A stretch of DNA of 32,000 bases, from NCBI GenBank assembly GCA_963841565.1, contig CAWJCY010000005.1, positions 1 through 32,000 on the forward strand, given 5' to 3'. This document shows positions 1 to 32,000 of the stretch, piece by piece; position 1 is the stretch's first letter; each line of letters begins with the position of its first letter. This stretch comes from an uncultured Nitrososphaerales archaeon (GTDB taxonomy: Archaea; Thermoproteota; Nitrososphaeria; Nitrososphaerales; Nitrososphaeraceae). The notes beneath the pieces were generated by a model, which did not search any database, had not been told where the DNA came from, and saw only the letters and a list, made by a program, of their open reading frames with translations. The position numbers and the translations under genes were made by a program.

Positions 1-833
1 TATATTATAGAAGAAAACTAGATAAGGTTATACTATATTTGGTGTTGATTCGTCAGCAGCAGAATGTATAATATTATTGTAAAAAGCGAGCTGCGTAATT
101 AAGATTGAATCTAGACCTCAATTGCCGCCTTATCTATGTTTGAACCCACAAGGATAGTGTATTGCGCAAAATAGATTGAAAACGAGAGGGGCGCAGCAAT
201 GAATAACATGAAAGGATTTGACCGCCACATATCTGCCATATTAATGACAGTATTGATGAAAAGTATCTCTAATTTTTTTGACATAGCATAATAATATTAT
301 AATATGAAAGGATAGAGCGACCCAGCCAGTTACCCACCTGGATCGCCCTACAATGTCAATAAGGAGCGTAGAAATCGCAGGGATTTCTACTTATTATAGA
401 TACTCCCTGCTTCATAATATGTTCTCAACACAGTAACTGTTTATTTGGTATTAGTAAATAGAATCAATCATTCTAGCTTATTAGTTTCTTGAAGCATATT
501 GTTTGTGCCCGAGTTTAACAAGAGAGTAGAGGCCCATGGAAGAAATTCTGCAAAAGCCAGGGAGTTGTAGAATTCAGTTAATCGTACCAATGCCATTTAA
601 CAAGGAGCAAGTTTACCTGTTGCAAGAGCTACAATCATGAGTTAGTAGGAAAATACTCAGAATGCATACATCGATGCTTATTCCTGCTAAATCAAGTAGC
701 TTCTTGCGGTATTAAATTTGTTGCTCCTACCACCTTCTAAATATGAAACCTCACAATGTTTTACCTATCATAGGTACACGGCAGGGATGATAAATTATAA
801 ATGGTCAAACAAAATCACGAAACTCTCTCCTCT

Positions 834-1631
834 TCAATTATACCGAGTTTCACTGATACAGGAGTACATCCTACTCATAGATAGATAGTTATTTGGAGGT
901 GGTCGGGGATTGAACTGTTCCAAAATAACATCCGTTACCATCGCAATGATCTTCGGAATAGTTCTTGCGGCCTCAATGATTTCCTTTTGTAATGATGCAT
1001 CGGATTCAATTACCAATGAACCCTGCATAATTGTAACATTGATACCAAAAGAATTATCATACCTTTTCCATTTAAGAATTGAAACACCAGAATCATTGAT
1101 TTTTCCTACCCATCTAAGATTTTCGAACCATTTCCCTGTTAGCTTTGAGGTTATACTATCAATATCAAATTTAGTAAAATGCATATCCAAATACGCTAGT
1201 TGAGTATATTTTTTGTCCCTTTTGTAGTTATTCATTGAAGTTGAAGTTGTGTCCATGCCTAGATGTCGTCCTAATTTAGTTAATCGAAATCCATAGTGTT
1301 TGATTTGTTCAATTAGGCCCAAATCAATGAGTCTCTTAATCGATCTACTAAGGCTTTGCTGATGCATATTAAGCTCCCTTACTAATCCATTGAAAGTATA
1401 GCTTGGGTCACCATTTGCATTGCCTTTTAGAAGTAACAGAATCTTGTTATCGTTGTCGTGTAATCCATTGAATGCTGCTGAATTTATTGCAAAGGACTTG
1501 TTGCCATCAGTGCCATCAACTAACAGTGCCTGTTGACTTGGTAAGCCACCACGTGATTCAGAATAGATGTCATCTGGTAATCTAGTACCATCTCCATCAT
1601 TCTCCACTGGAATATCTGATTCGTTGGACAC
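834..1631 (-). CDS. winged-helix (MarR/ArsR-like) DNA-binding protein with uncharacterised C-terminal domain
   Basis: 265-aa ORF. The segment FNGLVRELNMHQQSLSRSIKRLIDLGLIEQIKHYGFRLTKLGRHL has the recognition-helix plus wing pattern of archaeal wHTH regulators. The N-terminus is an acidic low-complexity tail, and I recognise no motif in the remainder. Confidence 0.5.
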   Translation of the reverse strand: MSNESDIPVENDGDGTRLPDDIYSESRGGLPSQQALLVDGTDGNKSFAINSAAFNGLHDNDNKILLLLKGNANGDPSYTFNGLVRELNMHQQSLSRSIKRLIDLGLIEQIKHYGFRLTKLGRHLGMDTTSTSMNNYKRDKKYTQLAYLDMHFTKFDIDSITSKLTGKWFENLRWVGKINDSGVSILKWKRYDNSFGINVTIMQGSLVIESDASLQKEIIEAARTIPKIIAMVTDVILEQFNPRPPPNNYLSMSRMYSCISETRYN

Positions 1632-1974
1632 TAGTTTATGATTTCTACCATTTTCTCCAATATTAGCCTTTTCGCTTCATTATGGAGCTTCGACTTAATT
1701 TCAAAGGCAGGGTGAAGATCTATATGATGGTATGTACGAAATAACACCAATATGGTAAGTTTACAATTTTGTCGCAGATGGATGAAGTGAATTTATCCGC
1801 CAACTGCAGGTGGTGGAAGACATCAGAATACAATTTTCTTAGTTCAGAGAACGTCAAATTGAATCTTTTCATGTTCCCTTACAATAGTCGTCTTAGAATT
1901 ATAAAAAATATAGTATAATCCCTCATAATACGTATAAATCATTTTTGCTAACTAATTTAGGGGAGATTGAGATA

Positions 1975-2217
1975 ATGAAGGAATTAATTGGACGTAAATT
2001 CTTTGTAATAAATCTGCTTTTTCTTGTTGGCGCCCCTTTTCTAATTCTTGCCGAATATGGACAAGTTGAAATCAGAGCCCTGGTTGAACCTAGTTTCATT
2101 TCTCTAAATTCAAGCAGCACAAACAACGATGAAAATGATACCGATGTCTTGAGTAATGATAGCCTGTCTGATGAAAAAATGCAGATACAGATCTGTGATG
2201 CATCTCATCCTTGCTGA
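1975..2217 (+). CDS. hypothetical small protein with N-terminal hydrophobic segment and acidic Ser/Asp-rich tail
   Basis: ATG at 1975 inside tracked ORF 1945..2217. MKELIGRKFFVINLLFLVGAPFLILAEY looks like a signal or TM segment, and a TATA-like cgtataaatc lies about 35 nt upstream. I recognise no homology. The 3' end overlaps a C/D-box-like motif arrangement (see findings), so coding status is uncertain. Confidence 0.25.
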   Translation: MKELIGRKFFVINLLFLVGAPFLILAEYGQVEIRALVEPSFISLNSSSTNNDENDTDVLSNDSLSDEKMQIQICDASHPC

Positions 2218-2280
2218 ATTCATTGCCAACATAGAACACTATACATAAATCACTTAACATTTCCTGAAACATATGGTAGC

Positions 2281-2290
2281 AATATATATG
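2281..2290 (+). promoter_or_regulatory. TATA-like box upstream of the C2H2 mini-ORF (leaderless spacing)
   Basis: aatatatatg is centred about 28 nt upstream of the ATG at 2313. This is the spacing expected for an archaeal leaderless or short-leader transcript. Confidence 0.3.
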
Positions 2291-2312
2291 TGCATTATCC
2301 CTTACTAGTAAC

Positions 2313-2438
2313 ATGTCCGAATACGTCGACGGCACCTTTAGGTGTACGATATGCGCAAAGGAATTCCTTACGAAAAAGGACGCTGATTCTCATTACCGCG
2401 AGGATCACTCTACCGAAGTCGTCGATATCCATGAATGA
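2313..2438 (+). CDS. stand-alone C2H2-type zinc-finger microprotein (41 aa)
   Basis: My own translation is MSEYVDGTFRCTICAKEFLTKKDADSHYREDHSTEVVDIHE*. FRCTICAKEF...HYREDH fits F-x-C-x2-C-x3-F-x8-H-x4-H (C-x2-C-x12-H-x4-H). The ORF is below the 60-aa cutoff of the track and has a TATA-like element at leaderless distance. Confidence 0.5.
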   Translation: MSEYVDGTFRCTICAKEFLTKKDADSHYREDHSTEVVDIHE

Positions 2439-2869
2439 AAATCAAATTTGGTTAGCACCACCCGGCTAGAACGATTATGATTAAGTAGGTTTCAAGATGT
2501 GTCATTTATCTTATTCACTTAGAAGTAATCGAAATATGAAATTTTTAAGCCGCCGATGGTGCACCCTTTTCTCCATATCATACCTAACTTGCTTGTAGAG
2601 ATAGCGGATTAGTTACGGACAACTGCCACGAAAACGTAAAAAATGACCTACTTTCTTTCGTACCCTAAATCCCTACCTTTTTGTGTCTGCTGTCTGATTT
2701 CTATCAATAGAAACCGATAGATTTACCTGTCATATCAATATTAACCATGGCAAATAAATGACTCACAACTTCCTGGTCTCTTACTATAGGATCAAGACGT
2801 GAATTGGTTCATATCTATCCACTATGATATTCAATACTAATAATTCTTACATCATTTATTATAGCATCT

Positions 2870-2939
2870 CAATTGAAACTAATAATATAACATTCAATTG
2901 AAACTAATAATATAACATTCAATCGAACCTGTTAATATA
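2870..2939. repeat. 25-bp tandem direct repeat, 2 perfect copies plus a degenerate third
   Basis: caattgaaactaataatataacatt occurs at 2870..2894 and 2895..2919, followed by caatcgaacctgttaatata. Each unit carries an A/T-rich TATA-like core. The repeat lies immediately upstream of ORF 2956..3390. Confidence 0.9.
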
Positions 2940-2955
2940 TCCAAAATTTCATCCA

Positions 2956-3390
2956 TTGAATATAATTATGCTGGAATGCAACAACAACTATGGAAATAAT
3001 AGTAGAAATGATTTGCGCAAAGTTTGTGAAGCGGCTTTATCTGCTAGTAGAAACGTAATATTTGCCGCTTTGGTGAATACAAACGGGATACTGATTGTTG
3101 GTAAGTATAGATGTGATCATCTTTCCAAGTTATCTAGGTCATCTTCTGAAAAGATTAGTACAGATGTATCTAAGGGTTGTGTATTCTATCTGGAACGATT
3201 GCTGCCATATTTAATGGGGGCAGGGAGGATAAACAATAAAACTAACAAGAATGGCGGGAATCTAACAAAAAGGGATGGAGAACGAATAGAATTAGATCTG
3301 TTAAATGTAGATGGAAAAGTCAAGACGGCCATTACCCGGATTCCAGAACTACCAAATATGTTTTTGTGTGTCGAGTACATTTCAAGTTAA
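2956..3390 (+). CDS. hypothetical protein
   Basis: 144-aa ORF with a TTG start at 2956 and an alternative ATG at 2968. AALVNTNGILIVGKY weakly resembles roadblock/LC7-type folds, but this is not enough for a call. Confidence 0.35.
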   Translation: MNIIMLECNNNYGNNSRNDLRKVCEAALSASRNVIFAALVNTNGILIVGKYRCDHLSKLSRSSSEKISTDVSKGCVFYLERLLPYLMGAGRINNKTNKNGGNLTKRDGERIELDLLNVDGKVKTAITRIPELPNMFLCVEYISS

Positions 3391-3867
3391 GAATCCCTAC
3401 AATTGAATTTCTGATTGAGAATCGATCACGACATTCGCAATTTTTTTGCCTTTTGAGGCCAGTGACATTTGTTTGACGTAGAATCGGCAGTCATTTTGCA
3501 TCAACTACTATCAAAGAATTAAATAGAATCATACAATAGACGATGACTGATTGTAACATATAGTGAATAATCCAATTGCTGTTTGTTTGTTAAATACTTC
3601 CATCGCTAAAACCCAGAGCATCGTTCGCAAAAACCCAGTTGTTGCAAATAGTTATGTTTATCAATGTCTTGCTTAATCATTCAGCGCCTAATCAATCAGC
3701 TGAAATAGCTCCCTACGAAAATTGTAAAATTGAACAATACAAAAAATAAATCTATTTTTATTAGATAAGAGGCGGGCAATTTTTATAGGAGGACAAAGTA
3801 CGAACAATATGAGCGTATATTAAGAGCAAGGATTAGATAGCCTTTAAGAGGGCCAAACAGGTCGGTT

Positions 3868-5139
3868 TTGATGTTAAATTCCATTGCTACTAAGAAAGCG
3901 GTTATTTCGTTAATGCTTGCAAGAATATTCTATACTGTAAATTGGTTTAATATCCCCGCTATTTTCATTTTCATAGCTGTTGATTTTGACGAGGATATCT
4001 CTGTATTAGGACTAATAACTGCGAGTTTTTTTATCGGCGTTGGTCTCTTTCAAGTTCTCGCGGGAATTCTCGCTGCCAAATATTCTCCAAGAAAAATTGC
4101 CATTCTTGGTATTGCAATCGCTTCTACAGCAGTTTTTTTCTCTTCATTCTCCATAGATTTGTTGTCTATTGCAGTACTAAGATTTATCGTAGGCTTAGGG
4201 ATGGCTTTTTTCTTTGGTCCAAGTGTTATACTAGTTTCAGAATATGTGGGAAAGCAATCTGAAGGCTTAGGCATGGGGCTACTCAATTCAGCCCATGCAA
4301 TTGGTGGAATCATAGGCCTCTTTGTATGGGTTTTAGTGGCGGAGTTCCTTGGATGGAGATTAAGTATAGTTCTGAGTGCAATAGCTGGTCTCATAACCTT
4401 AATAATCCTACAAATGTGGTTACCGAAAATAACTGAACCGCGTCCGAATCAACGGGGGAAAATAAGACCTGACATAAACAGTGAACACAAGAAAAAGACC
4501 CAAGACATGGGTAGCGAAATTGACGTTGAACAACGAAGATTTAATTTTAAGATCAAGTTTGGCGACGTACAAAATATACTGCTTAATAAGTCGCTCATTA
4601 AACTAGGTCTGGTATTACTTGGATTTCAAGTTGGTTCAGGCCTGATCTGGTCTTTTATCGTATTTTATCTCGCAGACCACATTAAGATAGATCCGGCAAT
4701 AGCAGGTCTAATTGGAAGTCTCAATCTGATTGTGGCCCTAATATCCTCTCCGATAATTGGAAAAGCATATGACAAACTAGGAAATGCAAGAAAACTGCTG
4801 GCGATATCTGGAATCATATCTGCAGTTAGCATAATGATGATTGGAGTCCTGCAATCTCAAGTTTTCCTCATTGGTATTTCTGTAGTTGTGGCAGGTTTCT
4901 TTCTATCGTGGGGTTTTGTAATAGTCTATGTTAAGGCTAAACAAGTGAACACACAATCTCCTCCAGCCTACCAGACGCTTTCTGTAAGTTATGTTAACGG
5001 TATTTCCTTATTTGGTGCCTTTTGGATACCCATACTTATTGCTCACATAATCAATCAATTTGGATACGTGAGCGCTTGGATTGTAGGAGGAGTGATATTT
5101 CTTGCATTGGTCATTCCAATCTTAACATTAGAAGAATGA
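3868..5139 (+). CDS. major facilitator superfamily (MFS) transporter
   Basis: 423 aa with a 6+6 pattern of hydrophobic helices split by a charged central loop (PKITEPRPNQRGKIRPDINSEHKKKTQ...). The length and topology are typical of MFS. Substrate is unknown. Confidence 0.85.
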   Translation: MMLNSIATKKAVISLMLARIFYTVNWFNIPAIFIFIAVDFDEDISVLGLITASFFIGVGLFQVLAGILAAKYSPRKIAILGIAIASTAVFFSSFSIDLLSIAVLRFIVGLGMAFFFGPSVILVSEYVGKQSEGLGMGLLNSAHAIGGIIGLFVWVLVAEFLGWRLSIVLSAIAGLITLIILQMWLPKITEPRPNQRGKIRPDINSEHKKKTQDMGSEIDVEQRRFNFKIKFGDVQNILLNKSLIKLGLVLLGFQVGSGLIWSFIVFYLADHIKIDPAIAGLIGSLNLIVALISSPIIGKAYDKLGNARKLLAISGIISAVSIMMIGVLQSQVFLIGISVVVAGFFLSWGFVIVYVKAKQVNTQSPPAYQTLSVSYVNGISLFGAFWIPILIAHIINQFGYVSAWIVGGVIFLALVIPILTLEE

Positions 5140-5573
5140 TTTTGTGTGTATTAAAGTTGAGGAGGCAGATAATAAAAGTAGCTCGGGCCATTGTGCACAT
5201 TCGTAATTTTTTGTAAAGTTTGGTCAAGAAAAAACCCAATATAGAAGTGTCAATATGTCATTTAGTCTACCTTGCAGAAGCATACGAAAATAAATAAAAG
5301 AGACACGATAATGGCAATTTCGTAATCAAAGGGCGCATAATTTGTTATGATGGCATAATTTGTACCGTTTGACTCAATGACTACCGATAAATTGATCAAT
5401 AAATATGCTCATTCATAACTATTAACAAGCATTAGACCAAGATGTAGTTGGTGAGCTAGATATTAACTAACGATACAACAGAGGAGCTTACAACATATCA
5501 CAATATAGCTTGCAGTGCGGGAAATGTTAACGGTACAGGAGCATACGAAAACACAAATCAATTAAAGAATATC

Positions 5574-5984
5574 ATGCTTGGTGAGCACGACTCGTCATTT
5601 GAAAGTATAAAATATGATATGGTGGACGTGGTGGATCCAATACGGCTGGCTGCGGTGGGTGACCGGTATCCTTATCATACCTCTACTCAAGGCGTCGTGC
5701 TTTACAAGAAACGAGGTAGTGAACATAGCTTCTTAATGCTCCACTGGACTATTTTAAAGCTGTCGTACCAAGCGAGCAATGAAGGAGAACTTCAAACCAA
5801 AAGATCTCTACTTAAGGCAATCCCGCCACATGATCCAGAAAATACGTTAGTGTCCTGTACTGAAGAAGAAGCGTTTGACTTTCTGTACAGCCTGTATGGT
5901 TCTAACAGGAATTCGGACGTTACTGATGAAGAAATAGATCAGATTCTGAAAATTTATCTTCCAAACAAGTCCATTTCAAGATAG
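5574..5984 (+). CDS. hypothetical protein
   Basis: 136-aa ORF with normal, non-repetitive composition and no recognisable motif. Confidence 0.4.
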   Translation: MLGEHDSSFESIKYDMVDVVDPIRLAAVGDRYPYHTSTQGVVLYKKRGSEHSFLMLHWTILKLSYQASNEGELQTKRSLLKAIPPHDPENTLVSCTEEEAFDFLYSLYGSNRNSDVTDEEIDQILKIYLPNKSISR

Positions 5985-6239
5985 GTTCTGCAATATACCA
6001 AGGACTGGTTCAAATAAGCTTGTTTTTTGGACGTTTGCAAAAATCGTCAAGTGGGATGCAGCGTATAATTCTAAACTACCTCCTATAAGCTGTCGAATGG
6101 GTTGTAATAATCTGAGTCATGAAATTATGTTATAATCCTCTATTTGGTTTAAATCCAATGCGAAAAATAATTGTCAGTAAATGAAAAAATTCATGATTAG
6201 GCTCCAAAAAATTCATTAAAATTATGGAGAGTATAACTT

Positions 6240-6623
6240 ATGTCGTTGTCTATTGATGAACTACAAGAGATGCGAATTGCTTTTCAAGGATTACAAACCT
6301 TGTATCAAACATATCTTCCTAAGGCAGATCCAATACTAGTAAATGACTTACTAGTTCATGAACAAAAAAAATACCGACCAAATAATCCACTATCTCCATC
6401 TGATTACTACACGGTTGAAATTTCAACTAAAGACGGAAAAGAGTTTGAGAGAATGAGAGAAATGATTCAAAAGAAAACTGGCTTATTTCCGTCAATATAT
6501 GACGACGGTACCCGTTTCGTGCTAAACATGGAGTTGAATCTAGAAATATTAAGAGGAATTTGCAATTCTGATGAGAATATAATAAAGGTGACCGGGCATT
6601 ATGCAGGGGCAAACCAGAAGTAA
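6240..6623 (+). CDS. hypothetical protein
   Basis: 127-aa ORF with balanced composition and no recognisable motif. Confidence 0.45.
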   Translation: MSLSIDELQEMRIAFQGLQTLYQTYLPKADPILVNDLLVHEQKKYRPNNPLSPSDYYTVEISTKDGKEFERMREMIQKKTGLFPSIYDDGTRFVLNMELNLEILRGICNSDENIIKVTGHYAGANQK

Positions 6624-6922
6624 GTAAATCCTCTGTTCTCGCACGCACGAAACCCTAAAGAGATACGGGCAGGGTGCCGAACAAGAATAATTATCATTTT
6701 TGAGAGATTGCAATTGCGCTCTACCAAAAATAACGACAATGTTCAGTCGCTCTATTCTATACACAATAAAGCATAGCTGTAAATGTACGACATTAAGCAG
6801 CAGATATTAGTTCATCATGTTTATGTCGAATACGTATCAGTGAAATTTAGGAATTATCTCATCGAATTCATTATAACAGGCAATACTAGTCTGCTTATCG
6901 CATTTGGCCGTCTGAGAATGTC

Positions 6923-7423
6923 CTAAAGGTGAGCCCTTAACATCCAGGCCATCTTCTCATGGATTTCCATCAATCCGGTTAGGAAATCGTTTGTACCAAT
7001 GTCATGATACTTTGTGTCACATATTTCGAGATCTGAACGCAGACTGCGAATAATTTGTTCGTGATCCCCTAATAATTTAGAAATCATCTTGAGGTCACCT
7101 GGATACTCTCCAGGACTCTCTTTGAGTCTGGACTCCTTGACAAATTCAGTCAATGTAGCTATTGACATTCCTCCGAGTGTCCTTGTACGCTCGGCTACGT
7201 CATCAATCAATTCATCAAGTTTTTCATATTGTTCTTGAAAAAATTTATGTCTATCGTTAAAATGAGATCCTGTCACATTCCAATGATAATTTCTTGTTTT
7301 AGTATACAAGATATACTCGTCTGCAAGTAATGTGTTTAGAATCTTGACAACACCTTCTCTATTATGTTGAGAAATTCCTATATTCAAGTCACTCTTTGTC
7401 TTTTCAAGCGTTCTTAATGTCAT
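6923..7423 (-). CDS. dps: Dps family DNA-protection / mini-ferritin protein
   Basis: 166 aa. LNTLLADEYILYTKTRNYHWNVTGSHFNDRHKFFQEQYEKLDELIDDVAERTRTLGG matches the Dps ferroxidase-centre helices (HW...H...D..E). Confidence 0.9.
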   Translation of the reverse strand: MTLRTLEKTKSDLNIGISQHNREGVVKILNTLLADEYILYTKTRNYHWNVTGSHFNDRHKFFQEQYEKLDELIDDVAERTRTLGGMSIATLTEFVKESRLKESPGEYPGDLKMISKLLGDHEQIIRSLRSDLEICDTKYHDIGTNDFLTGLMEIHEKMAWMLRAHL

Positions 7424-7682
7424 TCTATTATACCATATTTATAATATCAATGTATAAAAAGATCTCAGACCTGGTTCGCACCTATATAAGATCATTAAAC
7501 ACTTGGCATTCCAAATCTGAATATCTTACCGTACTAGATTAATGTCCCCTGATCTTGTTGATGTTATCATAAATCAATCTGTGGCAGCAACAAATGAGAT
7601 AAAATTCTTAGCGTAAAATTATAGAAAACTTTTATAGAATTTATAATACATTTGTTAATATTATTCTAATAATATATTATTT

Positions 7683-7979
7683 GTGATGAAACAACTAAGA
7701 CAACAACATAGAAGCCGGTCGGAGATAATAGCGTCTATTCTTGCAACAACAAACGGCAATCAGATAAGGCAAACCGAAATACTCTACAAAACATATCTCT
7801 CACATACGCTCTTGAAGGACTATTTGTTGTTCTTAATTGAGAATGATTTAATAGAATATGCTACTGGAGATAGAACATTTAAAACCACTGAGAAAGGTAT
7901 GCGTTTTCTTAGAATGTACTCACAGATGAATGACCTGATGATTTTGAAGCAGCAGCAAGTAGTGCAATTTACTAAATGA
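7683..7979 (+). CDS. small winged-helix transcriptional regulator (archaeal HTH_45-like)
   Basis: 98 aa. SEIIASILATT...IRQTEILYKTYLSHTLLKDYLLFLIENDLIEY...RTFKTTEKGMRFLRMYSQMNDL is a clear paralogue of ORF 14023..14292. The gene is divergent from dps. Confidence 0.7.
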   Translation: MMKQLRQQHRSRSEIIASILATTNGNQIRQTEILYKTYLSHTLLKDYLLFLIENDLIEYATGDRTFKTTEKGMRFLRMYSQMNDLMILKQQQVVQFTK

Positions 7980-8153
7980 AAGCATCTTGAAATGCGAATC
8001 AAATTGTAACAAGCTGTCGGATTTTCATAGGCGTTGAATTACTGTCATAAACCCGCTTACTGCAAACTTGAATACAAACATTTTTCTGTAAATTCTCACT
8101 GCATTTTCTTAGCGTATTATTATATATTCTAGATCAACAACTAAATTATTATC

Positions 8154-8618
8154 GTGGGCTCACTAATGGATAAATTTTCAGAATCCCGAAGCAATAGTTT
8201 ACGGAATCGAGGGGTCACGAAATTGCTATTGGTCAATAATGATTTTGAACCTGCGATGAGCTTGAAGAAAGGTTTAGAGGATTATGGCTTCAAAGTTTAT
8301 TATTTTGCGAATGTACTCGCAGCACTCCACGATATTGAGAAAAGCAAAAAGGTCAATTACGATATGATATTATTTGACATCAATCCATCTAATACTGAAT
8401 ATTTACTCTTTGCCAAACAAATTAGGGAATTGAGCCACACCGTGAAGATGTTTCTTATGAGTTCGCGTGAAATTGAAGACAAGGTTATACGTAACGCTAT
8501 GACGGCAGGTATTAATGAGATAATAATGAAACCAATTTCAGCCGAAAACCTCAACATAGTGTTACAAGACTACATCGATGGAATCAACAATCCACTAGAT
8601 TCAGCACTTAAACTTTGA
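8154..8618 (+). CDS. single-domain response regulator (CheY-like receiver)
   Basis: 154 aa. It has a beta1 acidic site (LLLVNNDFE), a phospho-acceptor Asp context (DMILFDINPS), a Ser/Thr position (FLMSSRE) and a conserved Lys (IIMKPIS). There is no output domain and no kinase in the window. The start is GTG at 8154, with an alternative ATG at 8166. Confidence 0.75.
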   Translation: MGSLMDKFSESRSNSLRNRGVTKLLLVNNDFEPAMSLKKGLEDYGFKVYYFANVLAALHDIEKSKKVNYDMILFDINPSNTEYLLFAKQIRELSHTVKMFLMSSREIEDKVIRNAMTAGINEIIMKPISAENLNIVLQDYIDGINNPLDSALKL

Positions 8619-8888
8619 TACTCGAATTTCATTGTTGGCTGTTGCGTAATGAACACTCAAATGAAGTAATAATTATTGGAATTGAGGTCAAAAACGCCAA
8701 GATGAAGGAATAGTTGCGCCCCAAGCCTTTCATGAAGGGGGTTAGCAAACTATAATTAATATTCGTAATACAGAAATCACGACTGTTTTTCAAACGTCTT
8801 AAATAAAGTCCTAGTATATCTTCACTATCAATTAGCTAAGAGGATATTTGCGTAGTATATAAAAGAATTATGAATGCAAGTATCATAG

Positions 8889-9125
8889 GTGCAAATGTCC
8901 AGGAATACTCGAATTGAAATCTTGTCGAACAAACCCATCCCCTTGCAAGGGATGGTTGAAGAGGATGTATTTGTAGATCAACAGCCTAATCCTCAGACAT
9001 TAATTTCGCAACTGGATATTGAAATTGAATGTCCTCGATGTAATGAGGTCTTGGAGCTTTATTCCGATTTTGATAGATTATATTATTGTTGCGAGAGTTG
9101 TAGTTTGCATCTGCACGTTGGATAA
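8889..9125 (+). CDS. small zinc-ribbon protein
   Basis: 78 aa with CPRC...CCESC (two CxxC knuckles about 15 residues apart). The start is GTG at 8889, with an alternative ATG at 8894. Confidence 0.5.
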   Translation: MQMSRNTRIEILSNKPIPLQGMVEEDVFVDQQPNPQTLISQLDIEIECPRCNEVLELYSDFDRLYYCCESCSLHLHVG

Positions 9126-9443
9126 AGAGCCGAAAACTTTGATATATGCAGCATTCCAGTCGTAAAATCTTCTACTCTACAAAACACGCTCGTTTAACTG
9201 CCGCATATGAAATTAATTGCAGCAAATAATCATTTCACTACCCCACAACATGCCTAATTTCCTCGGAAGCTCGGAGATCCAGTGCTGCACTCGAACTAAG
9301 CCTCCATACTGGATAAATATAATTATGCATATATTCCTTCCAGATAATCTCATAAATGATTTTAGGATAGAATTACTATATAGAAAAATCTGTTAAATGT
9401 ACTAAAAAAAACGTATTATCTTATCTTAGAGACATTCTTAATG

Positions 9444-9459
9444 CTTAAATAATATATAT
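9444..9459 (+). promoter_or_regulatory. TATA-like box for the repeat-protein gene
   Basis: cttaaataatatatat is centred about 25 nt upstream of the ATG at 9477, which is leaderless spacing. Confidence 0.3.
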
Positions 9460-9476
9460 CGTTCTTGCAGACGAAG

Positions 9477-10703
9477 ATGAAATCTGAATTCGCATTAATA
9501 TTATCGGCGATACTAGTTTTAGGTGGATTGGTACCTGGACTTACTTTGGGTTCACAGATAGCTTTTGCAGACGACGCTAGTGGCGGCGGTGAAAGTAGCG
9601 GCGGTGAAAGTAGCGGCGGTGAAAGTAGCGGCGGTGAAAGTAGCGGCGGTGAAAGTAGCGGCGGTGAAAGTAGCGGCGGTGAAAGTAGCGGCGGTGAAAG
9701 TAGCGGCGGTGAAAGTAGCGGCGGTGAAAGTAGCGGCGGTGAAAGTAGCGGCGGTGAAAGTAGCGGCGGTGAAAGTAGCGGCGGTGAAAGTAGCGGCGGT
9801 GAAAGTAGCATTAGTAGTAGCAGCGGCGATGGTGGCAGCACTGGCAGCACTTTACAAAGTAGTAGTACGAACTTTAGGGGCAGCGCTAGCAGCAGCGCTT
9901 TCGGTCTTCCTCCTCCAGGCGGCAGTAACGAAGATTTTGACTGGAAGTATGGCGATCCTGACTGGAAGTATGGCGATCCTGACTGGAAGTATGACGATCA
10001 TGACTGGAAGGACAAGGGTCATGATGACAAACACAAGGACAAGGGTCATGATGACAAACACAAGGACAAGGGTCATGATGACAAACACAAGGACAAGGGT
10101 CATGATGACAAACACAAGGACAAGGGTCATGACAAGGATTGCAAGGACAAGCGTCATGACAAGGATTGCAAGGACAAGCGTCATGACAAGGATAAGAATA
10201 AGCACCATGACAAGGATCATAAGAAAGATCACAATGGCGACGACAACAATAGTCATCATAACAACAATCATGACAAGAATTGCGACTATGACAAGAATGG
10301 CGACTATGAAAAGAATGGCGGCTATGACAAGGATGGAGACTATTGCGAATGCGACTACGACAAGGATGGCGACTACGACAAGGATGGCGACTACGACAAA
10401 TATGGTGACTATTGCGGTGATGGCGACCACAATGGCGACAACAATGGCGACCACAATGGCGACAACAATGGCGACCACAATGGCGACCACAACGGTGACG
10501 GTTCGGAAGCAGCTGCAGTAACGACAGCTAGCGGTACTGCATCATCATCTTCAGTTGCAGCTGGCGGTGTGGTAATTCAGGATGCGACTATTGGCAACGG
10601 AGCAGCATCAGCAGCAACTGACGGCATAGGAATAACACCAACGGGAATAACACCAACAGGAATAACACCTGCAAACGGCGGTTTAGCAGGAGCATTGTCC
10701 TAA
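9477..10703 (+). CDS. secreted, intrinsically repetitive Gly/Ser/Asp/His/Lys-rich protein (six tandem-repeat modules)
   Basis: The ATG at 9477 gives MKSEFALILSAILVLGGLVPGLTLGSQIAFA|DD, a Sec-type signal peptide with an AxA site. All repeat units are multiples of 3 nt (15, 21, 27, 18, 12/24 and 15) and stay in one frame. The tracked ORF begins at an upstream TTG at 9465. Confidence 0.7.
   Translation: MKSEFALILSAILVLGGLVPGLTLGSQIAFADDASGGGESSGGESSGGESSGGESSGGESSGGESSGGESSGGESSGGESSGGESSGGESSGGESSGGESSGGESSGGESSISSSSGDGGSTGSTLQSSSTNFRGSASSSAFGLPPPGGSNEDFDWKYGDPDWKYGDPDWKYDDHDWKDKGHDDKHKDKGHDDKHKDKGHDDKHKDKGHDDKHKDKGHDKDCKDKRHDKDCKDKRHDKDKNKHHDKDHKKDHNGDDNNSHHNNNHDKNCDYDKNGDYEKNGGYDKDGDYCECDYDKDGDYDKDGDYDKYGDYCGDGDHNGDNNGDHNGDNNGDHNGDHNGDGSEAAAVTTASGTASSSSVAAGGVVIQDATIGNGAASAATDGIGITPTGITPTGITPANGGLAGALS
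9585..9809 (+). repeat. 15 perfect tandem copies of a 15-bp unit (ggcggtgaaagtagc, encoding GGESS)
   Basis: Read directly from the sequence. Lines 9601, 9661 and 9721 are identical, and 225 nt / 15 = 15 units with no substitutions. Confidence 0.97.
9939..10001 (+). repeat. 21-bp tandem repeat x3 (DWKYGDP / DWKYDDH)
   Basis: gactggaagtatggcgatcct occurs twice, followed by gactggaagtatgacgatcat. Confidence 0.9.
10008..10196 (+). repeat. 27-bp tandem repeat x7 (4 perfect KDKGHDDKH units, then KDKGHDKDC, KDKRHDKDC and KDKRHDKDK variants)
   Basis: aaggacaagggtcatgatgacaaacac is repeated perfectly 4 times from 10008, followed by three diverged units. Confidence 0.9.
10272..10412 (+). repeat. degenerate 18-bp repeats encoding D-K-[DN]-G-D-Y
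   Basis: DKNCDYDKNGDYEKNGGYDKDGDYCECDYDKDGDYDKDGDYDKYGDY. The unit gacaaggatggcgactac recurs with variants. Confidence 0.8.
10419..10502 (+). repeat. 12/24-bp repeats encoding GDHNGDNN
   Basis: aatggcgaccacaatggcgacaac is repeated, giving the peptide GDGDHNGDNNGDHNGDNNGDHNGDHNGDG. Confidence 0.85.
10629..10673 (+). repeat. 15-bp tandem repeat x3 (GITPT, GITPT, GITPA)
   Basis: ggaataacaccaacg / ggaataacaccaaca / ggaataacacctgca lie near the C-terminus. Confidence 0.85.
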
Positions 10704-11291
10704 TACTCCCTTTTACTTTTTTAACATGCTTCGAATATGCAAGAATTACGACCGTCCCTATAGACTGACCTATTGAATCGAATACGAATAATAGTCCAAT
10801 AGTATGATATTTTCGCTATGAACTCGTACTAAATATCACTTCTGCAAAACTTTGAGCCTTGACGACATGAAGATAGAATCTCTGACAGCTAAGTGCATCA
10901 TCCCGAGTTAAAGTCTTGAAATGCAATTCGAGCTCCAACCTTTTAGTCAATGAGACAACGAGACGATATTCTAATTATTCAGAGCTTACAATGGTTAGGC
11001 GTACAATTTCTGACACTCATGACAAGAGTAAGTAGGTCTACCCACATTACTCGTAATTCAGGTGTCTTCACTGCCGAAAAATACCCTTTAAATTAAATAT
11101 TCAAATTCGGTCAACAGGCAACAATATAAGGCCACATTAATTTAGTTGGGTAAATGCCAGGATTTTTTGGCGTAAATTGTCGAGGTTTAATTTACTGAAA
11201 AAACATCAAGACCAATTTTCTTAGACTAGCCGTGACCACCATGCCATTTGATAGGATTATCTATATATTGATTAAAGTTTAATCTCATTTC

Positions 11292-12629
11292 ATGGGTACC
11301 CAAATGAGTTCTGCTAGGCAGGGTCAAGCCACAGAAGAAATGATCCGTGTTTCTAAAGATGAAGGGATCAACCTAGAGACCCTAAAACACGGGGTGGCTA
11401 AAGGGAGTATAATTATTCCTAGAAATCTCGCCAGGAAGCAAGAGAATGTTCGGGTTGTTGGAATAGGAAATGGGTTAAAAACTAAAGTGAATGTGAATAT
11501 TGGAACTTCAACTTTATATCAAAATCTCGATGAGGAAATAACCAAAGCAAGAATTGCTGTAGATCACGGTGCAGATACCATAATGGATTTGTCAGATGGG
11601 GGCGACCTTGATCTAATAAGAGAAAAATTATTGGAAGAGGCACTGATAACTTTTGGCTCAGTACCGATTTATCAAGCATATGCATATGGCGTTCAGAAAT
11701 ACAAAAACCCACTTAATATTACCGAGGATGATTTTTTGAAGGCATTTGAAAAGAACGCTAAAGACGGAGTTGATTATACCACAATTCATTCTGGTATAAC
11801 TAAGGAGCTCGCAAAACGAGTATTGGAAGTCAGAAGACATGGCGGGATAGTTTCTAAAGGAGGTACCATAACAGCAGCATGGATGCTAAAGTATGAAAAA
11901 GAAAACCCTTATTTCAAACACTTCGACTATCTCTGTGAAATTGCCAGAGAGTATGATGTTACGTTCAGCTTGGGAGATGCATTACGTCCTGGATCGATAC
12001 TGGATTCCCATGATGAATTGCAGGTTGAAGAGATGTTGAATGTATCAAGACTTACAAAGAAAGCTCATGAACAAGATATTCAAGTTATGGTAGAAGGTCC
12101 GGGTCACGTTCCGCTGAATGAAGTTGCTGCAAATGTACGACTCGCGAAATCGCTCATAGGGAATGTTCCATATTATGTTCTAGGTCCTTTAGTAACAGAC
12201 ATAGCAGCCGGGTACGACCACATTGCTAGCGCGATTGGAGCCGCTGTTTCGGCCGCTGAAGGTGTTGACCTCCTTTGCTATTTGACACCCGCAGAGCACT
12301 TGGGACTGCCTACAGCCGACGAAGTAAAGGAAGGTCTAATAGCGTATAGAATTGCCGCACATGCAGGGGATCTTGTCAGGCTGCGTGAAAAAGTGATCAA
12401 TTGGGATAAAGAGATAACTGAGGCACGACGAACTCTGAATTGGGAAAAGCAGATATCACTGTCTATAGATCCTGAGCAGGCTGCCAAGATACATTACCGA
12501 CGGCAAGGCCAGCTAGATGGCAACAATGTGCCTTGTACTATGTGCGGAGGAGCTTGTGTATACATAATGTTACCACAACAACGTAGGAATGAAGAAGCAA
12601 TTGAGAAAAAAACTGGCAATGATGACTAG
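11292..12629 (+). CDS. thiC: phosphomethylpyrimidine synthase ThiC (radical-SAM thiamine pyrimidine synthase)
   Basis: 445 aa. DTIMDLS, GIVSKGG, MVEGPGHVP, YVLGPLVTDIAAGYDHI and the C-terminal CTMCGGAC (CX2CX4C Fe-S motif) are all ThiC hallmarks. Confidence 0.95.
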   Translation: MGTQMSSARQGQATEEMIRVSKDEGINLETLKHGVAKGSIIIPRNLARKQENVRVVGIGNGLKTKVNVNIGTSTLYQNLDEEITKARIAVDHGADTIMDLSDGGDLDLIREKLLEEALITFGSVPIYQAYAYGVQKYKNPLNITEDDFLKAFEKNAKDGVDYTTIHSGITKELAKRVLEVRRHGGIVSKGGTITAAWMLKYEKENPYFKHFDYLCEIAREYDVTFSLGDALRPGSILDSHDELQVEEMLNVSRLTKKAHEQDIQVMVEGPGHVPLNEVAANVRLAKSLIGNVPYYVLGPLVTDIAAGYDHIASAIGAAVSAAEGVDLLCYLTPAEHLGLPTADEVKEGLIAYRIAAHAGDLVRLREKVINWDKEITEARRTLNWEKQISLSIDPEQAAKIHYRRQGQLDGNNVPCTMCGGACVYIMLPQQRRNEEAIEKKTGNDD

Positions 12630-13164
12630 AACCATTATGATTTCATTTATACCCCATGAGAGAATTTACTTAAATCGAGTCAGCTGTTACCAAAATCCTA
12701 TTCCAACTTGATCCACGAATTCAAACAGGAATAATTCTGCGAATTACTATGTTTTCGTGTAATAAAAATTCTTTGAAGAAGCATTACTATTGACAGTATC
12801 AGAATGCACACTACACTACTTGAGAAAATCTTTTTGAGAAACCTTATTGCGTCACCATTTATATCACAGTACGAATATCCAGGTTGACTATGAATCTTTG
12901 TTAGTATTGTATGTAAAATCCACAAATAATCTGATTATCAGTCTACTGATCAGTAGTTAAGGGAGCCACTGCATAGTAAATAAAATGGGCTATTCAACAT
13001 GGGTTTATGAACTGGCTGCTATAAAGTGTCAAGTGCCTTGTTTCATTCTACCAATTTGTTTGCAGTACAACACCGCTATCTCTCAGCCAGGTATTCCATA
13101 TGTTTAATGGAGCATACCCAGAGATCAGACATTATACCATCATATTTATTTGTCACGGATCTAA

Positions 13165-13740
13165 ATGAGAGACTTGTGTATGAGTGATAAAGCAGAACTA
13201 GTCTCTGTGGTGTATGATGCTATAAATGAGATTGGCAAACACAAGATCCGCTCGGACGTAATTTCAAATATAAAAATAGCCGATGAGTACATGATAAGCA
13301 TCTTCAATAAATCAACGGAACAATTCATCAACAGACAGGATAGCAATTCATTAATTACTATGTATGAGATATTACTGCACTTTATGCTCACAGCATGCAC
13401 TATTCCCTCCCAGCGAAAGGTCAAAATTTCACAACTCACCATTGATCTCGTTATACCTAATCTTCATATCTTGTCAAGAATTCCTGGTGATGCGATACTT
13501 GTACAGTTTATCCGGAGTGATAAAGATATGACAACAATCGATAAACTACTGTCCTTACTCGGGCTCAAAACTGAAGACCTGAATATGTGGTTAATTACAA
13601 CCTTAGATTTGCATGTAAAGGATACGACGCATGTTATTAACTTGAACAGTTCGAAGATCGATTGCTCATATATTATGAGAGATATTGATACCTTTTTGAA
13701 GGAGAGAAGGGATAAAAGCTTCAGATTAGTACACTTTTAA
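13165..13740 (+). CDS. hypothetical protein
   Basis: 191-aa ORF with ordinary composition and no motif I can name. Antisense ORF 13161..13442 is ignored. Confidence 0.45.
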   Translation: MRDLCMSDKAELVSVVYDAINEIGKHKIRSDVISNIKIADEYMISIFNKSTEQFINRQDSNSLITMYEILLHFMLTACTIPSQRKVKISQLTIDLVIPNLHILSRIPGDAILVQFIRSDKDMTTIDKLLSLLGLKTEDLNMWLITTLDLHVKDTTHVINLNSSKIDCSYIMRDIDTFLKERRDKSFRLVHF

Positions 13741-14022
13741 TCTATAAGACTAGATGAATTATGTAACTAAGGAGACTAAATGAAAAGCATGTTATTCAAT
13801 ATTCAATCATTGTATTTTCTGTAAATGAAAAGTGATAGAATACTTCAAAATTCTGCGCGTTGCCTTATCAAGAATTTTCGATGCTCTCGTTCTGGATAAC
13901 ACTTTTCTTCTATAGATTGTCTATCCTCAATAAGTATACCATTAAAAGCAGATTTATTTCCAAGTAGTTACTTAAAATTTACCTAAATACTTGTATTCAT
14001 TTCTAATACTGGACATAGAAAA

Positions 14023-14292
14023 ATGAAAAACAGGGATAGAGCGGAAATAAATGCGATGATCCTTGACATTGCAAGCCACGGTAGAGTTACCAAGACAAAG
14101 ATAATGTACAGAGCATATCTATCGTATAACAAACTTGAAGAATACTTAACCGATCTGGGGGAAAGTGAGCTATTGGAAGTATATGAAGTTGGAGCTCAGA
14201 CCTATCGTACTACGGAAAAAGGAAAACGCTATCTAGAGATACATAGTAGAATGAATGAACTGATCTCTATCAATAGAGAAACAGTATATTGA
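14023..14292 (+). CDS. small winged-helix transcriptional regulator (archaeal HTH_45-like)
   Basis: 89 aa. AEINAMILDIASHGRVTKTKIMYRAYLSYNKLEEYLTDLGESELLEV...YRTTEKGKRYLEIHSRMNELI aligns colinearly with ORF 7683..7979. Confidence 0.7.
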   Translation: MKNRDRAEINAMILDIASHGRVTKTKIMYRAYLSYNKLEEYLTDLGESELLEVYEVGAQTYRTTEKGKRYLEIHSRMNELISINRETVY

Positions 14293-14411
14293 ATTTGACC
14301 TGTACTAGGTTAGTGAAATATTTTAGTTAGTAAGGGAATCAGGAAAAGAATCGCTGGTGACAGGACTCAATACAAAGCCCAGATCCAAGGACTTTATTAT
14401 GCACAATAGAC

Positions 14412-15581
14412 TCATTCGTGGGGTAGAAAAAATTGGATTACTATACTTACGATATACATTGATAACAACATCATACCAGTCTTTAATCCTATTTCTTTTT
14501 TGAACATTGGTATTAAAGCTATTATCGTGACCACAGTCACAAGTACTACTTGAAATGCGAGTACTGGAGTCAATTCAATCACAGTAAAAAATCCTGCATG
14601 ATACATTGCTCCAAAAACCGCTACTGCGAGAAGCAACGTATTGTTTAGTATTTTAGATCCTAACACGTTGGCTATTGCAATGGATGCACCTAATGCGCCC
14701 TTTCTTGCAAGTATCATCAATGATATTTTCTCAGGCATTTCTCCGGCAATAGGGCTAATTACTACTGCAAGAATTATCGCAGAAACTCCTATATCAACTG
14801 AAAATCCTTCAAGTGCATGGATGAAAGGGCCTGCTCCTACTACGATTCCGATTGTTCCTGCCACAAATACCAATACGGATCTTAGTGTACGTCTTCTTAA
14901 TCTCGCAGTGTCGCTACTATTTCCGCTAAAGTCTTGCTTTTCCCTAATCGAATCCTTCGTACTACTTTTTAAAACCTCCTCTTGCTGCTTACTAATCTCA
15001 TTCGACATTCCTCTAGCTCTGACCAATGTATCATTTCTTTCTGATCTCATTTCAAACAGGGCTACTATAAGATACGCAATGAAGAATCCGGTGAAGATCA
15101 AACCATCCAAGAAATTATATCCATCAATGAACAGTAGTGCACTCACAATAGCAGTAACAAGCAGAAAAATCTTGTCTAGTTTGAAAGTACTGACATTGAT
15201 TCCCTTCAATGGAGATTTGGATATCCGGGTTGTTGCAATGATTAGCATAAGAGATAACCCCAGCGTCATCATCAATAGATTGCTTCCTAATCCTGCTCCT
15301 ATGGCTACTCCGTAAGATCCGGCTGCGGCAGCATAAATAACGATTGCAATTTCAGGGAGGGTCGTTGCCACACTTAAGATCGTCCTTCCTACAAACTTAG
15401 CACCGTATCTAGCTGAAAGGTGTTCGGCCCCATAGGAGAGAGCCCAGCTTGCAACGATTAATTCTGCTAACCAAATGACCATCGAAGTTAGATTTTCGGA
15501 ACTCAAAATAAGGCTCGCTATCTGATCTAAGTGATAATACCAATGTAATATATTGATTTCTTGTTCCATATGATCAAGCAT
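14412..15581 (-). CDS. Ca2+/cation antiporter (CaCA family, Na+/Ca2+ exchanger-type membrane protein)
   Basis: 389 aa and polytopic. The alpha-1 repeat is GRTILSVATTLPEIAIVIYAAAAG...GSNLL and the alpha-2 repeat is ISPIAGEMPEKISLMILARKG...GSKILN, separated by a charged cytoplasmic loop. Confidence 0.8.
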   Translation of the reverse strand: MLDHMEQEINILHWYYHLDQIASLILSSENLTSMVIWLAELIVASWALSYGAEHLSARYGAKFVGRTILSVATTLPEIAIVIYAAAAGSYGVAIGAGLGSNLLMMTLGLSLMLIIATTRISKSPLKGINVSTFKLDKIFLLVTAIVSALLFIDGYNFLDGLIFTGFFIAYLIVALFEMRSERNDTLVRARGMSNEISKQQEEVLKSSTKDSIREKQDFSGNSSDTARLRRRTLRSVLVFVAGTIGIVVGAGPFIHALEGFSVDIGVSAIILAVVISPIAGEMPEKISLMILARKGALGASIAIANVLGSKILNNTLLLAVAVFGAMYHAGFFTVIELTPVLAFQVVLVTVVTIIALIPMFKKEIGLKTGMMLLSMYIVSIVIQFFLPHE

Positions 15582-15968
15582 TATCTAAATAGCTATGATC
15601 GTAACGATGGAGCCTTAATAGTGCAACATATCTGGTGTCGTGATTTATACATAAAGTACCGAATTATTGAGCCTTCTCTCCCCGTATGAATTATTTTGGT
15701 ATTGAGCTGGGTATACTTATCTACTTTATACGAGCCATGCAAGTACTACGTGATTACCACACTAAGTAACAGAACCTTGAATTAGAACCCAGGACAGCTT
15801 CCCTCTTAAGTCTTCGGATCGATCTCTAGCAAGACACCGAACGTGGCAATTTCTTGCTAGATGCTGTAGGATAGTGACTTAAACTTCAAATTATAACTCT
15901 TCACATGCATATTTCATGCCAAAATTGACCTAGTACTGTCTAACCTTTTTATTACCTAAGGGTATAAA

Positions 15969-17138
15969 GTGCCATATATGCCAAATAAGGTTTGCGTCCT
16001 CGGTGCAGGTAGTACGAAATATGGTAAGCTAAATGAAAGTGTTGTAGAATTAGCGTTGGATGCCTCAAAGGATGCTATCACTTCTGCCGGTATAACCCCA
16101 AAGGAGATACAGTCAGGCTACATTTCAAATGTCTTTGGAGTTTCTGACAAGCAGGTTCATATGGCACCTGTTATAATGAGCAACTTAGGCATTCCTTATA
16201 CTCCAGGCCTAACCATAGAATCAGCATGTGGATCTGGCTCTGTAATGTTACGAGAAGCATATGCTAATGTTGCTGCAGGTTTTTATGACTGTATTTTGGC
16301 GGTAGGTGTTGAGAAAATCACTCAGGTAGGAACAGTTCAGAGTACTACACTTTTTTCATATTGTTCAGATTTCTTTTATGAGGGAGGAAATGGAGCTTCT
16401 TTTCCCGGGCTTTTCGCATCTATCGCGAGGGCTTATCTTACTAGGTACAAAGCAACAGAAGAAGATTTAGCTTATGTGGCGGTCAAGAATCATGAGAATG
16501 GAATACTTAACCCCAAAGCACATGTTCGTAAAATAATAACGATCGAAGATGTGATGCAATCTCCTGTCGTGGCATCTCCGCTAAAACTTTACGATTGTTG
16601 TCCATTCTCCGATGGCGCCTCCGCACTGATTCTTTGTAGCGAAGAATTTGCGAAGAAAAAGGGCAGAAGCTATATAGAAATAATTGGATCAGGCCGTGGT
16701 GCCTCCCCAGCCGCAGTACAATCGCGCGAGGACATTACAACTATACCCAGTACCGTAAATGCTGCCCGACAGGCGTATGAAATGGCAAAGATAACACCCA
16801 AAGATGTAGATTTTGCTGAAGTACATGATTGCTTTACCATTGCCGAAGTCATAGATACTGAGGACTTAGGCTTTTTTAGGAAAGGCGAAGCTGCAGAAGC
16901 CATAAGGTCTGGCGCCACAAAGAGGACAGGAGAGATTCCAATTAATCCATCAGGAGGATTAAAATCTAAAGGTCATCCGATCGGAGCTACAGGGATTGGT
17001 CAAGTTGTTGAAGTATTTGAACAATTTACAGGGAAGGCAGGAGAGCGAACAATACACGACGCAGAAATCGCAATTACCCATAACTTTGGTGCCACTGGGG
17101 CAAGTGCGACAGTACACGTTTTCAAGAAAGTTAAATGA
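15969..17138 (+). CDS. archaeal thiolase (acetyl-CoA C-acetyltransferase / acetoacetyl-CoA thiolase)
   Basis: 389 aa. It has the active-site Cys context IESACGSGS, then EVHDCFT, then NPSGGLKSKGHPIGATG and the C-terminal NFGATGAS. The start is GTG at 15969, with an alternative ATG at 15978. Confidence 0.9.
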   Translation: MPYMPNKVCVLGAGSTKYGKLNESVVELALDASKDAITSAGITPKEIQSGYISNVFGVSDKQVHMAPVIMSNLGIPYTPGLTIESACGSGSVMLREAYANVAAGFYDCILAVGVEKITQVGTVQSTTLFSYCSDFFYEGGNGASFPGLFASIARAYLTRYKATEEDLAYVAVKNHENGILNPKAHVRKIITIEDVMQSPVVASPLKLYDCCPFSDGASALILCSEEFAKKKGRSYIEIIGSGRGASPAAVQSREDITTIPSTVNAARQAYEMAKITPKDVDFAEVHDCFTIAEVIDTEDLGFFRKGEAAEAIRSGATKRTGEIPINPSGGLKSKGHPIGATGIGQVVEVFEQFTGKAGERTIHDAEIAITHNFGATGASATVHVFKKVK

Positions 17139-17144
17139 ACTAAT

Positions 17145-17543
17145 TTGTCTGACTCTAGGGATCCAAATCAAGTCATGAACAGGAGAAACAGGTTCATAGA
17201 AGCAGCTAGTCGTGGAAAGATTCTGGCAAATAAATGTGCAAAATGCAATTATTCCACTCTTGAAACAGCATATTTCTGTGAAAAGTGCTCGTCCGATGTA
17301 TTTACTACAGAGGAATACGACGGGCTGGGCAATGTGGTTACATTCACAATTCAATCTGTTGCCCCAGAGGGATTTACTGATGCGGGCTTATATGCATGGG
17401 TCGTTTTTAAAGTTGATGGCGCCCCTTTCAATGTGTCTGGATTTCTTAAGGATACTCATGCGCCATCAGATTTACCAATCGGTTCAAAAGTGCAAGTGAC
17501 TGGTTTTGACGAGAAACATGGGTTGCTTTTAAAGCGTGTTTGA
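17145..17543 (+). CDS. DUF35 family Zn-ribbon/OB-fold protein (thiolase partner)
   Basis: 132 aa. A CAKC...CEKC rubredoxin-like zinc ribbon is followed by an OB-fold-like beta-rich segment. The gene starts 6 nt after the thiolase stop, which is the typical archaeal pairing. Confidence 0.85.
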   Translation: MSDSRDPNQVMNRRNRFIEAASRGKILANKCAKCNYSTLETAYFCEKCSSDVFTTEEYDGLGNVVTFTIQSVAPEGFTDAGLYAWVVFKVDGAPFNVSGFLKDTHAPSDLPIGSKVQVTGFDEKHGLLLKRV

Positions 17544-17720
17544 TACATTGTAATAATACCTCTCGTGAACCGCCTTCGCGTTCATAATCCATCAGTCGAT
17601 TGATCAAGAAGCAAACCTGCATTTTATGTGATTTGCCTAGAACAGGAAATCCTTTAGCTTAGCTTAAACAAATTTGTAGGTACATAGAATTTAACATTTG
17701 TTTTTACATCACATTTTTTA

Positions 17721-18362
17721 ATGTATTTGCGACAGATGGAACAGCATCGTCAGCGATTCAGTGGAGAGATTACAAACGCAAGTGCAGTTGTAAATACCCA
17801 ACTTTCTAAACTGACTATGCTGGAGAAAAAATTCTCGAACATGGATGATAAATTCAGCAATGAAATTTCCAATCTTATGAAGAATGGTAACAACGCGCGG
17901 GCAAAAGCACTTGCAAACGAACTCGTGAACATTCGACGAATAAAGAATATTACTCGAAACATGAACCTTACACTAGAGATGCTAGTAATCAGGTTTAGCA
18001 CTCTCAAAGATTTTGGGATGATTATGGATACTATTGAACCTACAGTAGATATGATAAAGAATATTCAGCTTGATATATCAGCCATCGTGCCTGCCGCAAA
18101 CGGAGTACTCTCCGAAATGTCTGAGATTTCATCTGAGGTTCTAGATGAAAGCACGAAGATAGACGGAAACTATGCAATCCCAACTAGTGTAGATTCCGAT
18201 GCACTGGATATCCTAACAGAAATCGAGTCAGTAATGGAACAGGATGCTAAAACAAAATTACCTGAAATACCTACAGAGATAAACGAAACAATAATCCAAT
18301 CAACCGATAATATTAAGATGAGGAGCTTATTGAAGGAAAGTCGGGTACTTGTCGAAACTTGA
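17721..18362 (+). CDS. cdvB: ESCRT-III / Snf7-family cell-division protein (CdvB paralogue)
   Basis: 213 aa and all-helical. ARAKALANELVNIRRIKNITRNMNLTLEMLVIRFSTLKDFGMIMDTIEPTVDMIKNIQLDISAIVPAANGVLSEMSEI follows the CdvB/Snf7 core pattern. The acidic C-terminus carries a Pro-containing KLPEIPTEI. Confidence 0.7.
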   Translation: MYLRQMEQHRQRFSGEITNASAVVNTQLSKLTMLEKKFSNMDDKFSNEISNLMKNGNNARAKALANELVNIRRIKNITRNMNLTLEMLVIRFSTLKDFGMIMDTIEPTVDMIKNIQLDISAIVPAANGVLSEMSEISSEVLDESTKIDGNYAIPTSVDSDALDILTEIESVMEQDAKTKLPEIPTEINETIIQSTDNIKMRSLLKESRVLVET

Positions 18363-18456
18363 ATAAATAGCAGAAGCTAAGGTAGGCCATATTATATCGA
18401 TAGTAAAATATAATTTACAAAGTAGTTTTAATTGTCTAGGCTGAATATCGGGTGCA

Positions 18457-20574
18457 ATGGAACAGTTGAGTCATGATTATTCATTTCAAACAGAGAACAA
18501 AAGGTATGGGATTCTCGAATCTGCCTCAAAACGAGTGCGGATGATCTTCTCTGTTATGGCCAGTCCTAACAGAATTGATATACTTAGAATATTAAATTCA
18601 AAGGGGCCACTTACCTACTCTGAATTGAAATCTCTTGCCGGGTTCAAATCGAAAAAGGAATCTGGAAAATTTGCCTATCATTTAAGGAAACTGCTTAGGC
18701 AGTCGTTAGTTGCTTTGAATAAAGGAGAACGAAGATATACAATAACTAACTTGGGGAAATTAGTCTTGAGCCTTGCAAGACAAATTGAAGAAAGGTCAAT
18801 AGTTGAAAGTGGCAAAATGTATGTTAGGACAAGCCATAATTCGATTGAGGAGTTTAATTCTCACAAGATAATCCAATCTATCGTTAGGGAGGCTGGAATG
18901 CCTTTAGAGCAAGCGCAGAAAATCACGGAGGAAGTGGAGAACAAGATTTACAAGTTCCAGGCTGCCTATCTTACATCTTCTCTGGTTCGTGAAACAGTCA
19001 ATTCCGTGCTTATAGAGCATGGCTTTGAAGAGTATCGGAGTAGAATGTCCAGATTGGGCATGCCTAGTTCTGATGTTCTCGATCTGATAAACAATGCGGA
19101 AGGAATTACAAATGGAATAGAGGGAATTATCAATAACGCTTCCATGTCAGTGTTTTCGGAGCACCTATTATTGAATTCTCTACCCAAGGACATTTCAGAT
19201 ATGCATCTAGGTGGCGAGTTAAACATCTCAAATCCTGGGGTATGGGGGATACTTCCTGATGTGGTCTTCCTAAACATCAATGAATTTTCTGAAGGATTAC
19301 AAAAATTAAACGGCAAGTATTTTAACGTATCAAGGGTACGCTTCGATGAAAAGTCCAAGTTTTCGGCAGCATTGCAATTACTTTTGGCTTTGATGAGCAG
19401 GGAGGCATCATCGGAGGTAGTTCTTGAAGGCATCACAGACTTTCTCTTGAATGACACTTTGGATTGTGAGGATATCGCGTCATCTTTTGCAAAGGCTCTT
19501 ATCTCGTCATCTGCTACAAGCTCCTATTCTGAAGGTCTACCTTCCTTTACGATTCTATTGCCTGTAAGTACTCTTGATAAAAAGACATTTGGGGCCTTAC
19601 TTGATGGCTACACAAAGTATACAGACTTAACTCCTTTACCAAGGGTTGGTCTGGCATTAAATTACAATGGAGATTCCAATACGTTGGGAGAAGACTCGCA
19701 GACGATATCATCTGTAGTTAGGTCGGGAGGTAAGATAGTCATCATGCAAAATGGAAAGCGAACGAGTAATGGCATTCGAAAATCATTAGATGGTAAGGAT
19801 ACAGGGAGCGTTGCATCTTTACAGTCGATGTCGATTAATCTTCCTAGACTCGCGTATCAGTCAAACAAAGATGAAACATATTTCAGGGCAAAACTCGCGC
19901 TAACAATAAAACCCGCATTGGAGGCGATGTATATAAGAAAGAAGAATATCCTGAGCACAATCAGAAAGGGGCTATGCCCGGTCATGGGAAGTGCTAATTT
20001 TGAACATTTCGGCACAACTAACATAATTCTCAATCTCACCGGCCTAAAGGAATCAGTATATGATATCTTGGGATATAATCACAATTCTGCCGGAGATGAT
20101 GTCCTGAGAAAAGTACTGAAGACCTCAGGTGATGTAGCTTTAGATCATGGGAGGCAAATGGATAGTGAATCGGTAGGTATCTCGATGATAGATGATGACA
20201 GTAGCATAAGATTTTCAACCTTGGATTCAGAAAAATATGGTAGGACTCTACTATCAACTGGGGCCGAGTCGGCAAAGCACTACTCTCAAGGGATTACTGT
20301 GAACGGAAAGGAACTTTTGTTACAACCTCAAAAAGGATTAGAAGAATGTATTTCCATTGATAGTCTCCTAAGGGGTGGGTTGTCGACGTCAATAGATCTA
20401 ACTGATATTTCGGCTCAGGATGAATTGAATAAGGCAATAGCCATCAGCACTGGACTCACATTCTTCCGGCCATTCGTTCGATCCCTGATCTGTAGAGGGT
20501 GTAGCAGACGCTATGTTGGGTCAGATGTTAAGAAATGCGAGACCTGTGGATCAGTATATTTAAGGACAGGTTGA
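18457..20574 (+). CDS. wHTH (ArsR-like) + ATP-cone + degenerate NrdD-like (class III RNR-like) + C-terminal Zn-ribbon fusion protein
   Basis: 705 aa. Residues 25-110 (ASPNRIDILRILNSKGPLTYSELKSLAG...FAYHLRKLLRQSLV...YTITNLG) are ArsR-type wHTH. Residues 121-197 (MYVRTSHNSIEEFNSHKIIQSIVREAGMPLEQAQKITEEVENKIY...LTSSLVRETVNSVLIEHGFEEYRSR) have the ATP-cone pattern. The body carries NrdD-like stretches LPKDISDMHLGGELNISNPG, SMSINLPRLAYQ and NLTGLKESVYDILG. The C-terminus is CRGC-x11-CETC, and the protein ends 8 residues later with no RxxGY glycyl-radical motif. Confidence 0.65.
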   Translation: MEQLSHDYSFQTENKRYGILESASKRVRMIFSVMASPNRIDILRILNSKGPLTYSELKSLAGFKSKKESGKFAYHLRKLLRQSLVALNKGERRYTITNLGKLVLSLARQIEERSIVESGKMYVRTSHNSIEEFNSHKIIQSIVREAGMPLEQAQKITEEVENKIYKFQAAYLTSSLVRETVNSVLIEHGFEEYRSRMSRLGMPSSDVLDLINNAEGITNGIEGIINNASMSVFSEHLLLNSLPKDISDMHLGGELNISNPGVWGILPDVVFLNINEFSEGLQKLNGKYFNVSRVRFDEKSKFSAALQLLLALMSREASSEVVLEGITDFLLNDTLDCEDIASSFAKALISSSATSSYSEGLPSFTILLPVSTLDKKTFGALLDGYTKYTDLTPLPRVGLALNYNGDSNTLGEDSQTISSVVRSGGKIVIMQNGKRTSNGIRKSLDGKDTGSVASLQSMSINLPRLAYQSNKDETYFRAKLALTIKPALEAMYIRKKNILSTIRKGLCPVMGSANFEHFGTTNIILNLTGLKESVYDILGYNHNSAGDDVLRKVLKTSGDVALDHGRQMDSESVGISMIDDDSSIRFSTLDSEKYGRTLLSTGAESAKHYSQGITVNGKELLLQPQKGLEECISIDSLLRGGLSTSIDLTDISAQDELNKAIAISTGLTFFRPFVRSLICRGCSRRYVGSDVKKCETCGSVYLRTG

Positions 20575-20951
20575 CTTGCAGTTAATAGGTAATAGTGTTG
20601 CTGACTACCTTCTGCATCCTTTCAATAGCAGAACACAAAAGCGCAGCGATAGTGAAATAGGCTTAGATTCTCATTGGCGACTGAAACTTACATTATCAGT
20701 AACTGAATCAGATCCTGGATTATTTTCCCTGATCTTCTCCGATTGTCTAAGCCCTTTTTGAAAAGGCTCATAGTCGATTCAAAGCAATACTTGAGGGCCT
20801 TTGCCATCTAAAATGTGAAAGTTATTCATATCAAATAACTATGCTTGTCGGCAACCATATCTGCCTTAGCTATTTAGATTGGTACTTTATGAAAATCTAA
20901 TATGAGCATCATTTGCTTCTCATATAAAATAACATACACATCAATCAGTTT

Positions 20952-20976
20952 CCAAAACAAAAAAAGAAAAAAAGAG
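20952..20976 (-). terminator. oligo-T tract downstream of amoC (putative archaeal terminator)
   Basis: The minus strand reads ctctttttttctttttttgttttgg about 50 nt after the amoC stop. Archaeal RNAP terminates at oligo-T runs. Confidence 0.35.
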
Positions 20977-21025
20977 CGTGTATGTATAATATTTTGTTTT
21001 TGTCTTTGTCTTGTTGTTGCTGTTG

Positions 21026-21589
21026 TTATGGGATTGATCTGCTGTACAGCTTTCCTTCTAATGCTAGTTTGTACATCTCTGCTACGTACGGGTTCTTGGC
21101 TGGTGTTTCAGCTCCAAGTTCAACCAATCGTGCATATACTCTTACGACATATGCTAGAGCGCCCATGAAAGCTACAACAACTCCCATGTTAAACATCCAG
21201 TGGTTTGGAACTGAAAATATTTCTTCTACAAACCAAAAGTGCCACAGCTCATTGATACCTATAGTAAACATGGTTGCCAAATATCCAAGAATGGTCATCT
21301 TTAGACCGGTATTCATGGAGTTGTTTGGTCCTCTTAGAATAGGTACTTTTCTGTCATACATTGCTACAAATCCCCAACCTAGAGGAAGTGCAATGAAGTG
21401 ACTGTATAGCCACCAATGAGCTGGTGTGAATGCACTATCTCTGATAGCAGTTTGATGCAATGATCCATCTACAAAGTTATCTACTTCTACTGATGCTGCA
21501 ATTGAACCTAACATTATAACCATTATGTATATTTTCTTTAGTCTCTGTATCTCTACTTCTTTTGGAATCAGTGCGGGCATCTGTGCCAT
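21026..21589 (-). CDS. amoC: ammonia monooxygenase subunit C (archaeal AmoC), solitary copy
   Basis: MAQMPALIPKEVEIQRLKKIY...VEVDNFVDGSLHQTAIRDSAFTPAHWWLYSHF...RGPNNSMNTGLKMTILGYLATMFTIGINELWHFWFVEEIF...RVYARLVELGAETPAKNPYVAEMYKLALEGKLYSRSIP is essentially the conserved thaumarchaeal AmoC sequence as I remember it. The tracked ORF extends 4 codons upstream to a TTG at 21601. Confidence 0.93.
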   Translation of the reverse strand: MAQMPALIPKEVEIQRLKKIYIMVIMLGSIAASVEVDNFVDGSLHQTAIRDSAFTPAHWWLYSHFIALPLGWGFVAMYDRKVPILRGPNNSMNTGLKMTILGYLATMFTIGINELWHFWFVEEIFSVPNHWMFNMGVVVAFMGALAYVVRVYARLVELGAETPAKNPYVAEMYKLALEGKLYSRSIP

Positions 21590-21621
21590 TATCTTCTTCA
21601 ATAATGAAGATGCAACAGATC

Positions 21622-21629
21622 TATATTAA
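21622..21629 (-). promoter_or_regulatory. TATA-like box for amoC
   Basis: The minus strand reads TTAATATA about 35 nt upstream of the ATG at 21589. Confidence 0.3.
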
Positions 21630-21864
21630 GTTGCGAGTATCAGAATCTGATTCTTTCATCAATGTTTGATAGTGAATTGGATGATATCTTATGGAATGTA
21701 TATATAATTATGTTATTTATATGATTTATCATACCTGAATGTAGATAAGCATTAGTGATTAGCACAAGTGATTAATGTAATGTGTGGCTATTTTTGGATA
21801 CCTTAAACACTAATTTGTGTTCGAAGAGCGAAGGGCCCATCCATGGCACAATTTTTCAGCAAGC

Positions 21865-21877
21865 TAATATTTTTAAA
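21865..21877 (+). promoter_or_regulatory. TATA-like box for nrdJ
   Basis: taatatttttaaa is centred about 35 nt upstream of the ATG at 21906. Confidence 0.3.
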
Positions 21878-21905
21878 GCAAAGGAAAACTAATGTATAGA
21901 TTGGA

Positions 21906-24629
21906 ATGGCGGGGGTTACCGAATTTAATTCTAAAGAAAATTTGATTTCACAGATAAGGAAACGGGATGCAAGAATAGTTTCTTTTGTTCATACGAAGAT
22001 CTCCAATGCAATCTATAAGGCGTTGGTTGCAACTAGGAAACCTGATTACGAGTTAGCTGAGAACTTGGCTAACAAAGTTCTCCAGAAAATGGTTGATCAT
22101 GGCTATGGAGCGTCGGAAAAGGAAGCAATTCCGAGTGTGGAAGACGTTCAGGATATGGTAGAATCAATACTCATCGAAGAAGGTTTGTCCGAGACAGCAA
22201 AGGCCTACATCCTCTACAGACACGAACGAAGAAAAATTAGAGATGAAAAAATGAAAATCCTGAACAAGAAAGATCTAGATGAAATCGATAAATCATTCAG
22301 TGTTAATTCACTAAGAGTCTTAGCGTCTCGATATCTGTTAAGAGATGATAGCAACGAGATAATAGAAGGACCACGCCAAATGTTTGAAAGGGTTGCCATT
22401 CTAGCAACTCTGCCTGACCTGGTACACGATTCGAGTATATTTGACATCGAATCTAAACATAGTAATTACACAGATGAAGCAGAGAAGTACTACGATAAAA
22501 TCGATGATTTCCATCTCAAGCTTAAGATTGGTGAATTCTATCTCAATAAGTACCATTTTGAATCTCTTATTCGTCTTTACATAGATCTCGCTAAAGACAG
22601 ACACATGAAATGTAGTTTCAAAGACTTGCTAAGGCTAATCGCTGAAGGAAAGATGTCTGCTTACGAAAGCAGAATTCGCGAATACTATAATTTAATGGTA
22701 TCAAAGGACTTTTTGCCTAATACACCAACTTTAATGAACGCGGGCGCGAGATTAGGACAACTTTCAGCCTGCTTTGTCCTCGACATGCCAGATGATATGA
22801 ACCAGATCATGAAGTCGTCTACCGATGCGGCGATGATCTTCAAATCAGGAGGCGGAGTAGGCATCAATTATTCTGATTTGAGGCCAGAGGGTGATATCGT
22901 AGCATCCACATCTGGAGTAGCATCTGGACCTTCATCTTTCATGAGAATAATTGACACAATCACGGATGTTGTGAAACAGGGAGGAAAGAGACGTGGTGCA
23001 AATATGGGTATTCTGGAAGCATGGCATCCGGATATTGAAAAGTTCGTGACTGCAAAGACAAAACCGGGAGTATTTGAAAACTTTAATGTGAGCGTTGGTA
23101 TCTCTAATGATTTCTGGAAATCTGTTATTGATAAACAGAACCATAAGTACATGTTAAGAAATCCGAGAACCCAAGAGCCCATTAAAAACATTGATTCGCA
23201 ACAGCTATTGGATCTGATAGCATTTAGTGCATGGAAGAGTGCAGAACCAGGTGTAATTTTCTTTGATAATATCAACAAATATAATCCATGTATGGAAGCC
23301 AAGGGTGGACCATTGCGTGCAACAAATCCTTGTGGAGAACAGTCTCTTTATCCATATGAATCATGCAATTTGGGTTCGATAAATCTGGCAAATTTTGTTA
23401 AGAGGAAAGCTGATGGAATGTACGAATTTGATTGGCAACGTTATGAACAAGCGGTACGATTGTCAACCAGATTGCTAGATAATGTAATTGATGCTAACAA
23501 GTATCCTGTAGACGAGATCGATAAAAATACTAAACTTACGCGTAGAATCGGTCTCGGTATTATGGGCATAGCCGACCTACTATTCTTGTTAAGAATACCA
23601 TACATATCTAAAGAAGGGTATGAGTTCATGAACAAGTTAGCGGAGGCGATCTCATATTACAGCATGGAGGAGAGCGTTGCTCTGGCTAAAGTACGAGGGC
23701 CATTTCCACTGTTTTCAAGAACTGATTATGTCAAAGGTAAGATCCCGGTAGCCGGATACTATGAAATACCGAAGGAGAATCATTCATTTGACTGGGACTC
23801 ATTAATCATGAAAATCCGAAAATACGGTATAAGAAACTCATGGACAACAACGATTGCACCTACTGGAACGTTATCTATGATAGCAGATACTTCTAACGGT
23901 ATTGAACCCATTTTCGCTTTAGTTTTCGAAAAGAGAGTAACAGTTGGCAGATTTTTCTATACAAACAGGGTTTTCGAAAATGTTCTAATGGCGAGCGGTC
24001 TGTACGACGACGAAATACTTACAAGAATTGCAAATAACTACGGATCTGTACGAGATATGAATGAGATTCCTCAGTGGATGCAGAAACTTTTCGTAACAGC
24101 AATTGATATTCACTGGACAGATCATCTTATGGCTCAGGCTGTGTGGCAGAAATGGATTAGTAATGCTATCGCAAAGACTATTAATATGCCTGGAGATACG
24201 ACCGCCGATGATGTGAAATCTGCATACTTGCTTGCCCATGAATTAGGATTAAAAGGTGTTACAGTTTATCGGGATGGGTCAAGACACGAGCAGGTTCTGC
24301 ACATAACAGGTGATACTGGAAAGGAAAAAAGGTTTATGGTAAATCCGAGTGCCTACGTAGCAGATTTTATTCGAGACAATATCAATGAACCATTCGTAAG
24401 GGAACAGATAGCACAAATATACCAATACACTCAGAATTTTGAGGAACCCATGACACCTCCTCGTTATGAAGAGAATCAACAGATTACTTCTGTAAAAAAA
24501 TCAAGTCTCCAATCTTCAGTTATGGAGAATTATGACAATATGTGTCCTTCCTGCAAATCAAAACTAATAGTTACAGAAGGATGTAATATGTGCATTGAGT
24601 GTGGGTTTAGTAGCTGCGGCTCGGGATGA
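21906..24629 (+). CDS. nrdJ: adenosylcobalamin-dependent (class II) ribonucleotide reductase with N-terminal ATP-cone and C-terminal Cys-rich zinc finger
   Basis: 907 aa. The ATP-cone is IRKRDARIVSFVHTKISNAIYKAL...VEDVQDMVESILIEEGLSETAKAYILYRHERR. The catalytic finger loop is TNPCGEQSLYPYESCNLGSINL, followed by TIAPTGTLS and GVTVYRDGSR. The C-terminus is CPSC...CNMCIECGFSSCG. Confidence 0.95.
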   Translation: MAGVTEFNSKENLISQIRKRDARIVSFVHTKISNAIYKALVATRKPDYELAENLANKVLQKMVDHGYGASEKEAIPSVEDVQDMVESILIEEGLSETAKAYILYRHERRKIRDEKMKILNKKDLDEIDKSFSVNSLRVLASRYLLRDDSNEIIEGPRQMFERVAILATLPDLVHDSSIFDIESKHSNYTDEAEKYYDKIDDFHLKLKIGEFYLNKYHFESLIRLYIDLAKDRHMKCSFKDLLRLIAEGKMSAYESRIREYYNLMVSKDFLPNTPTLMNAGARLGQLSACFVLDMPDDMNQIMKSSTDAAMIFKSGGGVGINYSDLRPEGDIVASTSGVASGPSSFMRIIDTITDVVKQGGKRRGANMGILEAWHPDIEKFVTAKTKPGVFENFNVSVGISNDFWKSVIDKQNHKYMLRNPRTQEPIKNIDSQQLLDLIAFSAWKSAEPGVIFFDNINKYNPCMEAKGGPLRATNPCGEQSLYPYESCNLGSINLANFVKRKADGMYEFDWQRYEQAVRLSTRLLDNVIDANKYPVDEIDKNTKLTRRIGLGIMGIADLLFLLRIPYISKEGYEFMNKLAEAISYYSMEESVALAKVRGPFPLFSRTDYVKGKIPVAGYYEIPKENHSFDWDSLIMKIRKYGIRNSWTTTIAPTGTLSMIADTSNGIEPIFALVFEKRVTVGRFFYTNRVFENVLMASGLYDDEILTRIANNYGSVRDMNEIPQWMQKLFVTAIDIHWTDHLMAQAVWQKWISNAIAKTINMPGDTTADDVKSAYLLAHELGLKGVTVYRDGSRHEQVLHITGDTGKEKRFMVNPSAYVADFIRDNINEPFVREQIAQIYQYTQNFEEPMTPPRYEENQQITSVKKSSLQSSVMENYDNMCPSCKSKLIVTEGCNMCIECGFSSCGSG

Positions 24630-24743
24630 GGAGTGCAAAACATACACTTTCCCCTTACCATTAAGGCATTTTTTAATTAGAAACCCCAAAATTTCGCCTA
24701 TTCGATAGCCAAGGTTCGGTGGACCGATAATAATCGATCTCGC

Positions 24744-26921
24744 TCACCTATAGTGAGGCATAACTACCCTATCGCCGGGCTTCATTTCTCTCTGCGTCTT
24801 GATCTTTTTAATAGCCTCTTCAAACTGCTTCATTGAAACCAAAGCCTCAGATGTATGTTTAGCAGCTTCCTCTGGAGTATTGTATTTTGCAAGATACTCT
24901 TGTAATACCACTGAGATTGCGGTATTAGCAACGGCTGACATGTCAGCTCCACTAAAGCCATCAGTCAGATCCGCTATCCTGCCTAGGTCTATGTCATTAC
25001 TTACAGGTTTGCCCTTGATGTTAATCTCCAGGATTCTCTCCCTTGTATTTCTGTCAGGATTAGATACTAGCACTATCTTATCAAATCGTCCCGGTCTCAG
25101 CAATGCGGTGTCGATCATGTCTACCCTATTGGTTGCAGCAATTATCACAACTCCTTGCATTTCTTGTATACCGTCCATCTCCGTGAGTAATTGTGACATC
25201 ATTCGCTCTGTGCTTGCATGGACCCCCTCCATTCCTCTGATAGGTGCAATAGAGTCTATCTCGTCAAAAAACACCACACAAGGTGAAGCCTGTCTAGCTT
25301 TCCTAAATATCTCGCGGATTCCTTTTTCTGATTCTCCAACCCACTTGCTAAGTAGTTCAGGACCTTTAACACTAATGAAATTCGCTTCAGATTCAGTAGC
25401 TACAGCCTTTGCCAATAGTGTTTTTCCGGTGCCTGAAGGACCGTATAGTAGTATTCCTTTAGGAATATTATGCTTGAGCTCTTTGTACAAGGCTGGATAT
25501 TTTAATGGCCATTCCACTGCCTCTTGTAATTCCCTCTTAACGTTGTCTAGTCCACCAATATCTTCCCATTTGACATCGGGAGGTTCTACGTAGACCTCTC
25601 TCATGGCAGATGGGGTTATCTCCCTTGTAGCATAGTCAAAATCATTCATGTTTATCACGAGCTTATCCAGTGTTTCGGGAGCAAGTTTTTCATCCTCCAT
25701 GTTGAGTTCAGGTAGAAGTCTTCTCAAACACTTCATAGCTGCTTCTTTACACAAATATTCAAGATCTGCACCTACAAACCCATGAGTTACACCAGCAATC
25801 TTATCTTGATCTACATCAGTATCCAGAGGCATATTACGGGCATGAATCTGTAATATCTCCAGTCTACCTCGTTTGTCAGGAACTTTGATCTCAATTTCTC
25901 TGTCAAATCTACCTGGTCTGCGTAATGCTGGATCTAAGGCATTTGGCCTATTGGTTGCAGCAATGACTATAACCTTTCCTCTAGCTTCTAAACCATCCAT
26001 CAATGAAAGTAATTGAGAGACAACTCGTCGTTCCACCTCACCAGTTACCTCTTCTCTCTTTGGTGCGATTGAATCTATCTCATCAATGAATATTATCGAA
26101 GGTGACTTCTCTCTTGCCTCCTTAAAGATTTCCCTTAAACGTGCTTCAGATTCTCCATAGAATTTACTCATTATTTCAGGTCCTGATATACTGATAAAAT
26201 GTGAGTTACTTTCATTGGCAACAGCTTTTGCCAACAGTGTCTTACCAGTTCCAGGGGGTCCAAATAGAAGCACACCTTTAGGAGCTTCAATTCCTAATTT
26301 CTCAAATATCTCTGGATGTCTTAAAGGAAGCTCAATCATCTCACGTACTTTTTGAATCTCGTCCTTCAAGCCACCTATGTCTTCGTAGGCGACGATATGC
26401 ATACCTCTGTCCGCTGATGCTTGGCCAGCCGTCGTTATGTTAAATGCCGTCTTTTGAGTGACCAACACTGCATCACTACCGGCTGGTGTAACCCCGATAA
26501 CCTGGAAAGTAAGTCTTCCACCAAAATATGGAACCATGACATTATCGCCTTTGATCAGAGGTACACTTTCAAGTGCATCTGCAAGATACCTTTCATCAAT
26601 AGGTGGAATTGCTTCAAGCGGTGCTACTATTACCTTTTCAGCTGGAACTGCCTTTATCTTTCTTACAACTACTGTATCACCTATAGCAACACCTGCATTA
26701 TTACGTACAAGACCATCAACACGAATTATTCCCTTACCTTCATCAGAGGGGTACAGCGGCAAACACTTTGCCACCGTTCGACGTTTGCCTCTAATCTCGA
26801 TAACATCTCCTGTAGAAGCGGTGAGAGAATCCATCGAGTCATAATCAATACGAGCTACTCCTCTGCCAACGTCTCTAGTATAAGCTTCAAGTACTTTAAG
26901 ACTCGAATTAGTGTCTCCCAT
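24744..26921 (-). CDS. cdc48: CDC48/VCP-type AAA+ ATPase (N-domain + D1 + D2)
   Basis: 725 aa. The N-terminal double-psi-barrel-like region is [13 protein letters not shown]...GDVIEIRG. There are two Walker A motifs ([16 protein letters not shown]) and two Walker B motifs ([18 protein letters not shown]), plus the second region of homology [19 protein letters not shown] and [19 protein letters not shown]. Confidence 0.95.
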
Positions 26922-27118
26922 TGTACTAATAGATAATCATTAACTCCTTATACATTTTATTAATTTTATTGAACTTGATATCGAATTGTGTAGCAGCGCA
27001 GCTGTTCCAATTGAGAGCAATGCCTTACAGATAACCGTTGTAAATGGTTTGTTGTGAAAATGAATCCCAGAATCTACAATTGGATGGAATATATTAGATC
27101 TGATAAAGCAAGGTACAA

Positions 27119-27286
27119 ATGCAGGACAGATCGTACCAACAAAAAAAGGCTTTGGTAAGGAGATTCATTAGGAAGAAGAAAACGACTGATACCTCACGTA
27201 TTCTAAATGAAGTCAATATTGACTACGATACCTTGATGTTGGTTCTTGCAGATCTGAGAAACGAAGGCGATCTCCGAAGTGGATGA
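27119..27286 (+). CDS. hypothetical small basic protein, possible mini-wHTH (55 aa)
   Basis: My own translation is MQDRSYQQKKALVRRFIRKKKTTDTSRILNEVNIDYDTLMLVLADLRNEGDLRSG*. TSRILNEV...LMLVLADLRNEGDL resembles a helix-turn-helix plus wing start. It overlaps a 32-codon ORF (27060..27158) across an A7 run. Confidence 0.3.
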   Translation: MQDRSYQQKKALVRRFIRKKKTTDTSRILNEVNIDYDTLMLVLADLRNEGDLRSG

Positions 27287-27401
27287 TTTCCATCTCCATG
27301 GCTGCCTTAGGGCGAGACACACTAAGAAGTAGCAGCGGATACAGGTTTGTCAGGTTAAAAGGCGAAATGCGGCAAAATATAATACCCATAAACTAACAGA
27401 A

Positions 27402-27548
27402 ATGACTGTGATCATCAATACACATAGGTCATGCCTGTTTTGTGAAAAGAAAATATCTGCGAGTGAAAGCTTGTGCGAAGAATGCATGAGTAAATATAGG
27501 ATCAAACAACAGAACTATGACAATGACGGTTGTGACTGTGATCGGTAG
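27402..27548 (+). CDS. small zinc-ribbon microprotein (48 aa)
   Basis: My own translation is MTVIINTHRSCLFCEKKISASESLCEECMSKYRIKQQNYDNDGCDCDR*. It has two CxxC knuckles (CLFC, CEEC) 10 residues apart, plus a terminal CDC. Confidence 0.4.
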   Translation: MTVIINTHRSCLFCEKKISASESLCEECMSKYRIKQQNYDNDGCDCDR

Positions 27549-27590
27549 CTGTTAATTCTTTTAGTCCATTTGCTTACTAGTTTAGCCATA

Positions 27591-27899
27591 TTATGGTGGC
27601 TCGGCGGCAACCGTAAATTGAAGATTCGTTACGTTGCCATTTATGTTTGACAAGTCATACTGCACTTCCTCCAATGACCTCATAGCTTCAGCCGAATCAT
27701 TTTGTTGTATCGCTTGCATTGCATCATTTACATGCATATTAGCACTTTCAATAGAACTCGAGATCATATCGCTTTCTTGGGACTCATCGAATGGTGGCTG
27801 AGGACTGGTTGAATATGCATACATAGGTAAAATCAGCACTACAAAAATAGCAACAGAAAAACTAGCAACAGCAGCGAAAAACCCTTTAGCTCGATCCAT
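27591..27899 (-). CDS. small secreted or membrane-anchored hypothetical protein
   Basis: 102 aa. The N-terminal segment FFAAVASFSVAIFVVLILPMYAYS is hydrophobic, followed by an acidic, helical-looking ectodomain. Confidence 0.5.
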   Translation of the reverse strand: MDRAKGFFAAVASFSVAIFVVLILPMYAYSTSPQPPFDESQESDMISSSIESANMHVNDAMQAIQQNDSAEAMRSLEEVQYDLSNINGNVTNLQFTVAAEPP

Positions 27900-28002
27900 T
27901 AAGATAAGAATTAATTGAAGTAAATATATAAACCTATTATTATTCAGAATAGATCACCCATATATTGCCTGACGTGTTGTACTGACTTCTAAGAAGTCTG
28001 TC

Positions 28003-28500
28003 GTGAGGATCTTTTTTCTTTTTCAATTAACGAAAAATCCTATATTGTACCAAGTGTTATTAGCAAACATGTTAGCTACAACACTCAACCTACCTACTCT
28101 CCAAGACTTACGTACGCTCACTAGATCTGACATAGCGATAATGAGTACATTGTCAGATGTATTCCGGCATAGTCTTGAACTGTATGTCAACATTGATCCC
28201 TTTACTACAAAGGATCCATTCGAAGATCAAGATGATTTTGATTATTACATCATAGTCGATAGAACTGAACCTAGGAGAATTGTGTCGTTAATTGCAATAA
28301 AAAAAGACCCTCTTCCACAACTTTCATGGGGCAATATATTAGGTAACCATCTGACGAAACTCACGATCTCAAAATCTGATGCATACACCTTGAAAACTGA
28401 AATCATGCCAAAAGATACTAATAATTTTTATACTTACAGACGTTCAGGTGTAATATCTGGACTGGTAATGTTCGCATATCAAATATGCGGACGTAAATAA
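28003..28500 (+). CDS. hypothetical protein
   Basis: 165-aa ORF with a GTG start; an internal ATG (MLATTLN...) is more plausible. I recognise no motif confidently. Confidence 0.35.
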   Translation: MRIFFLFQLTKNPILYQVLLANMLATTLNLPTLQDLRTLTRSDIAIMSTLSDVFRHSLELYVNIDPFTTKDPFEDQDDFDYYIIVDRTEPRRIVSLIAIKKDPLPQLSWGNILGNHLTKLTISKSDAYTLKTEIMPKDTNNFYTYRRSGVISGLVMFAYQICGRK

Positions 28501-28550
28501 CTACGAGTAATATACGATTTCCCAAACGGACACTAGCCTCAGGTACTAGT

Positions 28551-29237
28551 CTACATGACCGGTTCTCTCTTCACATACAGTTTTCCTGTGCGATCCTCCG
28601 CTAATCCCATTATGTTAAGAATCTGCCTAGAGTTAATGATGCCTTCGTGTCTTACTATTTTCTCTGCCATCTTTAGCCTGTAATTAGGCGTCCAGTGCTG
28701 ACCGATCTTATACTTTCCTCGTATATCCTGGGGGACAACTTTAATCACACTGACTGCACGTACTGATCGCATGGACTGATTTAGTGATTCATAAAATCCT
28801 TCAGTTTGGTATTTCTCCATCAACATGTTTAATGCAAAAGCCTTTTCGATGGCGTTATCAATCATGAACGCGTTACCCTTTATTACAACACTAATATAGA
28901 GAGTATCTGCTTGTGATGCATCTGTTGGATGAAAATAATACGAGGGCAGAAAGCAGACATGCTGATCCACTTCAAAACCGACTTTTGAATTTCTTTTAAT
29001 ATTTTCAATTTTCTCTCCAAATGGATGCGAATGCATATAGATCGCATCCGAATTGAGCGGAGTAGAATGTTTATTCATTTTCATCTCGTGCTGTGTCTTT
29101 GCGAAAACGAAATTCATGGGTATAACTTGAGGAAATCCATCAATATCAATAGAACATATTCTTCCAACTGGTTGACTATTCAAGAAATCAATTATTCGAT
29201 GCTCGGATTTTATCTGAAATCTATTTGTCAGTTGCAT
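28551..29237 (-). CDS. pyridoxamine 5'-phosphate oxidase-like FMN-binding protein (Pyridox_ox_2 / NimA-like split-barrel)
   Basis: 228 aa. IIDFLNSQPVGRICSIDIDGFPQVIPMNFVF...IYMHSHPFGEKIENIKRNSKVGFEVDQ...ISVVIKGNAFMID follows the split-barrel flavoprotein pattern. Confidence 0.7.
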   Translation of the reverse strand: MQLTNRFQIKSEHRIIDFLNSQPVGRICSIDIDGFPQVIPMNFVFAKTQHEMKMNKHSTPLNSDAIYMHSHPFGEKIENIKRNSKVGFEVDQHVCFLPSYYFHPTDASQADTLYISVVIKGNAFMIDNAIEKAFALNMLMEKYQTEGFYESLNQSMRSVRAVSVIKVVPQDIRGKYKIGQHWTPNYRLKMAEKIVRHEGIINSRQILNIMGLAEDRTGKLYVKREPVM

Positions 29238-29888
29238 CTCATGTTACTTCCTGTTTATTATGCCCTTTCTAATAAACTAGTATCCAGACAGGGCTCCATG
29301 TTCACCTCATATCACTGTCTATTTATTGGGGGGAGATCATGAGCTTGTGCAAATGCATGTACGGATCCAAACTCAAATTTTGGGATTTTGCGCTTGTATT
29401 GTTCCATACTTTGTGTCGACATATTTAATCTCAATCTAGAGATTTAGTCCTGTGAACGTCACAGCATTAAAAACCATTTGAAGTTTCATATTTCATTATC
29501 GAGGATCTAATCTTTGTTTCTCAAGGCAAGATAAACAAAATTTAGAGAAAAACTCAATTTCTCAACCTAACCAAGATTAAGTGCTGAAGGTCTTCACTGT
29601 TTAAAATATCACTAGAGGGAGGAACTCAACATCCTTACCATAATATAGTATGAGGTTCTGTTGTAATAGAAAAGGTTCTGTAAGAAATATTCTGTTGTGA
29701 AGAAAATTCTTAGTGCAAGAACAGATCCTTACGGATTATTTTCTTGATAATTTTCTCATTTGTAGGAAACTAATCACCAATACGGTAAAGGATCCATATA
29801 TCACAAAGACAAAACTTGAAGAGTAAAACAATCCTAATTGTATTTCATTGAACATAACTTAAATAATGATAATTATCATTAATCTGTT

Positions 29889-30695
29889 ATGTTTAACGTT
29901 GAAATGTCAATTTGCATGGATTTTCTTTTCCAATTTTTGAATCTAATTCAAAATTATTCTCATTCATTCCCTTCATCGATTTCATTGGTTGCATCTGGAT
30001 CTCTTAATTTTATGAATATCATAAATGTCCAAGACCTTCTTACCTCCACTATTGCCTTATTTGTAGTAATGGATCCTATCGGCGTAATACCTTTATATGT
30101 TTCACTTACGAGAAACATGCCAAACAATGAGCGTAAAGTAATTTCCTCTAACGCAGTAATAACCACAGGTATTTTGTTGCTGGTATTCGCAATTGCTGGG
30201 ACTACGATCCTGAGTATATTTGGAATAACCATTTCCAGCTTCATGATAGCTGGCGGTATCCTTTTGTTTATAGTTGCAATTGAATTACTGACGCGGGGAG
30301 AATGGACCCTTGGCAATCCTAGAACTATTGCAAATATTGGAAAGAAATCTCCAGATACGGCAAAAAATCTGAACCCTGATACTGAGAGCGCGCCTGGAGG
30401 TGAATCAGGGGTAGTTCCTCTAGCATTTCCATTGCTTGCAGGGCCAGGAGCCATTACATCAGTAATGATCTCTTATCAATCTAACGGGCTGTTGACTTCA
30501 ATATTGTCAATTGCAATTGTCATTGGTCTTACTTTCATGATCCTTAGAATAGCTGAATCTATAAACAGATTACTTGGGCAACGGGGATCTATGATCGTTA
30601 CGAGGGTTTTTGCAGTGATTGTTGCAGCTATAGCAGTTCAATACATTATACAAGGAACAGGTCAAACCATTGTTGACTTGCGACTTAATATTTAA
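29889..30695 (+). CDS. MarC family (UPF0056) integral membrane protein
   Basis: IALFVVMDPIGVIPLYVSLT is the family's N-terminal signature, and the protein has about 6 TM helices and a PLLAGPGAIT motif. The probable true start is the ATG at 30012 (MNIINVQDLL...) rather than 29889. An unusual hydrophilic insert (GNPRTIANIGKKSPDTAKNLNPDTESAPGGESG) is present. Confidence 0.8.
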   Translation: MFNVEMSICMDFLFQFLNLIQNYSHSFPSSISLVASGSLNFMNIINVQDLLTSTIALFVVMDPIGVIPLYVSLTRNMPNNERKVISSNAVITTGILLLVFAIAGTTILSIFGITISSFMIAGGILLFIVAIELLTRGEWTLGNPRTIANIGKKSPDTAKNLNPDTESAPGGESGVVPLAFPLLAGPGAITSVMISYQSNGLLTSILSIAIVIGLTFMILRIAESINRLLGQRGSMIVTRVFAVIVAAIAVQYIIQGTGQTIVDLRLNI

Positions 30696-31193
30696 GCTAA
30701 AACAAGCCACCGTTGCTCTTTTGAGGATTATTGCTTCCAACGTTAGAAGTCTATCGGTCTATCCCAGGGAGTAAGAGTTTGCCTGAACTATTTAGTCATC
30801 ATTGCTTAATGTCTACCATCCAATTAATCGCTGTATATTAATAATGTGCAAACCGGTGCATCAACGATGCCTGGTAAGGGAATTTAGAGTGTATTAACTC
30901 GTGCTTAAGTAGAGAACGTAAGGGTAAACTTGAATGAGCTGCCTGTTCTTGAATCACTGTGAGAATCACTGATTCTTGTCTTAGAATCAATTATTCTTGG
31001 GCAATTATTATGAGTCGTATTTATTTGATTGACCGTTCCAATATCATCATCCTAGTATGTCGAACCTGAGAATTAGAATTTCATGCTACGATAAAAATTA
31101 CCACTCTTATCTAATATTTCGAAGCGGTTTGTAAGATGGCAAACAAGGAAAATTTAATAGTAAGCCTAGAAAAATTGGAGATCTCGCACCAAA

Positions 31194-31901
31194 TTGATCC
31201 TATTCTACCTTTTCCCGATCATTCTCTCAGAATTAGTATTTGCTACATCAAATACTGTATCGAATACAGCTGATCACGGCATTTTCGGGAATATGATTGA
31301 ACTAATAACTGGTTGGATAGCTAATTATGGATATCCATCAGTATTCGCTGCTGCTTTATTAGAAAATCTTTTTCCGCCTATTCCTAGCGAATTAGTATTT
31401 CCATTGGTCGGTTTCTCTGCTCAGACAAATGATCTTGGAATTGCAGGAGCAATAGGGATGGCTCTCATAGGGGCAGTCGGCTCCACAGTCGGAGCAATAA
31501 TAATATACTATATCGCTTTAAAGATAGGACTGCCGGCTATAACCAGGATTGGTAAACGATACCACCTAATTTCAGAATCAGATATAAAAAAGACAGAGAC
31601 ATGGTTTGTTAGACACGGTGAACTAGCGGTATTCCTTGGTAGGATGGCTCCAGGGATTCGTGAATTGATTTCCATACCGGCAGGGATTGCTGAAATGAAT
31701 ATTGTTAGATTCACATTTTTTACATTTATAGGATCATGTGTTTGGAGCTTATTTCTAACATTAATAGGATTTTTCATTGGAGATGCATGGATTAGATTTT
31801 ACGGTGATTATTCTCAAATCTTTGATATAGCAGGGATCACATTGATTCTGGTAATAGTTGCAATTGTCGCTCTAAGATATTATAAGGGAAGACAGGAGTA
31901 A
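31194..31901 (+). CDS. DedA family (SNARE-associated / VTT domain) membrane protein
   Basis: NYGYPSVFAAALLENLFPPIPSELVFPLVGF and HGELAVFLGRMAPGIRELISIPAGIAEM are classic DedA motifs. The start is TTG at 31194, and the ATG at 31293 (MIELITGW...) is the more typical family start. Confidence 0.9.
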   Translation: MILFYLFPIILSELVFATSNTVSNTADHGIFGNMIELITGWIANYGYPSVFAAALLENLFPPIPSELVFPLVGFSAQTNDLGIAGAIGMALIGAVGSTVGAIIIYYIALKIGLPAITRIGKRYHLISESDIKKTETWFVRHGELAVFLGRMAPGIRELISIPAGIAEMNIVRFTFFTFIGSCVWSLFLTLIGFFIGDAWIRFYGDYSQIFDIAGITLILVIVAIVALRYYKGRQE

Positions 31902-32000
31902 CATATGTATTGACTGTTTAGCAGACTTGCATGCCTTGGTTGAACCTCCTTAGGATGATTGCTAAGCATATGGTTTCCGTCTATTAGTATCATCTGGTTG

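Follow-up and report, generated by a model that had tools for sequence, protein, structure and literature searches.

A probably exported repeat-built protein encoded beside thiC in a Nitrososphaeraceae archaeon, with a possible role in cation binding at the cell envelope

The DNA analysed here, referred to as the window, is a stretch of 32,000 nucleotides (32 kb) from a soil or sediment ammonia-oxidising archaeon (AOA) of the Nitrososphaeraceae. On its + strand, between a small Zn-ribbon ORF and thiC, lies an open reading frame (9465/9477..10703) that encodes 408 residues when read from the ATG at 9477. This ATG is favoured over the TTG at 9465, because it matches the conserved MK(S/T) start of the related proteins and because in one relative the TTG-ATG interval carries a 3-nt deletion. 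Housekeeping genes make up the neighbourhood (thiC, Dps, MFS, RNR, Cdc48 and CdvB). Near the repeat gene, as separate transcription units, lie Dps on the opposite strand (6923-7423) and, at 14412-15581, a Na+/Ca2+ exchanger. The elements of the gene are listed below, with the repeat arrays located by Tandem Repeats Finder (TRF) over the whole window.

9419..9441, + strand: conserved upstream promoter block TCTTATCTTAGAGACATTCTTAA (comparison of related loci)
9445..9459, + strand: TATA-box-like element TTAAATAATATATAT (direct reading; conserved in relatives)
9477..10703, + strand: coding sequence of the 408-residue repeat protein, stop codon included (ORF list and direct reading)
9477..9569, + strand: signal peptide MKSEFALILSAILVLGGLVPGLTLGSQIAFA, 31 residues, with a predicted signal peptidase I site AFA/DD
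9579..9809, + strand: (GGESS)x15, 15-bp array (TRF, 15.4 copies, 99% matches)
9810..9937, + strand: Ser/Gly/Thr-rich, non-repetitive linker from residue 112 (ISSSSGDGGSTGSTLQSSSTNFRGSASSSAFGLPPPGGSNEDF) up to the DWKYGDP array
9938..10010, + strand: (DWKYGDP)x3.5, 21-bp array (TRF, 96% matches)
10008..10193, + strand: His/Asp/Lys 9-mer array (TRF, 27 bp)
10194..10269, + strand: degenerate His/Asp/Lys/Asn stretch (DKNKHHDKDHKKDHNGDDNNSHHNNNH) (direct reading)
10270..10427, + strand: (DK[DN]GDY)x8, 18-bp array with 4 Cys (TRF, 8.1 copies at 10270-10412)
10420..10492, + strand: (GDHN/GDNN)x6, 12-bp array (TRF, 6.1 copies, 93%)
10503..10700, + strand: Ala/Ser/Gly/Thr-rich C-terminal tail (conserved in P0043 and P0044)
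10628..10669, + strand: (GITPT)x2.8, 15-bp array inside the C-terminal tail (TRF)
10711..10722, + strand: oligo-T tract (TTTTACTTTTTT), 8 nt past the stop codon (direct reading)

As the initial annotation had stated, six in-frame tandem-repeat families are present, with periods of 15, 21, 27, 18, 12 and 15 bp, all of them multiples of 3 as it also claimed, and no second array of such size was found by TRF in the 32-kb window. Their extent had been overstated: the repeats, described as almost the entire protein, cover 64% of the coding sequence and 70% of the mature protein, and outside them lie the low-complexity linker and the conserved tail. The repeat region is also, as previously remarked, richer in G+C than its surroundings, with a GC fraction of 0.546 at 9501-10000 and 0.466 at 10001-10500 (that is, 0.47-0.55), against 0.30-0.46 elsewhere and about 0.37 nearby.

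Concerning the individual parts, the (GGESS)x15 array is an acidic flexible spacer with a net charge of -15, and the linker behind it holds no large TRF array, only a 9-bp match of 2.1 copies at 9833-9851. The His/Asp/Lys block comprises 4.6 perfect copies of KDKGHDDKH (27 bp, 10008-10132) and 2.9 copies of a 27-bp variant (10115-10193), with Cys-bearing variants (KDKGHDKDC and KDKRHDKDC) after the perfect copies, and the degenerate stretch that follows contains the sole N-x-S/T sequon of the protein, at residue 257. In tandem, the (DK[DN]GDY) units generate overlapping DxDxDG motifs (positions 270, 293 and 299), and a homologue of this array, NYDKDGKYDRDGNYDKDGNW, is present in a close relative (the P0044/L093 species). 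In the (GDHN/GDNN) array, [DN]x[DN]x[DN]G motifs follow one another without a break. The tail carries a conserved non-repeat motif at 10563-10700, GGVVIQDATIG..SAATDGIGITPTGITP..GGLAGALS; over 10503..10700 it is 98% identical in P0043 and 66% in P0044, with a dN/dS of 0.38 against L093 (61 codons).

Upstream of the gene, the promoter block contains an 18-nt core, TCTTANAGACATTCTTAA, which is identical in 17/17 related loci, the invariant block shared by the relatives being 18-23 nt long. The core was found neither in the 81 other loci compared nor in the rest of the window, and the search for a regulon gave this locus as the only one with the block among the 98 loci compared. Its conservation is not neutral, since the synonymous divergence of the adjacent coding sequence reaches 0.4-0.6; the block is hence a candidate BRE or regulator-binding site. 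The TATA-like element is centred about 28 nt before the ATG, which under the established spacing rule of archaeal promoters suggests a leaderless or near-leaderless transcript, so that the mRNA is probably leaderless. Behind the stop codon, the oligo-T tract resembles an archaeal intrinsic terminator, T-runs being conserved at this place in L093, L095 and L092, and it thereby suggests a monocistronic unit. A scan for bacterial sigma-70 promoters and hairpin terminators gave matches inside the repeats, which are not meaningful for an archaeon.

The 408-residue ORF is a genuine gene, probably transcribed separately. The view that it codes, and is not a non-coding satellite, is borne out by the conservation of promoter block and signal peptide over 17 related loci, by dN/dS values of 0.2-0.4 in the non-repeat parts and by the reading frame, which is kept in 10/10 complete relatives despite differing repeat numbers.

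The N-terminus reads MK, then FALILSAILVLGGLVPGL, then QIAFA, cleavage and DD. In a 19-residue window, Kyte-Doolittle hydropathy has its maximum, 2.28, at residue 6, and residues 5-22 are the sole hydrophobic stretch of the protein. The Sec-type signal peptide cleaved after AFA that had been proposed agrees with this profile, with the site pattern and with the relatives, by a rule-based check (for Sec and signal peptidase I, a short and positively charged n-region, a hydrophobic h-region 10-20 residues long, and small side chains at -3/-1); the cleavage site, A-x-A/DD or F-A/QE, is conserved in the relatives (alignment A5), and dN/dS of the signal peptide is 0.22-0.35 against them. Tat, lipoprotein and class III (pilin) signals are absent, residues 1-35 having no RR, Cys or KG/RG and NCBIfam giving no match. 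The absence of a transmembrane anchor likewise holds, since hydropathy does not exceed 0.89 beyond residue 40 and the protein ends in GGLAGALS; the tail is thus no membrane anchor, its values staying below 0.9. Nor did any NCBIfam model match for the C-terminal signals, made of a motif, a hydrophobic helix and a basic tail, by which archaeosortases and other systems sort proteins (PGF-CTERM, PEF-CTERM and the like), in line with the sorting signal having been reported missing. On the question raised earlier of homologues lacking a signal peptide, the peptide is kept in the relatives, but in L093/L094 a 5'-truncated copy without it adjoins a copy that has one. The product is predicted to be exported and cleaved, and would lie outside the membrane.

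Relatives stand at this same locus in three genomes of Nitrososphaeraceae and on some 13 metagenome contigs. Five features define the family: the TCTTANAGACATTCTTAA promoter block with its TATA box, a location with the Zn-ribbon ORF on one side and thiC on the other, a signal peptide that follows the pattern MK(S/T)..AL.L.AIL.LG.L(V/I)PG....(I/L/V)(A/T)(F/L)A, repeats of His/Asp/Lys type that are 9-10 residues long, and an Ala/Ser/Gly-rich tail. The gene in the window shows 5/5 of them. It is no orphan singleton, being the largest member, with relatives of 105-220 residues. Promoter, signal peptide and T-rich terminator are common to the relatives, while the mature part is rebuilt from differing repeats: among complete relatives, the number of His/Asp 9-mers ranges from 2 to 10 and that of Ala-rich tail units from 1 to 5. 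Their repeat units are HHDDDDKKR (with periodic C), DRDHDKHDGK, DDHKKHH and DHKNKHHD, where the window has KDKGHDDKH; their tails include (AAAAAAAGNS)n, and the P0044/L093 species has (GGGSSE)n, an 18-bp unit, in place of (GGESS)n. His makes up 4-9.5% and Asp 17-24% of the relatives. The constant theme is a His/Asp/Lys-rich repeat of 9-10 residues flanked by Gly/Ser/Ala-rich spacers, which is kept even by P0001, a member at a different locus, whereas the mature regions of the two subfamilies are not alignable. The dN/dS values (0.2-0.4, at pS 0.4-0.6) show purifying selection on both the signal peptide and the C-terminal tail. Over the loci compared, the family is small, specific to the Nitrososphaeraceae lineage and fast-changing; in distant Nitrososphaeria the gene was not found upstream of thiC, which is uninformative because synteny is lost there.

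Database searches gave little beyond these loci. Exact-sequence look-ups of the protein and of thiC returned no record, and a word-indexed homology search with the full protein gave nothing at E<=0.01. An exhaustive phmmer search yielded 655 matches, nearly all on residues 35-130; inspection of the sequences showed these to be G/S/E/T linkers of unrelated proteins, and the only real relatives among them are P0043 and P0044. An N-terminal profile search (A5) brought up nothing but four truncated gene calls, all from this family. Pfam (sub-segments, E<=10), NCBIfam, PDB sequences and Rfam held nothing relevant; a Pfam match to TrAA12 was rejected as compositional, with 19 bits against a cut-off of 30.9, a low-complexity location and a recurrence on P0001, and among PDB chains at E<=1 only a spurious low-complexity match to VHL appeared. 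The earlier impression that no characterised family has this architecture is accordingly upheld by Pfam, NCBIfam and PDB. In the literature, the paper on Cu limitation of N. viennensis and that on AOA biofilms mention no such protein.

The mature protein has 377 residues, a pI of 4.6, a net charge of -42 and a GRAVY of -1.58, and consists of 20% Gly (19.9%), 17% Asp, 14% Ser, 9.5% Lys and 6% His, with 23 His and 6 Cys in all. Within the His/Asp/Lys block the charges are balanced (net +3, pI 8.5). AlphaFold2 gives a mean pLDDT of 39 and no secondary structure beyond the signal peptide, so the mature protein is predicted to be fully disordered and without a fold, the value being too low to justify a fold search. 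The lack of a globular domain, also claimed before, is consistent with both this model and the empty Pfam, NCBIfam and PDB searches. For the MG2-like paralogue family the model reached a mean pLDDT of 33.5, its alignment being too shallow. Gly content and GRAVY place the mature protein within the hydrophilin (LEA-like) composition, defined by Gly >6% and a hydrophilicity index >1 (GRAVY < -1). Hydrophilins are a compositional class, not a homologous family. Motifs resembling EF-hand loops are enriched: [DN]x[DN]x[DN]G occurs 10 times in residues 270-342, against 0.83 expected from composition-preserving shuffles, and 0/5000 shuffles reached 10. The tally comprises 2 strict DxDxDG, 10 relaxed motifs and one xxDxDGxxCE. 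Excalibur (PF05901), EF-hand (a DxDxDGx5E loop between helices) and TSP3 had no Pfam match at E<=10, neither over the whole protein nor over residues 263-342, and the GG.G.D pattern of RTX nonapeptide repeats (GGxGxDxUx) has a count of 0.

Our preferred, tentative reading, to which we would grant a little less than an even chance, is that the mature protein is an envelope or extracellular binder of multivalent cations (metals) whose copy number varies by slippage. Sec would export the product, and cleavage after AFA31 would free the 377-residue protein, which would reside outside the membrane, either in the matrix or in the S-layer or the space beneath it, and act there as a binder and buffer of cations with high capacity and low affinity. 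The His/Asp/Lys(+Cys) 9-mers may bind ions of the Cu2+/Zn2+/Ni2+ type, hard cations of the Ca2+ type may be bound by the dense Asp/Asn arrays with their DxDxDG-like motifs and by the (GGESS)15 polyanion, and the Gly/Ser/Ala-rich blocks would be flexible spacers. Slippage or unequal recombination of units that are multiples of 3 would remodel the gene body quickly, so that capacity and length would vary between populations while promoter, signal peptide and tail are kept. The compositional theme shared by the members, the enrichment of [DN]x[DN]x[DN]G motifs and the predicted disorder count in its favour, as do published findings: Ca2+ binding in disordered proteins is known for DxDxDG, Excalibur-like and condensed-charge motifs (PMC8391695); in the ammonia-oxidising bacterium Nitrosomonas europaea, the periplasmic protein SmbP, with its many His and acidic residues, binds Cu, Mn, Zn and Ni (PMC10893511); PMC7785015 describes a heavy dependence of AOA on Cu; and the negatively charged AOA envelope is reported to enrich cations (PMC11153153). 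Several points weigh against cation binding. Lys in the charge-balanced block is unfavourable to it, a His content of 6% falls short of that in classic metal binders rich in His, the gene shares no operon with metal transporters, and Pfam metal- and Ca-binding domains do not match even at E<=10. The gene also looks dispensable, one lineage being lesioned and another having a truncated copy; the N. viennensis Cu-limitation study is silent on such a protein; and conservation at the level of composition suits non-specific polyelectrolyte roles equally.

Such a role, in which an exported, water-holding, negatively charged polymer or 'hydrophilin' without specific metal sites serves the envelope or matrix, is rather unlikely in our estimate but is the rival to be taken most seriously. 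Its variants are a spacer or matrix in aggregates and biofilms, desiccation protection, a His pH buffer and a Donnan trap that would raise NH4+ close to the membrane. The net charge of -42 on a fully disordered chain and the hydrophilin composition fit it, selection seems to act on composition and not on sequence, and the poly-Ala/Gly tails of the relatives, (AAAAAAAGNS)n, look like self-associating structural repeats. In addition, a related A/S/G tail behind KKHHHDDDDD ends the MG2-like (beta-sandwich) secreted proteins found in this clade, an arrangement suggestive of a module for association with the envelope, and the AOA S-layer has been proposed to enrich ammonium through negative charge (PMC11153153). 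A pure polyanion, however, needs none of the His, Cys and Lys conserved in every member, and the ordered DxDxDG-like periodicity goes beyond bulk charge in specificity; neither an anchor nor an S-layer-binding domain could be recognised, and such a protein is not mentioned in the AOA biofilm study. A different and improbable alternative is that the gene is drifting and dispensable, a lineage-specific and possibly young ORF whose body is a playground of micro- and minisatellites with marginal function; with each unit a multiple of 3, the frame would stay open without selection on the product. The restriction to a narrow clade beyond which thiC-upstream synteny is lost, arrays 99-100% identical that imply very recent expansion, the unalignable mature regions and the 5'-truncated copy of L093/L094 agree with this, as do an antisense strand and other reading frames that are also open across the repeats. 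So do the lesions in one lineage, a frameshift in the L087 assembly and an in-frame stop in the L096 assembly, but these are probably errors or rare variants, since they are mutually exclusive and the L096 assembly splits thiC and the thiolase. Against drift speak, moreover, the invariance of the promoter block in 17 loci at pS 0.4-0.6, the purifying selection on signal peptide and tail, and the His/Asp/Lys theme retained by all members, P0001 at its other locus included.

Two further explanations bear on the variability itself. A contingency locus, in which turnover of a surface-exposed protein alters an epitope or a receptor-masking polymer facing viruses or grazers, would account for close relatives that differ in copy number and even repeat type under fixed expression signals, and for the tandem duplication or truncation at the locus in one relative. 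We consider it very unlikely: no anchor holds the protein at the surface, the neighbours are housekeeping genes with no defence or mobile-element context nearby, composition is conserved and not diversified, and array slippage cannot switch the gene on or off because all units are multiples of 3. It should be noted that the central part, about 9690-10566, is known from the window alone, so the copy numbers rest on that assembly, and that metagenome contigs of the same species (L081, L090 and L095, 98.8-99.7% identical) end at the edges of the repeat region. These breaks, and the far shorter relatives (105-220 residues), would fit a six-family architecture that is partly an artefact of collapsed, expanded or chimeric repeats, the real gene being simpler. 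This seems the least probable of the explanations, as the independent contigs confirm both gene ends at that identity, the DK.G.Y block, the C-terminal tail and (GGGSSE)n behind a homologous signal peptide recur in another species (P0044/L093), nothing interrupts the ORF, and the array junctions are unique sequence.

Beyond the cation-binder reading itself, a more specific and decidedly improbable extension would make the H/D/K(+Cys) repeats plus A/S/G tail an envelope module of the Nitrososphaeraceae: a Cu2+ reservoir or NH4+/Ca2+ concentrator near the Cu-dependent ammonia-oxidation machinery, a disordered functional counterpart of SmbP and of the cation-sieving S-layer, tuned by copy number under a dedicated conserved regulator site. 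Cu acquisition and buffering and the concentration of cations at the surface are poorly understood in soil AOA, whose secreted proteins are mostly uncharacterised. If the protein is an envelope buffer of metals or cations, it would offer a handle on Cu or ammonium use in a soil-nitrifying clade and an archaeal example of a fully disordered binding polymer tunable by its repeats; if it is merely a drifting, dispensable ORF, the consequences are small. The locus is also a natural case in which expression and export signals are frozen and the body is rebuilt from new repeats, and hence useful for studying the evolution of low-complexity secreted proteins.

Several known systems resemble parts of this protein. 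(GGESS)n-like arrays stand right behind a signal peptide or lipobox in G/S/E/T linkers such as those of P0021, P0022, P0042 and P0135, but there they tether a folded domain and here no folded cargo follows. MG2/Ig-like proteins of the same clade (P0002-P0018) share a signal sequence, a His/Asp run (KKHHHDDDDD) and an Ala/Ser/Gly C-terminal tail; they differ in having a beta-sandwich domain, a tail that is conserved (83% mean identity) and not hypervariable, another promoter and another locus. One of them, P0009, is in the same MAG as L001. Starmaker and Aspein, acidic proteins of biomineralisation or Ca buffering, are likewise Asp-rich, Ser/Gly-rich, secreted, fully disordered proteins with fast-evolving repeats that bind many Ca2+ (PMC8391695), but they have no counterpart of the His/Lys-rich block, and no mineralisation is known in Nitrososphaeraceae. 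Among eukaryotes, Plasmodium HRP2 (AHHAHHAAD) and plasma histidine-rich glycoprotein are secreted binders of metal or haem whose short tandem repeats contain much His, Asp and Ala, a composition of which, in HRP2, the (AAAAAAAGNS)n and HHDDDDKKR units of the relatives are reminiscent; these lineages are unrelated and show no homology, and His is much lower here (6%, relatives 4-9.5%). The Excalibur consensus (DxDxDGxxCE) agrees with GYDKDGDYCE at 9/10 positions in a protein that is predicted to be extracellular and disordered; unlike in Excalibur and EF-hands, the motifs overlap in a continuous array and not in a domain, and the +12 Glu of EF-hands is missing. SmbP is built of 7-residue repeats and is bacterial, whereas the archaeal units have 4-9 residues in a protein predicted to be fully disordered, with Lys, Gly and Ser far more abundant and no sequence similarity found to any PDB chain of a set that may lack SmbP. 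The resemblance to SmbP is one of functional analogy, not of homology: SmbP too is a small exported (periplasmic) protein of an ammonia oxidiser, its short repeats contain much His and many acidic residues, and it binds several Cu2+, Zn2+, Ni2+ and Mn2+ ions (Barney et al. 2004, cited in PMC10893511).

The repeat gene is an uninterrupted forward-strand reading frame (9465/9477..10703) coding for 408 aa counted from ATG 9477. Tandem Repeats Finder, run over the whole 32 kb, recovered six tandem arrays inside this frame and none comparable elsewhere in the window. Their periods are 15, 21, 27, 18, 12 and 15 bp, as the initial annotation had it with its six in-frame families and unit lengths that are all multiples of 3. 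Its statement that almost the entire protein is made of repeats holds for the repeats but not for their extent, since array sequence makes up 64% of the CDS and 70% of the mature protein. Array copy numbers are those of the window's own sequence; L081, L090 and L095, three same-species metagenome contigs with 98.8-99.7% identity, stop exactly at the repeat-region borders.

Features of the repeat gene and its flanks
9419-9441, +, conserved upstream block of 23 nt; 18-nt core identical in 17/17 related loci
9445-9459, +, TATA-like element TTAAATAATATATAT, centred ~28 nt before ATG 9477
Residues 1-31, +, predicted signal peptide MKSEFALILSAILVLGGLVPGLTLGSQIAFA, sole hydrophobic stretch (Kyte-Doolittle 19-residue maximum 2.28)
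9579-9809, +, GGESS array, 15 bp x15.4, 99% matches
9938-10010, +, DWKYGDP array, 21 bp x3.5
10008-10132, +, KDKGHDDKH array, 27 bp x4.6, perfect
10115-10193, +, Cys-bearing 27-bp variant, KDKRHDKDC, x2.9
10270-10412, +, DK[DN]GDY array, 18 bp x8.1
10420-10492, +, GDHN/GDNN array, 12 bp x6.1
10628-10669, +, GITPT array, 15 bp x2.8
10711-10722, +, oligo-T tract 3' of the stop codon, kept in relatives

Three further long frames, at 9565-10521 (+), 9852-10490 (-) and 9416-9850 (-) (318, 212 and 144 aa), lie in another forward frame and antisense across the repeats, as they do in relatives; none has its own promoter, start context or cross-species conservation, and they are a side product of stop-free repeats. 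The two 500-nt bins covering the gene have a GC of 0.546 and 0.466 against 0.30-0.46 elsewhere in the window, in agreement with the G+C enrichment first noted, and this rise is due to amino-acid composition (Gly, Asp, Ser as AGY, Ala) together with amplified codon choices. GAC outnumbers GAT by 45 to 19 and AAG outnumbers AAA by 30 to 7, while GC3 is 0.47 (9477-10700) vs 0.34 in thiC (11292-12626). Compared with its neighbours, the gene favours GGC/GGT over GGA/GGG and its Ser codons are nearly always AGY. The bias could be a founder effect of amplified units or be tied to high expression.

Concerning expression and export, ATG 9477 was preferred over the ORF lister's own start, TTG 9465, because relatives align from MK and one of them lacks 3 nt of the stretch that separates these codons. 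Archaeal promoters have a known TATA-to-start spacing, so the position of the TATA-like element implies a putative leaderless or near-leaderless mRNA. Related loci number 17: three genomes, 11 from a metagenome promoter-block scan, and L093, L094 and L096, which were reached through exhaustive and word-indexed protein searches. The 18-nt core was absent outside these (98 loci examined) and from the rest of the window, and it is invariant while synonymous divergence of the adjacent signal-peptide codons reaches 0.4-0.6. The 23-nt block has three TCTTA half-sites (TCTTA-TCTTA-GAGACAT-TCTTA-A), invariant across the 17 loci, and looks like a candidate dedicated regulator-binding site. Just upstream lie two conserved genes, one for an HTH_45-like protein (7683-7979) and one for a protein with a receiver domain (8154-8618). 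The oligo-T tract makes the gene look monocistronic.

The A-F-A/DD site conforms to the -3/-1 rule, and twin arginine, lipobox Cys and pilin-type site are all absent from the signal region. This favours the Sec-type signal peptide cut after AFA that had been predicted, whose dN/dS against relatives is 0.22-0.35. Past residue 40 the Kyte-Doolittle maximum is only 0.89; hence the protein has no membrane anchor, again as proposed.

L001-L003, the three closest genomes, each have a gene at the equivalent site, between a Zn-ribbon ORF and thiC; it shares the promoter block, and its signal peptide is clearly homologous. The mature part differs completely: it is built from (GGSAxAAAAASSD)x2, (HHDDDDKKR, periodic Cys)xN and (AAAAAAAGNS)xN modules, for a protein of 105-166 aa. 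All ten complete relatives (105-220 aa) are in frame despite varied module copies (His/Asp units 2-10, Ala-rich units 1-5), which upholds coding sequence over a non-coding satellite. A divergent relative, L086, carries DRDHDKHDGK repeats. At the C terminus, the motif VV(I/V)QDATIG..SAATDGIGITPTGITP..GGLA.ALS is conserved in the proteins P0043 (98%) and P0044 (66%), and the tail gives a dN/dS of 0.38 against L093 (61 codons). A further member at a different locus, P0001, adjoins an aquaporin gene and has a signal peptide ending VAFA/DD, then NHGNGDD x2, DDHKKHH x3 and an Ala-rich tail. Shared locus, promoter, signal peptide and tail, together with in-frame module changes, show a real, small, lineage-specific family, which keeps its expression signals, export signals and tail while the body is remade again and again out of new short repeats. 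What its members have in common is a His/Asp/Lys-rich unit of 9-10 residues. Synteny upstream of thiC breaks down outside the closest clade, so that the gene's absence at that spot is uninformative on more distant genomes.

Some copies carry lesions or are rearranged. L087 has a 1-nt deletion within the signal peptide, and L096 an in-frame TAA at codon 58 with recognisable modules continuing in frame beyond. Both belong to one lineage and neither shares the lesion of the other, which makes sequence errors or rare variants the probable cause. On the 102-kb source contig of L096, from a related species (repeat gene at 10001-10360), thiC and thiolase are each split into two gene calls (10706-12044, 15290-16451), which suggests an indel-prone (long-read), error-prone assembly and not real pseudogenes. 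In two sister samples (L093:487-1326, L094:175-1032), the Zn-ribbon ORF is directly followed by a 103-aa ORF without promoter or signal peptide (a DK.G.Y block plus the conserved tail), by ~240 bp homologous to window 10703-10880, and by a second promoter and signal peptide copy whose (GGGSSE)n continues past the contig end. The arrangement resembles a tandem duplication in which the first copy has lost its 5' half; mis-assembly in both samples is less likely. The initial annotation held that homologues lacking the signal peptide would count against it; one exists, but solely as this truncated remnant beside a signal-bearing copy.

Pfam, NCBIfam and PDB sequence searches gave zero genuine matches, as expected for a protein of no recognised family. 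The sole Pfam line, TrAA12, was rejected (19 bits vs a cut-off of 30.9, over low-complexity sequence). Pfam scans of three sub-segments at E<=10 were empty, so matches to Excalibur, EF-hand and TSP3 are absent. Exhaustive phmmer returned 655 matches, nearly all over residues 35-130; the bulk, on inspection Gly/Ser/Glu/Thr linkers that follow the signal peptide or lipobox of unrelated proteins, was rejected as homologues, and shows that (GGESS)n-type arrays usually serve as flexible spacers. A query with the relative L084 also recovered a ~230-aa Nitrososphaeraceae family (P0002-P0018; L097:8001-8708). Its members combine a signal sequence with an MG2/Ig-like beta-sandwich that contains DDTDDDG, followed by KKHHHDDDDD and by a conserved Ala/Ser/Gly tail of the kind seen in relatives of the repeat protein. 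The MAG of L001 encodes one of them, and AlphaFold2 gave a pLDDT of 33.5 with a shallow alignment. Because this family has it too, a His/Asp run plus A/S/G tail recurs among secreted proteins of the window's clade. Literature searches found no archaeal or ammonia-oxidising archaeal counterpart of the repeat protein.

The mature protein (377 aa) has a pI of 4.6, a net charge of -42 and a GRAVY of -1.58, with 20% Gly, 17% Asp, 14% Ser, 9.5% Lys, 6% His, 6% Asn, 5.8% hydrophobic residues (ILVFMW), six Cys and one N-x-S/T sequon. Charge is segmental: -15 in (GGESS)15, +3 in the H/D/K block, -12 in the DKDGDY block and -7 in the GDHN block. Residues 270-342 hold 10 matches to the EF-hand-loop-like motif [DN]x[DN]x[DN]G vs 0.83 expected from 5000 composition-preserving shuffles, 0/5000 of which reached 10. 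Single-sequence AlphaFold2 (mean pLDDT 39) marks the protein as disordered, with the signal-peptide helix as its only secondary structure; together with the empty domain searches, this is consistent with the supposed lack of a globular domain.

The surroundings are housekeeping genes: MFS transporter, Dps, HTH_45-like regulator, receiver-domain protein, a small CxxC...CxxC ORF, ThiC, Na+/Ca2+ exchanger, thiolase, CdvB/Snf7, two ribonucleotide-reductase-like genes and Cdc48, with no tRNA genes or Rfam matches in the 32 kb. ThiC (11292-12629) is 92-93% identical to that of three Nitrososphaeraceae MAGs vs about 75-85% for other Nitrososphaeria. Directly upstream of the repeat gene, a 78-aa Zn-ribbon-like ORF (8889-9125, C-terminus CPRCNEVLELYSDFDRLYYCCESCSLHLHVG, two CxxC pairs), with zero Pfam or NCBIfam matches, is also found in L001-L003 (66-69% identity) and L093/L094. 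An intergenic 25-bp repeat x3.2 (TATAACATTCAATTGAAACTAATAA, 89% matches) at 2860-2939, directly upstream of ORF 2956-3390 (no Pfam match), is possibly a series of regulatory sites. A 705-aa protein with HTH_20/DUF7347, ATP-cone and a weak NrdD-like (anaerobic ribonucleotide reductase) region adjoins a 907-aa ribonucleotide-reductase large subunit, also with ATP-cone (18457-20574 and 21906-24629); L096 has the same 705-aa architecture, a fusion unusual in an aerobic ammonia oxidiser.

The best single reading, which we hold tentatively, is a multivalent cation or metal binder: the protein would be exported, cleaved and sit at the envelope, where its repeats may bind cations or metals through many sites, with low affinity and high capacity. 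It draws on the His+Asp(+Cys) chemistry that selection keeps across otherwise unalignable members, on the dense DxDxDG-like array added by the window-type subfamily, and on a direct functional precedent in an ammonia oxidiser, SmbP of Nitrosomonas europaea, which PMC10893511 describes as periplasmic, rich in His and acidic residues, and binding Cu, Mn, Zn and Ni. For disordered proteins, PMC8391695 describes Ca2+ binding through DxDxDG-like motifs and through condensed negative charge. The main rival, a rather unlikely one, is a non-specific polyelectrolyte or hydrophilin acting in matrix, spacing, hydration, pH buffering or cation/NH4+ enrichment; the last would echo N. maritimus, whose negatively charged S-layer is described as a sieve (PMC11153153).

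A drifting, dispensable ORF is improbable, given the frozen promoter and a dN/dS below 1. A surface protein that varies in a conflict with viruses or grazers is very improbable, and an architecture that is an assembly artefact is slightly more so. Secreted orphans of low complexity are common; what sets this one apart is its clean evolutionary pattern, signals frozen and body rebuilt, and a plausible link to metal/cation handling in nitrifying archaea. It does not appear to be a member of SmbP, HRP2/HRG, Starmaker or Aspein, as none of the membership features that could be tested places it clearly with one of them; by analogy, the cation/metal binder proposed here would work as these secreted His/Asp-rich or acidic repeat polymers do.

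Follow-up and report, generated by a model that had tools for sequence, protein, structure and literature searches.

A winged helix-turn-helix, ATP-cone and catalytically dead NrdD-fold fusion protein as a candidate nucleotide-sensing regulator in archaea

Analysis of a 32-kb stretch of archaeal DNA (the window) showed a gene whose product has lost the catalytic residues of a class III RNR and gained a DNA-binding domain. The most likely role of this product is therefore that of a switch which senses nucleotides and acts on genes for DNA precursors, and no regulator of this kind has so far been described in archaea. The interpretation preferred here, which is probable rather than firm, is that the gene encodes a nucleotide-responsive transcription factor made from a pseudoenzyme, analogous to NrdR and probably controlling nrdJ, with binding of DNA and of nucleotides inferred. 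An exapted pseudoenzyme regulator had been proposed in a sequence-only reading of the same DNA; the parts of that proposal that could be tested on the sequence held, while DNA and nucleotide binding are still inferred. No published description of a family with a fused winged helix-turn-helix (wHTH), ATP-cone and NrdD-like body was found in the literature searched, which agrees with the earlier remark that no characterised example was known. What is new here is the archaea-wide family, the decayed Bathyarchaeial tails beside genuine nrdD, the nrdJ adjacency in AOA and the conservation of the cone and wHTH.

RNR is the gatekeeper for the supply of DNA precursors. The control of its transcription is essentially unknown in most archaea because NrdR is rare there (PMC9110341), and the niche of an RNR regulator is therefore open. 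The family is a concrete candidate for an archaeal RNR regulator and is found in cultivable ammonia oxidisers and Asgard archaea. If the interpretation is true, the family would clearly exemplify an enzyme paralogue recycled as a regulator of its own pathway, with intermediate stages of decay in living lineages. The features of the locus are shown in Table 1.

Table 1 Coordinates of the putative regulator gene, its domains and its surroundings in the window
Feature	Position	Strand	Basis or remark
Whole ORF, 705 aa, complete	18457..20574	+	wHTH + ATP-cone + catalytically dead NrdD-fold body + zinc ribbon
wHTH, aa 30-104	18544..18768	+	HTH_20 and DUF7347 above gathering thresholds; AF2 topology
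ATP-cone, aa 121-194	18817..19038	+	Pfam PF03477, 42.6 vs cutoff 25.8, E 9e-11; VRTS start replaces VxKRDG
NrdD-fold barrel body, aa about 200-670	19054..20466	+	Foldseek vs PDB; Pfam NRDD 433-699; least conserved part
Degenerate finger loop G439-I440-R441	19771..19779	+	Aligns with thiyl-radical G-C-R (E. coli, PhiF1, Vibrio-phage, Bathyarchaeial NrdD)
Retained NrdD signature INLPRLA, aa 460-466	19834..19854	+	N461, L462, P463 and R464 conserved in at least 90% across the family
NrdD-type zinc ribbon C679, C682, C694, C697 (CxxC-x11-CxxC)	20491..20547	+	Read from sequence
8-residue tail GSVYLRTG + stop codon	20548..20574	+	Genuine NrdD runs on into RxxGY glycyl-radical domain here
cdvB (Snf7/ESCRT-III) paralogue, directly upstream, co-oriented	17721..18362	+	Pfam Snf7
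Invariant 77-nt region upstream of regulator	18380..18456	+	Probably promoter + 5' leader; candidate autoregulatory site (no binding data)
Orphan amoC copy between regulator and nrdJ	21026..21601	-	Pfam AmoC; clade-specific, not part of system
Conserved repeat CATTAGTGATTAGCACAAGTGATTAATG upstream of nrdJ	21750..21777	+	Candidate operator, lead only: no statistics, no binding data
nrdJ core promoter + leader: TTTTCAGCAAGCTAATA, TATA-like TTTTTAAA, leader about 28 nt	21853..21905	+	Invariant in close relatives
nrdJ, B12-dependent class II RNR with own canonical ATP-cone	21906..24629	+	Pfam, NCBIfam; probable regulatory target (no binding data)

Domain architecture and comparison with NrdR

The ORF picked out from the sequence alone was recovered in the ORF listing with exactly the same coordinates, strand and length, and its three-domain architecture proved real by Pfam (matches judged against gathering thresholds), by an AlphaFold2 (AF2) model of the 705-aa protein (pLDDT 84, pTM 0.74) and by Foldseek. 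The N-terminal domain matched Pfam HTH_20 (residues 34-86, 32.5 bits against a cutoff of 27) and DUF7347 (residues 30-104, 40.2 against 27.6), and its topology in the AF2 model (a1-a2-a3-a4-b-b-a5, pLDDT 85-95) qualified as a winged helix-turn-helix fold. The predicted recognition helix was KKESGKFAYHLRKLLR (aa 66-81), residues R39, G70, Y74 and H75 were invariant in the family, and the pattern [ED][SA]G[KR]F[AVG]YHL[RK] from the conserved wHTH stretch was used for the genome scan. The ArsR-type DNA-binding domain named earlier stood only in part: the domain is a wHTH of an ArsR-like clan, but the ArsR-specific models failed (Pfam HTH_5, 11.9 against 22; NCBIfam HTH_metalloreg NF033788, 23 against 55). 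The a1-a5 topology, the HLRxL recognition-helix signature and an HTH_20 match above cutoff were shared with ArsR/SmtB-clan regulators that carry fused sensor domains, from which the window protein differed in failing these two models and in having an ATP-cone and a dead enzyme as its sensor, not a metal site.

The second domain was an ATP-cone, as had been suggested, and passed the Pfam gathering threshold. In alignment, the residues with which NrdR of S. coelicolor contacts the nucleotide, E56, F58 and K62 (PMC9110341), had their equivalents in E131, F133 and K137 of the cone, while K50 of NrdR corresponded to T125. The canonical phosphate-binding K-R-D was replaced by T-S-H, immediately preceded by a conserved R124, within the start VRTSHNS (123-129). 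Since mutation of the Lys in NrdR that is equivalent to the one missing here abolished function (PMC9110341), nucleotide binding by the cone may, as far as the alignment can tell, be altered or lost, though the variant also occurs in the genuine parent NrdD. Decay of the cone specific to the regulator was rejected as the origin of VRTS because the cone of genuine Bathyarchaeial NrdD begins in the same way.

As in NrdR, an ATP-cone (PF03477, E 9e-11) is joined to a DNA-binding module and coded beside RNR genes; in Streptomyces, NrdR is encoded beside the RNR in an nrdR-nrdJ arrangement (PMC9110341). The proposed logic, nucleotide-dependent control of RNR transcription, is also that of NrdR (PMC9110341). 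Unlike NrdR, the window protein has an N-terminal wHTH in place of a Zn-ribbon with an RRRR motif, its sole zinc ribbon being C-terminal and of the NrdD type, and it has a 500-aa dead NrdD body, a cone without the canonical K-R pair and a family distributed in archaea (TACK and Asgard). Homology between the two is confined to the cone, and the earlier statement that they are structurally unrelated was wrong since both have it.

The third part of the protein matched Pfam NRDD (PF13597) over residues 433-699, corresponding to profile positions 255-529 of 562 (44 bits against a cutoff of 26.2, E 1.6e-11). The AlphaFold and Foldseek check that had been recommended returned only class III RNR structures from the PDB at ranks 1-31 (probability 1.0, 550-730 aligned columns, TM up to 0.66) and identified the ten-stranded barrel fold of NrdD, and because no other structures appeared at these ranks the whole body from residue 200 to 705 is, on the predicted model, NrdD-fold, beyond the half detected by Pfam. 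Two stretches reported earlier were present and homologous to NrdD motifs, namely INLPRLA, which aligned with VNLPRIA of solved NrdDs, and the H-x-G-x-IHIHD-like stretch HLGGELNISNPG at 250-261, where genuine NrdD carries ADAHMSGEIHVHE. Residues D248, H250 and G253 of the retained DAHxxG motif were invariant in the family. The zinc ribbon was also as described (C679-x2-C682-x11-C694-x2-C697, then 8 residues and the stop); its four Cys aligned with E. coli C644, C647, C662 and C665 and were kept in 101-104 of 128 family members.

Genomic neighbourhood and candidate regulatory elements

The nrdJ gene, placed 1.3 kb away in the sequence-only reading, was located 1.33 kb downstream of the regulator gene. 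Of 64 AOA loci that could be evaluated for synteny, 57 had nrdJ as the gene right after the regulator, namely all 24 from Nitrosopumilales (median gap 214 nt) and 33 of the 40 from Nitrososphaerales (median gap 274 nt), and the sampled exceptions were due to IS insertion or rearrangement. Among Nitrososphaerales, 44 of 45 loci had the cdvB paralogue upstream, against none of 25 among Nitrosopumilales, so that of the two syntenic partners suggested for checking, nrdJ was upheld in AOA at large and cdvB in Nitrososphaerales only; a cdvB link across all AOA was rejected. In the window itself, amoC separates the regulator from nrdJ, which counts against the regulator model there; this insertion was found only in the close relatives of the window (loci L005, L006, L173 and L174).

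Outside the RNR genes, a thiolase-DUF35 block lay upstream of the regulator in AOA as well as in Lokiarchaeia and Methanomethylicota, where the regulator followed it. On the other side, pyrB(-)/pyrI came after the regulator in Bathyarchaeia, Odinarchaeia and Baldrarchaeia; in a set of 89 Bathyarchaeial and Asgard loci, 52 had this pair beside the gene. In 7 loci, purL, purF and purM stood upstream of the regulator. None of 4 Asgard and Methanomethylicota loci sharing the flanking blocks had an adjoining RNR, and some of the neighbourhood is ancient gene order that is also seen where no RNR is present. Synteny is therefore weaker evidence than it appears, and its use as strong proof of nrdJ as the target was downgraded.

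These neighbours could also belong to a broader regulator of nucleotide metabolism or growth coupling, not specific for RNR, that controls pyrimidine/purine, cdvB or mevalonate-pathway genes and for which nrdJ is one target or incidental. The pyrB(-)/pyrI, pur, cdvB and thiolase-DUF35 placements all speak for such a protein, but pyrB is convergent with the regulator and has no common promoter with it, Nitrosopumilales are without cdvB at that position, thiolase-DUF35 has no evident nucleotide link, and only an RNR, in two lineages and with two RNR classes, lies directly downstream in the same orientation and has a function related to the ancestry of the protein. A broader role was thus considered unlikely, though it has to be kept in view.

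The 77-nt region upstream of the regulator was essentially identical in 7 loci (proteins 84-92% identical) and contained the palindrome TATCGATA (18395-18402), while the stretch just past the cdvB stop varied; Rfam showed no known structured RNA in the invariant leaders. Upstream of nrdJ, the repeat CATTAGTGATTAGCACAAGTGATTAATG was kept among 3 close relatives while its flanks diverged, and the layout of the nrdJ promoter recurred across Nitrososphaerales. The motif TATGA-N3-TCATA occurred 18 times in the 316 kb of loci from Nitrosopumilaceae, each time 94-124 nt upstream of nrdJ. A gapped-palindrome scan and k-mer enrichment showed strong clade-specific elements and no operator motif common to all clades, despite a conserved recognition helix; the overlap of k-mers between clades (CAAGATC, TGTCAAT) was marginal (3 non-TATA overlaps against about 1 by chance), and a universal operator was rejected on account of this near-chance overlap. 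No NrdR-box-like operator was identified in the regulator-to-RNR spacers, only conserved spacer elements without binding data. Scans for bacterial-type promoters and terminators gave background levels and are not applicable to archaea.

The failure to find a cross-clade operator is compatible with a protein that does not bind DNA and works by contacting other proteins. It might, for instance, sense nucleotides as a partner of NrdJ or NrdD, inhibit one of them or be a scaffold, and the wHTH would then be a protein-interaction module. RNRs are controlled via ATP-cone-driven oligomerisation, and pairing of the NrdD-like body with subunits of an RNR is conceivable, which would suit this alternative; it was nevertheless judged improbable, as the wHTH is the second most conserved module and carries the ArsR-clan recognition-helix signature HLRxL, pairing with NrdJ, an RNR of a different class, would be unexpected, and in many lineages no RNR adjoins the gene.

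Conservation and loss of catalytic residues

The columns conserved in at least 90% of the family were counted as 24 of 74 in the ATP-cone, 14 of 75 in the wHTH and 18 of 425 in the NrdD body, so that the cone ranked first, the wHTH second and the body lowest. This is the pattern expected of a sensor transcription factor, insofar as conservation alone can indicate function. The barrel residues at this level were D248, H250, G253, N461-R464, G529-E532, R585, D590, Y609 and G641; the finger loop varied across the family, and a sister clade had a Cys one residue past the thiyl position (NG[TA]CKS). This small conserved set and the displaced Cys are what could be cited for a barrel that kept or gained a non-radical nucleotide activity (binding, hydrolysis or transfer), in which case the protein would be a "trigger enzyme" with two functions, more than a pseudoenzyme alone. 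With the barrel as the least conserved part and a variable finger loop, such an activity was regarded as very improbable, and to our knowledge the NrdD fold has no chemistry without its radical relay.

Loss of the radical apparatus was observed at all the catalytic positions for which an alignment had been advised. The G439-I440-R441 of the window protein stood at the place of E. coli NrdD G383-C384-R385, leaving no thiyl-radical Cys and bearing out the reported lack of a Cys finger loop, and the second catalytic Cys (E. coli C175, N-C motif) was missing as well. The RxxGY loop noted as missing turned out to be part of a larger absence, the whole C-terminal glycyl-radical domain being absent from a protein that stops 8 aa after the zinc ribbon. 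This truncation was conserved across the AOA clade. Restoration of the domain by readthrough or frameshift was rejected, there being no such coding potential after the stop and the end point being conserved.

The same was seen in the family, in which the C175 column had no Cys in 128 of 128 members (deleted or replaced), the thiyl column had a Cys in 2 of 128 (neither with RxxGY) and an RxxGY-like string was present in 4 of 128 (none with the thiyl Cys). No audited member contained a complete radical apparatus, whereas the genuine NrdD controls had both catalytic Cys and RxxGY. No nrdG-like activase gene was found in the window, as reported before, where ThiC was the sole radical-SAM protein. 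The NCBIfam NrdD equivalog TIGR02487 gave 39.3 bits against a cutoff of 326, and scores with the curated NrdD model were about one-tenth of cutoffs.

Compared with class III RNR NrdD (e.g. PDB 4COI, 8P23, 9D3X and 1H78), the protein has the same fold over the whole body, the same order of ATP-cone, barrel and zinc ribbon, and the motifs DAHxxG, INLPR and CxxC...CxxC, but it is without the glycyl-radical domain and both catalytic Cys and has an additional wHTH. Because these three elements are absent, the protein is a class III RNR homologue that, on its sequence, cannot itself be such an enzyme. A genuine oxygen-sensitive class III RNR, as which NCBI and JGI annotate many members, was rejected as virtually impossible and refuted by the sequence of the window protein, since the NRDD match above threshold, the NrdD fold, the retained zinc ribbon and INLPR motif and the database name "anaerobic ribonucleoside-triphosphate reductase" cannot offset the missing catalytic residues and glycyl-radical domain, the unmet cutoffs of the curated model, a window without an activase gene and hosts that are aerobic ammonia oxidisers with nrdJ next door. 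The public annotation "anaerobic RNR" is wrong, and thousands of database entries with this name can mislead metabolic reconstructions of aerobic nitrifiers and uncultured archaea.

Distribution, origin and proposed mode of action

The family was found in all ammonia oxidisers sampled, in Bathyarchaeia, in Methanomethylicota and in several Asgard lineages, and is far older and wider than Nitrososphaeria. Longer Bathyarchaeial forms retained a decayed glycyl tail, matched the full-length NRDD profile (E 1e-55 to 1e-75) and were closest to genuine Bathyarchaeial NrdD (31% identity, E 5e-73; 23-25% to E. coli and phage NrdD), with which they had in common the unusual VRTS cone and the cone-barrel linker RLGMPVYDV. 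By sequence comparison, the window protein is a direct paralogue of archaeal NrdD. In a Bathyarchaeial subclade (8 of 80 metagenome loci), the regulator lay about 270-310 bp upstream of genuine nrdD and co-oriented with it; as genuine nrdD is both the closest relative and the adjoining gene, this points to a tandem duplicate, and the adjacency may simply be a relic of the duplication. The adjacency of nrdJ (57 of 64 AOA loci) and of nrdD (Bathyarchaeial subclade) and the conservation of the cone and wHTH strengthened the regulator reading.

In the proposed course of events, an ancestral archaeal class III RNR gene nrdD, ATP-cone included, would have been duplicated, and one copy would have gained an N-terminal wHTH and lost all radical chemistry. 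The NrdD-fold body would serve as a dimeric scaffold and the (d)NTP pool would be read by the ATP-cone, possibly also by leftover nucleotide sites in the barrel, with nucleotide-dependent changes of conformation or oligomeric state gating the binding of the wHTH to promoter DNA. The most likely direct target in AOA would be the nrdJ immediately downstream, possibly along with the regulator's own promoter. The protein would thus do what NrdR does in bacteria, with a different set of parts. The analysis showed the architecture, the fold, the missing catalytic residues, the paralogy to genuine archaeal NrdD, the distribution of the family, the synteny and how conservation is spread over the domains, whereas the binding of DNA and nucleotides, the identity of the target genes and the choice between positive and negative regulation are all inferred.

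A wider hypothesis, which is tentative, is that ancient transcription factors from a dead class III RNR (TACK and Asgard) are the missing archaeal counterpart of NrdR; these would read nucleotides via the ATP-cone and allosteric sites inherited in the NrdD barrel, and set the transcription of RNR, acting on nrdD in anaerobes and on nrdJ in the aerobic ammonia oxidisers. They might also couple the supply of dNTPs to growth and, with cdvB, to cell division. An RNR subunit that lost its activity and took an unrelated regulatory role has a precedent in the catalytically inactive RNR large-subunit homologues of herpesviruses (e.g. MCMV M45). Unlike the window protein, these are viral, derive from class I R1 with an added RHIM motif, and act on host cell-death signalling, not on transcription. 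In the archaeal family, RNRs of two different classes (nrdJ and nrdD) adjoined the regulator, in two lineages.

Domain architecture and loss of catalytic residues

The ORF of the putative regulator lay exactly where the sequence-only reading had placed it, and all motifs quoted in that reading were recovered (Table). Pfam returned four matches exceeding the gathering thresholds; the ATP-cone and NRDD models were among them, bearing out the proposed relationship to both. The DNA-binding domain had been called ArsR-type: the wHTH falls within the ArsR-like clan, and the ArsR-specific models were not passed. The NCBIfam NrdD equivalog models reached about one-tenth of their cutoffs (e.g., 39 bits vs 326). 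A family alignment of 30 sequences gave a confident AlphaFold2 model (mean pLDDT 84, pTM 0.74). Foldseek against the PDB placed class III RNR structures (S. thermophilus, T. maritima, P. copri, and phage T4) at ranks 1-31, all at probability 1.0 over 550-730 aligned columns, with an identity of 10-15% and a TM of at most 0.66; class I R1 proteins first appeared at rank 32. Since ranks 1-31 were all class III RNRs, the NrdD fold spans the entire body of the model, from about residue 200 to 705.

Table. Features of the window and of comparison loci
Feature	Position	Strand	Remarks
Regulator ORF	18457-20574	+	705 aa
HTH_20	residues 34-86		Pfam, above gathering threshold
DUF7347	residues 30-104		Pfam, above gathering threshold
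ATP-cone	residues 121-194		Pfam, E 9e-11
NRDD (PF13597)	residues 433-699		Pfam, E 1.6e-11; profile positions 255-529 of 562 only
VRTSHNS	residues 123-129		regulator motif
HLGGELNISNPG	residues 250-261		regulator motif
INLPRLA	residues 460-466		regulator motif
CxxC-x11-CxxC	C679-x2-C682-x11-C694-x2-C697		C-terminus; then 8 residues and stop
Thiolase-DUF35	15969-17543		co-oriented, directly 5' of regulator
Thiolase-DUF35	L168, 4334-5913		co-oriented, directly 5' of regulator
Thiolase-DUF35	L170, 1835-3399		co-oriented, directly 5' of regulator
Block 5' of regulator	18380-18456		77 nt, with TATCGATA
amoC copy	21026-21601	-	stand-alone, 191 aa
TGATTA repeat	21750-21777		
Block before nrdJ	21853-21905		final 53 nt
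NrdJ C-terminal tail	24540-24629		
DDE transposase (DDE_Tnp_4)	L018, 8229-9152		directly after regulator; Nitrososphaerales locus, nrdJ adjacency lost
Long form, pyrB, pyrI, atpF	L086, 12723-14418		pyrB convergent
Split nrdJ	L173, 8411-11135		two ORFs, 606 + 273 aa
MarR-like wHTH protein	834-1631	-	
Ferritin/Dps-like protein	6923-7423	-	
Response-regulator receiver domain	8154-8618	+	stand-alone
412-aa ORF	9465-10703	+	weak TrAA12-like match only

The window protein and its relatives were aligned with the NrdDs of E. coli (L001), a Methanobacterium virus (L002), and a Vibrio phage (L003), and with a genuine Bathyarchaeial NrdD (L086), an alignment that had been suggested as a check for intact radical residues. 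The thiyl-radical G-C-R of genuine NrdDs corresponded to G439-I440-R441, the N-C cysteine position (E. coli C175) was deleted, and nothing aligned with the RxxGY glycyl-radical domain. Both catalytic cysteines and the glycyl domain are absent, in agreement with the finger-loop Cys motif and RxxGY loop having been reported missing. No nrdG-like gene was found within the 32-kb window, in line with the earlier remark that no activase was nearby. Across 128 family members, none carried Cys at the C175 column; 2 (P0183 and P0185, both without RxxGY) had it at the thiyl column, and 4 had an RxxGY-like string, all without the thiyl Cys. The zinc-ribbon cysteines were retained in 101-104 of the 128. 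As far as sequence can tell, the window protein is homologous to NrdD yet fails every catalytic criterion and cannot be a working NrdD; there is virtually no doubt that it is no RNR.

Two members of the Nitrososphaera/Nitrosopolaris clade (P0050 and P0056, sharing about 62% identity with the window protein) had a degenerate finger loop, NG[TA]CKS, with Cys one residue past the thiyl position (NGIRKS in the window protein). This Cys, whose conservation was not examined, is probably not functional because both proteins also lack the glycyl domain.

Family distribution, origin and conservation

Close homologues numbered in the thousands and were named inconsistently between sources, as 'anaerobic RNR' or 'ArsR regulator'. 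An exhaustive search of cluster representatives gave 148 clusters at E<1e-30, with identity down to about 27%. A genome scan found the family on at least 597 contigs, the best 80 of which were all from ammonia-oxidising archaea (AOA) of both orders (Nitrososphaera, Nitrosopolaris, Nitrosopumilus, Nitrosarchaeum, and Nitrosotalea). Distant members (long forms, 740-770 aa) had the same wHTH and cone, matched the full NRDD profile (E 1e-55 to 1e-75), and kept a tail beyond the zinc ribbon with a decayed glycyl motif, e.g., RSSATY. Source names assigned them to Bathyarchaeia, Brockarchaeota, Methanomethylicota/Verstraetearchaeota, and Asgard lineages (Odin-, Loki-/Prometh-, Hel-, Baldr-, Njord-, and Jordarchaeia).

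In one Bathyarchaeial subclade, a second, co-oriented NRDD gene lay about 270-310 bp downstream of the long form and was intact (C175-position Cys, SQCCRI finger loop, zinc ribbon, and SRITGYYQRVKGWNAGKR). The regulator barrel was nearest to genuine Bathyarchaeial NrdD (31% identity, E 5e-73; bacterial and phage NrdDs 23-25%), and both had the unusual cone start VRTS as well as RLG[ML]PVYDV as the linker between cone and barrel. The simplest history would be a tandem duplication of nrdD in which one copy gained a wHTH and lost its radical residues, the whole glycyl domain being lost later in the AOA lineage; the nrdD adjacency in Bathyarchaeia could be a relic of duplication.

Among 30 diverse family members, columns conserved at ≥90% made up 24 of 74 in the ATP-cone, 14 of 75 in the wHTH (including the recognition-helix stretch SGKFAYHLR), and 18 of 425 in the NrdD body, a pattern that would be expected under selection on DNA binding and cone-mediated sensing with the barrel mainly a scaffold. 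Cone residues K50, E56, F58, and K62 have been reported as important in S. coelicolor NrdR (PMC9110341). Mapped onto that cone, the regulator kept E131, F133, and K137, and had T125 at the K50 equivalent, immediately preceded by a conserved R124. Because the genuine NrdD parent carries the same variant, the T125/VRTS cone is read as a lineage trait and not decay; ATP/dATP binding is untested.

Genomic neighbourhood and putative cis-elements

The window gene order was thiolase, DUF35, cdvB, regulator, amoC (-), nrdJ, and cdc48 (-). The suggested synteny with nrdJ stood: among loci that could be evaluated, it was the next gene after the regulator at 24/24 in Nitrosopumilales, where it was co-oriented and the median gap was 214 nt, and at 33/40 in Nitrososphaerales, with a median gap of 274 nt. 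Where this adjacency was missing, the sampled loci had either a DDE transposase or unrelated genes after the regulator. Synteny with cdvB, located 5' of the regulator, applied to Nitrososphaerales (44 of 45 loci) and not to Nitrosopumilales (0 of 25). With nrdJ in AOA and nrdD in a Bathyarchaeial subclade, the regulator thus immediately precedes an RNR gene in two lineages and with two RNR classes, as expected of a local RNR regulator; old gene order tempers this evidence.

The amoC copy between the regulator and nrdJ matched AmoC profile positions 87-243 only and is a clade-specific insertion found in the closest relatives alone (L005, L006, L173, and L174); at other AOA loci nrdJ directly follows the regulator, apart from the Nitrososphaerales exceptions noted above.

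Thiolase-DUF35 followed by the regulator also occurred in Lokiarchaeia and Methanomethylicota, and the regulator followed by pyrB(-)/pyrI at most Bathyarchaeial loci and in Odin- and Baldrarchaeia; RNR lay beside the regulator at 0/4 of those Asgard and Methanomethylicota loci. In part, the neighbourhood thus reflects conserved gene order of great age; the thiolase-DUF35-regulator order is extremely old with no evident functional reason. This upstream order, a mevalonate-pathway acetoacetyl-CoA thiolase with its OB/zinc-ribbon partner, was common to AOA, one Lokiarchaeon, and one Methanomethylicota archaeon. Bathy-, Odin-, and Baldrarchaeial loci (L084-L167, L169, and L171) had the long form, convergent pyrB, then pyrI and atpF, with purL, purF, and purM upstream at 7 loci.

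The long-form neighbourhood gives a nucleotide-biosynthesis theme wider than RNR. The main rival explanation, a broader nucleotide or growth regulator, is considered unlikely. The favoured reading, held with moderate confidence, is a transcription factor that responds to nucleotides and acts on nrdJ in these organisms.

TATGA-N3-TCATA occurred 18 times in 316 kb of Nitrosopumilaceae loci, each time 94-124 nt upstream of nrdJ, and the exact TATGAA-N-TTCATA was present in 15 of 26 spacers (maximum for any palindrome in shuffles, 6). Bathyarchaeial regulator-nrdD spacers had CAAGATCTTGTCAATTGA and TACAGAATTGTCTAAAACTTATAT in common. In the window's clade, the block 5' of the regulator was essentially invariant at 7 loci, and the block before nrdJ and the TGATTA repeat were conserved at the 3 loci covering the nrdJ upstream region. 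The search gave no motif shared by every clade, between-clade overlap being near chance expectation, and Rfam gave no match on the conserved upstream regions. These elements are leads and do not show binding. The Nitrosopumilaceae regulator-nrdJ spacers (L056-L083) also had several CGATCA/GATC-containing blocks about 20 nt apart, plus the 13-bp palindrome; CGATCAT occurred in 16 of 26 vs a 0.7% background in same-loci windows, a statistic inflated by shared ancestry.

Relation to known systems and other genes

Like NrdR, the regulator bears an ATP-cone, lies beside RNR genes, and is proposed to work in the same way. However, its DNA-binding module is a wHTH where that of NrdR is a Zn-ribbon, and a dead enzyme of 500 aa is attached, so it is not a member of the NrdR family; by analogy, it is rated as a recycled enzyme that follows an NrdR-like logic. 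Dead RNR subunits have been put to new uses in herpesviruses (M45), but these are of class I origin and in a different setting. NrdR has been described as rare in archaea (PMC9110341). A full-text literature search found no published account of the wHTH, ATP-cone, and dead NrdD architecture, matching the statement that no characterised example was known, and the interpretation as an exapted dead-NrdD regulator is supported as far as computation goes. Its great age, wide distribution, systematic misannotation, and direct testability make the family of high interest.

The MarR-like, ferritin/Dps-like, receiver-domain, and 412-aa ORF genes appear unconnected to the regulator finding. Besides the split nrdJ of L173, tblastn coverage of nrdJ was partial downstream of the regulator at several Nitrososphaera loci (L023, L025, and L033); both patterns could stem from frameshifts, from errors in assembly, or from intein-like insertions. 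The NrdJ of the window had its own Cys-rich, zinc-ribbon-like tail (CPSCKSKLIVTEGCNMCIECGFSSCG), with a weak, sub-threshold match to the Thaumarchaeal output domain TackOD1 (E 0.05).
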